DNA from: Escherichia coli | GTDB taxonomy: Bacteria > Pseudomonadota > Gammaproteobacteria > Enterobacterales > Enterobacteriaceae | Assembly (NCBI RefSeq): GCF_024502345.1 | Contig: NZ_JALDNN010000001.1 | DNA: 64,000 nt | Strand: one strand, 5' to 3' | In this document: positions 1 through 64,000 of the stretch, piece after piece | How the letters are laid out: each line of letters begins with the position of its first letter | Numbering within the stretch: position 1 is the first letter of the stretch | Translations under genes and position numbers: made by a program | Notes under the pieces: generated by a model | Databases searched by the model: none | Told to the model about the DNA's origin: nothing | What the model saw: only the letters and a program-made list of their open reading frames with translations

Positions 1-1
1 T

Positions 2-340
2 AAGGCAGATATCCGGACTTCTGAGCACAGCAGCAAGAAACCCGGCGTTGTTGGTACTGCCCTGACCAAACAGTGGGCGAAATACACGGGACGGGAAGCT
101 GTCCTGCTGCTGTTCCAGAATGGCGTGAATCGCATCAAGCGCTATCCATTCACGGGAGAACAGGCCCCCTTCGCCATTGGCGGTTAAGCGCAGGGCAAGA
201 CTCCCGGTTTCACCCTCTTTACCCAGCTCATACGTCAGCAGTCCTTTACTGTGGGGGCTGATTTTCTCGGCTTCCCCCATGTAGAACACGGTATAGCTTT
301 CGGTGACGGCGGCTTCGGTAGCGATTTTTTTCTTACTCAT
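2..340 (-). CDS. hypothetical protein, N-terminal 113 codons only; gene continues beyond window start
   Basis: Hand translation from ATG at 340..338 is open to position 2; start overlaps the stop of the upstream gene (ATGAGTAA). Not in ORF track because its stop lies outside the window. Confidence 0.45.
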   Translation of the reverse strand, partial: MSKKKIATEAAVTESYTVFYMGEAEKISPHSKGLLTYELGKEGETGSLALRLTANGEGGLFSREWIALDAIHAILEQQQDSFPSRVFRPLFGQGSTNNAGFLAAVLRSPDICL

Positions 341-713
341 GGTTCAGCGCCTCAATCAGGTTCCGGAGTTGAGTGATAACGGTCGTGTCCGGGAACACCA
401 GATAGATACCCTGTCCGTTATCGCAGACGATACCGAGCAGGAGATACCAGCCATCATCAAGTGCGGTGACGTATTCCGGGTTAGCCAGTGCCACTGCCAG
501 CAGCGGGTCTTCGGGGAGGGTGTCATCGTGGTTGAGATGCCAGAGCAGGGTTCCCGTTTCGTTCCAGAAGGTGGTAAACAGGTCGATATCATCGACAGGG
601 CCAAGGATTTCATTGCTGAGGGCCGCCAGTGCGGAGGCGGGCAGGTTGAGAAGGGGAAGACTGGTGGGGGTCGTGAGTTTAAACATGATTATCTCCATAA
701 ATGATTGATTCAT
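333..713 (-). CDS. hypothetical small acidic protein (126 aa; may start at an internal Met)
   Basis: Six-frame ORF; D/E-rich; stop overlaps start of the next minus-strand gene; AT-rich upstream region 714..1200. Confidence 0.45.
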   Translation of the reverse strand: MNQSFMEIIMFKLTTPTSLPLLNLPASALAALSNEILGPVDDIDLFTTFWNETGTLLWHLNHDDTLPEDPLLAVALANPEYVTALDDGWYLLLGIVCDNGQGIYLVFPDTTVITQLRNLIEALNHE

Positions 714-967
714 ATTGATAATATGTTTTCAAATGACTTTTAGTTACATTTTATTTACGTTGTTTGCTTTTTCTGGATTATGCCCTTAAATTTAGTTCTA
801 ACCTGGCATTAAATCCCGTTTTTTTTAGATTTTTAGAGTTTTATAAAGAAATTAGCATGTGCTGTTTTAACTGAAAATGAGAGAAGGCTTGCGCACAATT
901 GCTATTGATTTTCTTACTTATTTTCTCAATCACAAAACGCCTTAAATAGTTCAAAAAACAATCAACA

Positions 968-1038
968 CCCCATAATCGATATTATTTATGGGGAGAAACG
1001 ACGTTTAAGCCTGAAAGTGGGGGAGTGGCACTTTCAGG
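968..1038. other. two adjacent perfect hairpins (8-bp stem at 968..993, 10-bp stem at 1010..1038) upstream of integrase gene
   Basis: ccccataa/ttatgggg and cctgaaagtg/cactttcagg inverted repeats read directly; no flanking T-run. Confidence 0.3.
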
Positions 1039-1204
1039 AGATTAAGGAGGCAAACAGGCCTCTTTAACGCGTGTTTTTCTCACCAAAATGTCAGAGTCGG
1101 TGATTTGCACTTCAGTATTTCTGCCAATACTATTCGCTCCATGTGCTGGCCAGCATCTAACTCAATACCCTTAATCTGTATTAATTGAGCGAGATGTATG
1201 CATT

Positions 1205-2515
1205 ATGAAACCCGATAGTTCTTTAAACCAAATAACGCAGACAATGAAACGGAATGATGTTGATTCTGTGGATAGTCGCTTTTTTGAGTCAGCGCAAAAC
1301 ATGAAAACCAGCGTTGACGTTGAAGATTGCTGCGTTGAAGTGATGGTTCGACATCACAGCCCAAAGAATCAAAGAGAGGCATTCACTAAAGCTTTTTTTG
1401 ATGAGTGTAAAATCCGTGCAGTACAAACTGGCCGGACTATCGAAGCCAGCGATACAAAATGTACCGGGCTTAAGGCTATATTCCACTCATCCGGACGCAT
1501 TAAGTTTATTGTCCGCAAAAGTATTCGCGGAAAGAATGTTTACGTTGCAGTAGGAAGTTACCCTGAATTTTCCATTAATAACGCAAGGGAACATGCCTTT
1601 AAAATAATTCAGGAGCTTAAGGCTTCCGTTGAGACTTATGGTGAGCGTTTTCTTACTCACAGTAAAATGACGTTTAATGAGCTTGTGGATGAGTATGAGA
1701 AAAGCGTACTCAGCACGGGCGTTAAGCGTTCAGCTAACACCGATCTTTCTAAGATCCGTAAATACCTGCGCCCTCTTCTCGGTGCCAAAAAGCTGGCAGG
1801 TATGACGGAGGCAGATATTCTGAGCTATCTGCATAATCTCGATCTCAAGCCTGCCACCCGCAACCGCCATCTGGCGCTCATTAAAGCGGTGTTTACCAGG
1901 GCAATACGCATGGGATACATCAGCCGCTCTCCGGCGCTTTATATCAAAGCGCTGCCTGAAGTGACGTCAGATCGCCGTGCCATGGATGACTCCCAGCTTC
2001 AGCGCTGGATGGACGTCTGTGAGCGCTGGCGTAATGGTAAACCCGATCATGAAGCCCTTGCTCTTCTCATGTTCCTTGCCCTGACGGGGCTGCGTCTGGG
2101 GGAAACCCGTCACCTTCGTCTTGAAGATGTGGACTGGAGCCGCAAGGTTATCACCCTTCGCCATACCAAAAACGGCAAACTACGCCGTGTACCGGTATGT
2201 GATAAGGCTTTCGTTCTTCTGACAGAACAGCGTCAGCATCTGGGTGATGAAGGCTGGGTATTTCCGGGCAAGGGAACCGACAATCCGGTTGCTGAGCCGC
2301 GTCGCCTGCAAAAACGACTTTGTGAGGCTGCGGGTATTCCACCGTTCACCATCCATGAGATGCGTCATACCTTTGCGACAAAGCTCATTGAGAGCGGGGC
2401 CGACATTCACACCGTCAAAGACTTATTGGGTCACAGCACTATCAAAGTAACGGAGCTTTACTTGCACGCTTCCCCGGCGCGTTACCACGAAGTCGTTAAC
2501 CGGGCGATGGGGTAA
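1205..2515 (+). CDS. tyrosine recombinase / P4-type integrase (436 aa)
   Basis: C-terminal catalytic motif HxxR...Y (HTFATKLIESGADIHTVKDLLGHSTIKVTELYLH); N-terminal arm-binding-like segment. Confidence 0.85.
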   Translation: MKPDSSLNQITQTMKRNDVDSVDSRFFESAQNMKTSVDVEDCCVEVMVRHHSPKNQREAFTKAFFDECKIRAVQTGRTIEASDTKCTGLKAIFHSSGRIKFIVRKSIRGKNVYVAVGSYPEFSINNAREHAFKIIQELKASVETYGERFLTHSKMTFNELVDEYEKSVLSTGVKRSANTDLSKIRKYLRPLLGAKKLAGMTEADILSYLHNLDLKPATRNRHLALIKAVFTRAIRMGYISRSPALYIKALPEVTSDRRAMDDSQLQRWMDVCERWRNGKPDHEALALLMFLALTGLRLGETRHLRLEDVDWSRKVITLRHTKNGKLRRVPVCDKAFVLLTEQRQHLGDEGWVFPGKGTDNPVAEPRRLQKRLCEAAGIPPFTIHEMRHTFATKLIESGADIHTVKDLLGHSTIKVTELYLHASPARYHEVVNRAMG

Positions 2516-2584
2516 CAACCTTCACTCAACGGTATGGTTTTTAACTATGGTTCTGATGCACCCGTTTTCTGACGGTGGCGTAAT

Positions 2585-4513
2585 TTGATGGTAATACACA
2601 TGAATAAAAAAGTGACAACTAATGTTCCTAAGGTTTCCGGGATTAAGCGTATTCGCGCTTTTGCTGACCGCGATAAAAATTTCAACAAAATGTCGGAAGC
2701 AATTATCAGGCGTGCTGAAAACACTGAGGTCGGTGAAGATGATATCGCTTCACTCGGTATTGGTGATGGGCTGCCACGGCATTATGTGAATACGGCTAAT
2801 GGCCTTTTCTACATCGGTGGACAGAAACCTGTGCAGGTTTGCACCACGCCAGTTGTGCCTGTCGCCCTGTTTTGTGGAAAAGATAAGGAGTCCGGTCTTG
2901 GGATCAGCCTGATGACCGGTAACGGGCTGGGTAAGTATGTTAAGGCCCTGGTACGCTTTGAGGATATTGTTCAGAGCGGTGCTCAGGTAGTAGGCAAACT
3001 GGCAGATCGTGGATTTTGTGTTGGCTCCTCTCCACAGCAGTTTGCCCTTTTTGACCGTTTTCTTCAGCGCTGCCGGAGTTTACCGCTGCCTGTCTATCTG
3101 ATGGCAGATGCGATGGGATTCGTTTCGGAGGATATGGCCTTTTTACATGGTCATGAGCCCGTTGTGACCTCTCTGACCGGGTTTGATTATCTACTGCCGG
3201 GATTCCGCGTGCGTCCCGGACTGCACAAAGGTGGGGCCCTGGAGGAGTGGATTAACCTCATCCGGGAAAATGTCCATGGCTGGGCGCAGACCTTTGCACT
3301 GAGTGCGTCCTTTGCTTCGATGCTTCTGGTTCCTGCCGGTATGGATGTGGGCATGTTTCATTTTCACGGCGTATCCACCACCGGTAAAACGCTTCTCCTG
3401 ATGCTGGCTGCATCGGTCCATGGTGATGGCAGCGAGCCGGGTAGTGGGGGGAATGTAAATATTATTCGCTGGAATACCACGCCTAACGCGATGGAGCGCC
3501 TTCTCGCTGACTATTCCGGTCTGGTCGCCTGCGTCGATGAACTGGGTGCGAGTAATCATAAGCAACTTTCCTCACTGCTTTACAACATTACGTCAGGTAC
3601 GGCAAAAGAGCGCCTGAACCGTGGCCTGACGGCAGATGAGCCGTTTAAATGGCGCATGTTTATTCTCTCCACCGGTGAGATGTCAATCTCCGAAAAGCTG
3701 GCTGAACAGAAAGCCGTGTTACAGGGAGGGCAGGAGCACAGGGCCATCAGTATGGAACTGTTGCCTGAGGATGCTCAAAAACCGGATGAACCGGTATCAG
3801 AAACACGTGCCCGTGCAGATGCACTGAAGACGGGGCTGGCAGAGGCTTATGGTCATGCCGGGCCTGCATTTATCGGCAAACTGTTATCCGGGAAAAATAC
3901 GGCTGGCGGTCTTCGCACCTACGCAGAGTTTTCATCCTGGCTCCAGGAACAGACAGATGATTGCTGTAACGCACTGGAAGAGGCCCTGAGGGATGAGGGG
4001 CGTGATATTACCCGCGTTCAGCGGCGCGGACTGAAAAGATTTGCGCTGGTATGGCTGGCAGGAGAGAAGGCGCTGAAATATGGCCTTTTACCTTTCGAAA
4101 GCGATGCGGTGGCTGAATCCGTTATGTCCGCTGCACGACGCTGGCTGGATGATAACCAGAATCAGTATAACCCGGTGCGTAACATGCTGGAGGAGCTTCA
4201 GCTGACGCTGGTGACAAAAAGCAGCAGGCACTTTATCACCCTGCGTGACGAACATGCCCGATGCCCGGGAGATATGTGGGGATTCGTCCATTACAAAACC
4301 GGCGACTTCCTGATTTATGAATCGGTGTTTGAAAAGCTCTGTTCTGAAAAGGGACTTAAGACCGTTGATGTGGCCAGACCGTTAGAGCGTTCCGGTTATC
4401 TGCTTGGCGAAAGTGCCGGACACTATAAAAAAAGAGCGCTGAAGACGATGGCGCAGTCTTACTACCAGGTCAAAAAAGCGTTTCTGAAATGCAATGTGAT
4501 GACCGAATTTTAA
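2585..4513 (+). CDS. DUF927-like / P4 alpha-like SF3 helicase-domain protein (642 aa)
   Basis: Walker A GVSTTGKT and Walker B-like VACVDELG; immediately downstream of integrase; domain assignment from memory. Confidence 0.6.
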   Translation: MMVIHMNKKVTTNVPKVSGIKRIRAFADRDKNFNKMSEAIIRRAENTEVGEDDIASLGIGDGLPRHYVNTANGLFYIGGQKPVQVCTTPVVPVALFCGKDKESGLGISLMTGNGLGKYVKALVRFEDIVQSGAQVVGKLADRGFCVGSSPQQFALFDRFLQRCRSLPLPVYLMADAMGFVSEDMAFLHGHEPVVTSLTGFDYLLPGFRVRPGLHKGGALEEWINLIRENVHGWAQTFALSASFASMLLVPAGMDVGMFHFHGVSTTGKTLLLMLAASVHGDGSEPGSGGNVNIIRWNTTPNAMERLLADYSGLVACVDELGASNHKQLSSLLYNITSGTAKERLNRGLTADEPFKWRMFILSTGEMSISEKLAEQKAVLQGGQEHRAISMELLPEDAQKPDEPVSETRARADALKTGLAEAYGHAGPAFIGKLLSGKNTAGGLRTYAEFSSWLQEQTDDCCNALEEALRDEGRDITRVQRRGLKRFALVWLAGEKALKYGLLPFESDAVAESVMSAARRWLDDNQNQYNPVRNMLEELQLTLVTKSSRHFITLRDEHARCPGDMWGFVHYKTGDFLIYESVFEKLCSEKGLKTVDVARPLERSGYLLGESAGHYKKRALKTMAQSYYQVKKAFLKCNVMTEF

Positions 4514-4562
4514 CCCTGAATAAAACCATTTTGACTGAATAACAACGAATAGAAGGTGATGT

Positions 4563-4919
4563 ATGATTTTTGAATCAGACCAGTACTATGACGGTTTTCC
4601 TCACGCTATCAGCAGCGAAAATGAAGAAAAAACCTCATTCAATGATTACGCTCTGGTTAACACACTGGCGGAGTGCCTGTATCACGACATTTCTCGTGAA
4701 ATCTTCGATGGCAGTGAGCCGGCGCTCCGGGCCGTCATTGCCAACGGTCAGATTAAATTCCTGGCTCGTTATACGCTTAGAGGGGCCTGCTATTATGAAC
4801 CCCTCGGCACATTTCCACGTATGCCCGTTAACGTCGCGCGTGAACGAGCACGTGAACTCTATAACAGATTTGATGATCACCGGGTGCCGGATGAAGAATA
4901 TGGGGCCATCCCGTTCTGA
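4563..4919 (+). CDS. hypothetical protein (118 aa)
   Basis: ORF 50 bp downstream of the helicase-like gene on the same strand. Confidence 0.45.
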   Translation: MIFESDQYYDGFPHAISSENEEKTSFNDYALVNTLAECLYHDISREIFDGSEPALRAVIANGQIKFLARYTLRGACYYEPLGTFPRMPVNVARERARELYNRFDDHRVPDEEYGAIPF

Positions 4920-4925
4920 CTGATG

Positions 4926-4958
4926 GCTGAACAGTAAAAAAAAGCAGGGGCACTTGCC
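4926..4958. terminator. putative bidirectional terminator between convergent genes
   Basis: Imperfect hairpin gcagggg...cctctgc flanked by A-run and T-run. Confidence 0.35.
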
Positions 4959-4973
4959 TCTGCTTTTCTGTTA

Positions 4974-6158
4974 TCACAAGGACGGTAGCTGAGCCGTTAT
5001 CCTTTCCGCCAGTAACTGACTGGTGTTCTGTAAGCGCTGAGGATGAAGATGCGCATACCGTTGTGAAGACTGACTGCTGCGGTGCCCCAGTTGAGCCTGA
5101 ACGTCATACAGTGTTCCGCCGTAGGACACGATGAGGGCGGCAACCGAATGGCGGCAGGTATGAATACACACTTCTTTGTCGAAAATTCCCGCCCGACGAA
5201 CGATACGCTGAAAGGCTTTAACGGGGTTATTCAGCGGCATTCCTTGTTTTTTACCGATAAACAACCACGGATTTCCACGCTGTGTTGGCAGTGTTCTGAT
5301 TACGTCCATCGCCAGTGAATTAAGATGAACAATCCGTCCATAGCCATTCTTGGTTTCCGGGAGCCATAGGGTGCGTTTAACCGGGTCAACATGCTCCCAC
5401 TTAGCCAGACGCAGTTCATCACGACGAAGGCCGGTCAGTAACAGCAGTTTGACATAGCGGGCAGCTACGGGGCTGGTATCGTTATCGGCGGAGAGAAAAA
5501 TACGACGAATTTCGTCCTCGGTAAAATAACGCTGTCGGGCGTTGTTCTCCCTGAGTAGCTGTACCACCCTTGCCGGATGAACAGAGGTCATGCTTTGCCT
5601 TCCGGCCCATGTAAAGACGGCTTTAATGAGTACGATGACACGGTTACAGGTAGCCGCTGACAGGGAAGTACTTAACGTCTGCTGAAGGCGCAGAATGCTC
5701 GCTGGTGTGATATCGCTCAGCAGCCTCTGACCAATGGCGGGACGGATATGATCGCGGTAGCGCTGAACATCCTTTCCCCAACTGCGTTTAGCGGATTTTG
5801 CCCATGGCAGATAATGCTGATTAAAGAGTTCATCGAACGTCAGCTCCATTCTCTTGTTTTCACGCTCCTGCTTAGGGTCAGTGCCGGTGGCAAGGGAACG
5901 TTTGTGTTCTATGGCAATCTGACGAGCAAGATTGACGTCCACTTCAGGCCAGTGACCAATGGCGATGGCGCGTTTTCGTCCATGATAAAGGTAGCGTAGC
6001 AAAAACTTTTTACGACCTTCTCTTCTGCTGACCAGACACTTGAGGCCGGAAATCTCAGTGTCGCTGTATTCGGCATCGGTACTGCGTGCATCGGATGTGT
6101 TAGGGGGCAGGGATTTAATGAGCTGATTAGTAAAACGGAAGCGTTTGGGGGTGGACAT
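4974..6158 (-). CDS. P4-type tyrosine integrase (394 aa)
   Basis: Catalytic motif HTCRHSVAALIVSYGG...LGHRSSQSSQRYAH; arm-binding-like N-terminus; tRNA-proximal. Confidence 0.85.
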   Translation of the reverse strand: MSTPKRFRFTNQLIKSLPPNTSDARSTDAEYSDTEISGLKCLVSRREGRKKFLLRYLYHGRKRAIAIGHWPEVDVNLARQIAIEHKRSLATGTDPKQERENKRMELTFDELFNQHYLPWAKSAKRSWGKDVQRYRDHIRPAIGQRLLSDITPASILRLQQTLSTSLSAATCNRVIVLIKAVFTWAGRQSMTSVHPARVVQLLRENNARQRYFTEDEIRRIFLSADNDTSPVAARYVKLLLLTGLRRDELRLAKWEHVDPVKRTLWLPETKNGYGRIVHLNSLAMDVIRTLPTQRGNPWLFIGKKQGMPLNNPVKAFQRIVRRAGIFDKEVCIHTCRHSVAALIVSYGGTLYDVQAQLGHRSSQSSQRYAHLHPQRLQNTSQLLAERITAQLPSL

Positions 6159-6503
6159 ATAACCTCCTGTGACTGGTGTAAAGAACGTCAGGGTTGCCCC
6201 ATCCCCGGCACGGCGCTGTTAATGGCTGAGTTGATTTTCTGGTGTGGCTAAGGGAATGCTGGTGCCACATGGGATGAATGAAGACGAGAAATACAGCAAA
6301 AACAGGCGTTACGGTCTGCTTCTGGTCTTAAGGGGAAGATTGCCGTTGGGGAAGAGTTCACAGAAATAATATGTGTTTCAGTCGGGTATAATTACATGTG
6401 ATAAGGGCAAAGAGCGTGCTTTGCTAAAATTTGACATGTTGAAGTCCACTCTTTTTAACGATGTCGTTATGGACGACATGGCGAGTCTTGCTTAGATAAT
6501 TAA

Positions 6504-7091
6504 TCAAAATACTGTGACTTTGGACCCACGTTTACCACATTTCGAGCACTTGAGCCGAGTTTTAAGGTCTTCTAGAGTTACTCCCATTGCAACATACTGC
6601 TTAAGGTCGTTCAAAGTAAGGATTGTGGGGAGACGACAAAAAAATCCAGAGGCGCAACATACCAGCATCTCCGAGCCGTTTTTTAACCAGTCCTCAAGAT
6701 TATCGTGCGATCTCGTTAGTCGTTCGATATCCGCTCTCCACTGCTGGATTTCATTACCGTTCCAGTCGATATTTAGCTCGATTTGTTTGGCAACGAACCG
6801 GTGTTTACCTCTGTTAACTGTGGGTTCATAGTCCTTACGTTGATCTTTGATGAGATCAGCCTCATAGAGGAAATCATCGTTTTTGTTGTCGGTATAATCA
6901 AAAATTACCTTAATTAAATCAATATCAACGTTTTGTTTTTTGATGAATAAACCCTGTGTTCCGCTTCCGTTCAAGTCCCGGCTAAAGTTAATGTTGAGAT
7001 GGCGGCGGAGTGAGAAGAAATAGCTGTGGCCGTGCATAGCCAATGCAAGTCTGGCTATGTCATTGCAGTTGTAGGGTGTGTGTGTATCCAT
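6504..7091 (-). CDS. hypothetical protein (195 aa), AT-rich, C-terminal CxxC
   Basis: ORF between integrase and tRNA-Phe; low GC; ends CSKCGKRGSK. Confidence 0.45.
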   Translation of the reverse strand: MDTHTPYNCNDIARLALAMHGHSYFFSLRRHLNINFSRDLNGSGTQGLFIKKQNVDIDLIKVIFDYTDNKNDDFLYEADLIKDQRKDYEPTVNRGKHRFVAKQIELNIDWNGNEIQQWRADIERLTRSHDNLEDWLKNGSEMLVCCASGFFCRLPTILTLNDLKQYVAMGVTLEDLKTRLKCSKCGKRGSKVTVF

Positions 7092-7607
7092 GATGTTACC
7101 TTTAATTCATATTCGGTCGAGAGCGTCAGGAAACTATCCTAATATACCTTTTTTCTACACCAGTATTTGGATCAATTTTCATCCCTTTGGCCTGCTTCTT
7201 GTTGATTAACTCTCAGCGATGTTTGAAATAGGCCATCAGTGGTCAGAATCATTTTTTACTTCCACTTTTTGCTCAGATTTGACCCTAAGGTCTAAGTTCC
7301 AATACGTTTCGCTCAATTACTATCACCCCTGATAAATTATTCTATGATGACGTGGAGGGCGGGGGATTCAGGCAATGTTAAGAAATGAAAGGTTTAAATG
7401 CGAATATTACAGGTGGAGGAGGTGGTGGATACCCCCGACTGACAAGGGGAGTTGATGGCGCTGAGTTCACCCCCTTGCCTGAAGAGGAGTCTCCCCGGTC
7501 TTCCCCCGGGGGGGATGGCAGGTAATTTGTTGTTAAATAAAGTAAATTATGAAATCCCCCATTTCCCCCGTATTCTCTGCTTCATTATGAATAATCTTAG
7601 AGAAAGG

Positions 7608-7764
7608 AACCGTAAAGGACCGTAGAAAGACCGTAGCTGTGAGGTGAGGGAAGGCACATCAGAGGATGTTGAGGTGTCTAAAAGTAACGAACATCTGCAA
7701 AAATGGTGAAAAATCCAGCAAGAAAATAACGTGTTGCAACGACCAGAAATCTACCGTAGCTAAG
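7608..7764. repeat. four direct copies of accgta(g/a) near the tRNA-Phe 3' end; candidate integrase arm sites
   Basis: Copies at 7608, 7619, 7630 and 7753 read directly. Confidence 0.3.
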
Positions 7765-7805
7765 AAAGGAAAAAGCCCCGCTTTTCAGCGAGGCCTTATG
7801 AATAT

Positions 7806-7881
7806 TGGTGCCCGGACTCGGAATCGAACCAAGGACACGGGGATTTTCAATCCCCTGCTCTACCGACTGAGCTATCCGGGC
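7806..7881 (-). tRNA. pheV: tRNA-Phe (anticodon GAA)
   Basis: Reverse complement reads GCCCGGATAGCTCAGTCGGTAGAGCAGGGGATTGAAAATCCCCGTGTCCTTGGTTCGATTCCGAGTCCGGGCACCA, the canonical E. coli tRNA-Phe. Confidence 0.95.
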
Positions 7882-7986
7882 AACGGGGCGCATTAAACCT
7901 GATTCGCCTCGTCTCGTCAATCAAATTTCTTCAATTTACTGCAGACTGCACAATCTATCATCACTTTGCCGCTATTGCACGCATTG

Positions 7987-8694
7987 TCAGGCAAACCAGG
8001 CGGTCCAGGCGGCGGAAAGCGGCATTGCCAGAAGGAGTGCTGGAAGCATGTTGACCACCGGGAACATTTTAATGCCACAGATGCGTAATCCGGTTGCCAG
8101 CAGCAATAAACCGCCTACGGCGCTGAAGTCTGCCATCATCGACGGTGTGGTCAGCGGTAATATCAGCGCGGCAGCCCACGCCAGCGTTAACTGGATGATC
8201 AGTAATGGGATACTAATTACCGACACCGCAATACCCAGCGAGCAGGCGAAGATCATCGCCGTAAAGAAATCAAGAAATGACTTGGCGATTAAAATACTCG
8301 GATCGCCGGTCATCCCTTCGTTCATCGCCCCGAAGATCCCGGTGCCGCTGGCGCAAAACAGGACAATAATCGCGACATAATTCTGAATAAAAGATTCATG
8401 CGCTGGCTTCTTACGTGAGTGACGAAACAGATTTTGTGCTTTGGCGACTGCTGTATTGACACCTTTCTCCAGCAAACAAATTTCGCCAATTAGAGCGCCA
8501 AGTAGCGTAGCTAAAACCATCGCTGGAAGGTTGGCGCATTTCACAACCAGTAAAATACCAATCCCCAGCGATGCCAGACCAAAAATAGATGTCATGGAGA
8601 CGCGGATACGTTCCGGTAAGCGTTGGCTGAGCAGTGCGCCGAGAACGCCACCCAGTAAGACTGCACTAGCGTTGATAAAAGGGCCGATGACCAC
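7987..8694 (-). CDS. yqgA: DUF554 family inner membrane protein (235 aa)
   Basis: Hydrophobic 235-aa ORF between pheV and speC, as in K-12. Confidence 0.8.
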   Translation of the reverse strand: MVIGPFINASAVLLGGVLGALLSQRLPERIRVSMTSIFGLASLGIGILLVVKCANLPAMVLATLLGALIGEICLLEKGVNTAVAKAQNLFRHSRKKPAHESFIQNYVAIIVLFCASGTGIFGAMNEGMTGDPSILIAKSFLDFFTAMIFACSLGIAVSVISIPLLIIQLTLAWAAALILPLTTPSMMADFSAVGGLLLLATGLRICGIKMFPVVNMLPALLLAMPLSAAWTAWFA

Positions 8695-9091
8695 AAGAGT
8701 TCCTGTTAGCTGTATTGTTTGATTTTCTTATTATGAACTTTTTGCCTTGTTGATGGCTTGTCTGGTCGCAAAGTCCTGGCTTGCACGCTTTAGCGAAAGG
8801 TGCCATGATTGCGCGAATTTTCTCCTCTCTGTACGGAGTTTGCCCGATGCACGCCATCTCCTTACATTCTCTCGCTTATCGCCGTTTCGCGCGAAACGTT
8901 TCCCTTTCTATGTTACTGCTCATGCGGTGAAGTTAACGCACGCTCACTGCAGGACAACAGTAAAATCAGAGCGTTTCTGCTTTTACTGATGTCTGGCGGT
9001 CGGAGCTGGTGACCAGTTTGACCCATATCTCATGGGGCAGGGTTTTCCACCTTGTCCGGTATTCTTACTTCCCCGAAACGGGTTTGCGCTT

Positions 9092-11227
9092 ATGAAATCA
9101 ATGAATATTGCCGCCAGTAGTGAACTGGTATCCCGACTTTCTTCTCATCGTCGCGTGGTGGCGTTGGGAGATACTGATTTTACGGACGTCGCGGCAGTCG
9201 TCATTACCGCTGCGGATAGTCGCAGTGGCATTCTTGCGTTGCTTAAGCGCACCGGTTTTCATCTACCGGTGTTTTTGTATTCCGAACATGCTGTTGAATT
9301 ACCTGCGGGCGTTACGGCGGTAATCAACGGCAACGAGCAGCAGTGGCTGGAGCTGGAATCCGCAGCCTGTCAGTATGAAGAGAATTTGCTGCCACCGTTT
9401 TATGACACGCTGACGCAGTACGTTGAGATGGGCAACAGCACCTTTGCTTGCCCTGGACATCAACATGGTGCGTTTTTTAAAAAGCATCCTGCCGGACGCC
9501 ATTTTTACGATTTCTTTGGTGAGAACGTCTTTCGCGCCGATATGTGTAACGCTGACGTAAAATTGGGCGATCTGCTTATTCATGAAGGATCGGCGAAAGA
9601 TGCGCAGAAATTCGCAGCCAAAGTCTTTCATGCCGATAAAACCTATTTTGTCCTGAACGGCACATCGGCAGCGAATAAAGTGGTGACGAATGCGCTGTTA
9701 ACGCGTGGCGATCTGGTGCTCTTCGACCGTAACAACCATAAGTCGAATCATCACGGCGCGCTGATTCAGGCGGGGGCGACGCCGGTCTATCTGGAAGCTT
9801 CACGCAACCCGTTTGGTTTCATTGGCGGTATTGATGCGCACTGTTTTAATGAAGAGTATCTGCGCCAGCAAATTCGCGACGTTGCGCCAGAAAAAGCCGA
9901 GCTGCCGCGCCCGTTTCGCCTGGCGATTATTCAGCTGGGAACCTATGACGGAACTGTCTATAACGCCCGTCAGGTGATCGATACCGTTGGGCATCTGTGT
10001 GATTACATTCTGTTTGATTCCGCGTGGGTCGGTTACGAACAGTTTATCCCGATGATGGCGGATAGCTCGCCGCTGCTATTAGAACTTAACGAAAACGATC
10101 CGGGGATCTTTGTGACTCAGTCGGTGCACAAACAGCAGGCGGGATTCTCACAGACGTCGCAGATCCATAAAAAAGATAACCATATCCGCGGACAGGCGCG
10201 TTTTTGCCCGCATAAGCGGTTGAATAACGCCTTTATGCTCCATGCTTCTACCAGCCCTTTCTATCCGCTGTTTGCTGCACTGGATGTTAACGCCAAAATT
10301 CATGAAGGGGAGAGTGGGCGTCGGCTGTGGGCTGAGTGCGTTGAGTTGGGTATTGAGTCGCGCAAGGCTATTCTTGCGCGCTGTAAGCTGTTCCGCCCGT
10401 TTATCCCGCCCGTTGTTGATGGCAAATTGTGGCAGGATTATCCGACATCTGTGTTAGCCAGCGACCGCCGTTTTTTCAGTTTTGAGCCGGGGGCGAAGTG
10501 GCACGGCTTTGAAGGATATGCCGCGGATCAGTATTTTGTTGATCCGTGCAAGCTGTTACTCACTACACCAGGTATCAATGCCGAAACCGGCGAATATAGC
10601 GACTTTGGCGTTCCGGCGACGATTCTGGCGCACTATCTGCGTGAGAACGGCATTGTGCCGGAGAAGTGCGATCTCAACTCCATTCTGTTCTTATTAACTC
10701 CGGCGGAAAGCCACGAGAAGCTGGCACAACTGGTAGCGATGTTGGCGCAGTTTGAACAGCATATTGAGGATGACTCGCCGCTGGCTGAGGTGTTGCCGAG
10801 CGTTTATAACAAATATCCGGTGCGCTATCGCGACTACACCCTGCGCCAGTTGTGTCAGGAGATGCACGATCTGTATGTCAGTTTCGACGTCAAAGACCTA
10901 CAAAAAGCGATGTTCCGCCAGCAGAGTTTCCCGTCAGTGGTGATGAACCCCCAGGATGCGCATAGCGCTTATATTCGCGGTGAAGTGGAGTTGGTGCGGA
11001 TTCGTGATGCCGAAGGGCGAATTGCGGCAGAAGGGGCGTTGCCTTATCCACCTGGCGTGCTTTGCGTGGTACCCGGGGAAGTCTGGGGTGGGGCGGTTCA
11101 ACGTTATTTCCTTGCACTGGAAGAAGGGGTGAATTTGTTGCCGGGATTTTCGCCGGAGCTGCAAGGTGTTTATAGCGAAACCGATGCGGATGGCATGAAA
11201 CGGTTGTACGGTTATGTGTTGAAGTAA
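9092..11227 (+). CDS. speC: ornithine decarboxylase, constitutive (711 aa)
   Basis: Start MKSMNIAASSELVSRL at internal Met of ORF 9032..11227; length matches. Confidence 0.9.
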   Translation: MKSMNIAASSELVSRLSSHRRVVALGDTDFTDVAAVVITAADSRSGILALLKRTGFHLPVFLYSEHAVELPAGVTAVINGNEQQWLELESAACQYEENLLPPFYDTLTQYVEMGNSTFACPGHQHGAFFKKHPAGRHFYDFFGENVFRADMCNADVKLGDLLIHEGSAKDAQKFAAKVFHADKTYFVLNGTSAANKVVTNALLTRGDLVLFDRNNHKSNHHGALIQAGATPVYLEASRNPFGFIGGIDAHCFNEEYLRQQIRDVAPEKAELPRPFRLAIIQLGTYDGTVYNARQVIDTVGHLCDYILFDSAWVGYEQFIPMMADSSPLLLELNENDPGIFVTQSVHKQQAGFSQTSQIHKKDNHIRGQARFCPHKRLNNAFMLHASTSPFYPLFAALDVNAKIHEGESGRRLWAECVELGIESRKAILARCKLFRPFIPPVVDGKLWQDYPTSVLASDRRFFSFEPGAKWHGFEGYAADQYFVDPCKLLLTTPGINAETGEYSDFGVPATILAHYLRENGIVPEKCDLNSILFLLTPAESHEKLAQLVAMLAQFEQHIEDDSPLAEVLPSVYNKYPVRYRDYTLRQLCQEMHDLYVSFDVKDLQKAMFRQQSFPSVVMNPQDAHSAYIRGEVELVRIRDAEGRIAAEGALPYPPGVLCVVPGEVWGGAVQRYFLALEEGVNLLPGFSPELQGVYSETDADGMKRLYGYVLK

Positions 11228-11231
11228 GAAT

Positions 11232-11268
11232 AAAAAAAACGGGTCGCCTTCTGGCGACCCGTTTTTCT
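11232..11268. terminator. bidirectional intrinsic terminator between speC and nupG
   Basis: A-run, stem acgggtcgcc/ggcgacccgt, T-run. Confidence 0.7.
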
Positions 11269-11276
11269 TTGCGTAA

Positions 11277-12533
11277 TTAGTGGCTAACCGTCTGTGTGCC
11301 TGTCGGGACACGAACGTGTTTATATTTGAACATCGCCATGAACGCGAAGGCCAGAACCACGGAGTAACCAGCGAAAATCAACCATACGGTCTGCCAGTCG
11401 GTAATGCCGTTTTGGGTGTACATCTCAACAACTTTACCGCTCACGATGCCGCCGAGGATACAGCCGAAGCCGTTAGTCATCATCAGGAACATCCCTTGTG
11501 CACTGGCGCGAATTGCCGGGCTAACTTCTTTTTCGACAAACACCGAACCAGAGATGTTGAAGAAGTCGAATGCGCAACCGTAAACGATCATCGACAGTAC
11601 CAGCAGTACAGTACCGAACGGAGTCGGGTCGCCGTAAGCAAACAGCGCAAAACGCAGGATCCACGCCACAATACTGATCATCATTACGTTCTTAATACCG
11701 TAGCGGCTTAAGAAGAACGGGATGGTCAGAATGAACAGGGTTTCAGAGATCTGCGAAATCGACATGATGATTGACGCATGCTGCACAATAAAGCTGCTGG
11801 CAAACATCGGATCTTTGTCGAAGCTGTGCAGGAAGGTATTACCGAACATGTTGGTAATCTGCAGTTCCGCGCCCAGCAGCATTGAGAAGATAAAGAAGAT
11901 TGCCATACGCTTGTTTTTAAACAGCGCGAATGCATCGAGGCCCAGCAGGGTTGTCCAGCTCTGATTCGCTTGCTGTTTAGCAACCGGAATATGCGGCAGA
12001 GTCAGGGTAAACAGAACCAGAATGGCGGAAAGTGCTGCGCCAATATACAGCTGCATGTGGCTTAATTCGAAGCCAGACAGGCTCACCACCCACATTGCCA
12101 TGATAAAGCCGATGGTGCCCCAGATACGGATTGGCGGGAAGTCAGTAACGATATCCATCCCGGCATTTTGCAGGCGATAGTAAGAGATGGTGTTGATTAA
12201 CCCAAGCGTTGGCATATAAGCAAACGAGTTAATCAATATCACAAGGAACATCGCCTCCGGTGTCGTGACCTGTGCCGCCATGAACAGCGTGATAGCGCCA
12301 ATGGTGTGGCAAATGGCATATACCCATTTCGCACTTAACCATTTGTCGGCCACAATCCCCAGCAGCGCAGGCATAAAGACCGCTGCGATACCCAGTGAGC
12401 TATAAACTGCGCCAATAGAAGCACCGTCAAACTTCAGGGTAACAAACATATAGGAGCCGAGGGTCGTCAGCCAACTTCCCCACAGACAGAACTGCAGAAA
12501 AGAGAGGATTTTCAGCTGCAGCTTAAGATTCAT
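11277..12533 (-). CDS. nupG: nucleoside:H+ symporter (418 aa)
   Basis: Start MNLKLQLKILSFLQF at internal Met; length matches. Confidence 0.9.
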   Translation of the reverse strand: MNLKLQLKILSFLQFCLWGSWLTTLGSYMFVTLKFDGASIGAVYSSLGIAAVFMPALLGIVADKWLSAKWVYAICHTIGAITLFMAAQVTTPEAMFLVILINSFAYMPTLGLINTISYYRLQNAGMDIVTDFPPIRIWGTIGFIMAMWVVSLSGFELSHMQLYIGAALSAILVLFTLTLPHIPVAKQQANQSWTTLLGLDAFALFKNKRMAIFFIFSMLLGAELQITNMFGNTFLHSFDKDPMFASSFIVQHASIIMSISQISETLFILTIPFFLSRYGIKNVMMISIVAWILRFALFAYGDPTPFGTVLLVLSMIVYGCAFDFFNISGSVFVEKEVSPAIRASAQGMFLMMTNGFGCILGGIVSGKVVEMYTQNGITDWQTVWLIFAGYSVVLAFAFMAMFKYKHVRVPTGTQTVSH

Positions 12534-12734
12534 GTTAATTTCCTCACATCGTGATGCGGATGAGTGTTTGAAAAAGCACATTTGACCGTGCGAGATGATG
12601 GGATTCTATCAACTTCGCGGACTGGTTTTTTGTTACCTGTGGCAAATAATTGCAAACATTCCCAATTTGCAAAACGAAATTGTGATGTGGATAACATTTT
12701 TGCCCCTGAGTATCGTCAGGGGCGGTTAATGGAA

Positions 12735-13814
12735 TTATCGGCGGCGGTAGGATTTTTGCGCGGTATTCACTTTATAAAGATAACGGCGAGATTCCGCAGA
12801 GGGATGGCGGGTCGTCAGCGTCTGATAAACATCGCCCGGCGTCATGGTGTTAATAATATTGGCAGCCTGAATCTTATCATTCGAAAAGACTCGCAGCACG
12901 CTGCCTGCGCCGCCGTTATAGGCGGTGATGACGGCATAACGCCGCGATGTTGGGTTATCAATTCCGCCGAGATAAACATTGTTCAGCATCGCCAGATACG
13001 CGGTGCCGGTATCAATATTGCTGGCAGGATCAAACAAGAAACTGCGGCTCGGCGTGCCGGATTTCCCCTGCGAGCGGAACACATCTTTCCCGGCAGTATG
13101 TTGTACCACCTGCATTAATCCCAGCGCATCGGAACGGCTGACCGCATACGGGTTAAAGGAAGATTCGGTCTGCATAATTGCCAGAATCAGCGACTCATCA
13201 ACGCCATATTTCCGTGACGCCTGGCGGACCATGCCGAGATATTTGTGCGCACGTTTATCAAGGTGGTTCGGTACCATGTTAATGGTGACGCTGTAGATGA
13301 TACGCAGCCCGTTACTGCGGCTTTGCAGACGGTTTTTCAGCAGATAATCCGCGAAGTTGCTTGCGCGACCTTCCCAGCGAATCGGCTGCCCGGTGTTGTC
13401 CACCACCTGACCGTAAAGGAAAGGTTCTTTCGAACTCGTAATATCATCAACGTCGGAATAGAGATCGACCGAACTCGGATCGTCACCCATCAGCAACGTT
13501 TTGATAATTGCCCGGCGCAAATGCGCGGCAGGTTCTGTCCCGGCGATAGTTTCGATAGTAATCGTACCGTCATCGAAGTTGATGTGGCTGCGGGTCTGAT
13601 ATTGATCGGTGTATTTCACGTAGTCCTTAGGACCGGCGATCACCACCTCTTTGAATCCCCAGATGTTCTCAATATTGTGGGCAAATTGCCCCATCAGAAT
13701 ATCAAAACCGTTGGTATCTTTGACCCAGGCTTCGTTATAGGTATCGCCTTTTTTGGTCGTCGAACAGGAGATGAGCAACGGCGCAATCAAAGCCAGCGCG
13801 AGATATTTTTTCAT
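12735..13814 (-). CDS. mltC: membrane-bound lytic murein transglycosylase C (359 aa)
   Basis: Lipoprotein signal [18 protein letters not shown]; length and synteny. Confidence 0.9.
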
Positions 13815-13878
13815 CATTCCGGGTGCGTGTTGTGTTTGTTTTTATGCAAGTTGCCGGAGGCGTGCTCCGGCACTGTTT

Positions 13879-14157
<279 letters not shown>

Positions 14158-14181
14158 TCATCCTCTTTATCGACTCACGCG

Positions 14182-15234
14182 CTAAACCGGCGCGCCAGTG
14201 CGTAACTGCTGTAACAAACGCTCCACGGGAGCCGCCAGGCCAACTGACGGCGGTTGCGCTAAGTTATACCAGAGCGCATTGCCTTCATCCATGCAGCCGG
14301 TGAATGACGACACGGGAAGCCACATAGGCACAATATCTAAGTGGAAATGGCTGAAGGTATGCCGAAACGCGGTCAGTTGCGTCAGGTTATCGGCAGCAAT
14401 CTGCCGTTGCGCCAGCCACTGCCGCAAACTTTCTTCGTCGGCAAACTGCGGGAAACAGTATAAACCGCCCCACAATCCGCTCGGCGGACGCTGCGCCAGC
14501 AATACTTCATCTTCGTGCTGTAATAGCAAAAAGTAGCCGGTGCGCTCCGGCAGCGTCTGTTTCGGTTTTTTGCCCGGATAAAGCGCCCAGCTATTGTTGG
14601 CGGCGGCAATACATCCGTTTTGTAGCGGACAGAGCGAACATTTCGGTTTCGAGCGCGTACAAATCATCGCGCCCAAATCCATCATCGCCTGATTAAACCG
14701 TTCCACGCCGACCGCGGGCGTCACCTGCTCGCTCAAACTCCATAATTTATTCTCGACCTCTTTTTTCCCAGGCCAGCCGCTTACAGCATAGCAGCGCGCC
14801 AGCACGCGTTTGACGTTACCGTCGAGAATCGGAAAGTGCTTACCCAGAGAAAGCGAGAGAATCGCGCCTGCGGTGGAACGCCCGACGCCCGGTAACGCCG
14901 CGACTTCTTCAAAGGTTTCCGGGAATTTACCGCCGTGTAAGGTCGCCACTTGTTGTGCCGCTTTATGCAGATTGCGCGCGCGGGCGTAATAGCCAAGCCC
15001 GGTCCACAAGTGGAGAACTTCGTCCAGCGGCGCATTGGCGAGATCGGTCACCGTCGGGAAGCGCGCCATAAAGCGTTCAAAATAGGGGATAACGGTCGCA
15101 ACCTGAGTTTGTTGCAACATCACTTCTGAGAGCCATACTTTGTAGGGCGTCTTGTCAATTTGCCAGGGTAGAGTTTTTCGCCCGTATTTATCGTACCAGT
15201 CCAGAACCTGGGCTGAAAATTGCGACGCTTGCAT
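14182..15234 (-). CDS. mutY: adenine DNA glycosylase (350 aa)
   Basis: Start [14 protein letters not shown]; Fe-S cysteine cluster [17 protein letters not shown]. Confidence 0.9.
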
Positions 15235-15394
15235 GGTCACCGAATTCACTGTTGTTGGGGGCAAGATTGCAGCACAGCGACGGCAGGGTGTAAACCGGAA
15301 CTTTCCGCAGCCACGGCCTTATCATGCTTGCATCCGGCAACTAACTTTGGATAATGCCCGTTTTCAGAACACTTTCACAAGCGACTAAACCTTT

Positions 15395-16114
15395 ATGAAA
15401 AACGACGTCATTTCACCGGAATTTGATGAAAACGGCCGCCCACTGCGCCGTATCCGTAGTTTTGTGCGCCGCCAGGGGCGACTGACCAAAGGCCAGGAAC
15501 ATGCGCTGGAAAACTACTGGCCGGTGATGGGCGTTGAGTTCAGCGAAGATATGCTGGATTTCCCCGCGCTTTTTGGCCGTGAAGCGCCGGTGACGCTTGA
15601 GATTGGTTTTGGCATGGGGGCGTCGCTGGTGGCAATGGCTAAAGATCGCCCTGAGCAGGACTTCCTCGGCATTGAAGTGCATTCACCGGGCGTTGGTGCG
15701 TGCCTAGCTTCTGCGCATGAAGAAGGTTTAAGCAACCTGCGCGTGATGTGTCACGATGCGGTTGAAGTGCTGCATAAAATGATTCCTGACAATTCATTGC
15801 GCATGGTGCAGCTCTTTTTCCCTGACCCGTGGCACAAAGCGCGCCATAATAAACGCCGTATCGTTCAGGTGCCGTTTGCCGAACTGGTAAAAAGCAAACT
15901 GCAGCTGGGGGGCGTATTCCATATGGCGACCGACTGGGAACCTTATGCGGAACATATGCTTGAAGTGATGTCTTCTATTGACGGTTATAAAAACCTGTCA
16001 GAGAGCAATGATTACGTACCGCGTCCGGCATCACGTCCGGTGACGAAATTTGAACAACGTGGTCATCGTCTTGGTCACGGAGTATGGGACTTAATGTTCG
16101 AGAGGGTGAAATAA
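15395..16114 (+). CDS. trmB: tRNA (guanine46-N7)-methyltransferase (239 aa)
   Basis: Length and synteny divergent from mutY. Confidence 0.85.
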
Positions 16115-16440
16115 TGGCAAAGAACCGTAGCCGTCGTCTGCGTAAAAAAATGCACATCGACGAATTCCAGGAATTAGGATTTTCGGTGGCATGGCGATTC
16201 CCGGAAGGTACATCGGAAGAACAGATTGATAAAACCGTTGATGATTTTATTAACGAGGTTATCGAACCGAACAAACTGGCCTTTGACGGCAGCGGTTATC
16301 TGGCCTGGGAAGGTCTGATCTGCATGCAGGAAATCGGCAAATGCACCGAAGAACATCAGGCGATTGTGCGTAAGTGGCTGGAAGAGCGCAAACTGGATGA
16401 GGTACGCACCAGCGAACTTTTCGACGTTTGGTGGGACTAA
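16114..16440 (+). CDS. yggL: DUF469 protein (108 aa)
   Basis: Start [18 protein letters not shown] at internal Met of ORF 16084..16440. Confidence 0.8.
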   Translation: MAKNRSRRLRKKMHIDEFQELGFSVAWRFPEGTSEEQIDKTVDDFINEVIEPNKLAFDGSGYLAWEGLICMQEIGKCTEEHQAIVRKWLEERKLDEVRTSELFDVWWD

Positions 16441-16464
16441 GAAAGCATACGGGCGATGACAAAT

Positions 16465-16555
16465 GCAAAACTGCCTGATGCGCTACGCTTATCAGGCCTG
16501 GAAAGATGCACGATCGAGTAGGCGGGATAAGGCGTTTACGCCGCATCCGGCATGG
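16465..16555. repeat. REP (BIME-type) element
   Basis: tgcctgatgcgctacgcttatcaggcct and ggataaggcgtttacgccgcatccgg palindromic units; the same unit recurs at 55212. Confidence 0.8.
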
Positions 16556-16623
16556 AAAACGCGTACTTTGTTATCAATCTGGGGCCAGCAAATGCTGGCC
16601 TGATTTGTTCTTGAGGGAAGACT

Positions 16624-17343
16624 ATGATGCGCAAAATGCTGCTGGCGGCAGCACTTTCAGTGACGGCAATTACCGCTCACGCCGACTACCAGTGCAGCGT
16701 CACGCCGCGTGACGATGTGATTGTCAGCCCGCAAACCGTGCAGGTGAAGGGCGAAAACGGCAATCTGGTGATCACGCCAGACGGCAACGTGATGTATAAC
16801 GGTAAGCAATATTCCCTGAATGCCGCCCAGCGCGAGCAGGCGAAGGATTATCAGGCTGAACTACGCAGCACGCTGCCGTGGATTGATGAAGGCGCGAAAA
16901 GCCGCGTCGAAAAAGCCCGTATTGCTCTGGATAAAATTATCGTTCAGGAGATGGGCGAAAGCAGCAAAATGCGCAGCCGTCTGACCAAACTTGATGCGCA
17001 GCTGAAAGAGCAGATGAACCGCATTATCGAAACGCGCAGCGATGGCCTGACGTTCCACTATAAAGCCATTGATCAGGTTCGCGCTGAAGGCCAGCAATTA
17101 GTGAATCAGGCAATGGGCGGAATTTTACAGGACAGCATTAATGAAATGGGCGCGAAAGCGGTGCTGAAAAGCGGCGGCAACCCATTACAGAATGTGCTGG
17201 GAAGTTTGGGCGGTCTGCAATCCTCAATCCAAACCGAGTGGAAAAAGCAGGAAAAAGATTTCCAGCAGTTTGGCAAAGATGTTTGTAGCCGCGTTGTGAC
17301 TCTGGAAGATAGCCGCAAAGCCCTGGTCGGGAATTTAAAATAA
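16624..17343 (+). CDS. yggN: DUF2884 periplasmic protein (239 aa)
   Basis: Signal peptide MMRKMLLAAALSVTAITAHA; synteny. Confidence 0.8.
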   Translation: MMRKMLLAAALSVTAITAHADYQCSVTPRDDVIVSPQTVQVKGENGNLVITPDGNVMYNGKQYSLNAAQREQAKDYQAELRSTLPWIDEGAKSRVEKARIALDKIIVQEMGESSKMRSRLTKLDAQLKEQMNRIIETRSDGLTFHYKAIDQVRAEGQQLVNQAMGGILQDSINEMGAKAVLKSGGNPLQNVLGSLGGLQSSIQTEWKKQEKDFQQFGKDVCSRVVTLEDSRKALVGNLK

Positions 17344-17518
17344 TCCTCTATTTTAAGACGGCATAATACTTTTTTATGCCGTTTAATTCTTCGTTTTGTT
17401 ACCTGCCTCTAACTTTGTAGATCTCCAAAATATATTCACGTTGTAAATTGTTTAACGTCAAATTTCCCATACAGAGCTAAGGGATAATGCGTAGCGTTCA
17501 CGTAACTGGAGGAATGAA

Positions 17519-18565
17519 ATGGAGTTTTTCAAAAAGACGGCACTTGCCGCACTGGTTATGGGTTTTAGTGGTGCAGCATTGGCATTACCCAATATCACCA
17601 TTTTAGCAACCGGCGGGACCATTGCCGGTGGTGGTGACTCCGCAACCAAATCTAACTACACAGCGGGTAAAGTTGGCGTAGAAAATCTGGTTAATGCGGT
17701 GCCGCAACTAAAAGACATTGCGAACGTTAAAGGCGAGCAGGTAGTGAATATCGGCTCCCAGGACATGAACGATAATGTCTGGCTGACACTGGCGAAAAAA
17801 ATTAACACCGACTGCGATAAAACCGACGGCTTCGTCATTACCCACGGTACCGACACGATGGAAGAAACCGCTTACTTCCTCGACCTGACGGTGAAATGCG
17901 ACAAACCGGTGGTGATGGTCGGCGCAATGCGCCCGTCCACGTCCATGAGCGCAGACGGTCCATTCAACCTGTATAACGCGGTAGTGACCGCAGCTGATAA
18001 AGCCTCCGCTAATCGTGGCGTGCTGGTGGTGATGAACGACACCGTACTGGACGGTCGCGATGTCACCAAAACCAACACCACCGACGTAGCGACCTTCAAG
18101 TCTGTTAACTACGGTCCTCTGGGATACATTCACAACGGTAAGATTGACTACCAACGTACCCCGGCACGTAAGCACACCAGCGATACGCCATTCGATGTCT
18201 CTAAGCTGAATGAGCTGCCGAAAGTCGGCATCGTTTATAACTACGCTAACGCATCCGATCTTCCGGCTAAAGCACTGGTAGATGCGGGCTATGATGGCAT
18301 CGTTAGCGCTGGTGTGGGTAATGGTAACCTGTATAAATCCGTGTTCGACACCCTGGCAACCGCCGCGAAAAACGGCACTGCAGTAGTGCGTTCTTCCCGC
18401 GTACCGACGGGTGCTACCACTCAGGATGCTGAAGTGGATGATGCGAAATACGGCTTCGTCGCCTCTGGCACGCTGAACCCGCAAAAAGCGCGCGTCCTGC
18501 TGCAGCTGGCTCTGACGCAAACCAAAGATCCGCAGCAGATCCAGCAGATCTTCAATCAGTACTAA
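17519..18565 (+). CDS. ansB: L-asparaginase II, periplasmic (348 aa)
   Basis: Signal peptide plus LPNITILATGGTIAGGGDS active-site region. Confidence 0.9.
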   Translation: MEFFKKTALAALVMGFSGAALALPNITILATGGTIAGGGDSATKSNYTAGKVGVENLVNAVPQLKDIANVKGEQVVNIGSQDMNDNVWLTLAKKINTDCDKTDGFVITHGTDTMEETAYFLDLTVKCDKPVVMVGAMRPSTSMSADGPFNLYNAVVTAADKASANRGVLVVMNDTVLDGRDVTKTNTTDVATFKSVNYGPLGYIHNGKIDYQRTPARKHTSDTPFDVSKLNELPKVGIVYNYANASDLPAKALVDAGYDGIVSAGVGNGNLYKSVFDTLATAAKNGTAVVRSSRVPTGATTQDAEVDDAKYGFVASGTLNPQKARVLLQLALTQTKDPQQIQQIFNQY

Positions 18566-18572
18566 TCACCTC

Positions 18573-18598
18573 GCCCCGGTATCGTGCCGGGGCTTTTT
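18573..18598 (+). terminator. intrinsic terminator of ansB
   Basis: gccccgg...ccggggc hairpin followed by TTTTT. Confidence 0.7.
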
Positions 18599-18681
18599 CA
18601 CTTCAGACTTACGTCCATTGCCAATTTTCATTACCCTAATGATAATCACCGGAATAAATTATTCCGCGTGAGGTTTTTCGG

Positions 18682-19689
18682 GTGAAAAAGCAATGGATTG
18701 TTGGCACGGCACTGCTTATGTTGATGACTGGTAATGCCTGGGCAGATGGCGAACCGCCAACTGAAAATATCTTAAAAGATCAATTCAAAAAGCAGTATCA
18801 CGGCATTCTCAAGCTTGATGCTATCACCTTAAAAAATCTTGATGCTAAGGGTAATCAGGCCACCTGGTCAGCGGAAGGCGATGTCACTTCCAGTGACGAT
18901 CTCTATACCTGGGTCGGTCAGTTGGCAGATTACGAACTGCTCGAACAGACCTGGACGAAAGATAAACCGGTAAAATTCTCGGCGATGTTAACCAGTAAAG
19001 GAACGCCCGCGTCTGGCTGGTCGGTGAACTTTTACTCTTTTCAGGCGGCAGCCAGCGATCGTGGGCGGGTGGTCGACGATATCAAAACGAATAATAAATA
19101 TCTGATCGTGAATAGCGAAGATTTCAATTATCGCTTTAGTCAGCTTGAATCTGCGTTGAATACCCAGAAGAACTCGATTCCTGCGCTGGAAAAGGAAGTG
19201 AAAGCGCTTGATAAGCAAATGGTGGCGGCGCAGAAAGCAGCGGATGCATATTGGGGAAAAGATGCAAACGGTAAGCAAATGACCCGCGAAGAAGCCTTTA
19301 AAAAAATTCACCAACAGCGTGATGAGTTTAATAAACAGAACGATAGCGAGGCGTTCGCGGTTAAATATGACAAAGAGGTTTATCAACCGGCGATTGCGGC
19401 ATGTCATAAACAGAGTGAAGAGTGTTATGAAGTGCCGATTCAGCAGAAACGAGATTTCGATATCAACGAACAACGGCGACAGACTTTTCTGCAATCACAA
19501 AAACTCAGCCGTAAATTGCAGGATGACTGGGTAACGCTTGAAAAAGGGCAATATCCGTTAACGATGAAAGTTTCAGAAATAAACAGTAAAAAAGTCGCGA
19601 TTTTGATGAAAATTGACGATATCAACCAGGCTAATGAACGCTGGAAAAAAGATACCGAACAACTGCGGCGCAATGGGGTGATTAAGTAA
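18682..19689 (+). CDS. yggM: DUF1202 periplasmic protein (335 aa)
   Basis: Signal peptide MKKQWIVGTALLMLMTGNAWA; synteny. Confidence 0.8.
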   Translation: MKKQWIVGTALLMLMTGNAWADGEPPTENILKDQFKKQYHGILKLDAITLKNLDAKGNQATWSAEGDVTSSDDLYTWVGQLADYELLEQTWTKDKPVKFSAMLTSKGTPASGWSVNFYSFQAAASDRGRVVDDIKTNNKYLIVNSEDFNYRFSQLESALNTQKNSIPALEKEVKALDKQMVAAQKAADAYWGKDANGKQMTREEAFKKIHQQRDEFNKQNDSEAFAVKYDKEVYQPAIAACHKQSEECYEVPIQQKRDFDINEQRRQTFLQSQKLSRKLQDDWVTLEKGQYPLTMKVSEINSKKVAILMKIDDINQANERWKKDTEQLRRNGVIK

Positions 19690-19705
19690 CTCATGTTAGG
19701 TACCT

Positions 19706-19746
19706 TTGCCGGATAATATAAAAAGTTATCCGGCAAATTATTTTTT
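19706..19746. terminator. bidirectional terminator between yggM and the TRAP permease gene
   Basis: ttgccggataa / ttatccggcaa stem, then T-run. Confidence 0.6.
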
Positions 19747-31618: not shown

Positions 31619-33013
31619 TTAATCGTGAGCGCCGATTTCGCGCAGTTTACGACCTTTCATCAGATTACGTTCAATATGTTCCAGCGAAACGTGTTTGGTT
31701 TCCGGTACCAGCCACAATGTCAGCAGGATAAACAGTACGTTCAGAGCCGCATACACCCAGAAGGTGTTGGCGTTACCCAGCGTGTTGAGCATGGTCAGGA
31801 ACGTTGCGCCAACGATCATGTTGGCAATCCAGTTGGTGGCAGTGGAGCAGGTGATGCCAAAATCGCGGCCTTTCAGCGGCTGAATTTCGGAGCACAGTAC
31901 CCAAATCAGCGGACCGGCACTCATGGCAAAACCGACAATAAACATCAGCAGCATGGCGATGGCGAAATACTGCGCCGACGGAGAGTGAATACCGATATGC
32001 ATCATTGTACCGAGTACGCCCATGCCAGCAGCCATCACCAGGAAGCCCAGCGTTAGCGTTGGTTTACGTCCCCAGCGGTCAACAAGGCCGATTGCGATAA
32101 AGGTGGCAAGTACGTTGGTCAGGCCGACAATCACTGTCCCCCACATTTGCTCGGTAGTGTTGGTATAACCCGCCAGTTCGAAGATTTTCGGCGCGTAATA
32201 CATGATGACGTTCATCCCGGTGAATTGCTGCATAACCTGTAACAGTACGCCAAGGAACACCGCGCGGCGGAAGTTGCTATTCTCTTTAAACAGCGCCCAG
32301 CCACTCTGTTTAACCTGCAAACTTTCACGGATTTCATCCAGTTCGCGTTTCGCTTCCGCGCTGGTGTCACGCAGGCGTAGCAGCACGCGTTCGGCATCAA
32401 CAAAACGGCGTTTGGCGGCAAACCAACGTGGGCTGTCTGGCAGGAAGAAGACACCAATCAGCAGCAAAATTGCCGGGATGATAATCACACCCAGCATCCA
32501 GCGCCATGCACCGGTGTAGCTGAAGGCGGTATCAGAAAGATAAGCACCGAGGATCCCGATAGTGATCATCAACTGATACATCGAGATCATACTGCCACGA
32601 ATTTTTTCCGGCGCAATTTCAGAGAGGTACAGCGGTGCGGTATAAGAGGCCACACCCACCGCCAGCCCCAGTAGAACGCGGGAAAGAATCAGTACTTCAA
32701 CGTTTGGCGCAGCCGCAGAGAACAGCGAACCGGCAACAAACAAAATTGCGCCGATCATCAGGCTCTTTTTGCGCCCGAGTTTAAAGGAGAGCCAGCCGCT
32801 GCCCACCGCACCGACTGCCGCACCGAACATCATGGAGCTTACGACCCATTCTTGCGTGTGCGAAGTAATCTGGAATTCATCTGCAATAAACGGCAGTGCG
32901 CCAGCAATTACACCGATATCCAGGCCAAAGAGTAATCCCGCCAGAGCGGCAAGGAAGCAGACGAAAAACGTCATTGCCTTGTTTGACCGCCCCTGTTTTT
33001 TAGCGTCAGGCAT
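31619..33013 (-). CDS. galP: galactose:H+ symporter, MFS (464 aa)
   Basis: Start [26 protein letters not shown]. Confidence 0.9.
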
Positions 33014-33399
33014 GATGCCCTCCAATATGGTTATTTTTTATTGTGAATTAAGATAGGTGAGTACGACGTAAAAAGATGTGAAGCAAATCACATCAGTGTA
33101 ATCGCTTACACTAACATTTATCTTAGTTATGGTTTAAGTGCATGAAAATAATTGAGTTATATCATCATAGATTAAACGCTGTTATCTGCAATTAAGACTT
33201 TACTGAAAAGAAATGTAACAACTGTGAAAACTGAATAATAATATGAAAATATTACAAATATTTGGCTGGTGTTATTGGTGTAATCGGTTTCAGTAGTGAT
33301 GATAATTTGCGATAAAACGTGTTGAGGAAGAATGATGTTATTGTGCGGGCAGCTTTTTGCCGGATGCGGCGTGAACGCCTATCCACCGCGGTGAGGTAA

Positions 33400-33432
33400 A
33401 AGAAAAAGGCCAGCGCGAGGCTGGCCTTTGAA
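33400..33432 (-). terminator. intrinsic terminator downstream of metK
   Basis: ggccagcgcgaggctggcc hairpin followed by a T-run on the minus strand. Confidence 0.6.
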
Positions 33433-33448
33433 AGCAGGTGAAGAAAGA

Positions 33449-34603
33449 TTACTTCAGACCGGCAGCATCGCGCAGCAGCTGCGCTTTGTCGGTTTTTTCC
33501 CACGGGAAATGTTCACGACCAAAGTGACCGTATGCTGCGGTTTCTTTGTAGATCGGGTGCAGCAGATCCAGCATCTGAATCAGACCGTATGGGCGCAGGT
33601 CGAAGAACTCACGTACCAGCAGAGTCAGTTGTTCAGAAGGCACTTTCTCAGTACCGAAAGTTTCTACCATGATGGAAGTCGGTTCAGCCACGCCGATTGC
33701 GTAGGAAACCTGAATTTCACAACGATCGGCCAGGCCAGCAGCAACGATGTTTTTTGCAACATAACGTGCTGCGTACGCAGCGGAACGGTCCACTTTTGAT
33801 GGATCTTTACCAGAGAATGCACCGCCACCGTGACGCGCCATGCCGCCGTAAGTATCAACGATAATTTTACGACCAGTCAGACCGCAGTCACCCATTGGGC
33901 CACCGATAACGAAACGACCGGTCGGGTTGATGAAGAATTTGGTGGCAGAAGTCAGCCATTCAGCGGGCAGAATTGGCTTGATGATCTCTTCCATTACCGC
34001 TTCTTGCAGCGATTTCTGGTCGATCTCTTCAGAGTGCTGAGTGGAAAGCACGACAGCATCAATACCAACGATTTTGCCGTCGTCATACTGGAAAGTCACC
34101 TGGCTTTTCGCGTCCGGGCGCAGCCACGGCAGAGTGCCATTTTTACGCACTTCAGCCTGACGCTGTACCAGACGGTGTGCATAGGTGATAGGTGCTGGCA
34201 TCAGCACGTCGGTTTCATTAGTTGCGTAGCCAAACATCAGACCCTGGTCACCCGCGCCCTGTTCCAGCGGATCGGCACGGTCAACGCCCTGGTTGATGTC
34301 AGGAGACTGTTTGCCGATAGCGCTCAGAACCGCACAGGAGTTAGCGTCAAAGCCCATGTCGGAATGCACATAGCCAATTTCGCGAACGGTGTTACGGGTG
34401 ATCTCTTCGATGTCTACCCAGGCGCTGGTGGTAATTTCGCCGCCAACTAAAACCATGCCGGTTTTTACGTAGGTTTCGCAAGCAACGCGTGCTTTCGGAT
34501 CCTGTTCGAGGATCGCGTCTAAAACGGCATCAGAGATTTGGTCAGCAATTTTGTCAGGATGCCCTTCAGAGACGGACTCGGACGTAAAAAGGTGTTTTGC
34601 CAT
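33449..34603 (-). CDS. metK: S-adenosylmethionine synthetase (384 aa)
   Basis: [32 protein letters not shown]. Confidence 0.95.
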
Positions 34604-35257
34604 ATTTAATATCACCTAAAGAGAATTTGGTTAGCTCAAACTGTTGTGTGGATTTTCTGTGGTAGCGGATCCTACCACGACTCTGCAGGTTAAAAACACT
34701 GGCAGTCTGAGTGTTAATCGGTATGGATGGATTAACATCTGGATGGCTATTTTAGGTCAATTCTTCACCCGATTTCCACTTTTTTTTGAATCGTGTCTCA
34801 TTCTGTTAAAAACGTGGCTGGATATTTTTCCTGACAATGCCGGCATTCTGCGTATTTATCTTTTGCAATTTTCTGCCATTGTGGGGTATAAAACGCGGCG
34901 CGCGGCTTAAATAAAAAGCACACGACGTTTCTTTCGTGTTGCCACTTCCAGCCGGGTTGAAATCAGAGTTTTGGCTTGTGGGTTCGTCTTAACAGGCGGC
35001 CGTGGAGGTGATACGAAATAATGAACCGTTGTCTGCTGCTTAACCTGTCTCACCGTTCTGGTGAAGATTCGTTCCCCGCACTCTGCATCTCTGCTTTGCA
35101 TACCTGCCGATGTTATACCCATCTCGGCGCTTCTCAGGATTCAAGAGCTGGTTACAGTTACTGAGGACTGAACAAGGGCGCTCTTGTAAAAACAAGAGTT
35201 TTCTCGTGGTTTCGCCGAACTGTCACACTTACGTTCGGTTATGTGCTTAATAATGTT

Positions 35258-35389
35258 ATGAAAAAGAAACCGGTTGCGCAGTTGGAGCGTCAGCATTCAC
35301 TGCTGGAAAATCCATGTGCTTATGGGTTGTTATCGCAGTTCCAGGCTGCGATAGTCGTTAACTGTTTTACACTTAATAAAATAATTTGA
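35258..35389 (+). CDS. yqgB: small protein (43 aa) upstream of speA
   Basis: [43 protein letters not shown]; below ORF-track size cutoff. Confidence 0.55.
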
Positions 35390-35397
35390 GGTTCGCT

Positions 35398-37374
35398 ATG
35401 TCTGACGACATGTCTATGGGTTTGCCTTCGTCAGCGGGCGAACACGGTGTACTACGCTCCATGCAGGAGGTTGCAATGAGCTCCCAGGAAGCCAGCAAGA
35501 TGCTGCGTACTTACAATATTGCCTGGTGGGGCAATAACTACTATGACGTTAACGAGTTGGGCCACATCAGCGTGTGCCCGGACCCGGACGTCCCGGAAGC
35601 TCGCGTCGATCTCGCGCAGTTAGTGAAAACTCGTGAAGCACAGGGCCAGCGTCTGCCTGCACTGTTCTGTTTCCCACAGATCCTGCAGCACCGTTTGCGT
35701 TCCATTAACGCCGCGTTCAAACGTGCGCGGGAATCCTACGGCTATAACGGCGATTACTTCCTTGTTTATCCGATCAAAGTTAACCAGCACCGCCGCGTGA
35801 TCGAGTCCCTGATTCATTCGGGCGAACCACTGGGTCTGGAAGCCGGTTCCAAAGCCGAGTTGATGGCAGTGCTGGCACATGCTGGCATGACCCGTAGCGT
35901 CATCGTCTGCAACGGTTATAAAGACCGCGAATATATCCGCCTGGCATTAATTGGCGAGAAGATGGGGCACAAGGTCTATCTGGTCATTGAGAAGATGTCA
36001 GAAATCGCCATTGTGCTGGATGAAGCAGAACGTCTGAATGTCGTTCCTCGTCTGGGCGTGCGTGCACGTCTGGCTTCGCAGGGCTCGGGTAAATGGCAGT
36101 CTTCCGGCGGGGAAAAATCGAAGTTCGGCCTGGCTGCGACTCAGGTACTGCAACTGGTTGAAACGCTGCGTGAAGCTGGGCGTCTCGACAGCCTGCAACT
36201 ACTGCACTTCCACCTCGGTTCGCAGATGGCGAATATTCGCGATATCGCCACGGGCGTTCGTGAATCCGCGCGTTTCTATGTGGAACTGCACAAGCTGGGC
36301 GTCAATATTCAGTGCTTCGACGTCGGCGGCGGTCTGGGCGTGGACTATGAAGGCACCCGTTCGCAGTCTGACTGCTCCGTAAACTATGGCCTCAATGAAT
36401 ACGCCAACAACATCATCTGGGCGATTGGTGATGCGTGTGAAGAAAATGGTCTGCCGCATCCGACGGTAATCACTGAATCGGGTCGTGCAGTGACTGCGCA
36501 TCACACCGTGCTGGTGTCTAATATCATCGGCGTGGAACGTAACGAATACACGGTGCCGACCGCGCCTGCAGAAGATGCGCCGCGCGCGCTGCAAAGCATG
36601 TGGGAAACCTGGCAGGAGATGCACGAACCGGGAACTCGCCGTTCTCTGCGTGAATGGTTACACGACAGTCAGATGGATCTGCACGACATTCATATCGGCT
36701 ACTCTTCCGGCACCTTTAGCCTGCAAGAACGTGCATGGGCTGAGCAGCTTTATTTGAGCATGTGCCATGAAGTGCAAAAGCAGCTGGATCCGCAAAACCG
36801 TGCTCATCGTCCGATTATCGACGAGCTGCAGGAACGTATGGCGGACAAAATGTACGTCAACTTCTCGCTGTTCCAGTCGATGCCGGATGCGTGGGGGATC
36901 GACCAGTTGTTTCCGGTTCTGCCGCTGGAAGGGCTGGATCAAGTGCCGGAACGCCGCGCTGTGCTGCTGGATATTACCTGTGACTCTGACGGTGCTATCG
37001 ACCACTATATCGATGGTGATGGTATTGCCACGACAATGCCTATGCCGGAGTACGATCCAGAGAATCCGCCGATGCTAGGTTTCTTTATGGTCGGCGCATA
37101 TCAGGAGATCCTCGGCAACATGCACAACCTGTTCGGTGATACCGAAGCGGTTGACGTGTTCGTCTTCCCTGACGGTAGTGTAGAAGTGGAACTGTCTGAC
37201 GAAGGCGATACCGTGGCGGACATGCTGCAATATGTACAGCTCGATCCGAAAACGCTGTTAACTCAGTTCCGTGATCAAGTGAAGAAAACCGATCTTGATG
37301 CTGAACTGCAACAACAGTTCCTTGAAGAGTTCGAGGCAGGTTTGTACGGTTATACCTATCTTGAAGATGAATAA
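35398..37374 (+). CDS. speA: biosynthetic arginine decarboxylase (658 aa)
   Basis: Start [21 protein letters not shown]; length. Confidence 0.9.
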
Positions 37375-37519
37375 TTAAGATTATTCTGCTGGCGGGTCGA
37401 TTTATTTACGTAAATCGGTCCGCTTTCTTTTTATATATTCTTAAAAATAATTTAGCTGCTTTTCTTATTAAATAATCTCCCTACAATCGCTGCATTAATT
37501 AAATGCAGAGGGAACGGTT

Positions 37520-38251
37520 ATGAAAAAATGGAAAGTACGTAGCGCGTTGGTGGCATTAATCGTGCTGCTGGCCGGTTGTTCCAGTAATGCGCAGTATAAT
37601 AGCAGTGCATCGGGCAATGTCGGCACCGCCTGGGGTGGGGATGTGCACTCAACGGTTCAGGGCGTATCTGCTGAGCGAGCCTGGCGCGATCCGGCGGAGA
37701 TGATCGTTATTAGTTATTCGACTAATGTTCCTTCCGGCTACGACCGCGTTTATAGCATTCGTATTAACGAACTGGAATATGCTATTCGCGATGGTAATTT
37801 TAATTCTCTACCTATTACGCGTGTTTATGATTCATCCAATAATGAACCACGCTATATTGTCCATGCCAGAGTCGGAATGAATTATCAATTATATGTCCGT
37901 AATTACAGTCGTAACACCAACTACGAGATCGTTGCTACGGTTGATGGCCTGGATGTGCTGAACGGCAAGCAAGGTTCGCTGAATAACAACGGCTATATTG
38001 TGAATGCCGGAGATTCTTTAGCGATTAAAGGATTCCGCAAAGATAAACATACCGAAGCGGCTTTTCAGTTCGCCAACGTTGTTGATTCCTACGCAGCCAA
38101 TTCGGCGCAAGGCGATGTGCGTAATACCGGGGTAATCGGCTTTGCCGCCTTTGAATTACAAGGCCAGGCGCAAAACGCGCTGCCACCGTGCTCTGGACAA
38201 GCCTTTCCGGCAGATAACAATGGCTATGCGCCGCCACCGTGTCGGAAATAG
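37520..38251 (+). CDS. hypothetical lipoprotein (243 aa)
   Basis: Signal peptide with lipobox LLAGC; AT-rich; lies between speA and speB, which are adjacent in K-12. Confidence 0.6.
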   Translation: MKKWKVRSALVALIVLLAGCSSNAQYNSSASGNVGTAWGGDVHSTVQGVSAERAWRDPAEMIVISYSTNVPSGYDRVYSIRINELEYAIRDGNFNSLPITRVYDSSNNEPRYIVHARVGMNYQLYVRNYSRNTNYEIVATVDGLDVLNGKQGSLNNNGYIVNAGDSLAIKGFRKDKHTEAAFQFANVVDSYAANSAQGDVRNTGVIGFAAFELQGQAQNALPPCSGQAFPADNNGYAPPPCRK

Positions 38252-38386
38252 CAACCTCGCTTGATGCCTCGCCCATTTAAGGCGATAATTAGCACAAACT
38301 TGTGTTTCGCAAATCCAACCCTTCCTCGTCGGGCCTAACGACGCGGAAGGGTTTTTTTATATCGACTTTGTAATAGGAGTCCATCC

Positions 38387-39307
38387 ATGAGCACCTTAGG
38401 TCATCAATACGATAACTCACTGGTTTCCAACGCCTTTGGTTTTTTACGCCTGCCGATGAACTTCCAGCCGTATGACAGCGATGCTGACTGGGTGATTACT
38501 GGTGTGCCGTTCGATATGGCCACTTCTGGTCGTGCGGGGGGACGCCACGGTCCGGCAGCTATCCGTCAGGTTTCGACTAACCTGGCCTGGGAACACAACC
38601 GCTTCCCGTGGAATTTCGACATGCGCGAGCGTCTGAACGTGGTGGACTGCGGCGATCTGGTATATGCCTTCGGCGATGCCCGTGAGATGAGCGAAAAACT
38701 GCAGGCACACGCCGAGAAGCTGCTGGCTGCCGGTAAGCGTATGCTCTCCTTCGGTGGTGACCACTTTGTTACGCTGCCGCTGCTGCGTGCTCATGCGAAG
38801 CATTTCGGCAAAATGGCGCTGGTACACTTTGACGCCCACACCGATACCTATGCGAACGGTTGTGAATTTGACCACGGCACCATGTTCTATACCGCGCCAA
38901 AAGAAGGTTTAATCGACCCGAATCATTCCGTGCAGATTGGTATTCGTACTGAGTTCGATAAAGACAACGGCTTTATCGTGCTGGACGCCTGCCAGGTGAA
39001 CGATCGCAGCGTGGATGACGTTATCGCCCAGGTGAAACAGATTGTGGGTGATATGCCGGTTTACCTGACTTTTGATATCGACTGCCTGGATCCTGCATTT
39101 GCGCCGGGAACCGGTACGCCGGTAATTGGCGGTCTGACCTCCGATCGCGCTATTAAACTGGTACGCGGCCTGAAAGATCTCAACATCGTTGGGATGGACG
39201 TAGTGGAAGTGGCTCCGGCATACGATCAGTCGGAAATCACTGCTCTGGCAGCGGCAACGCTGGCGCTGGAAATGCTGTATATTCAGGCGGCGAAAAAGGG
39301 CGAGTAA
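38387..39307 (+). CDS. speB: agmatinase (306 aa)
   Basis: Length; Mn-binding arginase-fold motifs (GGDH, DAHTD). Confidence 0.9.
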
Positions 39308-39308
39308 G

Positions 39309-39505
<197 letters not shown>

Positions 39506-39512
39506 CCAGGCT

Positions 39513-40271
39513 TTACTTAATCCCATCCGCGCTCATGCGATCGCGAATATGCTGGGCGCGTTCGGCGGATGCAGGATGGTCGTCAAACATTGAGCTTTGG
39601 CGACCTTCTTCCAGTTTTGCCAGTTTTTCAAAGCTGGTGGCAAGACCTGCCGGGCTGATGCCGCGTTGGCGCAGAAGATCGTAAGAATAATCATCGGCTT
39701 CTGCTTCCTGGCGCTGGGAGAATTGCGAATTGACTAATTTCTCGCCCAGATCACCAAGTTGTGATTGAGATAAACTGCCGACAATCCCGCCCGCCGAGGC
39801 CGCAGCTACTCGCACGGCATTTGTACCAAGCGCCACCTGCATCCCTTTCTTCACATGGCCTAACGCCACGTGCCCCATCTCGTGACCGATCACCGCTTCG
39901 ACTTCGTTATCCGTCATCATATCCATCAGCCCGCTATAGACGCGGATACAGCCGTTAGCCATTGCAAAGGCGTTCACATCCTTCGCCATATACACTTTGT
40001 AATTCACCGGCTGACCGTTGATATTGTTGCCTAGCGCATTGGCAATAGTTGTCAGACGTTTAGCGTATTCGCTATTGGCTGGCGCAATCGTCGCCTTGCT
40101 GTCCATCTCCTGACATGCCTGATCGCTCAGGGTTTTCACCTGCGCATCACTCAAACTGTAAGCCTGAAAAGCTTCCGCTCCTGATGAGAGCAGTCCGTTG
40201 GAGTCCATATTCTGGCAACCAGTCAGTACCGTTGCCACGCTCATTGCTACCAATAAGGCGCGAATTTTCAT
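39513..40271 (-). CDS. loiP: M48 metalloprotease lipoprotein (252 aa)
   Basis: HEMGHVALGH zinc motif; start MKIRALLVAMSVATVLTGC. Confidence 0.85.
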   Translation of the reverse strand: MKIRALLVAMSVATVLTGCQNMDSNGLLSSGAEAFQAYSLSDAQVKTLSDQACQEMDSKATIAPANSEYAKRLTTIANALGNNINGQPVNYKVYMAKDVNAFAMANGCIRVYSGLMDMMTDNEVEAVIGHEMGHVALGHVKKGMQVALGTNAVRVAAASAGGIVGSLSQSQLGDLGEKLVNSQFSQRQEAEADDYSYDLLRQRGISPAGLATSFEKLAKLEEGRQSSMFDDHPASAERAQHIRDRMSADGIK

Positions 40272-40548
40272 GTTTTCTCTTCCGCACAAGGTCAGGATTA
40301 TTCTAAAAATGCGCCGTTTGCAGGTGAATCGACGCTCAGTCTCAGTATAAGGAAAAGCGCAGCGGACGGGCGAGTAGATTGCGCAACATGCGAGCATGAT
40401 CCAGAGATTTCTGAAGCGGCAAAAGGATGTTCCATGTACATGACGCGCGGCTTGCGGTAAATTGTTGGCAAATTTTCCGGCGTAGCCCAAAACGCGCTGT
40501 CGTCAAGTCGTTAAGGGCGTGCCCTTCATCATCCGATCTGGAGTCAAA

Positions 40549-42540
40549 ATGTCCTCACGTAAAGAGCTTGCCAATGCTATTCGTGCGCTGAGCATGGACG
40601 CAGTACAGAAAGCCAAATCCGGTCACCCGGGTGCCCCTATGGGTATGGCTGACATTGCCGAAGTCCTGTGGCGTGATTTCCTGAAACATAACCCGCAGAA
40701 TCCGTCCTGGGCTGACCGTGACCGCTTCGTGCTGTCCAACGGCCACGGCTCCATGCTGATCTACAGCCTGCTGCACCTCACCGGTTACGATCTGCCGATG
40801 GAAGAACTGAAAAACTTCCGTCAGCTGCACTCTAAAACTCCGGGCCACCCGGAAGTGGGTTACACCGCTGGTGTGGAAACCACCACCGGTCCGCTGGGGC
40901 AGGGTATTGCCAACGCAGTAGGTATGGCGATTGCAGAAAAAACGCTGGCGGCGCAGTTTAACCGTCCGGGCCACGACATTGTCGACCACTACACCTACGC
41001 CTTCATGGGCGACGGCTGCATGATGGAAGGCATCTCCCACGAAGTTTGCTCTCTGGCGGGTACGCTGAAGCTGGGTAAACTGATTGCGTTCTACGATGAC
41101 AACGGTATCTCTATTGATGGTCACGTTGAAGGCTGGTTCACCGACGACACCGCAATGCGTTTCGAAGCTTACGGCTGGCACGTTATTCGCGACATCGACG
41201 GTCATGACGCGGCATCCATCAAACGCGCAGTAGAAGAAGCGCGCGCAGTGACTGACAAACCGTCCCTGCTGATGTGCAAAACCATCATCGGTTTCGGTTC
41301 CCCGAACAAAGCCGGTACTCACGACTCCCACGGTGCGCCGCTGGGCGACGCTGAAATTGCCCTGACCCGCGAACAGCTGGGCTGGAAATATGCACCGTTC
41401 GAAATCCCGTCTGAAATCTATGCTCAGTGGGATGCGAAAGAAGCAGGCCAGGCGAAAGAATCCGCATGGAACGAGAAATTCGCTGCTTACGCGAAAGCTT
41501 ATCCGCAGGAAGCCGCTGAATTTACCCGCCGTATGAAAGGCGAAATGCCGTCTGACTTCGACGCGAAAGCAAAAGAGTTCATTGCTAAACTGCAGGCTAA
41601 CCCGGCGAAAATCGCCAGCCGTAAAGCGTCTCAGAATGCTATCGAAGCTTTCGGTCCGCTGTTGCCGGAATTCCTCGGCGGTTCTGCTGACCTGGCACCG
41701 TCTAACCTGACCCTGTGGTCTGGTTCTAAAGCAATCAACGAAGATGCTGCGGGTAACTACATCCACTACGGTGTTCGCGAGTTCGGTATGACCGCGATTG
41801 CTAACGGTATCTCCCTGCACGGTGGTTTCCTGCCGTACACCTCCACCTTCCTGATGTTTGTCGAATACGCACGTAACGCCGTACGTATGGCTGCGCTGAT
41901 GAAACAGCGTCAGGTGATGGTTTACACCCACGACTCCATCGGTCTGGGCGAAGACGGCCCGACTCACCAGCCGGTTGAGCAGGTCGCTTCTCTGCGCGTG
42001 ACCCCGAATATGTCTACATGGCGTCCGTGTGACCAGGTTGAATCCGCGGTCGCGTGGAAATACGGTGTTGAGCGTCAGGACGGTCCGACCGCGCTTATCC
42101 TCTCCCGTCAGAACCTGGCGCAGCAGGAACGTACTGAAGAGCAACTGGCAAACATCGCGCGCGGTGGTTATGTGCTGAAAGACTGTGCCGGCCAGCCGGA
42201 ACTGATCTTCATCGCTACTGGTTCTGAAGTTGAACTGGCTGTCGCTGCATACGAAAAACTGACTGCCGAAGGCGTGAAAGCGCGCGTGGTTTCCATGCCG
42301 TCTACCGACGCATTCGACAAGCAGGACGCGGCTTACCGTGAGTCTGTCCTGCCGAAAGCGGTTACTGCACGCGTTGCGGTGGAAGCGGGTATTGCTGACT
42401 ACTGGTACAAGTATGTTGGCCTGAACGGTGCTATCGTCGGTATGACCACCTTCGGTGAATCTGCTCCGGCAGAGCAACTCTTTGAAGAGTTCGGCTTCAC
42501 CGTTGACAACGTTGTTGCGAAAGCAAAAGAACTGCTGTAA
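40549..42540 (+). CDS. tktA: transketolase 1 (663 aa)
   Basis: Start [41 protein letters not shown]. Confidence 0.95.
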
Positions 42541-42554
42541 TTAGCATTTCGGGT

Positions 42555-42582
42555 AAAAAGGTCGCTTCGGCGACCTTTTTTA
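42555..42582 (+). terminator. intrinsic terminator of tktA
   Basis: ggtcgc ttcg gcgacc followed by TTTTTT. Confidence 0.8.
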
Positions 42583-42853
42583 TTACCTTGATATGTCCGT
42601 TTGCGGACAAGCAATAGATAAAGCGTGTTGTAGATCACAAATATTTATATGCAATAAATATCAATTATGTAATATGCATCACGATATGCGTGTTGACATT
42701 CGTTGTTATATCTATAACTCAATGTTATATAAGAAATTAATAATTCACTGTTTTCAAAACACCGGTTTCCCTGCTCAATTGCTTTCATTAAACCGCACGA
42801 GTATTTTATTTTTACCGCCGGACGGTACCCTAAAAATAAAATAAGGATAATTT

Positions 42854-43297
42854 ATGCGGCTTAGTGATTATTTTCCAGAATCATCAATCTCAGTTATACA
42901 TTCAGCAAAAGATTGGCAGGAAGCTATCGATTTCTCGATGGTATCATTGCTGGATAAAAACTATATCAGCGAGAATTACATTCAGGCAATTAAAGATTCC
43001 ACCATTAACAATGGCCCTTATTATATTCTCGCACCAGGCGTGGCAATGCCTCATGCGCGACCGGAATGTGGGGCGCTTAAAACCGGGATGTCTTTGACAT
43101 TACTTGAACAAGGTGTTTATTTTCCGGGGAATGACGAACCAATTAAATTACTCATCGGACTCTCTGCTGCCGATGCCGATTCGCACATTGGCGCTATTCA
43201 GGCGTTAAGTGAATTACTGTGCGAAGAAGAAATAATCGAACAACTCTTAACAGCATCATCAGAAAAACAATTAGCGGACATTATCAGCCGCGGATAA
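42854..43297 (+). CDS. cmtB: mannitol-family PTS enzyme IIA component (147 aa)
   Basis: Size and synteny next to tktA. Confidence 0.75.
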   Translation: MRLSDYFPESSISVIHSAKDWQEAIDFSMVSLLDKNYISENYIQAIKDSTINNGPYYILAPGVAMPHARPECGALKTGMSLTLLEQGVYFPGNDEPIKLLIGLSAADADSHIGAIQALSELLCEEEIIEQLLTASSEKQLADIISRG

Positions 43298-43324
43298 TTA
43301 CTCTCTCCTCTACAGGATAATATT

Positions 43325-44713
43325 ATGGAAAACAAGTCTGCTCGTGCAAAGGTCCAGGCTTTTGGGGGCTTTTTGACTGCAATGGTCATCCCCAATATTG
43401 GTGCTTTTATTGCCTGGGGTTTTATTACTGCGTTATTTATTCCCACCGGTTGGCTGCCTAACGAACATTTTGCCAAAATTGTCGGCCCGATGATTACCTA
43501 TTTATTGCCCGTGATGATTGGTTCTACCGGTGGTCATCTGGTCGGCGGTAAACGCGGCGCGGTCATGGGCGGAATAGGTACTATTGGTGTGATCGTCGGC
43601 GCAGAGATCCCGATGTTCCTTGGCTCAATGATTATGGGGCCGCTCGGTGGTCTGGTCATAAAATATGTTGATAAGGCACTGGAAAAACGCATACCTGCCG
43701 GTTTTGAGATGGTTATCAATAACTTCTCATTAGGTATCGCGGGGATGCTCCTTTGTCTGCTGGGTTTTGAAGTGATCGGCCCGGCGGTGTTAATTGCCAA
43801 TACTTTCGTCAAAGAGTGTATTGAGGCGCTGGTACATGCGGGTTATCTGCTTCTGCTGTCAGTCATCAATGAACCGGCGAAAGTGCTTTTCCTTAATAAT
43901 GCGATCGATCAGGGCGTCTATTATCCGCTGGGAATGCAACAGGCTTCGGTTAACGGTAAATCCATCTTCTTTATGGTGGCCTCTAACCCAGGTCCGGGCC
44001 TGGGGCTGCTGCTGGCGTTTACCTTGTTTGGTAAAGGGATGAGTAAACGTTCTGCGCCCGGGGCGATGATTATTCACTTCCTCGGTGGGATCCACGAACT
44101 GTATTTCCCATATGTGCTGATGAAGCCGCTGACTATTATTGCCATGATTGCGGGCGGTATGTCTGGCACCTGGATGTTTAACTTACTGGACGGTGGTCTG
44201 GTGGCTGGCCCAAGTCCGGGGTCTATCTTTGCTTACCTGGCGCTGACGCCGAAAGGTTCGTTCCTGGCGACAATTGCCGGTGTTACGGTAGGTACCCTGG
44301 TGTCCTTTGCTATCACTTCGCTGATACTGAAGATGGAAAAAACGGTGGAAACGGAGAGCGAAGATGAGTTTGCTCAGTCAGCCAATGCGGTTAAGGCGAT
44401 GAAACAAGAGGGTGCATTCTCGTTAAGCAGGGTTAAGCGTATCGCCTTTGTTTGCGATGCGGGGATGGGCTCCAGTGCGATGGGCGCGACCACCTTCCGT
44501 AAACGCCTGGAAAAAGCGGGGCTGGCAATTGAAGTAAAACATTACGCCATAGAAAACGTGCCTGCGGATGCGGATATCGTCGTTACTCATGCCAGTCTGG
44601 AAGGGCGCGTGAAACGTGTGACGGATAAACCACTGATATTGATTAATAACTATATTGGCGATCCAAAACTCGACACTTTATTTAATCAATTAACCGCCGA
44701 ACATAAACACTGA
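43325..44713 (+). CDS. cmtA: mannitol-family PTS enzyme IICB component (462 aa)
   Basis: Polytopic N-terminus plus C-terminal IIB-like domain (CDAGMGSS). Confidence 0.8.
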   Translation: MENKSARAKVQAFGGFLTAMVIPNIGAFIAWGFITALFIPTGWLPNEHFAKIVGPMITYLLPVMIGSTGGHLVGGKRGAVMGGIGTIGVIVGAEIPMFLGSMIMGPLGGLVIKYVDKALEKRIPAGFEMVINNFSLGIAGMLLCLLGFEVIGPAVLIANTFVKECIEALVHAGYLLLLSVINEPAKVLFLNNAIDQGVYYPLGMQQASVNGKSIFFMVASNPGPGLGLLLAFTLFGKGMSKRSAPGAMIIHFLGGIHELYFPYVLMKPLTIIAMIAGGMSGTWMFNLLDGGLVAGPSPGSIFAYLALTPKGSFLATIAGVTVGTLVSFAITSLILKMEKTVETESEDEFAQSANAVKAMKQEGAFSLSRVKRIAFVCDAGMGSSAMGATTFRKRLEKAGLAIEVKHYAIENVPADADIVVTHASLEGRVKRVTDKPLILINNYIGDPKLDTLFNQLTAEHKH

Positions 44714-44727
44714 TTACAGAGGTAAAA

Positions 44728-45999
44728 ATGAAAACCAAAGTTGCTGCTATTTATGGCAAGCGGGATGTCCGTCTGCGCGAATTTGAACTGCCAGAAATTA
44801 CCGATAATGAATTACTGGTGAGTGTGATTTCTGACAGCGTCTGTTTATCCACCTGGAAAGCGGCGTTACTCGGTAGTGAACATAAACGCGTACCCGACGA
44901 TTTAGAAAATCATCCGGTCATTACCGGGCATGAATGTGCTGGGGTTATTGTCGAAGTGGGTAAAAATCTCACTGGCAAATATAAAAAAGGCCAGCGTTTT
45001 GTATTGCAACCGGCGATGGGGTTACCAAGCGGATATTCAGCGGGCTACAGCTACGAATATTTTGGCGGCAATGCCACTTATATGATTATTCCCGAAATCG
45101 CCATTAATTTGGGCTGCGTATTACCGTATCACGGCTCTTATTTTGCTGCGGCGTCGCTGGCAGAGCCTATGTGCTGCATTATTGGTGCTTATCATGCCAA
45201 TTATCACACCACGCAATATGTTTATGAGCATCGCATGGGCGTCAAACCTGGCGGCAATATTGCACTGCTGGCGTGTGCAGGTCCGATGGGCATTGGCGCT
45301 ATCGATTACGCCATTAACGGCGGCATACAACCGTCGCGGGTGGTCGATATCGACGACAAACGTCTGGCGCAGGTACAGAAGCTGCTGCCGGTGGAACTGG
45401 CGGCCAGTAAAGGCATTGAGCTGGTGTATGTGAATACCAAAGGGATGAGCGATCCTGTCCAGATGCTGCGGGCGCTGACAGGAGATGCCGGGTTCGATGA
45501 CATTTTTGTTTATGCGGCGGTGCCTGCTGTCGTTGAGATGGCTGATGAATTACTGGCGGAAGATGGCTGTCTGAACTTCTTTGCCGGGCCGACGGATAAA
45601 AACTTCAAAGTGCCGTTTAATTTCTACAACGTTCATTACAACAGCACGCACGTCGTCGGTACATCCGGCGGTTCAACGGACGACATGAAAGAGGCAATTG
45701 CCCTTAGCGCCACTGGGCAGTTACAGCCGTCGTTTATGGTGACCCATATCGGTGGCCTGGATGCGGTGCCAGAAACCGTGCTCAATCTGCCGGATATCCC
45801 TGGCGGTAAAAAACTCATTTATAACGGCGTGACCATGCCGCTCACTGCCATTGCCGATTTTGCCGAAAAAGGCAAAACCGATCCGCTGTTTAAAGAGTTG
45901 GCGCGGCTGGTTGAGGAAACGCACGGCATCTGGAATGAACAGGCCGAGAAATATCTGCTGGCACAATTTGGCGTTGATATCGGGGAGGCCGCGCAATGA
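44728..45999 (+). CDS. yggP: zinc-binding dehydrogenase family protein (423 aa)
   Basis: MDR-type motifs (GHECAG); synteny. Confidence 0.7.
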   Translation: MKTKVAAIYGKRDVRLREFELPEITDNELLVSVISDSVCLSTWKAALLGSEHKRVPDDLENHPVITGHECAGVIVEVGKNLTGKYKKGQRFVLQPAMGLPSGYSAGYSYEYFGGNATYMIIPEIAINLGCVLPYHGSYFAAASLAEPMCCIIGAYHANYHTTQYVYEHRMGVKPGGNIALLACAGPMGIGAIDYAINGGIQPSRVVDIDDKRLAQVQKLLPVELAASKGIELVYVNTKGMSDPVQMLRALTGDAGFDDIFVYAAVPAVVEMADELLAEDGCLNFFAGPTDKNFKVPFNFYNVHYNSTHVVGTSGGSTDDMKEAIALSATGQLQPSFMVTHIGGLDAVPETVLNLPDIPGGKKLIYNGVTMPLTAIADFAEKGKTDPLFKELARLVEETHGIWNEQAEKYLLAQFGVDIGEAAQ

Positions 46000-46961
46000 T
46001 GTCCCTGGCGTGGCCATTATTTCGCGTTACGGAACAGGCAGCGTTGGCTGCCTGGCCGCAAACCGGATGTGGCGACAAAAATAAAATTGATGGCCTGGCG
46101 GTCACCGCGATGCGCCAGGCATTAAACGACGTCGCTTTTCGTGGACGAGTGGTTATCGGCGAAGGAGAAATTGACCATGCGCCGATGCTGTGGATTGGCG
46201 AAGAGGTGGGCAAAGGCGATGGGCCAGAAGTCGATATCGCGGTTGATCCCATTGAAGGCACGCGGATGGTGGCGATGGGGCAGAGCAATGCGCTGGCGGT
46301 CATGGCTTTCGCCCCTCGAGATAGCCTGTTACATGCGCCCGATATGTATATGAAAAAGCTGGTTGTTAATCGACTGGCTGCCGGGGCGATTGATCTGTCT
46401 TTGCCTCTGGCGGACAACTTGCGTAACGTGGCGCGGGCGTTAGGTAAACCGCTGGACAAGCTGCGCATGGTTACGCTGGATAAACCGCGTCTGAGTGCCG
46501 CGATTGAGGAAGCAACACAGCTGGGGGTGAAAGTTTTTGCCCTGCCGGATGGCGATGTCGCCGCCAGCGTGCTGACCTGCTGGCAGGATAATCCTTACGA
46601 CGTGATGTACACCATCGGCGGCGCGCCGGAAGGCGTGATTTCTGCCTGTGCCGTTAAAGCATTAGGCGGGGATATGCAGGCCGAGCTGATTGACTTTTGT
46701 CAGGCTAAAGGGGATTACACGGAAAATCGGCAGATTGCAGAGCAGGAGCGCAAGCGTTGCAAGGCAATGGGCGTTGACGTTAACCGTGTGTACTCGCTCG
46801 ATGAACTGGTGAGGGGGAACGATATCCTCTTTAGCGCTACGGGCGTGACGGGCGGCGAGTTGGTGAACGGTATCCAACAGACGGCGAATGGGGTGCGGAC
46901 GCAGACATTACTGATCGGCGGCGCGGACCAAACGTGTAATATAATAGACTCCCTGCATTAA
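45996..46961 (+). CDS. yggF: class II (GlpX-like) fructose-1,6-bisphosphatase (321 aa)
   Basis: Length; synteny. Confidence 0.75.
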   Translation: MMSLAWPLFRVTEQAALAAWPQTGCGDKNKIDGLAVTAMRQALNDVAFRGRVVIGEGEIDHAPMLWIGEEVGKGDGPEVDIAVDPIEGTRMVAMGQSNALAVMAFAPRDSLLHAPDMYMKKLVVNRLAAGAIDLSLPLADNLRNVARALGKPLDKLRMVTLDKPRLSAAIEEATQLGVKVFALPDGDVAASVLTCWQDNPYDVMYTIGGAPEGVISACAVKALGGDMQAELIDFCQAKGDYTENRQIAEQERKRCKAMGVDVNRVYSLDELVRGNDILFSATGVTGGELVNGIQQTANGVRTQTLLIGGADQTCNIIDSLH

Positions 46962-46982
46962 TGGTGATCTATCGGAAGACGA

Positions 46983-47492
46983 ATGGCGACGCTGACAGAA
47001 GATGATGTGCTTGAGCAACTGGACGCACAGGACAATTTATTTTCATTTATGAATACTGCGCATTCAATTTTGCTCCAGGGGATACGCCAGTTTCTGCCGT
47101 CGCTGTTTGTCGATAACGATGAAGAGATCGTCGAATATGCAGTGAAGCCGTTACTCGCCCAAAGCGGCCCGCTTGACGATATTGATGTTGCACTGCGTTT
47201 GATTTATGCGCTGGGAAAAATGGATAAATGGCTGTACGCCGATATCACCCATTTTTCCCAGTTCTGGCATTACCTGAACGAACAGGATGAAACGCCCGGA
47301 TTTGCCGATGACATGACCTGGGATTTTATCAGCAACGTCAATAGCATAACCCGCAATGCGACTTTCTATGACGCGTTGAAAGCGATGAAGTTCGCCGATT
47401 TCGCCGTCTGGTCAGAGGTGCGTTTTACCGGGATGGTCAAAACGGCGCTGACGCTGGCAGTAACGACAACCTTAAAGGAATTAACGCCGTGA
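46983..47492 (+). CDS. yggD: MtlR-like putative regulator (169 aa)
   Basis: Length; synteny. Confidence 0.7.
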   Translation: MATLTEDDVLEQLDAQDNLFSFMNTAHSILLQGIRQFLPSLFVDNDEEIVEYAVKPLLAQSGPLDDIDVALRLIYALGKMDKWLYADITHFSQFWHYLNEQDETPGFADDMTWDFISNVNSITRNATFYDALKAMKFADFAVWSEVRFTGMVKTALTLAVTTTLKELTP

Positions 47493-48202
47493 AAATTGAA
47501 TTAACGGTGAATGGGCTGAACGTGCAAGCGCAGTACCATGATGAAGAGATAGAACGCGTGCATAAACCGTTGCTGCGTATGCTGGCGGCCTTACAGACGG
47601 TAAATCCGCAGCGCCGAACCGTGGTTTTTCTTTGCGCTCCGCCGGGGACGGGTAAATCTACCCTAACCACCTTCTGGGAATATCTCGCGCAACAAGACCC
47701 GGAGCTGCCCGCTATTCAGACGCTCCCGATGGATGGTTTTCACCATTACAATAGCTGGCTGGACGCGCATCAATTGCGCCCCTTCAAAGGCGCACCAGAG
47801 ACATTTGACGTTGCGAAACTGGCGGAAAATCTGCGCCAGGTGGTGGAAGGGGATTGTACGTGGCCGCAGTACGATCGACAAAAGCATGATCCTGTTGAAG
47901 ATGCGTTGCACGTTACCGCACCACTCGTCATCGTCGAAGGAAACTGGTTGTTGCTGGACGACGAGAAGTGGTGCCAGCTTGCGCAATTTTGTGATTTCTC
48001 GATCTTTATCAACGCGCCAGCTACTGCGTTGCGGGAGCGTCTGGTGGGGCGCAAGCTGGCGGGAGGGGTATCGCTGGCAGATGCAGAAGCCTTTTATGAC
48101 CGTACCGACGGGCCGAATGTTCGCCGGGTGCTGGAAGAGAGTCTGCCTGCAAATTTGACCTTAATGATGACCGCTACGGGTGAATATCGTCTGGTGGATT
48201 AA
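47489..48202 (+). CDS. yggC: P-loop kinase family protein (237 aa)
   Basis: Walker A APPGTGKST; synteny. Confidence 0.75.
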   Translation: MKIELTVNGLNVQAQYHDEEIERVHKPLLRMLAALQTVNPQRRTVVFLCAPPGTGKSTLTTFWEYLAQQDPELPAIQTLPMDGFHHYNSWLDAHQLRPFKGAPETFDVAKLAENLRQVVEGDCTWPQYDRQKHDPVEDALHVTAPLVIVEGNWLLLDDEKWCQLAQFCDFSIFINAPATALRERLVGRKLAGGVSLADAEAFYDRTDGPNVRRVLEESLPANLTLMMTATGEYRLVD

Positions 48203-48884
48203 CGTTCCTGATTACACCATCTTCCAGTCGCACCACACGAGAGAAATGACGCCGGGTAAATGCGGCGTCATGACTGATTGCTACCACGCTCGTGCCTCGC
48301 TGGCGGCACTTCTCCAGCCAGCTTTCAAACACGCTCAACCAATTTTCGTCAAAATCCCGACTCGGCTCGTCCAGCAGCAATAGTGGCGGAGAGAGTGCTT
48401 CCAGGCAGGCGACGGCGACCATCCGTCGCTGCGCACTATGCAGATCCAACGGGTGCGCGCTGGCAGTGTCTGCTAACTGACAACATTGCAGGGCAGCATG
48501 GGTACGTTGAGTGATTTCATCCGCCGGGCATTTTTGCAGTTTCAAACCAAATGCGATCTCGTCAGCGACGGTGCTGTGAAAAAGTTGGTTTTCCGCTTCC
48601 TGAAACAGTACGCCAATCTTTGCCGCGCGCTGGCGGTTTTTCAGGTTTTTCATCGCCTGTTGTTGCAGCATAACCGTACCGGCTGTGGGCGTAAGAAGAC
48701 CTGCCATTACTCGTAACAGCGTCGATTTCCCTGCGCCATTGTCACCGGTCAGCGCCAACCATTCACCTTGTTTGAGTTGCAGAGAAATGTCGCAAAGACA
48801 ATCCGTTGCCGCGCCAGGCCAGCGATAAGATATCTGATTTAACGTTAACATAGTGGCTGGAGTGCTCCGTTTTGCAATTGCCAC
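48174..48884 (-). CDS. ABC/ECF-type ATP-binding protein, second ATPase (236 aa; start possibly at 48851)
   Basis: Walker A GDNGAGKST, Q-loop, Walker B LLLLDEPS; tightly coupled to the upstream ATPase gene. Confidence 0.75.
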   Translation of the reverse strand: MAIAKRSTPATMLTLNQISYRWPGAATDCLCDISLQLKQGEWLALTGDNGAGKSTLLRVMAGLLTPTAGTVMLQQQAMKNLKNRQRAAKIGVLFQEAENQLFHSTVADEIAFGLKLQKCPADEITQRTHAALQCCQLADTASAHPLDLHSAQRRMVAVACLEALSPPLLLLDEPSRDFDENWLSVFESWLEKCRQRGTSVVAISHDAAFTRRHFSRVVRLEDGVIRNVNPPDDIHP

Positions 48885-49528
48885 GCTTGCTGGCAGTAGT
48901 TCAGGAAAGGTGTGCGATGACGTTCAAAAAGAATAATCAGCGAACCACGTTCAAACGCCCAGTGTTGTAAGCGCTGCAACAGCATTTCGCTGGCCTGCGG
49001 CGTCAGGCGGCTAAAGGCTTCATCAAGAATTAATAGCTTTGGCTGCATCGCGATGGCGCAGGCGATGACCACGCGCTGTGTCTCTCCACCGGAGAGTGTT
49101 GCCGGGTGACGATGGCGCAACGGCTGGCACTCGGTCAGAGTCAGGGCGGCATCAATCCGCGCCATAATCTCTGCTTCAGCAAGACACAGATTTTCTGGCC
49201 CAAAGGCAACTTCTTCTTCCACGCTAAAGGTACAGCCGGAGAGCTGCAAATAGGGCGATTGCTGGACGAGCTGGATGGTGGCGGATTGTTCATTAAGCGG
49301 GAGATGCCCAATGGGCGTACCGAGGAGCGTCCCCGTGCCTGTTATCTCTCCTGGCAGAAAGTCCGGATACCAGCCCGCCATCAGCTGTGCCAGCGTACTT
49401 TTGCCACTGCCGTTGTCACCAAAGATGGCGACCATCCCCGGTTTGACATAGTGAAAGTCATAACAGAACGGAGGATGCGTTGAGTGTGTCGGGCAATAAC
49501 GGAACTGTTCTAACGTAACCATATCCAC
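48845..49528 (-). CDS. ABC/ECF-type ATP-binding protein, first ATPase (227 aa)
   Basis: Walker A GDNGSGKST, signature LSGGETQR, Walker B LLILDEAF. Confidence 0.75.
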   Translation of the reverse strand: MDMVTLEQFRYCPTHSTHPPFCYDFHYVKPGMVAIFGDNGSGKSTLAQLMAGWYPDFLPGEITGTGTLLGTPIGHLPLNEQSATIQLVQQSPYLQLSGCTFSVEEEVAFGPENLCLAEAEIMARIDAALTLTECQPLRHRHPATLSGGETQRVVIACAIAMQPKLLILDEAFSRLTPQASEMLLQRLQHWAFERGSLIILFERHRTPFLNYCQQAWQLQNGALQPLC

Positions 49529-50217
49529 GCTCCGAATTCTGTCAGCATCAGCAAGATCATGGTGTAACGCGCTACGCGTTGTAGGGTGCTATCGGCTGGT
49601 GCCCACAACGTTGTTCGTCGGTTGTGGATCCGAAATGCCCGCATATCCAGCGCCGCACCACGGACAGCAAGATCGTTTAGCGCATTGTGTGTTAGCGGAA
49701 TAATTAACGCGGGCATCGCACGTAAACGCTGATACCAGCCCTCATCCAGCGGCACGCCGCGGGCACGCTGCGCTTCATGAATAATCGCTAATTGCCGTTT
49801 TAACTGCTCAACGACCAATAACGGCCCGGCAAACAGATAAGCGACGCCTGGCGGCAGGCGAGAAGCAAACAGAGCGCGGATAAAACATTGCACGGGGACG
49901 TACTGCATCCACAACTGTGAGGTTGAAACAATCGCCAGAATCCGCAACCAGAGCGTAATAGCATGCGTCCAACGCTCCGGCGAACGCGGCGTGCCGCTTA
50001 GCCATTCTGTTAGCCAGCCACCGTGTACCAGCCACAGCCCGGCTCCCAGCGAGAACATCAGCCAGACGACATATTTTGCCCGCCGCCGCGTGGCCTTTAG
50101 CGCAATAAGGCAAAAAAAGGTCGCCGCGCTATAGATCGGCAAAATGGTCTGCGCGGGCAGGATAAGCGTGGTGCAGGCCGCCAATGCCCATAGTGTTAAT
50201 GAGGTAAATGGATGCAT
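49510..50217 (-). CDS. ECF transporter transmembrane (T) component-like protein (235 aa)
   Basis: Hydrophobic; EcfT/CbiQ-like Arg-rich loop AIIHEAQRARG; position in operon. Confidence 0.6.
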   Translation of the reverse strand: MHPFTSLTLWALAACTTLILPAQTILPIYSAATFFCLIALKATRRRAKYVVWLMFSLGAGLWLVHGGWLTEWLSGTPRSPERWTHAITLWLRILAIVSTSQLWMQYVPVQCFIRALFASRLPPGVAYLFAGPLLVVEQLKRQLAIIHEAQRARGVPLDEGWYQRLRAMPALIIPLTHNALNDLAVRGAALDMRAFRIHNRRTTLWAPADSTLQRVARYTMILLMLTEFGAWIWLR

Positions 50218-50796
50218 TTAGCGCACGGCAGCCATTGCCGGAAAATGGCGCGTGGTGCGAATCGGCAGCTGGCGCAGTAAAAGCCAGACAATCACCGCTG
50301 TAAGAGTTTTATCGACCAGGTTCGCGCCTATCACCGTAATCGCCACCGACTCCACCAGGTTTTGCCCCATCGAGTGCATCCAGGCAACGAACAAATCGGC
50401 TCCGCTACCGGTGACACCGCCGAACAGCGCAGTACGCAGCGGTACAGCGACGACCGTTACCGCAAGCGTAATAATCACGCCGCTGACAACGACTTTTGGC
50501 AGGGTGCGAAACCAACCCGCTCGCGCCAGCCAACCGGCGACCAGGCCGATGACCATCGCGACGGGTGCAAATGCGGCGGCGATCGGGTCGGTCAGCAATC
50601 CCCAGAGTAAATTGGTCAGTAAGCCGGTCAGCATTCCGATCACCGGACCAAGCAGTACCGCGCTAATAAGTGTGCCGATGGAGTCGAGAAATATAGGTAA
50701 TTTGACCATGCTGGCCAGTTGCCCGCCGATCATATTGATGGCGATAGATATAACGATCAACACCAGTGCCTGACTGGAAAAGTGGCTACGCGCCAT
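50218..50796 (-). CDS. putative ECF substrate-specific (S) component membrane protein (about 192 aa)
   Basis: Hydrophobic small membrane protein; start taken at MARSHFSS with a good RBS. Confidence 0.55.
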   Translation of the reverse strand: MARSHFSSQALVLIVISIAINMIGGQLASMVKLPIFLDSIGTLISAVLLGPVIGMLTGLLTNLLWGLLTDPIAAAFAPVAMVIGLVAGWLARAGWFRTLPKVVVSGVIITLAVTVVAVPLRTALFGGVTGSGADLFVAWMHSMGQNLVESVAITVIGANLVDKTLTAVIVWLLLRQLPIRTTRHFPAMAAVR

Positions 50797-50818
50797 AAGA
50801 AAACCTCTTTGAAAGTAG

Positions 50819-51250
50819 TTATTTAACGGGGGAAATATGCAACTCGTCGTAACCAGAAAGCGCGCAAGGTTGGCGGCTAAACGCCAGTTCCTCAAGGCTA
50901 CCGATCACCAGTTCAAGCGTGGTCCGCACGGTACAGCCGGGCATCATATGACCGCCAAGCATCGTGCCGTGTGGATCGGAAACGCAGAGATGAAGATGCT
51001 CACCACTCTGTTCCAGCGTGCCGTTTAGTGAGATCACTTCGAATGTACCGTTCAGGAGCGTGGTGCCTTCTTGCCCGGCATAGCGCAAGGCGACGTCAGT
51101 CAGGCTACCGGTACAGCCTGCAATCCAGGCGGCATGAAGTTGATGCTGCTGTGCAAAAGCGTGTAGCTGGGAAAAAACTTCCTGCCCGGGGAGGAGGCGC
51201 AGTGCGTAAAAGCGTGCGGAGGAAGAATATAGGTAGGGCAATGTCATCAT
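50819..51250 (-). CDS. DUF296 / PPC-domain-like protein (143 aa)
   Basis: First gene of the cluster; family assignment from memory only. Confidence 0.45.
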   Translation of the reverse strand: MMTLPYLYSSSARFYALRLLPGQEVFSQLHAFAQQHQLHAAWIAGCTGSLTDVALRYAGQEGTTLLNGTFEVISLNGTLEQSGEHLHLCVSDPHGTMLGGHMMPGCTVRTTLELVIGSLEELAFSRQPCALSGYDELHISPVK

Positions 51251-51621
51251 TGGAGTACTCCGAAACTCGGACGTATTGCGGATAATATCGACGCTGCATC
51301 AGTCATATTCTGATATAAGTCAGGGTTTGTGACGGCACAACGAAAAGATTTTGCTACGCTTATTCGTGATTCTGCAAAGTGGAATAAATTCCACAGGGGC
51401 GGGGCTGAAAACGTGACGTAAGTCAGATAATTGCTTTCTTTGACTGGACAATCATTCCTTTTATTCCACGTTTCGCTTATCCTAGCTGAAGCGTTTCAGT
51501 CGATTAAATGTTCGACAATTAACCAATCAGTCGCAGTTTGCGACAGGTAAGGTTTCCCCGGACGATTTGCTGGATTACTCTGTCTGGCAAATTTGCTCAG
51601 GGAAAACCTTGCAGGAGATCT

Positions 51622-52641
51622 ATGACCGTACGCGTAGCGATAAATGGCTTCGGTCGCATCGGGCGTAATGTGGTTCGTGCTTTGTATGAATCCGGACGCC
51701 GGGCGGAAATTACCGTGGTGGCAATCAACGAACTGGCGGATGCTGCGGGCATGGCGCATTTGTTGAAATATGACACCAGCCATGGCCGTTTTGCATGGGA
51801 AGTACGACAGGAACGCGATCAACTTTTTGTTGGTGATGACGCCATCCGCGTATTGCATGAACGTTCACTGCAATCGCTCCCCTGGCGTGAACTTGGCGTT
51901 GATGTAGTCCTCGACTGCACCGGCGTATATGGCTCCCGCGAGCATGGCGAAGCGCATATTGCCGCCGGGGCCAAAAAAGTGCTCTTTTCACATCCTGGCA
52001 GTAACGATCTCGACGCGACCGTTGTTTACGGCGTCAATCAGGATCAACTTCGTGCGGAACACCGCATCGTTTCTAACGCTTCCTGTACCACGAATTGCAT
52101 AATTCCCGTCATCAAATTGTTAGATGATGCGTACGGTATTGAGTCCGGCACTGTGACCACAATTCACTCCGCCATGCACGATCAACAGGTTATTGATGCA
52201 TACCATCCTGACCTGCGTCGCACCCGGGCAGCCAGCCAGTCGATCATTCCGGTCGATACTAAACTGGCCGCCGGTATCACACGATTTTTTCCGCAATTTA
52301 ACGATCGCTTTGAAGCGATTGCGGTACGTGTGCCAACCATAAATGTGACGGCAATCGATTTAAGCGTGACGGTGAAGAAACCTGTAAAAGCCAATGAAGT
52401 CAACCTGTTGCTGCAAAAAGCAGCACAAGGTGCATTTCATGGTATAGTTGACTATACGGAATTGCCGTTGGTCTCTGTAGATTTTAACCACGATCCGCAC
52501 AGTGCCATTGTCGATGGCACCCAAACCCGGGTCAGTGGCGCACACCTGATCAAAACGTTGGTCTGGTGCGATAACGAATGGGGCTTTGCTAACCGAATGC
52601 TCGACACGACGTTAGCTATGGCTACTGTTGCTTTCAGGTAA
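51622..52641 (+). CDS. epd: D-erythrose-4-phosphate dehydrogenase (339 aa)
   Basis: Start [25 protein letters not shown]; GAPDH-family. Confidence 0.9.
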
Positions 52642-52690
52642 GACGCAAGCAGCGTCTGCAAAACTTTTAGAATCAACGAGAGGATTCACC

Positions 52691-53854
52691 ATGTCTGTAA
52701 TTAAGATGACCGATCTGGATCTTGCTGGGAAACGTGTATTTATCCGTGCGGATCTGAACGTACCAGTAAAAGACGGGAAAGTAACCAGCGATGCGCGTAT
52801 CCGTGCTTCTCTGCCGACCATCGAACTGGCCCTGAAACAAGGCGCAAAAGTGATGGTAACTTCCCACCTGGGTCGTCCTACCGAAGGCGAGTACAACGAA
52901 GAATTCTCTCTGCTGCCGGTTGTTAACTACCTGAAAGACAAACTGTCTAACCCGGTTCGTCTGGTTAAAGATTACCTCGACGGCGTTGACGTTGCTGAAG
53001 GTGAACTGGTTGTTCTGGAAAACGTTCGCTTCAACAAAGGCGAGAAGAAAGACGACGAAACCCTGTCCAAAAAATACGCTGCACTGTGTGACGTGTTCGT
53101 AATGGACGCATTCGGTACTGCTCACCGCGCGCAGGCTTCTACTCACGGTATCGGTAAATTCGCTGATGTTGCGTGCGCAGGCCCGCTGTTGGCAGCTGAA
53201 CTGGACGCGCTGGGTAAAGCACTGAAAGAACCTGCGCGCCCGATGGTGGCTATCGTTGGTGGTTCTAAAGTTTCTACCAAACTGACCGTTCTGGACTCCC
53301 TGTCTAAAATCGCTGACCAGCTGATCGTAGGTGGTGGTATCGCTAACACCTTTATCGCGGCACAAGGCCACGATGTGGGTAAATCCCTGTACGAAGCGGA
53401 CCTGGTTGACGAAGCTAAACGTCTGCTGACCACCTGCAACATCCCGGTTCCGTCTGATGTTCGCGTAGCAACCGAGTTCTCTGAAACTGCACCGGCTACC
53501 CTGAAATCTGTTAACGATGTGAAAGCTGACGAGCAGATCCTGGATATCGGTGATGCTTCCGCTCAGGAACTGGCTGAAATCCTGAAGAATGCGAAAACCA
53601 TTCTGTGGAACGGTCCGGTTGGCGTGTTCGAATTCCCGAACTTCCGCAAAGGTACTGAAATCGTGGCTAACGCTATCGCAGACAGCGAAGCGTTCTCCAT
53701 CGCTGGCGGCGGCGACACTCTGGCAGCAATCGACCTGTTCGGCATTGCTGACAAAATCTCCTACATCTCCACTGGCGGCGGCGCATTCCTCGAATTCGTG
53801 GAAGGTAAAGTACTGCCTGCAGTAGCGATGCTCGAAGAGCGCGCTAAGAAGTAA
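52691..53854 (+). CDS. pgk: phosphoglycerate kinase (387 aa)
   Basis: Start [25 protein letters not shown]. Confidence 0.95.
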
Positions 53855-53860
53855 AAAATC

Positions 53861-53888
53861 ACAGGGCAGGGAAACCTGCCCTTGTTTC
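53861..53888 (+). terminator. putative terminator after pgk
   Basis: agggcagg gaaa cctgccct hairpin; weak T-run. Confidence 0.45.
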
Positions 53889-54068
53889 AGCGCGCTTTTA
53901 GAGCACGCATTTTTTCATACTCTAAATAATTCGAGTTGCAGGAAGGCGACAAGAGAGTGAATCCCCAGGAGCTTACATAAGTAAGTGACTGGGGTGAGCG
54001 AACGCAGACGCAGCACATGCAACTTGAAGTATGACGAGTATAAGGCCCGACGATACAGGACAAGAGAC

Positions 54069-55148
54069 ATGTCTAAGATTTTTGATTTCGTAAAACCTGG
54101 CGTAATCACTGGTGATGACGTACAGAAAGTTTTCCAGGTAGCAAAAGAAAACAACTTCGCACTGCCAGCAGTAAACTGCGTCGGTACTGACTCCATTAAC
54201 GCCGTACTGGAAACCGCTGCTAAAGTTAAAGCGCCGGTTATCGTTCAGTTCTCCAACGGTGGTGCTTCCTTTATCGCTGGTAAAGGCGTGAAATCTGACG
54301 TTCCGCAGGGTGCTGCTATACTGGGCGCGATCTCTGGTGCGCATCACGTTCACCAGATGGCTGAACACTATGGTGTTCCGGTGATCCTGCATACCGACCA
54401 CTGCGCGAAGAAACTGCTGCCGTGGATCGACGGTCTGCTGGACGCGGGTGAAAAACACTTCGCAGCTACCGGTAAGCCGCTGTTCTCTTCTCACATGATC
54501 GACCTGTCTGAAGAATCTCTGCAAGAGAACATCGAAATCTGCTCTAAATACCTGGAGCGTATGTCCAAAATCGGCATGACTCTGGAAATCGAACTGGGTT
54601 GCACCGGTGGTGAAGAAGACGGCGTGGACAACAGCCACATGGACGCTTCTGCACTGTACACCCAGCCGGAAGACGTTGATTACGCATACACCGAGCTGAG
54701 CAAAATCAGCCCGCGTTTCACCATCGCTGCGTCCTTCGGTAACGTACACGGTGTTTACAAGCCGGGTAACGTGGTTCTGACTCCGACCATCCTGCGTGAT
54801 TCTCAGGAATATGTTTCTAAGAAACACAACCTGCCGCACAACAGCCTGAACTTCGTATTCCACGGTGGTTCCGGTTCTACTGCTCAGGAAATCAAAGACT
54901 CCGTAAGCTACGGCGTAGTGAAAATGAACATCGATACCGATACCCAATGGGCAACCTGGGAAGGCGTTCTGAACTACTACAAAGCGAACGAAGCTTATCT
55001 GCAGGGTCAGCTGGGTAACCCGAAAGGCGAAGATCAGCCGAACAAGAAATACTACGATCCGCGCGTATGGCTGCGTGCCGGTCAGACTTCGATGATCGCT
55101 CGTCTGGAAAAAGCATTCCAGGAACTGAACGCGATCGACGTTCTGTAA
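54069..55148 (+). CDS. fbaA: fructose-bisphosphate aldolase class II (359 aa)
   Basis: Start MSKIFDFVKPGVITGDDVQKVF. Confidence 0.95.
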   Translation: MSKIFDFVKPGVITGDDVQKVFQVAKENNFALPAVNCVGTDSINAVLETAAKVKAPVIVQFSNGGASFIAGKGVKSDVPQGAAILGAISGAHHVHQMAEHYGVPVILHTDHCAKKLLPWIDGLLDAGEKHFAATGKPLFSSHMIDLSEESLQENIEICSKYLERMSKIGMTLEIELGCTGGEEDGVDNSHMDASALYTQPEDVDYAYTELSKISPRFTIAASFGNVHGVYKPGNVVLTPTILRDSQEYVSKKHNLPHNSLNFVFHGGSGSTAQEIKDSVSYGVVKMNIDTDTQWATWEGVLNYYKANEAYLQGQLGNPKGEDQPNKKYYDPRVWLRAGQTSMIARLEKAFQELNAIDVL

Positions 55149-55174
55149 GATATTCCTTTCTGCTTATCTCAAGG

Positions 55175-55196
55175 CCCGCTCTGCGGGTCTTTTTTT
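55175..55196 (+). terminator. intrinsic terminator of fbaA
   Basis: cccgc tct gcggg followed by TTTTTTT. Confidence 0.7.
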
Positions 55197-55211
55197 CGCC
55201 AAAAGCAAAAT

Positions 55212-55311
55212 TGCCTGATGCGCTACGCTTATCAGGCCTACACGTATCCTGCAATATATTGAATTTGCAGGTTTTTGTAGGCCGGATAAGGCGTTCACGC
55301 CGCATCCGGCA
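55212..55311. repeat. REP/BIME element
   Basis: tgcctgatgcgctacgcttatcaggcct and ggccggataaggcgttcacgccgcatccggca units. Confidence 0.8.
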
Positions 55312-55505
55312 TGACAAAGCGCACATTGATATCTGTCTGAGCCCCGCTCTGCGGGGATTTTTTCGCCAAAAGCAAGGTGATTCAGATGAGAAATCTGTGA
55401 TCTATTTGGCAAAATTATGCTTTATTGTTTACCCTTGTCAGACTGCCCGTCATAAGGCGGCGGAGTGTATTTCTCCATTTTGAGTCAGTTGAAAAGGAAT
55501 ATTGA

Positions 55506-56366
<861 letters not shown>

Positions 56367-56504
56367 TCAACGCTGAGGCCAGATAATACTCTCTGGCCTC
56401 TCTCTTATTAGTTATTCTGATTGCCAATTAATATTATCAATTTCCGCTAATAACAATCCCGCGATATAGTCTCTGCATCAGATACTTAATTCGGAATATC
56501 CAAC

Positions 56505-57140
56505 GTGTTTTCTTATTACTTTCAAGGCCTTACGCTTGGCGCAGCTATGATCCTACCGCTCGGTCCACAAAATGCTTTTGTGATGAATCAGGGCATTCGT
56601 CGTCAGTACCACATTATGATTGCCTTACTTTGCGCTATCAGCGATTTGGTCCTGATTTGCGCCGGGATTTTTGGTGGCAGCGCGTTATTGATGCAGTCGC
56701 CGTGGTTGCTGGCGCTGGTCACCTGGGGCGGCGTAGCCTTCTTGCTCTGGTATGGTTTTGGCGCTTTTAAAACAGCGATGAGCAGTAATATTGAGTTAGC
56801 CAGTGCCGAAGTCCTGAAGCAAGGAAGATGGAAAATTATCGCCACCATGTTGGCAGTGACCTGGCTGAATCCGCATGTTTACCTGGATACTTTTGTTGTA
56901 CTGGGCAGCCTTGGCGGGCAGCTTGACGTCGAACCAAAACGTTGGTTTGCGCTCGGGACAATTAGCGCCTCTTTCCTGTGGTTCTTTGGTCTGGCTATTC
57001 TCGCAGCCTGGCTGGCACCGCGCCTGCGCACGGCAAAATCACAGCGCATTATCAATCTGGTAGTGGGATGTGTCATGTGGTTTATAGCCTTGCAGCTGGC
57101 GAGAGACGGTATTGCTCATGCACAAGCCTTGTTCAGTTAG
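56505..57140 (+). CDS. argO: arginine exporter, LysE family (211 aa)
   Basis: Length; synteny. Confidence 0.85.
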
Positions 57141-57232
57141 GCGCTATCTGATGGAAAAATAAAACAGAGGCGCTAAGCTTGCCTCCAGAGGTCCTGAATT
57201 TTGGGCAAGTCAATTAACACGGAGAGACTAAC

Positions 57233-57973
57233 GTGAAGTTCAAAGTTATCGCCCTGGCGGCATTAATGGGTATTAGCGGGATGGCAGCGCAGGCTAACGA
57301 ATTGCCGGATGGACCGCATATTGTCACCTCCGGTACGGCAAGCGTGGATGCGGTGCCAGACATTGCCACTCTTGCGATTGAAGTCAATGTGGCCGCAAAG
57401 GATGCCGCTACTGCCAAGAAACAGGCAGATGAGCGCGTCGCACAATACATTTCCTTCCTTGAACTCAATCAGATCGCGAAAAAAGATATCAGCTCAGCGA
57501 ACTTACGCACCCAGCCAGATTATGATTATCAGGATGGTAAAAGTATCCTTAAAGGCTACCGCGCTGTGAGAACGGTGGAAGTCACGCTCCGTCAGTTAGA
57601 CAAACTGAATTCCTTGCTGGATGGCGCGCTGAAGGCGGGTCTTAACGAAATTCGTTCTGTGTCGCTGGGCGTGGCGCAGCCGGATGCCTATAAAGACAAA
57701 GCGCGTAAGGCAGCGATTGATAACGCGATTCATCAGGCGCAGGAACTGGCGAACGGCTTTCATCGTAAACTGGGGCCGGTATATAGCGTGCGCTACCATG
57801 TTTCCAACTATCAGCCCAGCCCAGTGGTGCGGATGATGAAAGCCGATGCCGCGCCGGTGTCCGCCCAGGAAACTTACGAGCAGGCCGCTATTCAGTTTGA
57901 TGATCAGATCGATGTGGTCTTCCAGTTAGAACCTGTGGATCAACAACCCGCTAAAACACCTGCAGCACAATAA
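57233..57973 (+). CDS. yggE: DUF541 / SIMPL-like periplasmic protein (246 aa)
   Basis: Signal peptide; synteny. Confidence 0.8.
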   Translation: MKFKVIALAALMGISGMAAQANELPDGPHIVTSGTASVDAVPDIATLAIEVNVAAKDAATAKKQADERVAQYISFLELNQIAKKDISSANLRTQPDYDYQDGKSILKGYRAVRTVEVTLRQLDKLNSLLDGALKAGLNEIRSVSLGVAQPDAYKDKARKAAIDNAIHQAQELANGFHRKLGPVYSVRYHVSNYQPSPVVRMMKADAAPVSAQETYEQAAIQFDDQIDVVFQLEPVDQQPAKTPAAQ

Positions 57974-58140
57974 TACTTGTAGCCCGACGTATTCGTCGGG
58001 CTAATGCCTTTACCCGATATTGCCTCCTTTTTCTGTAATTTTCTGTAAAACCATGACGTAATCACCTATCTTTGCTCGCGGTTTCATCAAGGATAGGCTG
58101 ACTGAAACGGTTAAGCGGACAAGGATGCGGGGGAGGGGGG

Positions 58141-59037
58141 ATGGACATTTTTATTTCGAAAAAGATGCGCAATTTCATTTTATTAGCGCAAACCAATAAT
58201 ATTGCCCGGGCGGCAGAAAAAATCCATATGACGGCTTCGCCATTTGGTAAAAGCATTGCCGCGCTGGAAGAACAAATTGGCTATACGCTATTTACCCGCA
58301 AAGATAATAATATCAGCCTCAATAAAGCCGGACAGGAACTGTATCAAAAACTGTTCCCGGTTTATCAACGGCTTTCTGCGATTGATAATGAAATCCATAA
58401 CTCAGGGCGTCGTTCACGAGAAATTGTGATTGGCATAGATAATACTTATCCGACAATTATTTTCGATCAGTTGATTAGTCTCGGAGATAAGTATGAAGGC
58501 GTGACCGCCCAGCCAGTTGAGTTCAGCGAAAACGGCGTTATCGATAATCTTTTTGACCGCCAGTTAGATTTTATTATCTCCCCACAGCATGTATCTGCAC
58601 GAGTTCAGGAACTGGAAAACCTGACTATCAGTGAACTACCACCGCTGCGATTAGGCTTTCTCGTTTCTCGCCGTTATGAAGAGCGTCAAGAGCAAGAGCT
58701 GCTTCAGGAGCTGCCCTGGCTACAAATGCGCTTTCAGAACCGGGCCAACTTCGAAGCAATGATTGATGCGAATATGCGACCTTGTGGGATCAATCCAACC
58801 ATTATTTATCGTCCCTACAGTTTTATGGCCAAAATCAGCGCCGTGGAGCGCGGACATTTTCTGACGGTGATCCCGCATTTTGCCTGGCGACTGGTGAATC
58901 CGGCAACGCTGAAATATTTTGATGCGCCGCACAGGCCGATGTATATGCAGGAATATCTTTATTCAATCAGAAATCATCGTTATACCGCCACGATGCTTCA
59001 GCATATTGCTGAAGATCGTGACGGGACAAACCATTAA
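58141..59037 (+). CDS. ygfI: LysR-family transcriptional regulator (298 aa)
   Basis: Size and position next to the scp operon. Confidence 0.65.
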   Translation: MDIFISKKMRNFILLAQTNNIARAAEKIHMTASPFGKSIAALEEQIGYTLFTRKDNNISLNKAGQELYQKLFPVYQRLSAIDNEIHNSGRRSREIVIGIDNTYPTIIFDQLISLGDKYEGVTAQPVEFSENGVIDNLFDRQLDFIISPQHVSARVQELENLTISELPPLRLGFLVSRRYEERQEQELLQELPWLQMRFQNRANFEAMIDANMRPCGINPTIIYRPYSFMAKISAVERGHFLTVIPHFAWRLVNPATLKYFDAPHRPMYMQEYLYSIRNHRYTATMLQHIAEDRDGTNH

Positions 59038-60512
59038 CCCAGCATCGAGCCGGTTGCAATTAAATTACGGTGTAAGTCGAAGACGTGGCTAAGATCGTGG
59101 TGAATATGTCCGCCAGGCGCATTTTCCAGATAGCGATGCAGATAATCCCGATACATAGGATGTGCACAATTATCAATGATCGTGCGGGCGCGTTGAAGCG
59201 GGGAAAGACCGCGCAGATCGGCGATCCCTTGTTCGGTGATGATCACTTTGACGCTGTGTTCGCTGTGATCAACATGGCTGCACATTGGCACGACGGTTGA
59301 GATCTTGCCTTCTTTAGCAATCGACGGGGCCATAAAGATCGACAGATACGCGTTGCGTTCAAAATCACCGCTGCCGCCGATGCCGTTCATCAGATCGACC
59401 CCGGCTACGTGCGTTGAGTTGGCATGCCCGTAAATATCAAACTCCAGGCCGACGTTCAGAGCGATGACGCCCAGACGACGGATGATTTCCGGGTTATTGG
59501 AAATCTCCTGCGGACGCAACACAATGCGGCTGGCAAAGTAATCCATATTGTCGTAAATCTTGCGCAGGGAATCGGCCGAGATTGTCAGGCTGGAGGCGCT
59601 GGCCCCGCTGATTTTGCCGGTTTCCAGTAAATGCACCACCGATTCCTGTAGCACTTCCGAATACATCATAAACGGAGGAATTTCCGGGTTTTCCCCCAGA
59701 CGCGCCATTACCGCATTATTGATATTGCCCACGCCACTTTGCAGCGGCAGAAATTCCGGCGGAATACGCCCATTCGCCATTTCCTGCAACAAGAACGTGA
59801 CCACGTTATCGGCAATCTGCTGGCACATGGGATTTTGCTTATCCAGCATATTACCGGCGTCGGGCAAGTTGGTTTCCACGACGGCGACAATCTTTTTCGG
59901 CTCGATTTGCACATAGCGGGTACCGACGCGATCCATTGCATGGAAGATCGACACGCTATTGCGCCGCGGTGGCGCGCCAGGAATCACAATATCCGCCAGT
60001 TCGGCAACGCGCGCATCGTGATAGTGATTGAGTTCAATGATCACTTTCTTCGCCCGCAGCAGCCAGGTCGGCGCATTACCGATCCCGCTGGTTAACCAGA
60101 CTCGACCATCCGGTGCCAGAGCCGATGCTTCGATGACGGCAACATCAATGTCGCCGAAGAAACCGTAATTAACCATTTGCGCCACTTCGCTCAAATGCAG
60201 GTCAACGAAACTCACCGCGCCCTGATTGATCTTTTTACGTAAACCGGACGATGTTTGATATGGCGCACGCCAGGAAACAGCATCGGCGTCAGAAAGTACA
60301 TCGTCAGCGGCGGCGCTGATTGACGCACCCGTCAGCAGGCGAATTTGATACGGCTTTTTGGCCTCATGCTGTTCGTTAGCTCTGCGGGCAATCGCGGTCG
60401 GTAAGGCTTTCGGCGAACCCGCTGGGGTAAAGCCGCTAAATGCCACCATGTCGTTATGCTGGATAATTTCTGCCGCTTCATCGGCGGTCATCCTTGTCCA
60501 CTGAGTTTCCAT
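59034..60512 (-). CDS. scpC: propionyl-CoA:succinate CoA-transferase (492 aa)
   Basis: Length; synteny. Confidence 0.85.
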   Translation of the reverse strand: METQWTRMTADEAAEIIQHNDMVAFSGFTPAGSPKALPTAIARRANEQHEAKKPYQIRLLTGASISAAADDVLSDADAVSWRAPYQTSSGLRKKINQGAVSFVDLHLSEVAQMVNYGFFGDIDVAVIEASALAPDGRVWLTSGIGNAPTWLLRAKKVIIELNHYHDARVAELADIVIPGAPPRRNSVSIFHAMDRVGTRYVQIEPKKIVAVVETNLPDAGNMLDKQNPMCQQIADNVVTFLLQEMANGRIPPEFLPLQSGVGNINNAVMARLGENPEIPPFMMYSEVLQESVVHLLETGKISGASASSLTISADSLRKIYDNMDYFASRIVLRPQEISNNPEIIRRLGVIALNVGLEFDIYGHANSTHVAGVDLMNGIGGSGDFERNAYLSIFMAPSIAKEGKISTVVPMCSHVDHSEHSVKVIITEQGIADLRGLSPLQRARTIIDNCAHPMYRDYLHRYLENAPGGHIHHDLSHVFDLHRNLIATGSMLG

Positions 60513-60535
60513 TTTTACTCCTTCGTTCGCAGGGA

Positions 60536-61321
60536 TTAATGACCAACGAAATTAGGTTTACGTTTTTCGAGGAAAGCGTTCATCCCTTCCTGGTAATCTT
60601 CGCTGTCATAAACCGCGCGGCGCATCCCCTGAATACGTTCAAATTCATCGGAGTTCATGGTGTGCGCTTCGCCCAGTACACGCAGCTCTTCTTTGATAAC
60701 AGCAATGGCTAACGGCGCTTTCTCAGAGATGTGGTGCGCCATTTGTAAGGTGAAATCTTCCAGTTCTTCCACTTCCACAACATGGTTGAGGATGCCGACA
60801 GCCAGCGCGCGCTGGGCGGTGATGGGCGAAGCGGTAAAAATCAGTTCTTTGACAATGTGGAAGCCCGCGTCGCGGGTCAGGTTGTGAATGCCGACCAGGT
60901 TATACGGGACGCCGAGGTTTACAGGCGTCATTGAGAAGGTTGAGGTACTGGCGGCGATAATCAGATCGGAACTCATGATCATTTCAAATGCGCCACCCCA
61001 AACACTACCTTCCACCATTGAAATGATCGGTTTCGGGAATTTTTGGATCATGCGGGTGATTTGACGCAATGGATCATCATAGGAGAGCGGATCGCGACCG
61101 CCAGACGGCAGTTCGTGAATATCGTGGCCTGCGGAGAAGACTTTGGATCCACTCGGCGCGCGCAAAATGATACAGCGAATTTCCGGCCGGTTGAGATCGC
61201 TTAATGCCTGCATAAGATCATCAATAAAGACTTTACTTAAGGCATTAAGTTTGCGGCCATAGTTAAAGTCAATGACCGCCACTTTGTTGATAGTGACAAC
61301 GTTAACATACTGATAAGACAT
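60536..61321 (-). CDS. scpB: methylmalonyl-CoA decarboxylase, crotonase family (261 aa)
   Basis: Start MSYQYVNVVTINKVAVI at internal Met of the ORF. Confidence 0.85.
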   Translation of the reverse strand: MSYQYVNVVTINKVAVIDFNYGRKLNALSKVFIDDLMQALSDLNRPEIRCIILRAPSGSKVFSAGHDIHELPSGGRDPLSYDDPLRQITRMIQKFPKPIISMVEGSVWGGAFEMIMSSDLIIAASTSTFSMTPVNLGVPYNLVGIHNLTRDAGFHIVKELIFTASPITAQRALAVGILNHVVEVEELEDFTLQMAHHISEKAPLAIAVIKEELRVLGEAHTMNSDEFERIQGMRRAVYDSEDYQEGMNAFLEKRKPNFVGH

Positions 61322-61331
61322 AAAAATTCCT

Positions 61332-62327
61332 TTAATCAAAATATTGCGTCTGGATAAATTCACTGAGCTGCCGCAGGCCGGTGCGCGGTGAGAGCGTATT
61401 GTTATTGACCGCTAAAAGCGTCTGGCGGTAATAGCGATCGAAATCTTCATTCGCGAACAGGTGATTCAGTACTTCTTCTTCGGTCTGCTTACGCAGCCAT
61501 TCCACCGATTGTTGTTGCCGCACTTGTTGTAAACGACCACTGGCAGTTAGCGCGGTTTTGAAGTCGATGATGGCGTGCCAGATCTCATCGATTCCACGTT
61601 TTTCCAGTGCGCTACAAGTCAGAATCCGTGGCTGCCATTCGTCGTATTTACGTCGCAGAATATGCAGGGCACTCTCGTACATATGCCGGGCAATGGCGAC
61701 ATTGGTATGGTTATCGCCATCGTCTTTGTTGATAACGATCAGATCAGCCACTTCCATCAGCCCTTTTTTAATGCCCTGCAGATCATCGCCGCCACCGGCA
61801 ATTTGCAACGAGATAAAACAGTCCACCATGCGGGCGACTTCTGTTTCCGACTGCCCGACGCCAACCGTTTCGACAATCACTACGTCATAACCCGCTGCTT
61901 CGCATAACAGCATTAATTCCCGCGCTCGCTGACTGGCACCGCCCAGATGACCGGAGGATGGTACCGGGCGAATAAACGCCGCTTCGGCACGCGCCAGGTC
62001 ATTCATGCGGGTTTTATCCCCGAGAATGCTACCGCCAGTGACCGGGCTGCTGGGATCGACCGCAATAACCGCGACCTTTAATCCCTCTCGAATCAACAAC
62101 ATGCCAAAGGCCTCAAGAAAGGTACTTTTCCCCGCGCCGGGGGTGCCGGTAACGCCCAGTCGCAGGGTGTTACCGCAGTACGGCATAATGGCATCAAGCA
62201 GCTGCGTACTTAGTGCCTGATGACGCGGGTGACGGCTTTCCACCAGCGTCATGGCCTGGGCGAGTGTGGCACGCTCACCCTGACGTAAGCGGCGAATACT
62301 TTCTGCCAGCGTGGCTTCATTAATCAT
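61332..62327 (-). CDS. argK: methylmalonyl-CoA mutase-associated GTPase, MeaB/ArgK (331 aa)
   Basis: P-loop GTPGAGKST; synteny. Confidence 0.85.
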
Positions 62328-64000
62328 GATGCTGGCTTATCAGATTCAGTACGTCGCGCACACTGTCGAGCATAGGTGTACCTGGACCATAAATCGCCGC
62401 CACGCCGCGCTCTTGCAGGAAGGCGTAATCCTGCGGCGGAATGACGCCACCCGCGACCACGCAGATATCTTCGCGTCCCCATTTTTTCAGCGCTTCGACC
62501 AGTTCCGGGATCAGCGTTTTATGACCGGCAGCCAGTGAGGATGCGCCCACTACGTGAACGTCGTTTTCTACGGCCAGGCGGGCGATCTCTTCAGGTGTAG
62601 AGAACATCGGGCTTAAATCTACGTCGAAACCGAGATCGGAATAGGCGCTGGCGATCACTTTCGCGCCGCGATCGTGTCCATCCTGGCCCATCTTAGCGAT
62701 CAGAATGCGCGGGCGACGACCATTGTCGGCAAGGAACTGCTCCGTTTGCGCAACAATGGCATCGAACTCGGAGGCCGATTTCTCAGACTGATGATAGCTT
62801 TGCGCAATCACGCCGGTAACACACTGGCTTGGCACCAGATAACGGTCGAAAGCGGCTTCCAGCGCATCGGAAATTTCACCCAGGGTGGCGCGAACGCGAG
62901 CGGCATTAACAGCGGCAGCCAGCAGGTTTTCGTTATGCTGTGCGGCGTGAGTCAGGGCGTTCAACGCGGCGGTTACGGCGGCATCATCACGGGTGGCGCG
63001 AATGCGTTCCAGCGAAGCAATTTGCTCGTTACGCACCATCACGTTGTCGATCTCAAGTACATCGGTTTCGTCTTCGTGATCCAGTTTGTACTTGTTGACA
63101 CCAACGATGACACGTTTGCCCTGGTCGATAAGCGACTGTTCGCGCGCTGAGGCCTCTTCGATCATTCGTTTTGGCAGACCTGCTTCGATCGCTTTCGCCA
63201 TACCACCGGCTTCGTCGATCTGTTGGATAATAGCTCTGGCTTGTTTGACGATTTGATCGGTCAGCGACTCAATGTAATAGGATCCGGCCAGTGGATCGAC
63301 GGTGCGGCAGAGTTCTGATTCTTCCTGGATGATGATCTGGGTGTTGCGGGCAATGCGTGCTGAGAAATCGGTAGGCAAACCAAGCGCTTCGTCAAAGGCG
63401 TTGGTATGCAGTGACTGAGTACCGCCTAGCGTCGCAGCCAGCGCTTCAATGGTGGTGCGGATAACGTTGTTATACGGATCCTGTTCAGTCAGGCTCCAGC
63501 CTGAGGTCTGGCAGTGGGTACGCAGCGCCAGTGATTTCGGGTCCTGTGCGCCAAATCCACTGACCGCTTCGCTCCATAAATAACGTGCCGCACGCAACAT
63601 GGCGACGTTCATAAACAGATCCATGCCGATGCCGAAGAAGAACGACAGGCGAGGAGCGAAGTCATCAATTTTCAGTCCGGCAGAGATTGCTGCTTTGATG
63701 TACTCAATCCCATCAGCGAGCGTAAATGCTACCTGCTGCATGCAGTTGGCACCCGCTTCACCCATGTGGTAACCGCTGATACTGATGGTATTAAATCGCG
63801 GCATGTTGCCGGAACACCAGGCGATGATGTCGGCGATAATGCGCATTGACGGTTTTGGTGGGTAAATATAGGTGTTGCGGCAGAGGTACTCTTTGAGAAT
63901 ATCGTTTTGAATGGTGCCGGTCAGTTTATCAGGTGTAACACCTTGCTCTTCTGCGGCGACGATATAAAACGCCAGTACTGGTAGCACTGCGCCATTCATG
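62320..64000 (-). CDS. scpA: methylmalonyl-CoA mutase, C-terminal roughly 560 codons; 5' end beyond window
   Basis: Open frame to window end; B12-binding C-terminal domain ([11 protein letters not shown]). Confidence 0.85.

What the first reader, a model, noticed from the sequence alone, without database searches (positions are those of the whole stretch)
59034..59037. Convergent ygfI and scpC share overlapping stop codons
The sequence TTAA at 59034..59037 serves as TAA for ygfI on the plus strand and TAA for scpC on the minus strand, leaving no intergenic terminator space.
Basis: seen in the sequence. Interest (0 to 1): 0.15.

Follow-up and report, generated by a model that had tools for sequence, protein, structure and literature searches.

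The report
Overlapping stop codons hide a terminator
Two E. coli genes that face each other really do share the four bases TTAA as their stop codons, an ordinary and already annotated arrangement, and the terminator-like hairpin that seems to have no room is built into the last codons of one of the genes.

Summary
ygfI (now srsR, a LysR-type regulator; 58141..59037, +) and scpC (59034..60512, -) both end in TTAA at 59034..59037, with the two TAA codons offset by one base. RefSeq annotates the same 4-nt overlap in K-12. The four tetramers that allow it (TTAA, CTAA, TTAG, CTAG) were described in 2007, so the overlap is known and of low interest.

1. **The geometry is old.** 35 of 42 species loci (Escherichia, Citrobacter, Klebsiella, Kosakonia, Yokenella, Yersinia) keep the exact 4-nt overlap. 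All four tetramers occur among them.

2. **"No terminator space" holds only for intergenic DNA.**
   - Nine nt after the scpC stop, on the scpC-sense RNA, lies an 18-bp hairpin (58985..59024) followed by a U-rich stretch, all inside ygfI's last ~25 codons.
   - It is the most stable local fold in the 64-kb window.
   - It shows compensatory changes across genera.
   - It is far more stable than synonymous recodings of the same peptide allow.
   - In sister genera it is followed directly by UUUUU.
   - No matching element exists for ygfI transcripts.

I read it as an embedded one-way terminator or 3'-end hairpin of the scp operon. That function is inferred: published 3'-end maps show no end here, probably because the operon is nearly silent.

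The parts
58141..59037 (+). ygfI (= srsR / dhfA), a LysR-family transcription factor of 298 aa; stop TAA at 59035..59037
   Evidence: ORF. Pfam HTH_1 (residues 8-65) and LysR_substrate (89-283). RefSeq srsR annotation. Orthologues in 42 species.
59034..60512 (-). scpC (ygfH), propionyl-CoA:succinate CoA transferase of 492 aa, the last gene of the scpA-meaB(argK)-scpB-scpC operon; stop TAA is the reverse complement of 59034..59036
   Evidence: ORF. Pfam AcetylCoA_hydro and AcetylCoA_hyd_C. RefSeq annotation.
59034..59037 (.). TTAA, the shared tail-to-tail stop tetramer (4-nt CDS overlap, 2 bases shared by the stop codons)
   Evidence: Sequence. Kept as YTAR in 35 of 42 species loci: 20 TTAA, 6 CTAA, 3 TTAG, 6 CTAG.
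58985..59024 (-). Core hairpin on the scpC-sense RNA: CCGUCACGAUCUUCAGCA-AUA-UGCUGAAG(C)AUCGUGGCGG, 18 bp with one bulged C. It starts 9 nt after the scpC stop and lies within ygfI codons ~282-295 (TATMLQHIAEDRDG).
   Evidence: Folds. Most stable 46-nt fold in the whole window on either strand (-28.7 kcal/mol, z about -5). Covariation. Synonymous-recoding tests. Strand asymmetry of wobble pairs. Single copy per E. coli genome. No Rfam match.
58965..58976 (-). U-rich stretch UGAUUUCUGAUU downstream of the hairpin on the scpC-sense RNA (reverse complement of ygfI codons for S-I-R-N-H). In most other genera it reads UGAUUUUUCA and abuts an extended stem.
   Evidence: Sequence. Per-species stem and tail table. 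Alignment.

Best explanation
The TTAA is a genuine and ancient 4-nt tail-to-tail overlap of the stop codons of two real genes, srsR/ygfI and scpC.

How it arises and persists (inferred): the complement of a TAA or TAG stop followed by a purine is itself a stop one base over on the other strand. A converging reading frame therefore halts there. Purifying selection on both stops then keeps the geometry. Only the silent changes T<->C at position 1 and A<->G at position 4 are allowed.

The loss of intergenic DNA did not remove the termination signal of the scp operon. A long hairpin followed by a U-rich tract is encoded within the last ~25 codons of ygfI. It forms on the scpC-sense RNA 9 nt after the scpC stop.

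Inferred function: it ends or stabilises the 3' end of scp-operon transcripts and keeps them from running antisense through ygfI. In the ygfI direction the hairpin is weaker (its wobble pairs become A.C mismatches) and has no U tract, so ygfI transcription and translation pass through.

ygfI transcripts, which can start at the argO promoter, have no embedded terminator. They presumably end diffusely inside antisense scpC, through Rho or through collision with converging polymerase (inferred).

Shown here: the overlap, its conservation, and the existence, strand bias and selection of the hairpin. Inferred: what the hairpin does.
For: Overlap and gene identity.

Conservation: 35 of 42 species loci keep the exact -4 geometry, with all four permitted tetramers, down to 71% YgfI and 76% ScpC identity (Yersinia).

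The class is already described (four tetramers; 58 convergent overlaps in E. coli, about a third with a predicted terminator inside the partner gene): PMC2174442.

Hairpin:
- The - strand fold has z = -2.8 over 261 nt.
- It ranks first of about 32,000 46-nt windows on both strands of the 64-kb window, above a canonical terminator at 11227..11272.
- It is present in Escherichia, Citrobacter, Salmonella arizonae, Klebsiella, Yokenella, Kosakonia sacchari and others.
- 91% of cells are paired and 8 of 21 pairs change on both sides. 0 of 500 shuffles reach this, and slid controls give 2-5 such pairs.
- RNAalifold finds the same helix unaided.
- G.U pairs on the - strand outnumber A.C states 108 to 22 cells, or 46 to 22 without the two fixed G.U columns.
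- Native codons give -29.2 kcal/mol against a mean of -16.1 (sd 3.5) for synonymous recodings; 0.06% of recodings reach it.
- The same test gives z from -2.2 to -5.2 in 16 of the 18 tested species that carry the hairpin. This includes a clade (ESNIH1/UBA7338) that uses a different register. It gives z near 0 in the locus with a 128-nt spacer.
- Synonymous diversity in ygfI is near its minimum at codons 276-295; only codons 51-60 are as low.
- In many species the extended stem (-28 to -34 kcal/mol) is followed directly by UGAUUUUUCA. The K-12 allele has UUUCUGAUU right after its stem.

Asymmetry: no excess structure on the ygfI-sense RNA downstream of its stop.

Context: ygfI is co-transcribed with argO-yggE (PMC6131387). 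The scp operon is 'hardly expressed' (PMC3850637) and is Rho-terminated inside scpA and at argK/scpB (PMC7815308).
Against: - No experimental 3' end is listed at the junction in any dataset I could read: Adams 2021 Term-seq, TERMITe, SMRT-Cappable-seq, TRS. The hairpin's function is therefore unproven.
- In the window's own allele the U-rich run does not abut the stem: only 3 U in the first 8 nt after the predicted stem. The simple terminator scan did not call it.
- Yersinia keeps the 4-nt overlap with only a weak large-loop stem before its U tract. The overlap therefore does not require the strong hairpin.
- The sequences are related, and the structure was derived from one of them. Both inflate shuffle-based covariation measures, as the tool itself warns.
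- The YgfI C-terminal peptide is conserved, so part of the nucleotide conservation reflects the protein.
- No C-rich, G-poor Rho-loading region stands out downstream on either strand: C/G is at most 1.3, below the window's 90th percentile of 1.53.
Confidence: 0.62

Rival explanations
1. The hairpin is not itself a terminator. It is a 3'-exonuclease block: scp-operon transcription ends diffusely by Rho further inside antisense ygfI, and the RNA is trimmed back to the stable stem-loop.
For: Dar & Sorek 2018 report that Rho-dependent E. coli transcripts end just after stable stem-loops that lack a U tract (PMC6061677 abstract). The window allele has a poor U tract next to the stem. The scp operon is subject to Rho termination further upstream.
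Against: Most other genera have UUUUU directly after the extended stem, which is the intrinsic-terminator layout. No rut-like C>G region lies just downstream of the hairpin: C/G is 0.7-0.9 for the first ~130 nt. No Rho region or 3' end is listed at this site.
Confidence: 0.2
2. The overlap is neutral genome compaction and the hairpin is a by-product of the conserved YgfI C-terminal peptide or a chance palindrome. Neither has a role in transcription.
For: 4-nt convergent overlaps are common and expected from stop-codon complementarity. Both genes are weakly expressed and no 3' end has been mapped here. Recodings of the peptide already fold to about -16 kcal/mol.
Against: Native codon choice beats 99.9% of synonymous recodings in E. 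coli, and does so in 16 further species. Compensatory changes occur at 8 pairs. A different-register hairpin occupies the same place in the ESNIH1/UBA7338 clade. The fold ranks first in 64 kb.
Confidence: 0.12
3. The palindrome works as double-stranded DNA, as a protein-binding site (for example for SrsR itself or another regulator), rather than as RNA.
For: It contains a perfect 8-3-8 inverted repeat, CTTCAGCA-TAT-TGCTGAAG, and LysR proteins bind dyad-symmetric sites (general knowledge).
Against: The published SrsR box TCAGATTTTGC (PMC9181523) has no match with up to 2 mismatches at 58985..59024. The non-Watson-Crick states are biased towards G.U on the - strand, 108 to 22; a DNA site would show no such bias. 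The stem (18-27 bp) is far longer than a typical operator. No gSELEX target at scp or ygfI is mentioned in the paper.
Confidence: 0.04
4. One of the two stops is mis-assigned, so the overlap is an annotation artefact.
For: None found.
Against: Both frames are open up to TTAA and closed by it. Orthologues end at the same position in 35 of 42 species. YgfI is 298 aa in most and 296 aa in the Yersinia and ESNIH1 clades. NCBI's pipeline annotates the same ends.
Confidence: 0.02

Closest known systems
Convergent (tail-to-tail) 4-nt gene overlaps using the tetramers CTAA/TTAA/CTAG/TTAG (Lillo & Krakauer 2007, PMC2174442)
   Same: Two real genes on opposite strands whose stop codons sit in one YTAR tetramer. 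The E. coli genome has 58 convergent overlaps, and the 4-nt length is a recognised peak.
   Different: Nothing essential. This is a plain member of that class, already present in RefSeq annotation. Added here: it has been kept in exact register across at least nine named genera, with all four tetramers used.
Intrinsic (Rho-independent) terminators located inside the coding sequence of the converging gene
   Same: A G+C-rich stem-loop close to the stop codon, followed by a U-rich tract, lying in the partner's CDS. Lillo & Krakauer counted predicted terminators of this kind in 21 of the 58 E. coli convergent overlaps. In E. whittamii, Citrobacter, S. enterica arizonae and Klebsiella the stem is followed directly by UUUUU.
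   Different: In the window's allele the U run (UUUCUGAUU) is interrupted and lies about 8 nt beyond the core stem. The stem is unusually long (18-27 bp). No mapped 3' end supports it.
Protective 3' stem-loops of Rho-dependent transcripts (Dar & Sorek 2018, PMC6061677)
   Same: A very stable stem-loop just past the stop codon, without a canonical U tract in E. coli.
   Different: No rut-like region immediately downstream and no Rho-dependent region listed at this site. Relatives do carry a U tract.
Bidirectional terminators and programmed RNA polymerase collisions between convergent genes (Wang, Watters, Ju & Liu 2022 preprint, 10.1101/2022.10.23.513370)
   Same: A convergent gene pair with a stem-loop at the boundary, where head-on polymerases could meet.
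   Different: The hairpin here lies upstream of the ygfI stop and has a U tract on one strand only, so it cannot terminate ygfI. The arrangement is one-way, not bidirectional.

Membership tests
Convergent 4-nt stop/stop overlap (YTAR class) | Two genuine protein-coding genes on opposite strands | tested here: met
   Pfam domains in both. RefSeq annotation. Orthologues in 42 species.
Convergent 4-nt stop/stop overlap (YTAR class) | Both stop codons contained in one tetramer CTAA, TTAA, CTAG or TTAG | tested here: met
   TTAA at 59034..59037: + TAA at 59035-37, - TAA at 59036-34.
Intrinsic (Rho-independent) terminator | Stable G+C-rich stem-loop shortly after the stop codon on the sense RNA | tested here: met
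   18-bp stem at -28.7 to -30 kcal/mol, starting 9 nt after the scpC stop. Top-ranked fold in the window.
Intrinsic (Rho-independent) terminator | U tract immediately (0-2 nt) after the stem | tested here: inconclusive
   U in the first 8 nt after the predicted stem: window allele 3, K-12 allele 5 (UUUCUGAU), most Citrobacter, Salmonella and Klebsiella 5-6 (UGAUUUUU). The consensus scan did not call it.
Intrinsic (Rho-independent) terminator | RNA 3' ends mapped at the U tract; termination in vitro without factors | not testable with these tools
   Published maps list no 3' end at K-12 positions ~3,065,800-3,066,599. The operon is nearly silent under those conditions.
Rho-dependent 3'-end protective stem-loop | C-rich, G-poor rut region just downstream of the stem-loop | tested here: not met
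   C/G is 0.7-0.9 for the first ~130 nt and peaks at 1.29. The window's 90th percentile is 1.53.
Rho-dependent 3'-end protective stem-loop | Bicyclomycin-sensitive read-through at the site | tested here: inconclusive
   The Adams 2021 Rho-region table lists scpA (3060897) and argK/scpB (3064032) but nothing at scpC/ygfI. Low expression may hide it.
Bidirectional terminator of a convergent gene pair | One hairpin located after both stop codons, with an A tract on one side and a U tract on the other | tested here: not met
   The hairpin lies 10-49 nt before the ygfI stop. The + strand tail GACAAACCAUUAACCC has no U tract.
REP/BIME-type repeated palindromes | Many copies per genome in intergenic regions | tested here: not met
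   The 71-nt junction has exactly one place per genome in 5421 E. coli genomes, and it is intragenic.
Any curated RNA family (Rfam 15) | Covariance-model match | tested here: not met
   No match with E up to 1 in 58700..59400 on either strand.

The most novel reading that the evidence does not exclude
The embedded hairpin is a selected one-way insulator whose leakiness couples the two units. When the normally silent scp operon is switched on, read-through past the E. coli-type degraded U tract would run antisense across srsR and lower the level of this stationary-phase regulator. The RNA-structure constraint, rather than protein function, would then fix the C-terminal peptide RYTATMLQHIAEDRDG of SrsR. 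It would also help explain why srsR sits tail-to-tail with scpC in every one of the 42 species loci.
Probability: 0.1. Interest if true: 0.45.

Novelty: new member of a known kind. Interest (0 to 1): 0.2.

Why it matters
The overlap itself changes nothing. It is a textbook 4-nt convergent overlap already present in the annotation.

The modest value lies elsewhere. "No intergenic space" does not mean "no terminator". Here the termination-type signal of one operon is written into the codons of the facing gene and has been kept by selection across genera. This matters in three ways.

1. It is a clean example of dual coding, where a protein sequence and an RNA structure share the same bases.
2. 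It is a caution for anyone who recodes, deletes or tags the 3' end of ygfI/srsR, or who engineers the sbm operon for propionate or 1-propanol production. Such edits could change the 3' end of scpC mRNA or antisense transcription over srsR.
3. It is a caution for terminator annotation that searches only intergenic DNA.

Tried and rejected
- **Consensus terminator and promoter scan, 57800..60800.** Four terminator-like sites were found, no more than in shuffles, and none at the junction. The weak 5-bp hairpins at 58838..58853 were not pursued.
- **Rfam scan.** No match.
- **SrsR box TCAGATTTTGC at the palindrome.** No match with up to 2 mismatches. Window-wide hits equal chance.
- **Rho-loading composition scan on both read-through RNAs.** Nothing above background.
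- **Embedded hairpin for ygfI transcripts inside scpC.** The RNAalifold consensus is weak (-6.7 kcal/mol, one compensatory pair). Recoding tests give z near 0 in most species.
- **Published 3'-end and operon datasets.** Dar & Sorek 2018 and Conway 2014 have no supplements held. Adams 2021, TERMITe, SMRT-Cappable-seq and TRS list no 3' end at the junction. Ju et al. 2019 is not held under the PMC id I guessed.
- **Literature search for the hairpin sequence or 'scpC terminator'.** Zero papers.
- **Papers on SrsR/YgfI function.** Neither mentions scpC, an overlap or a terminator.
- **Idea that the ygfI tail is a recent read-through extension over an old intergenic terminator.** Rejected. A distant orthologue with a 128-nt spacer aligns to residue 295 and has a similar length, and the LysR_substrate match runs to residue 283.
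- **Co-loss of srsR with the scp deletion as evidence of a functional link.** Not consistent. srsR is a pseudogene in DETEC-E480 but intact in HM670.

Full report
**1. The observation**

The window is Escherichia coli chromosome. The 2.6-kb stretch around the finding matches 5425 of 5426 complete E. coli genomes at 95-100% identity.

The bases at 59030..59039 read ACCATTAACC, so TTAA is at 59034..59037. A 298-aa ORF on the + strand (58141..59037) ends with TAA at 59035..59037. A 492-aa ORF on the - strand (59034..60512) ends with TAA, the complement of 59034..59036.

Both ORFs are real genes:
- The first carries the LysR HTH and substrate-binding domains.
- The second carries both acetyl-CoA hydrolase/transferase domains.

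RefSeq annotates them as srsR (formerly ygfI) and scpC, with the same 4-nt overlap, in K-12 MG1655 and other strains.

**2. How unusual the overlap is**

It is not unusual as a kind. Lillo & Krakauer (PMC2174442) describe exactly this. [quoted passage not shown] These produce a jump at length 4 in the overlap distribution, and E. coli has 58 convergent overlaps.

The reason follows from the code. The complement of TAA or TAG is TTA or CTA, and if the next base is a purine a stop appears one base over on the other strand. An incoming frame therefore has roughly a one-in-six chance of ending exactly there (my inference).

The same 64-kb window holds a second convergent overlap, of 29 nt, at 48174..48202.

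**3. Conservation**

A scan of one genome per species with the YgfI protein returned 42 loci. In every one, scpC lies tail-to-tail with ygfI.

Thirty-five loci keep the exact 4-nt overlap with both genes intact: 20 TTAA, 6 CTAA, 3 TTAG and 6 CTAG. These reach down to Yersinia, at 71% YgfI and 76% ScpC identity. Only the two silent transitions are tolerated:
- Position 1, T/C, switches scpC between TAA and TAG.
- Position 4, A/G, switches ygfI between TAA and TAG, and is also the third base of the last scpC codon.

The exceptions are informative:
- Salmonella enterica arizonae and diarizonae carry a small indel that shifts the ygfI frame, giving a 15-nt overlap.
- Two Kosakonia species have a 30-nt overlap.
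- One record labelled Aeromonas sp. RU39B has abutting stops, TGATCA.
- One distant record labelled Martelella alba has a 128-nt spacer.
- E. albertii keeps TTAA but has an internal stop in ygfI.

**4. What sits next to the TTAA**

Folding the scpC-sense RNA downstream of its stop shows a long hairpin (z = -2.8 for the 261-nt stretch). Its sequence is CCGUCACGAUCUUCAGCA-AUA-UGCUGAAG(C)AUCGUGGCGG: 18 bp with one bulge, at 58985..59024, starting 9 nt after the stop. It lies entirely inside ygfI codons for TATMLQHIAEDRDG.

Five lines of evidence say it is a selected RNA structure rather than an accident.

1. **Rank.** Among about 32,000 overlapping 46-nt windows on both strands of the 64-kb window it is the most stable fold (-28.7 kcal/mol; mean -8.7, sd 3.9). 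It is ahead of a canonical terminator at 11227..11272 and of REP-like palindromes.
2. **Covariation.**
   - It recurs in Escherichia, Citrobacter, Salmonella, Klebsiella, Pluralibacter, Superficieibacter, Yokenella and Kosakonia sacchari.
   - On a 37-sequence alignment, 91% of cells pair and 8 of 21 pairs change on both sides.
   - No shuffle out of 500 reaches these values, and register-shifted controls give 2-5 such pairs.
   - RNAalifold predicts the same helix unaided.
   - The tool warns that related sequences, and a structure derived from one of them, inflate such measures, so I treat this as supportive rather than decisive.
3. **Codon choice.** Recoding the peptide HRYTATMLQHIAEDRDGT with synonymous codons gives a mean of -16.1 kcal/mol (sd 3.5), against -29.2 for the native sequence. 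Only 0.06% of 5000 recodings reach it.
   - The same test gives z from -2.2 to -5.2 in 16 of the 18 tested species that carry the hairpin.
   - This includes the ESNIH1/UBA7338 clade, where a hairpin in a different register occupies the same place.
   - It gives z near 0 in the locus with a 128-nt spacer, in the two Kosakonia with a 30-nt overlap, and in Yersinia.
4. **Synonymous diversity.** In ygfI it is near its minimum over codons 276-295 (0.69-0.75 against about 1.1). One other window, codons 51-60, is equally low.
5. **Strand.** The non-Watson-Crick states are mostly G.U on the - strand, which are A.C mismatches on the + strand: 108 against 22 cells, or 46 against 22 without the two fixed G.U columns. 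The counts are not phylogenetically independent, but the direction argues for function in the scpC-sense RNA and against a double-stranded DNA site.

The element is single-copy in E. coli (5421 genomes, one place each). It matches no Rfam family.

**5. Is it a terminator?**

In most relatives the helix extends outwards to a stem of -28 to -34 kcal/mol that begins 0-6 nt after the stop. It is followed directly by UGAUUUUUCA or UUUUUCAG, which is the layout of an intrinsic terminator.

In E. coli the U run is interrupted (UUUCUGAUU):
- The K-12 allele still has an outer stem, UCGUC/GAUGA, that abuts it.
- In the window's allele three clustered SNPs in the 9-nt spacer change the YgfI tail from TSH to TNH and weaken that outer stem. 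Only 3 of the next 8 nt are then U.

The simple consensus scan did not flag the site.

The alternative is a protective stem-loop at a Rho-dependent 3' end, as in Dar & Sorek 2018. I find no rut-like composition downstream.

No published map that I could read lists a 3' end here. This is expected if the operon is 'hardly expressed' (PMC3850637) and is cut short by Rho inside scpA and at argK/scpB. The function therefore remains an inference.

**6. The other direction**

The ygfI-sense RNA downstream of its stop shows no conserved or codon-optimised structure. On that strand the hairpin lies before the stop and has no U tract.

SMRT-Cappable-seq reports an argO-yggE-ygfI transcript from a start at 3068836 that covers all of ygfI, with no defined end. 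srsR mRNA rises about 25-fold in stationary phase (PMC9181523).

I infer that ygfI transcripts run into antisense scpC and end diffusely, by Rho or by collision with converging polymerases. This is untested.

**7. Comparison with what is known, and novelty**

The overlap is a plain member of the YTAR convergent-overlap class and is already annotated.

The embedded hairpin belongs to a known kind, terminators inside the partner gene of a convergent overlap. Predicted terminators of this kind were counted in 21 of the 58 E. coli convergent overlaps. I found no description of this particular one.

It is not a bidirectional terminator, not a REP element and not an Rfam family. The palindrome does not match the SrsR box.

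**8. Verdict**

Interest is low at 0.2. The overlap is ordinary. The embedded, conserved, one-way terminator-like hairpin is a tidy example of dual coding with some practical relevance, but it is not surprising to a specialist.

Confidence:
- That the overlap is real: about 0.97.
- That the hairpin is a selected RNA structure on the scpC-sense strand: about 0.75.
- That it terminates or stabilises scp-operon transcripts: about 0.55.

Noticed in passing
window 48174..48202 (ORFs 47489..48202 + and 48174..48884 -): A second convergent overlap in the same window, of 29 nt. The corresponding O157:H7 genes are annotated as an ABC transporter ATP-binding protein and a nucleoside/nucleotide kinase family protein.
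   Followed up: partly
window ~59187..63000; loci L002 5035..6090 and L046 2525..3580: About 1100 of 5426 complete E. coli genomes match only up to window 59187. In the two examined, a deletion fuses a 5' remnant of scpA to the last 153 nt of scpC. The deletion removes meaB, scpB and most of scpC but keeps the TTAA and the hairpin. The two remnants are annotated as overlapping by 24 nt.
   Followed up: partly
window 58717..58719 (ygfI codon 193, TGG); L002, L005, L047: The same nonsense change, TGG to TAG (W193*), makes ygfI/srsR a pseudogene in O157:H7 PV15-279, in strain DETEC-E480 (which has a further TCA to TAA stop) and in the E. albertii type strain. The window's copy is intact. This could be a recurrent mutation or a shared or recombined allele.
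   Followed up: partly
window 59025..59033: E. coli has two common alleles that differ by three SNPs clustered in the last three ygfI codons, in the spacer between the hairpin and TTAA. They are ACAAACCAT (TNH; the window and O157; 2176 genomes at 99% or more) and ACGAGTCAT (TSH; K-12; among the 3206 genomes at 95-99%). The K-12 allele creates an outer stem that brings the U-rich run up against the hairpin.
   Followed up: partly
all loci L004-L045: ygfI lies tail-to-tail with scpC in every one of the 42 species loci recovered, although no published SrsR/DhfA target includes the scp operon. The conserved synteny hints at an unrecognised functional link.
   Followed up: no
window 56505..59037 (argO, yggE, ygfI): SMRT-Cappable-seq lists a novel operon b2923|b2922|b2921 (argO-yggE-ygfI) from a start site at K-12 3068836. 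ygfI can therefore be transcribed by read-through from the argO promoter (PMC6131387 Supplementary Data 2).
   Followed up: partly
L027 (record 'Aeromonas sp. RU39B') and L043 (record 'Martelella alba'): Two genome records with non-enterobacterial names carry ygfI-scpC at 90% and 64% protein identity to E. coli. This suggests mislabelling, contamination or horizontal transfer. RU39B has abutting stops TGA|TCA with zero spacer. L043 has a 128-nt spacer holding G+C-rich hairpins.
   Followed up: no
window 11227..11272 (-), 39363..39408 (-), 55273..55318 (+): Other very stable local folds in the window: a canonical terminator (13-bp G+C stem followed by U8) at 11227..11272, and REP-like palindromes (GCCGGAUAAGGCG motifs) at 39363 and 55273.
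   Followed up: no
window 60536..61363 (-): The mechanical ORF for scpB starts at a GTG and is 275 aa. RefSeq annotates a 786-nt (261-aa) scpB that starts at MSYQYVNVV. The longer ORF is probably just upstream in-frame sequence.
   Followed up: no
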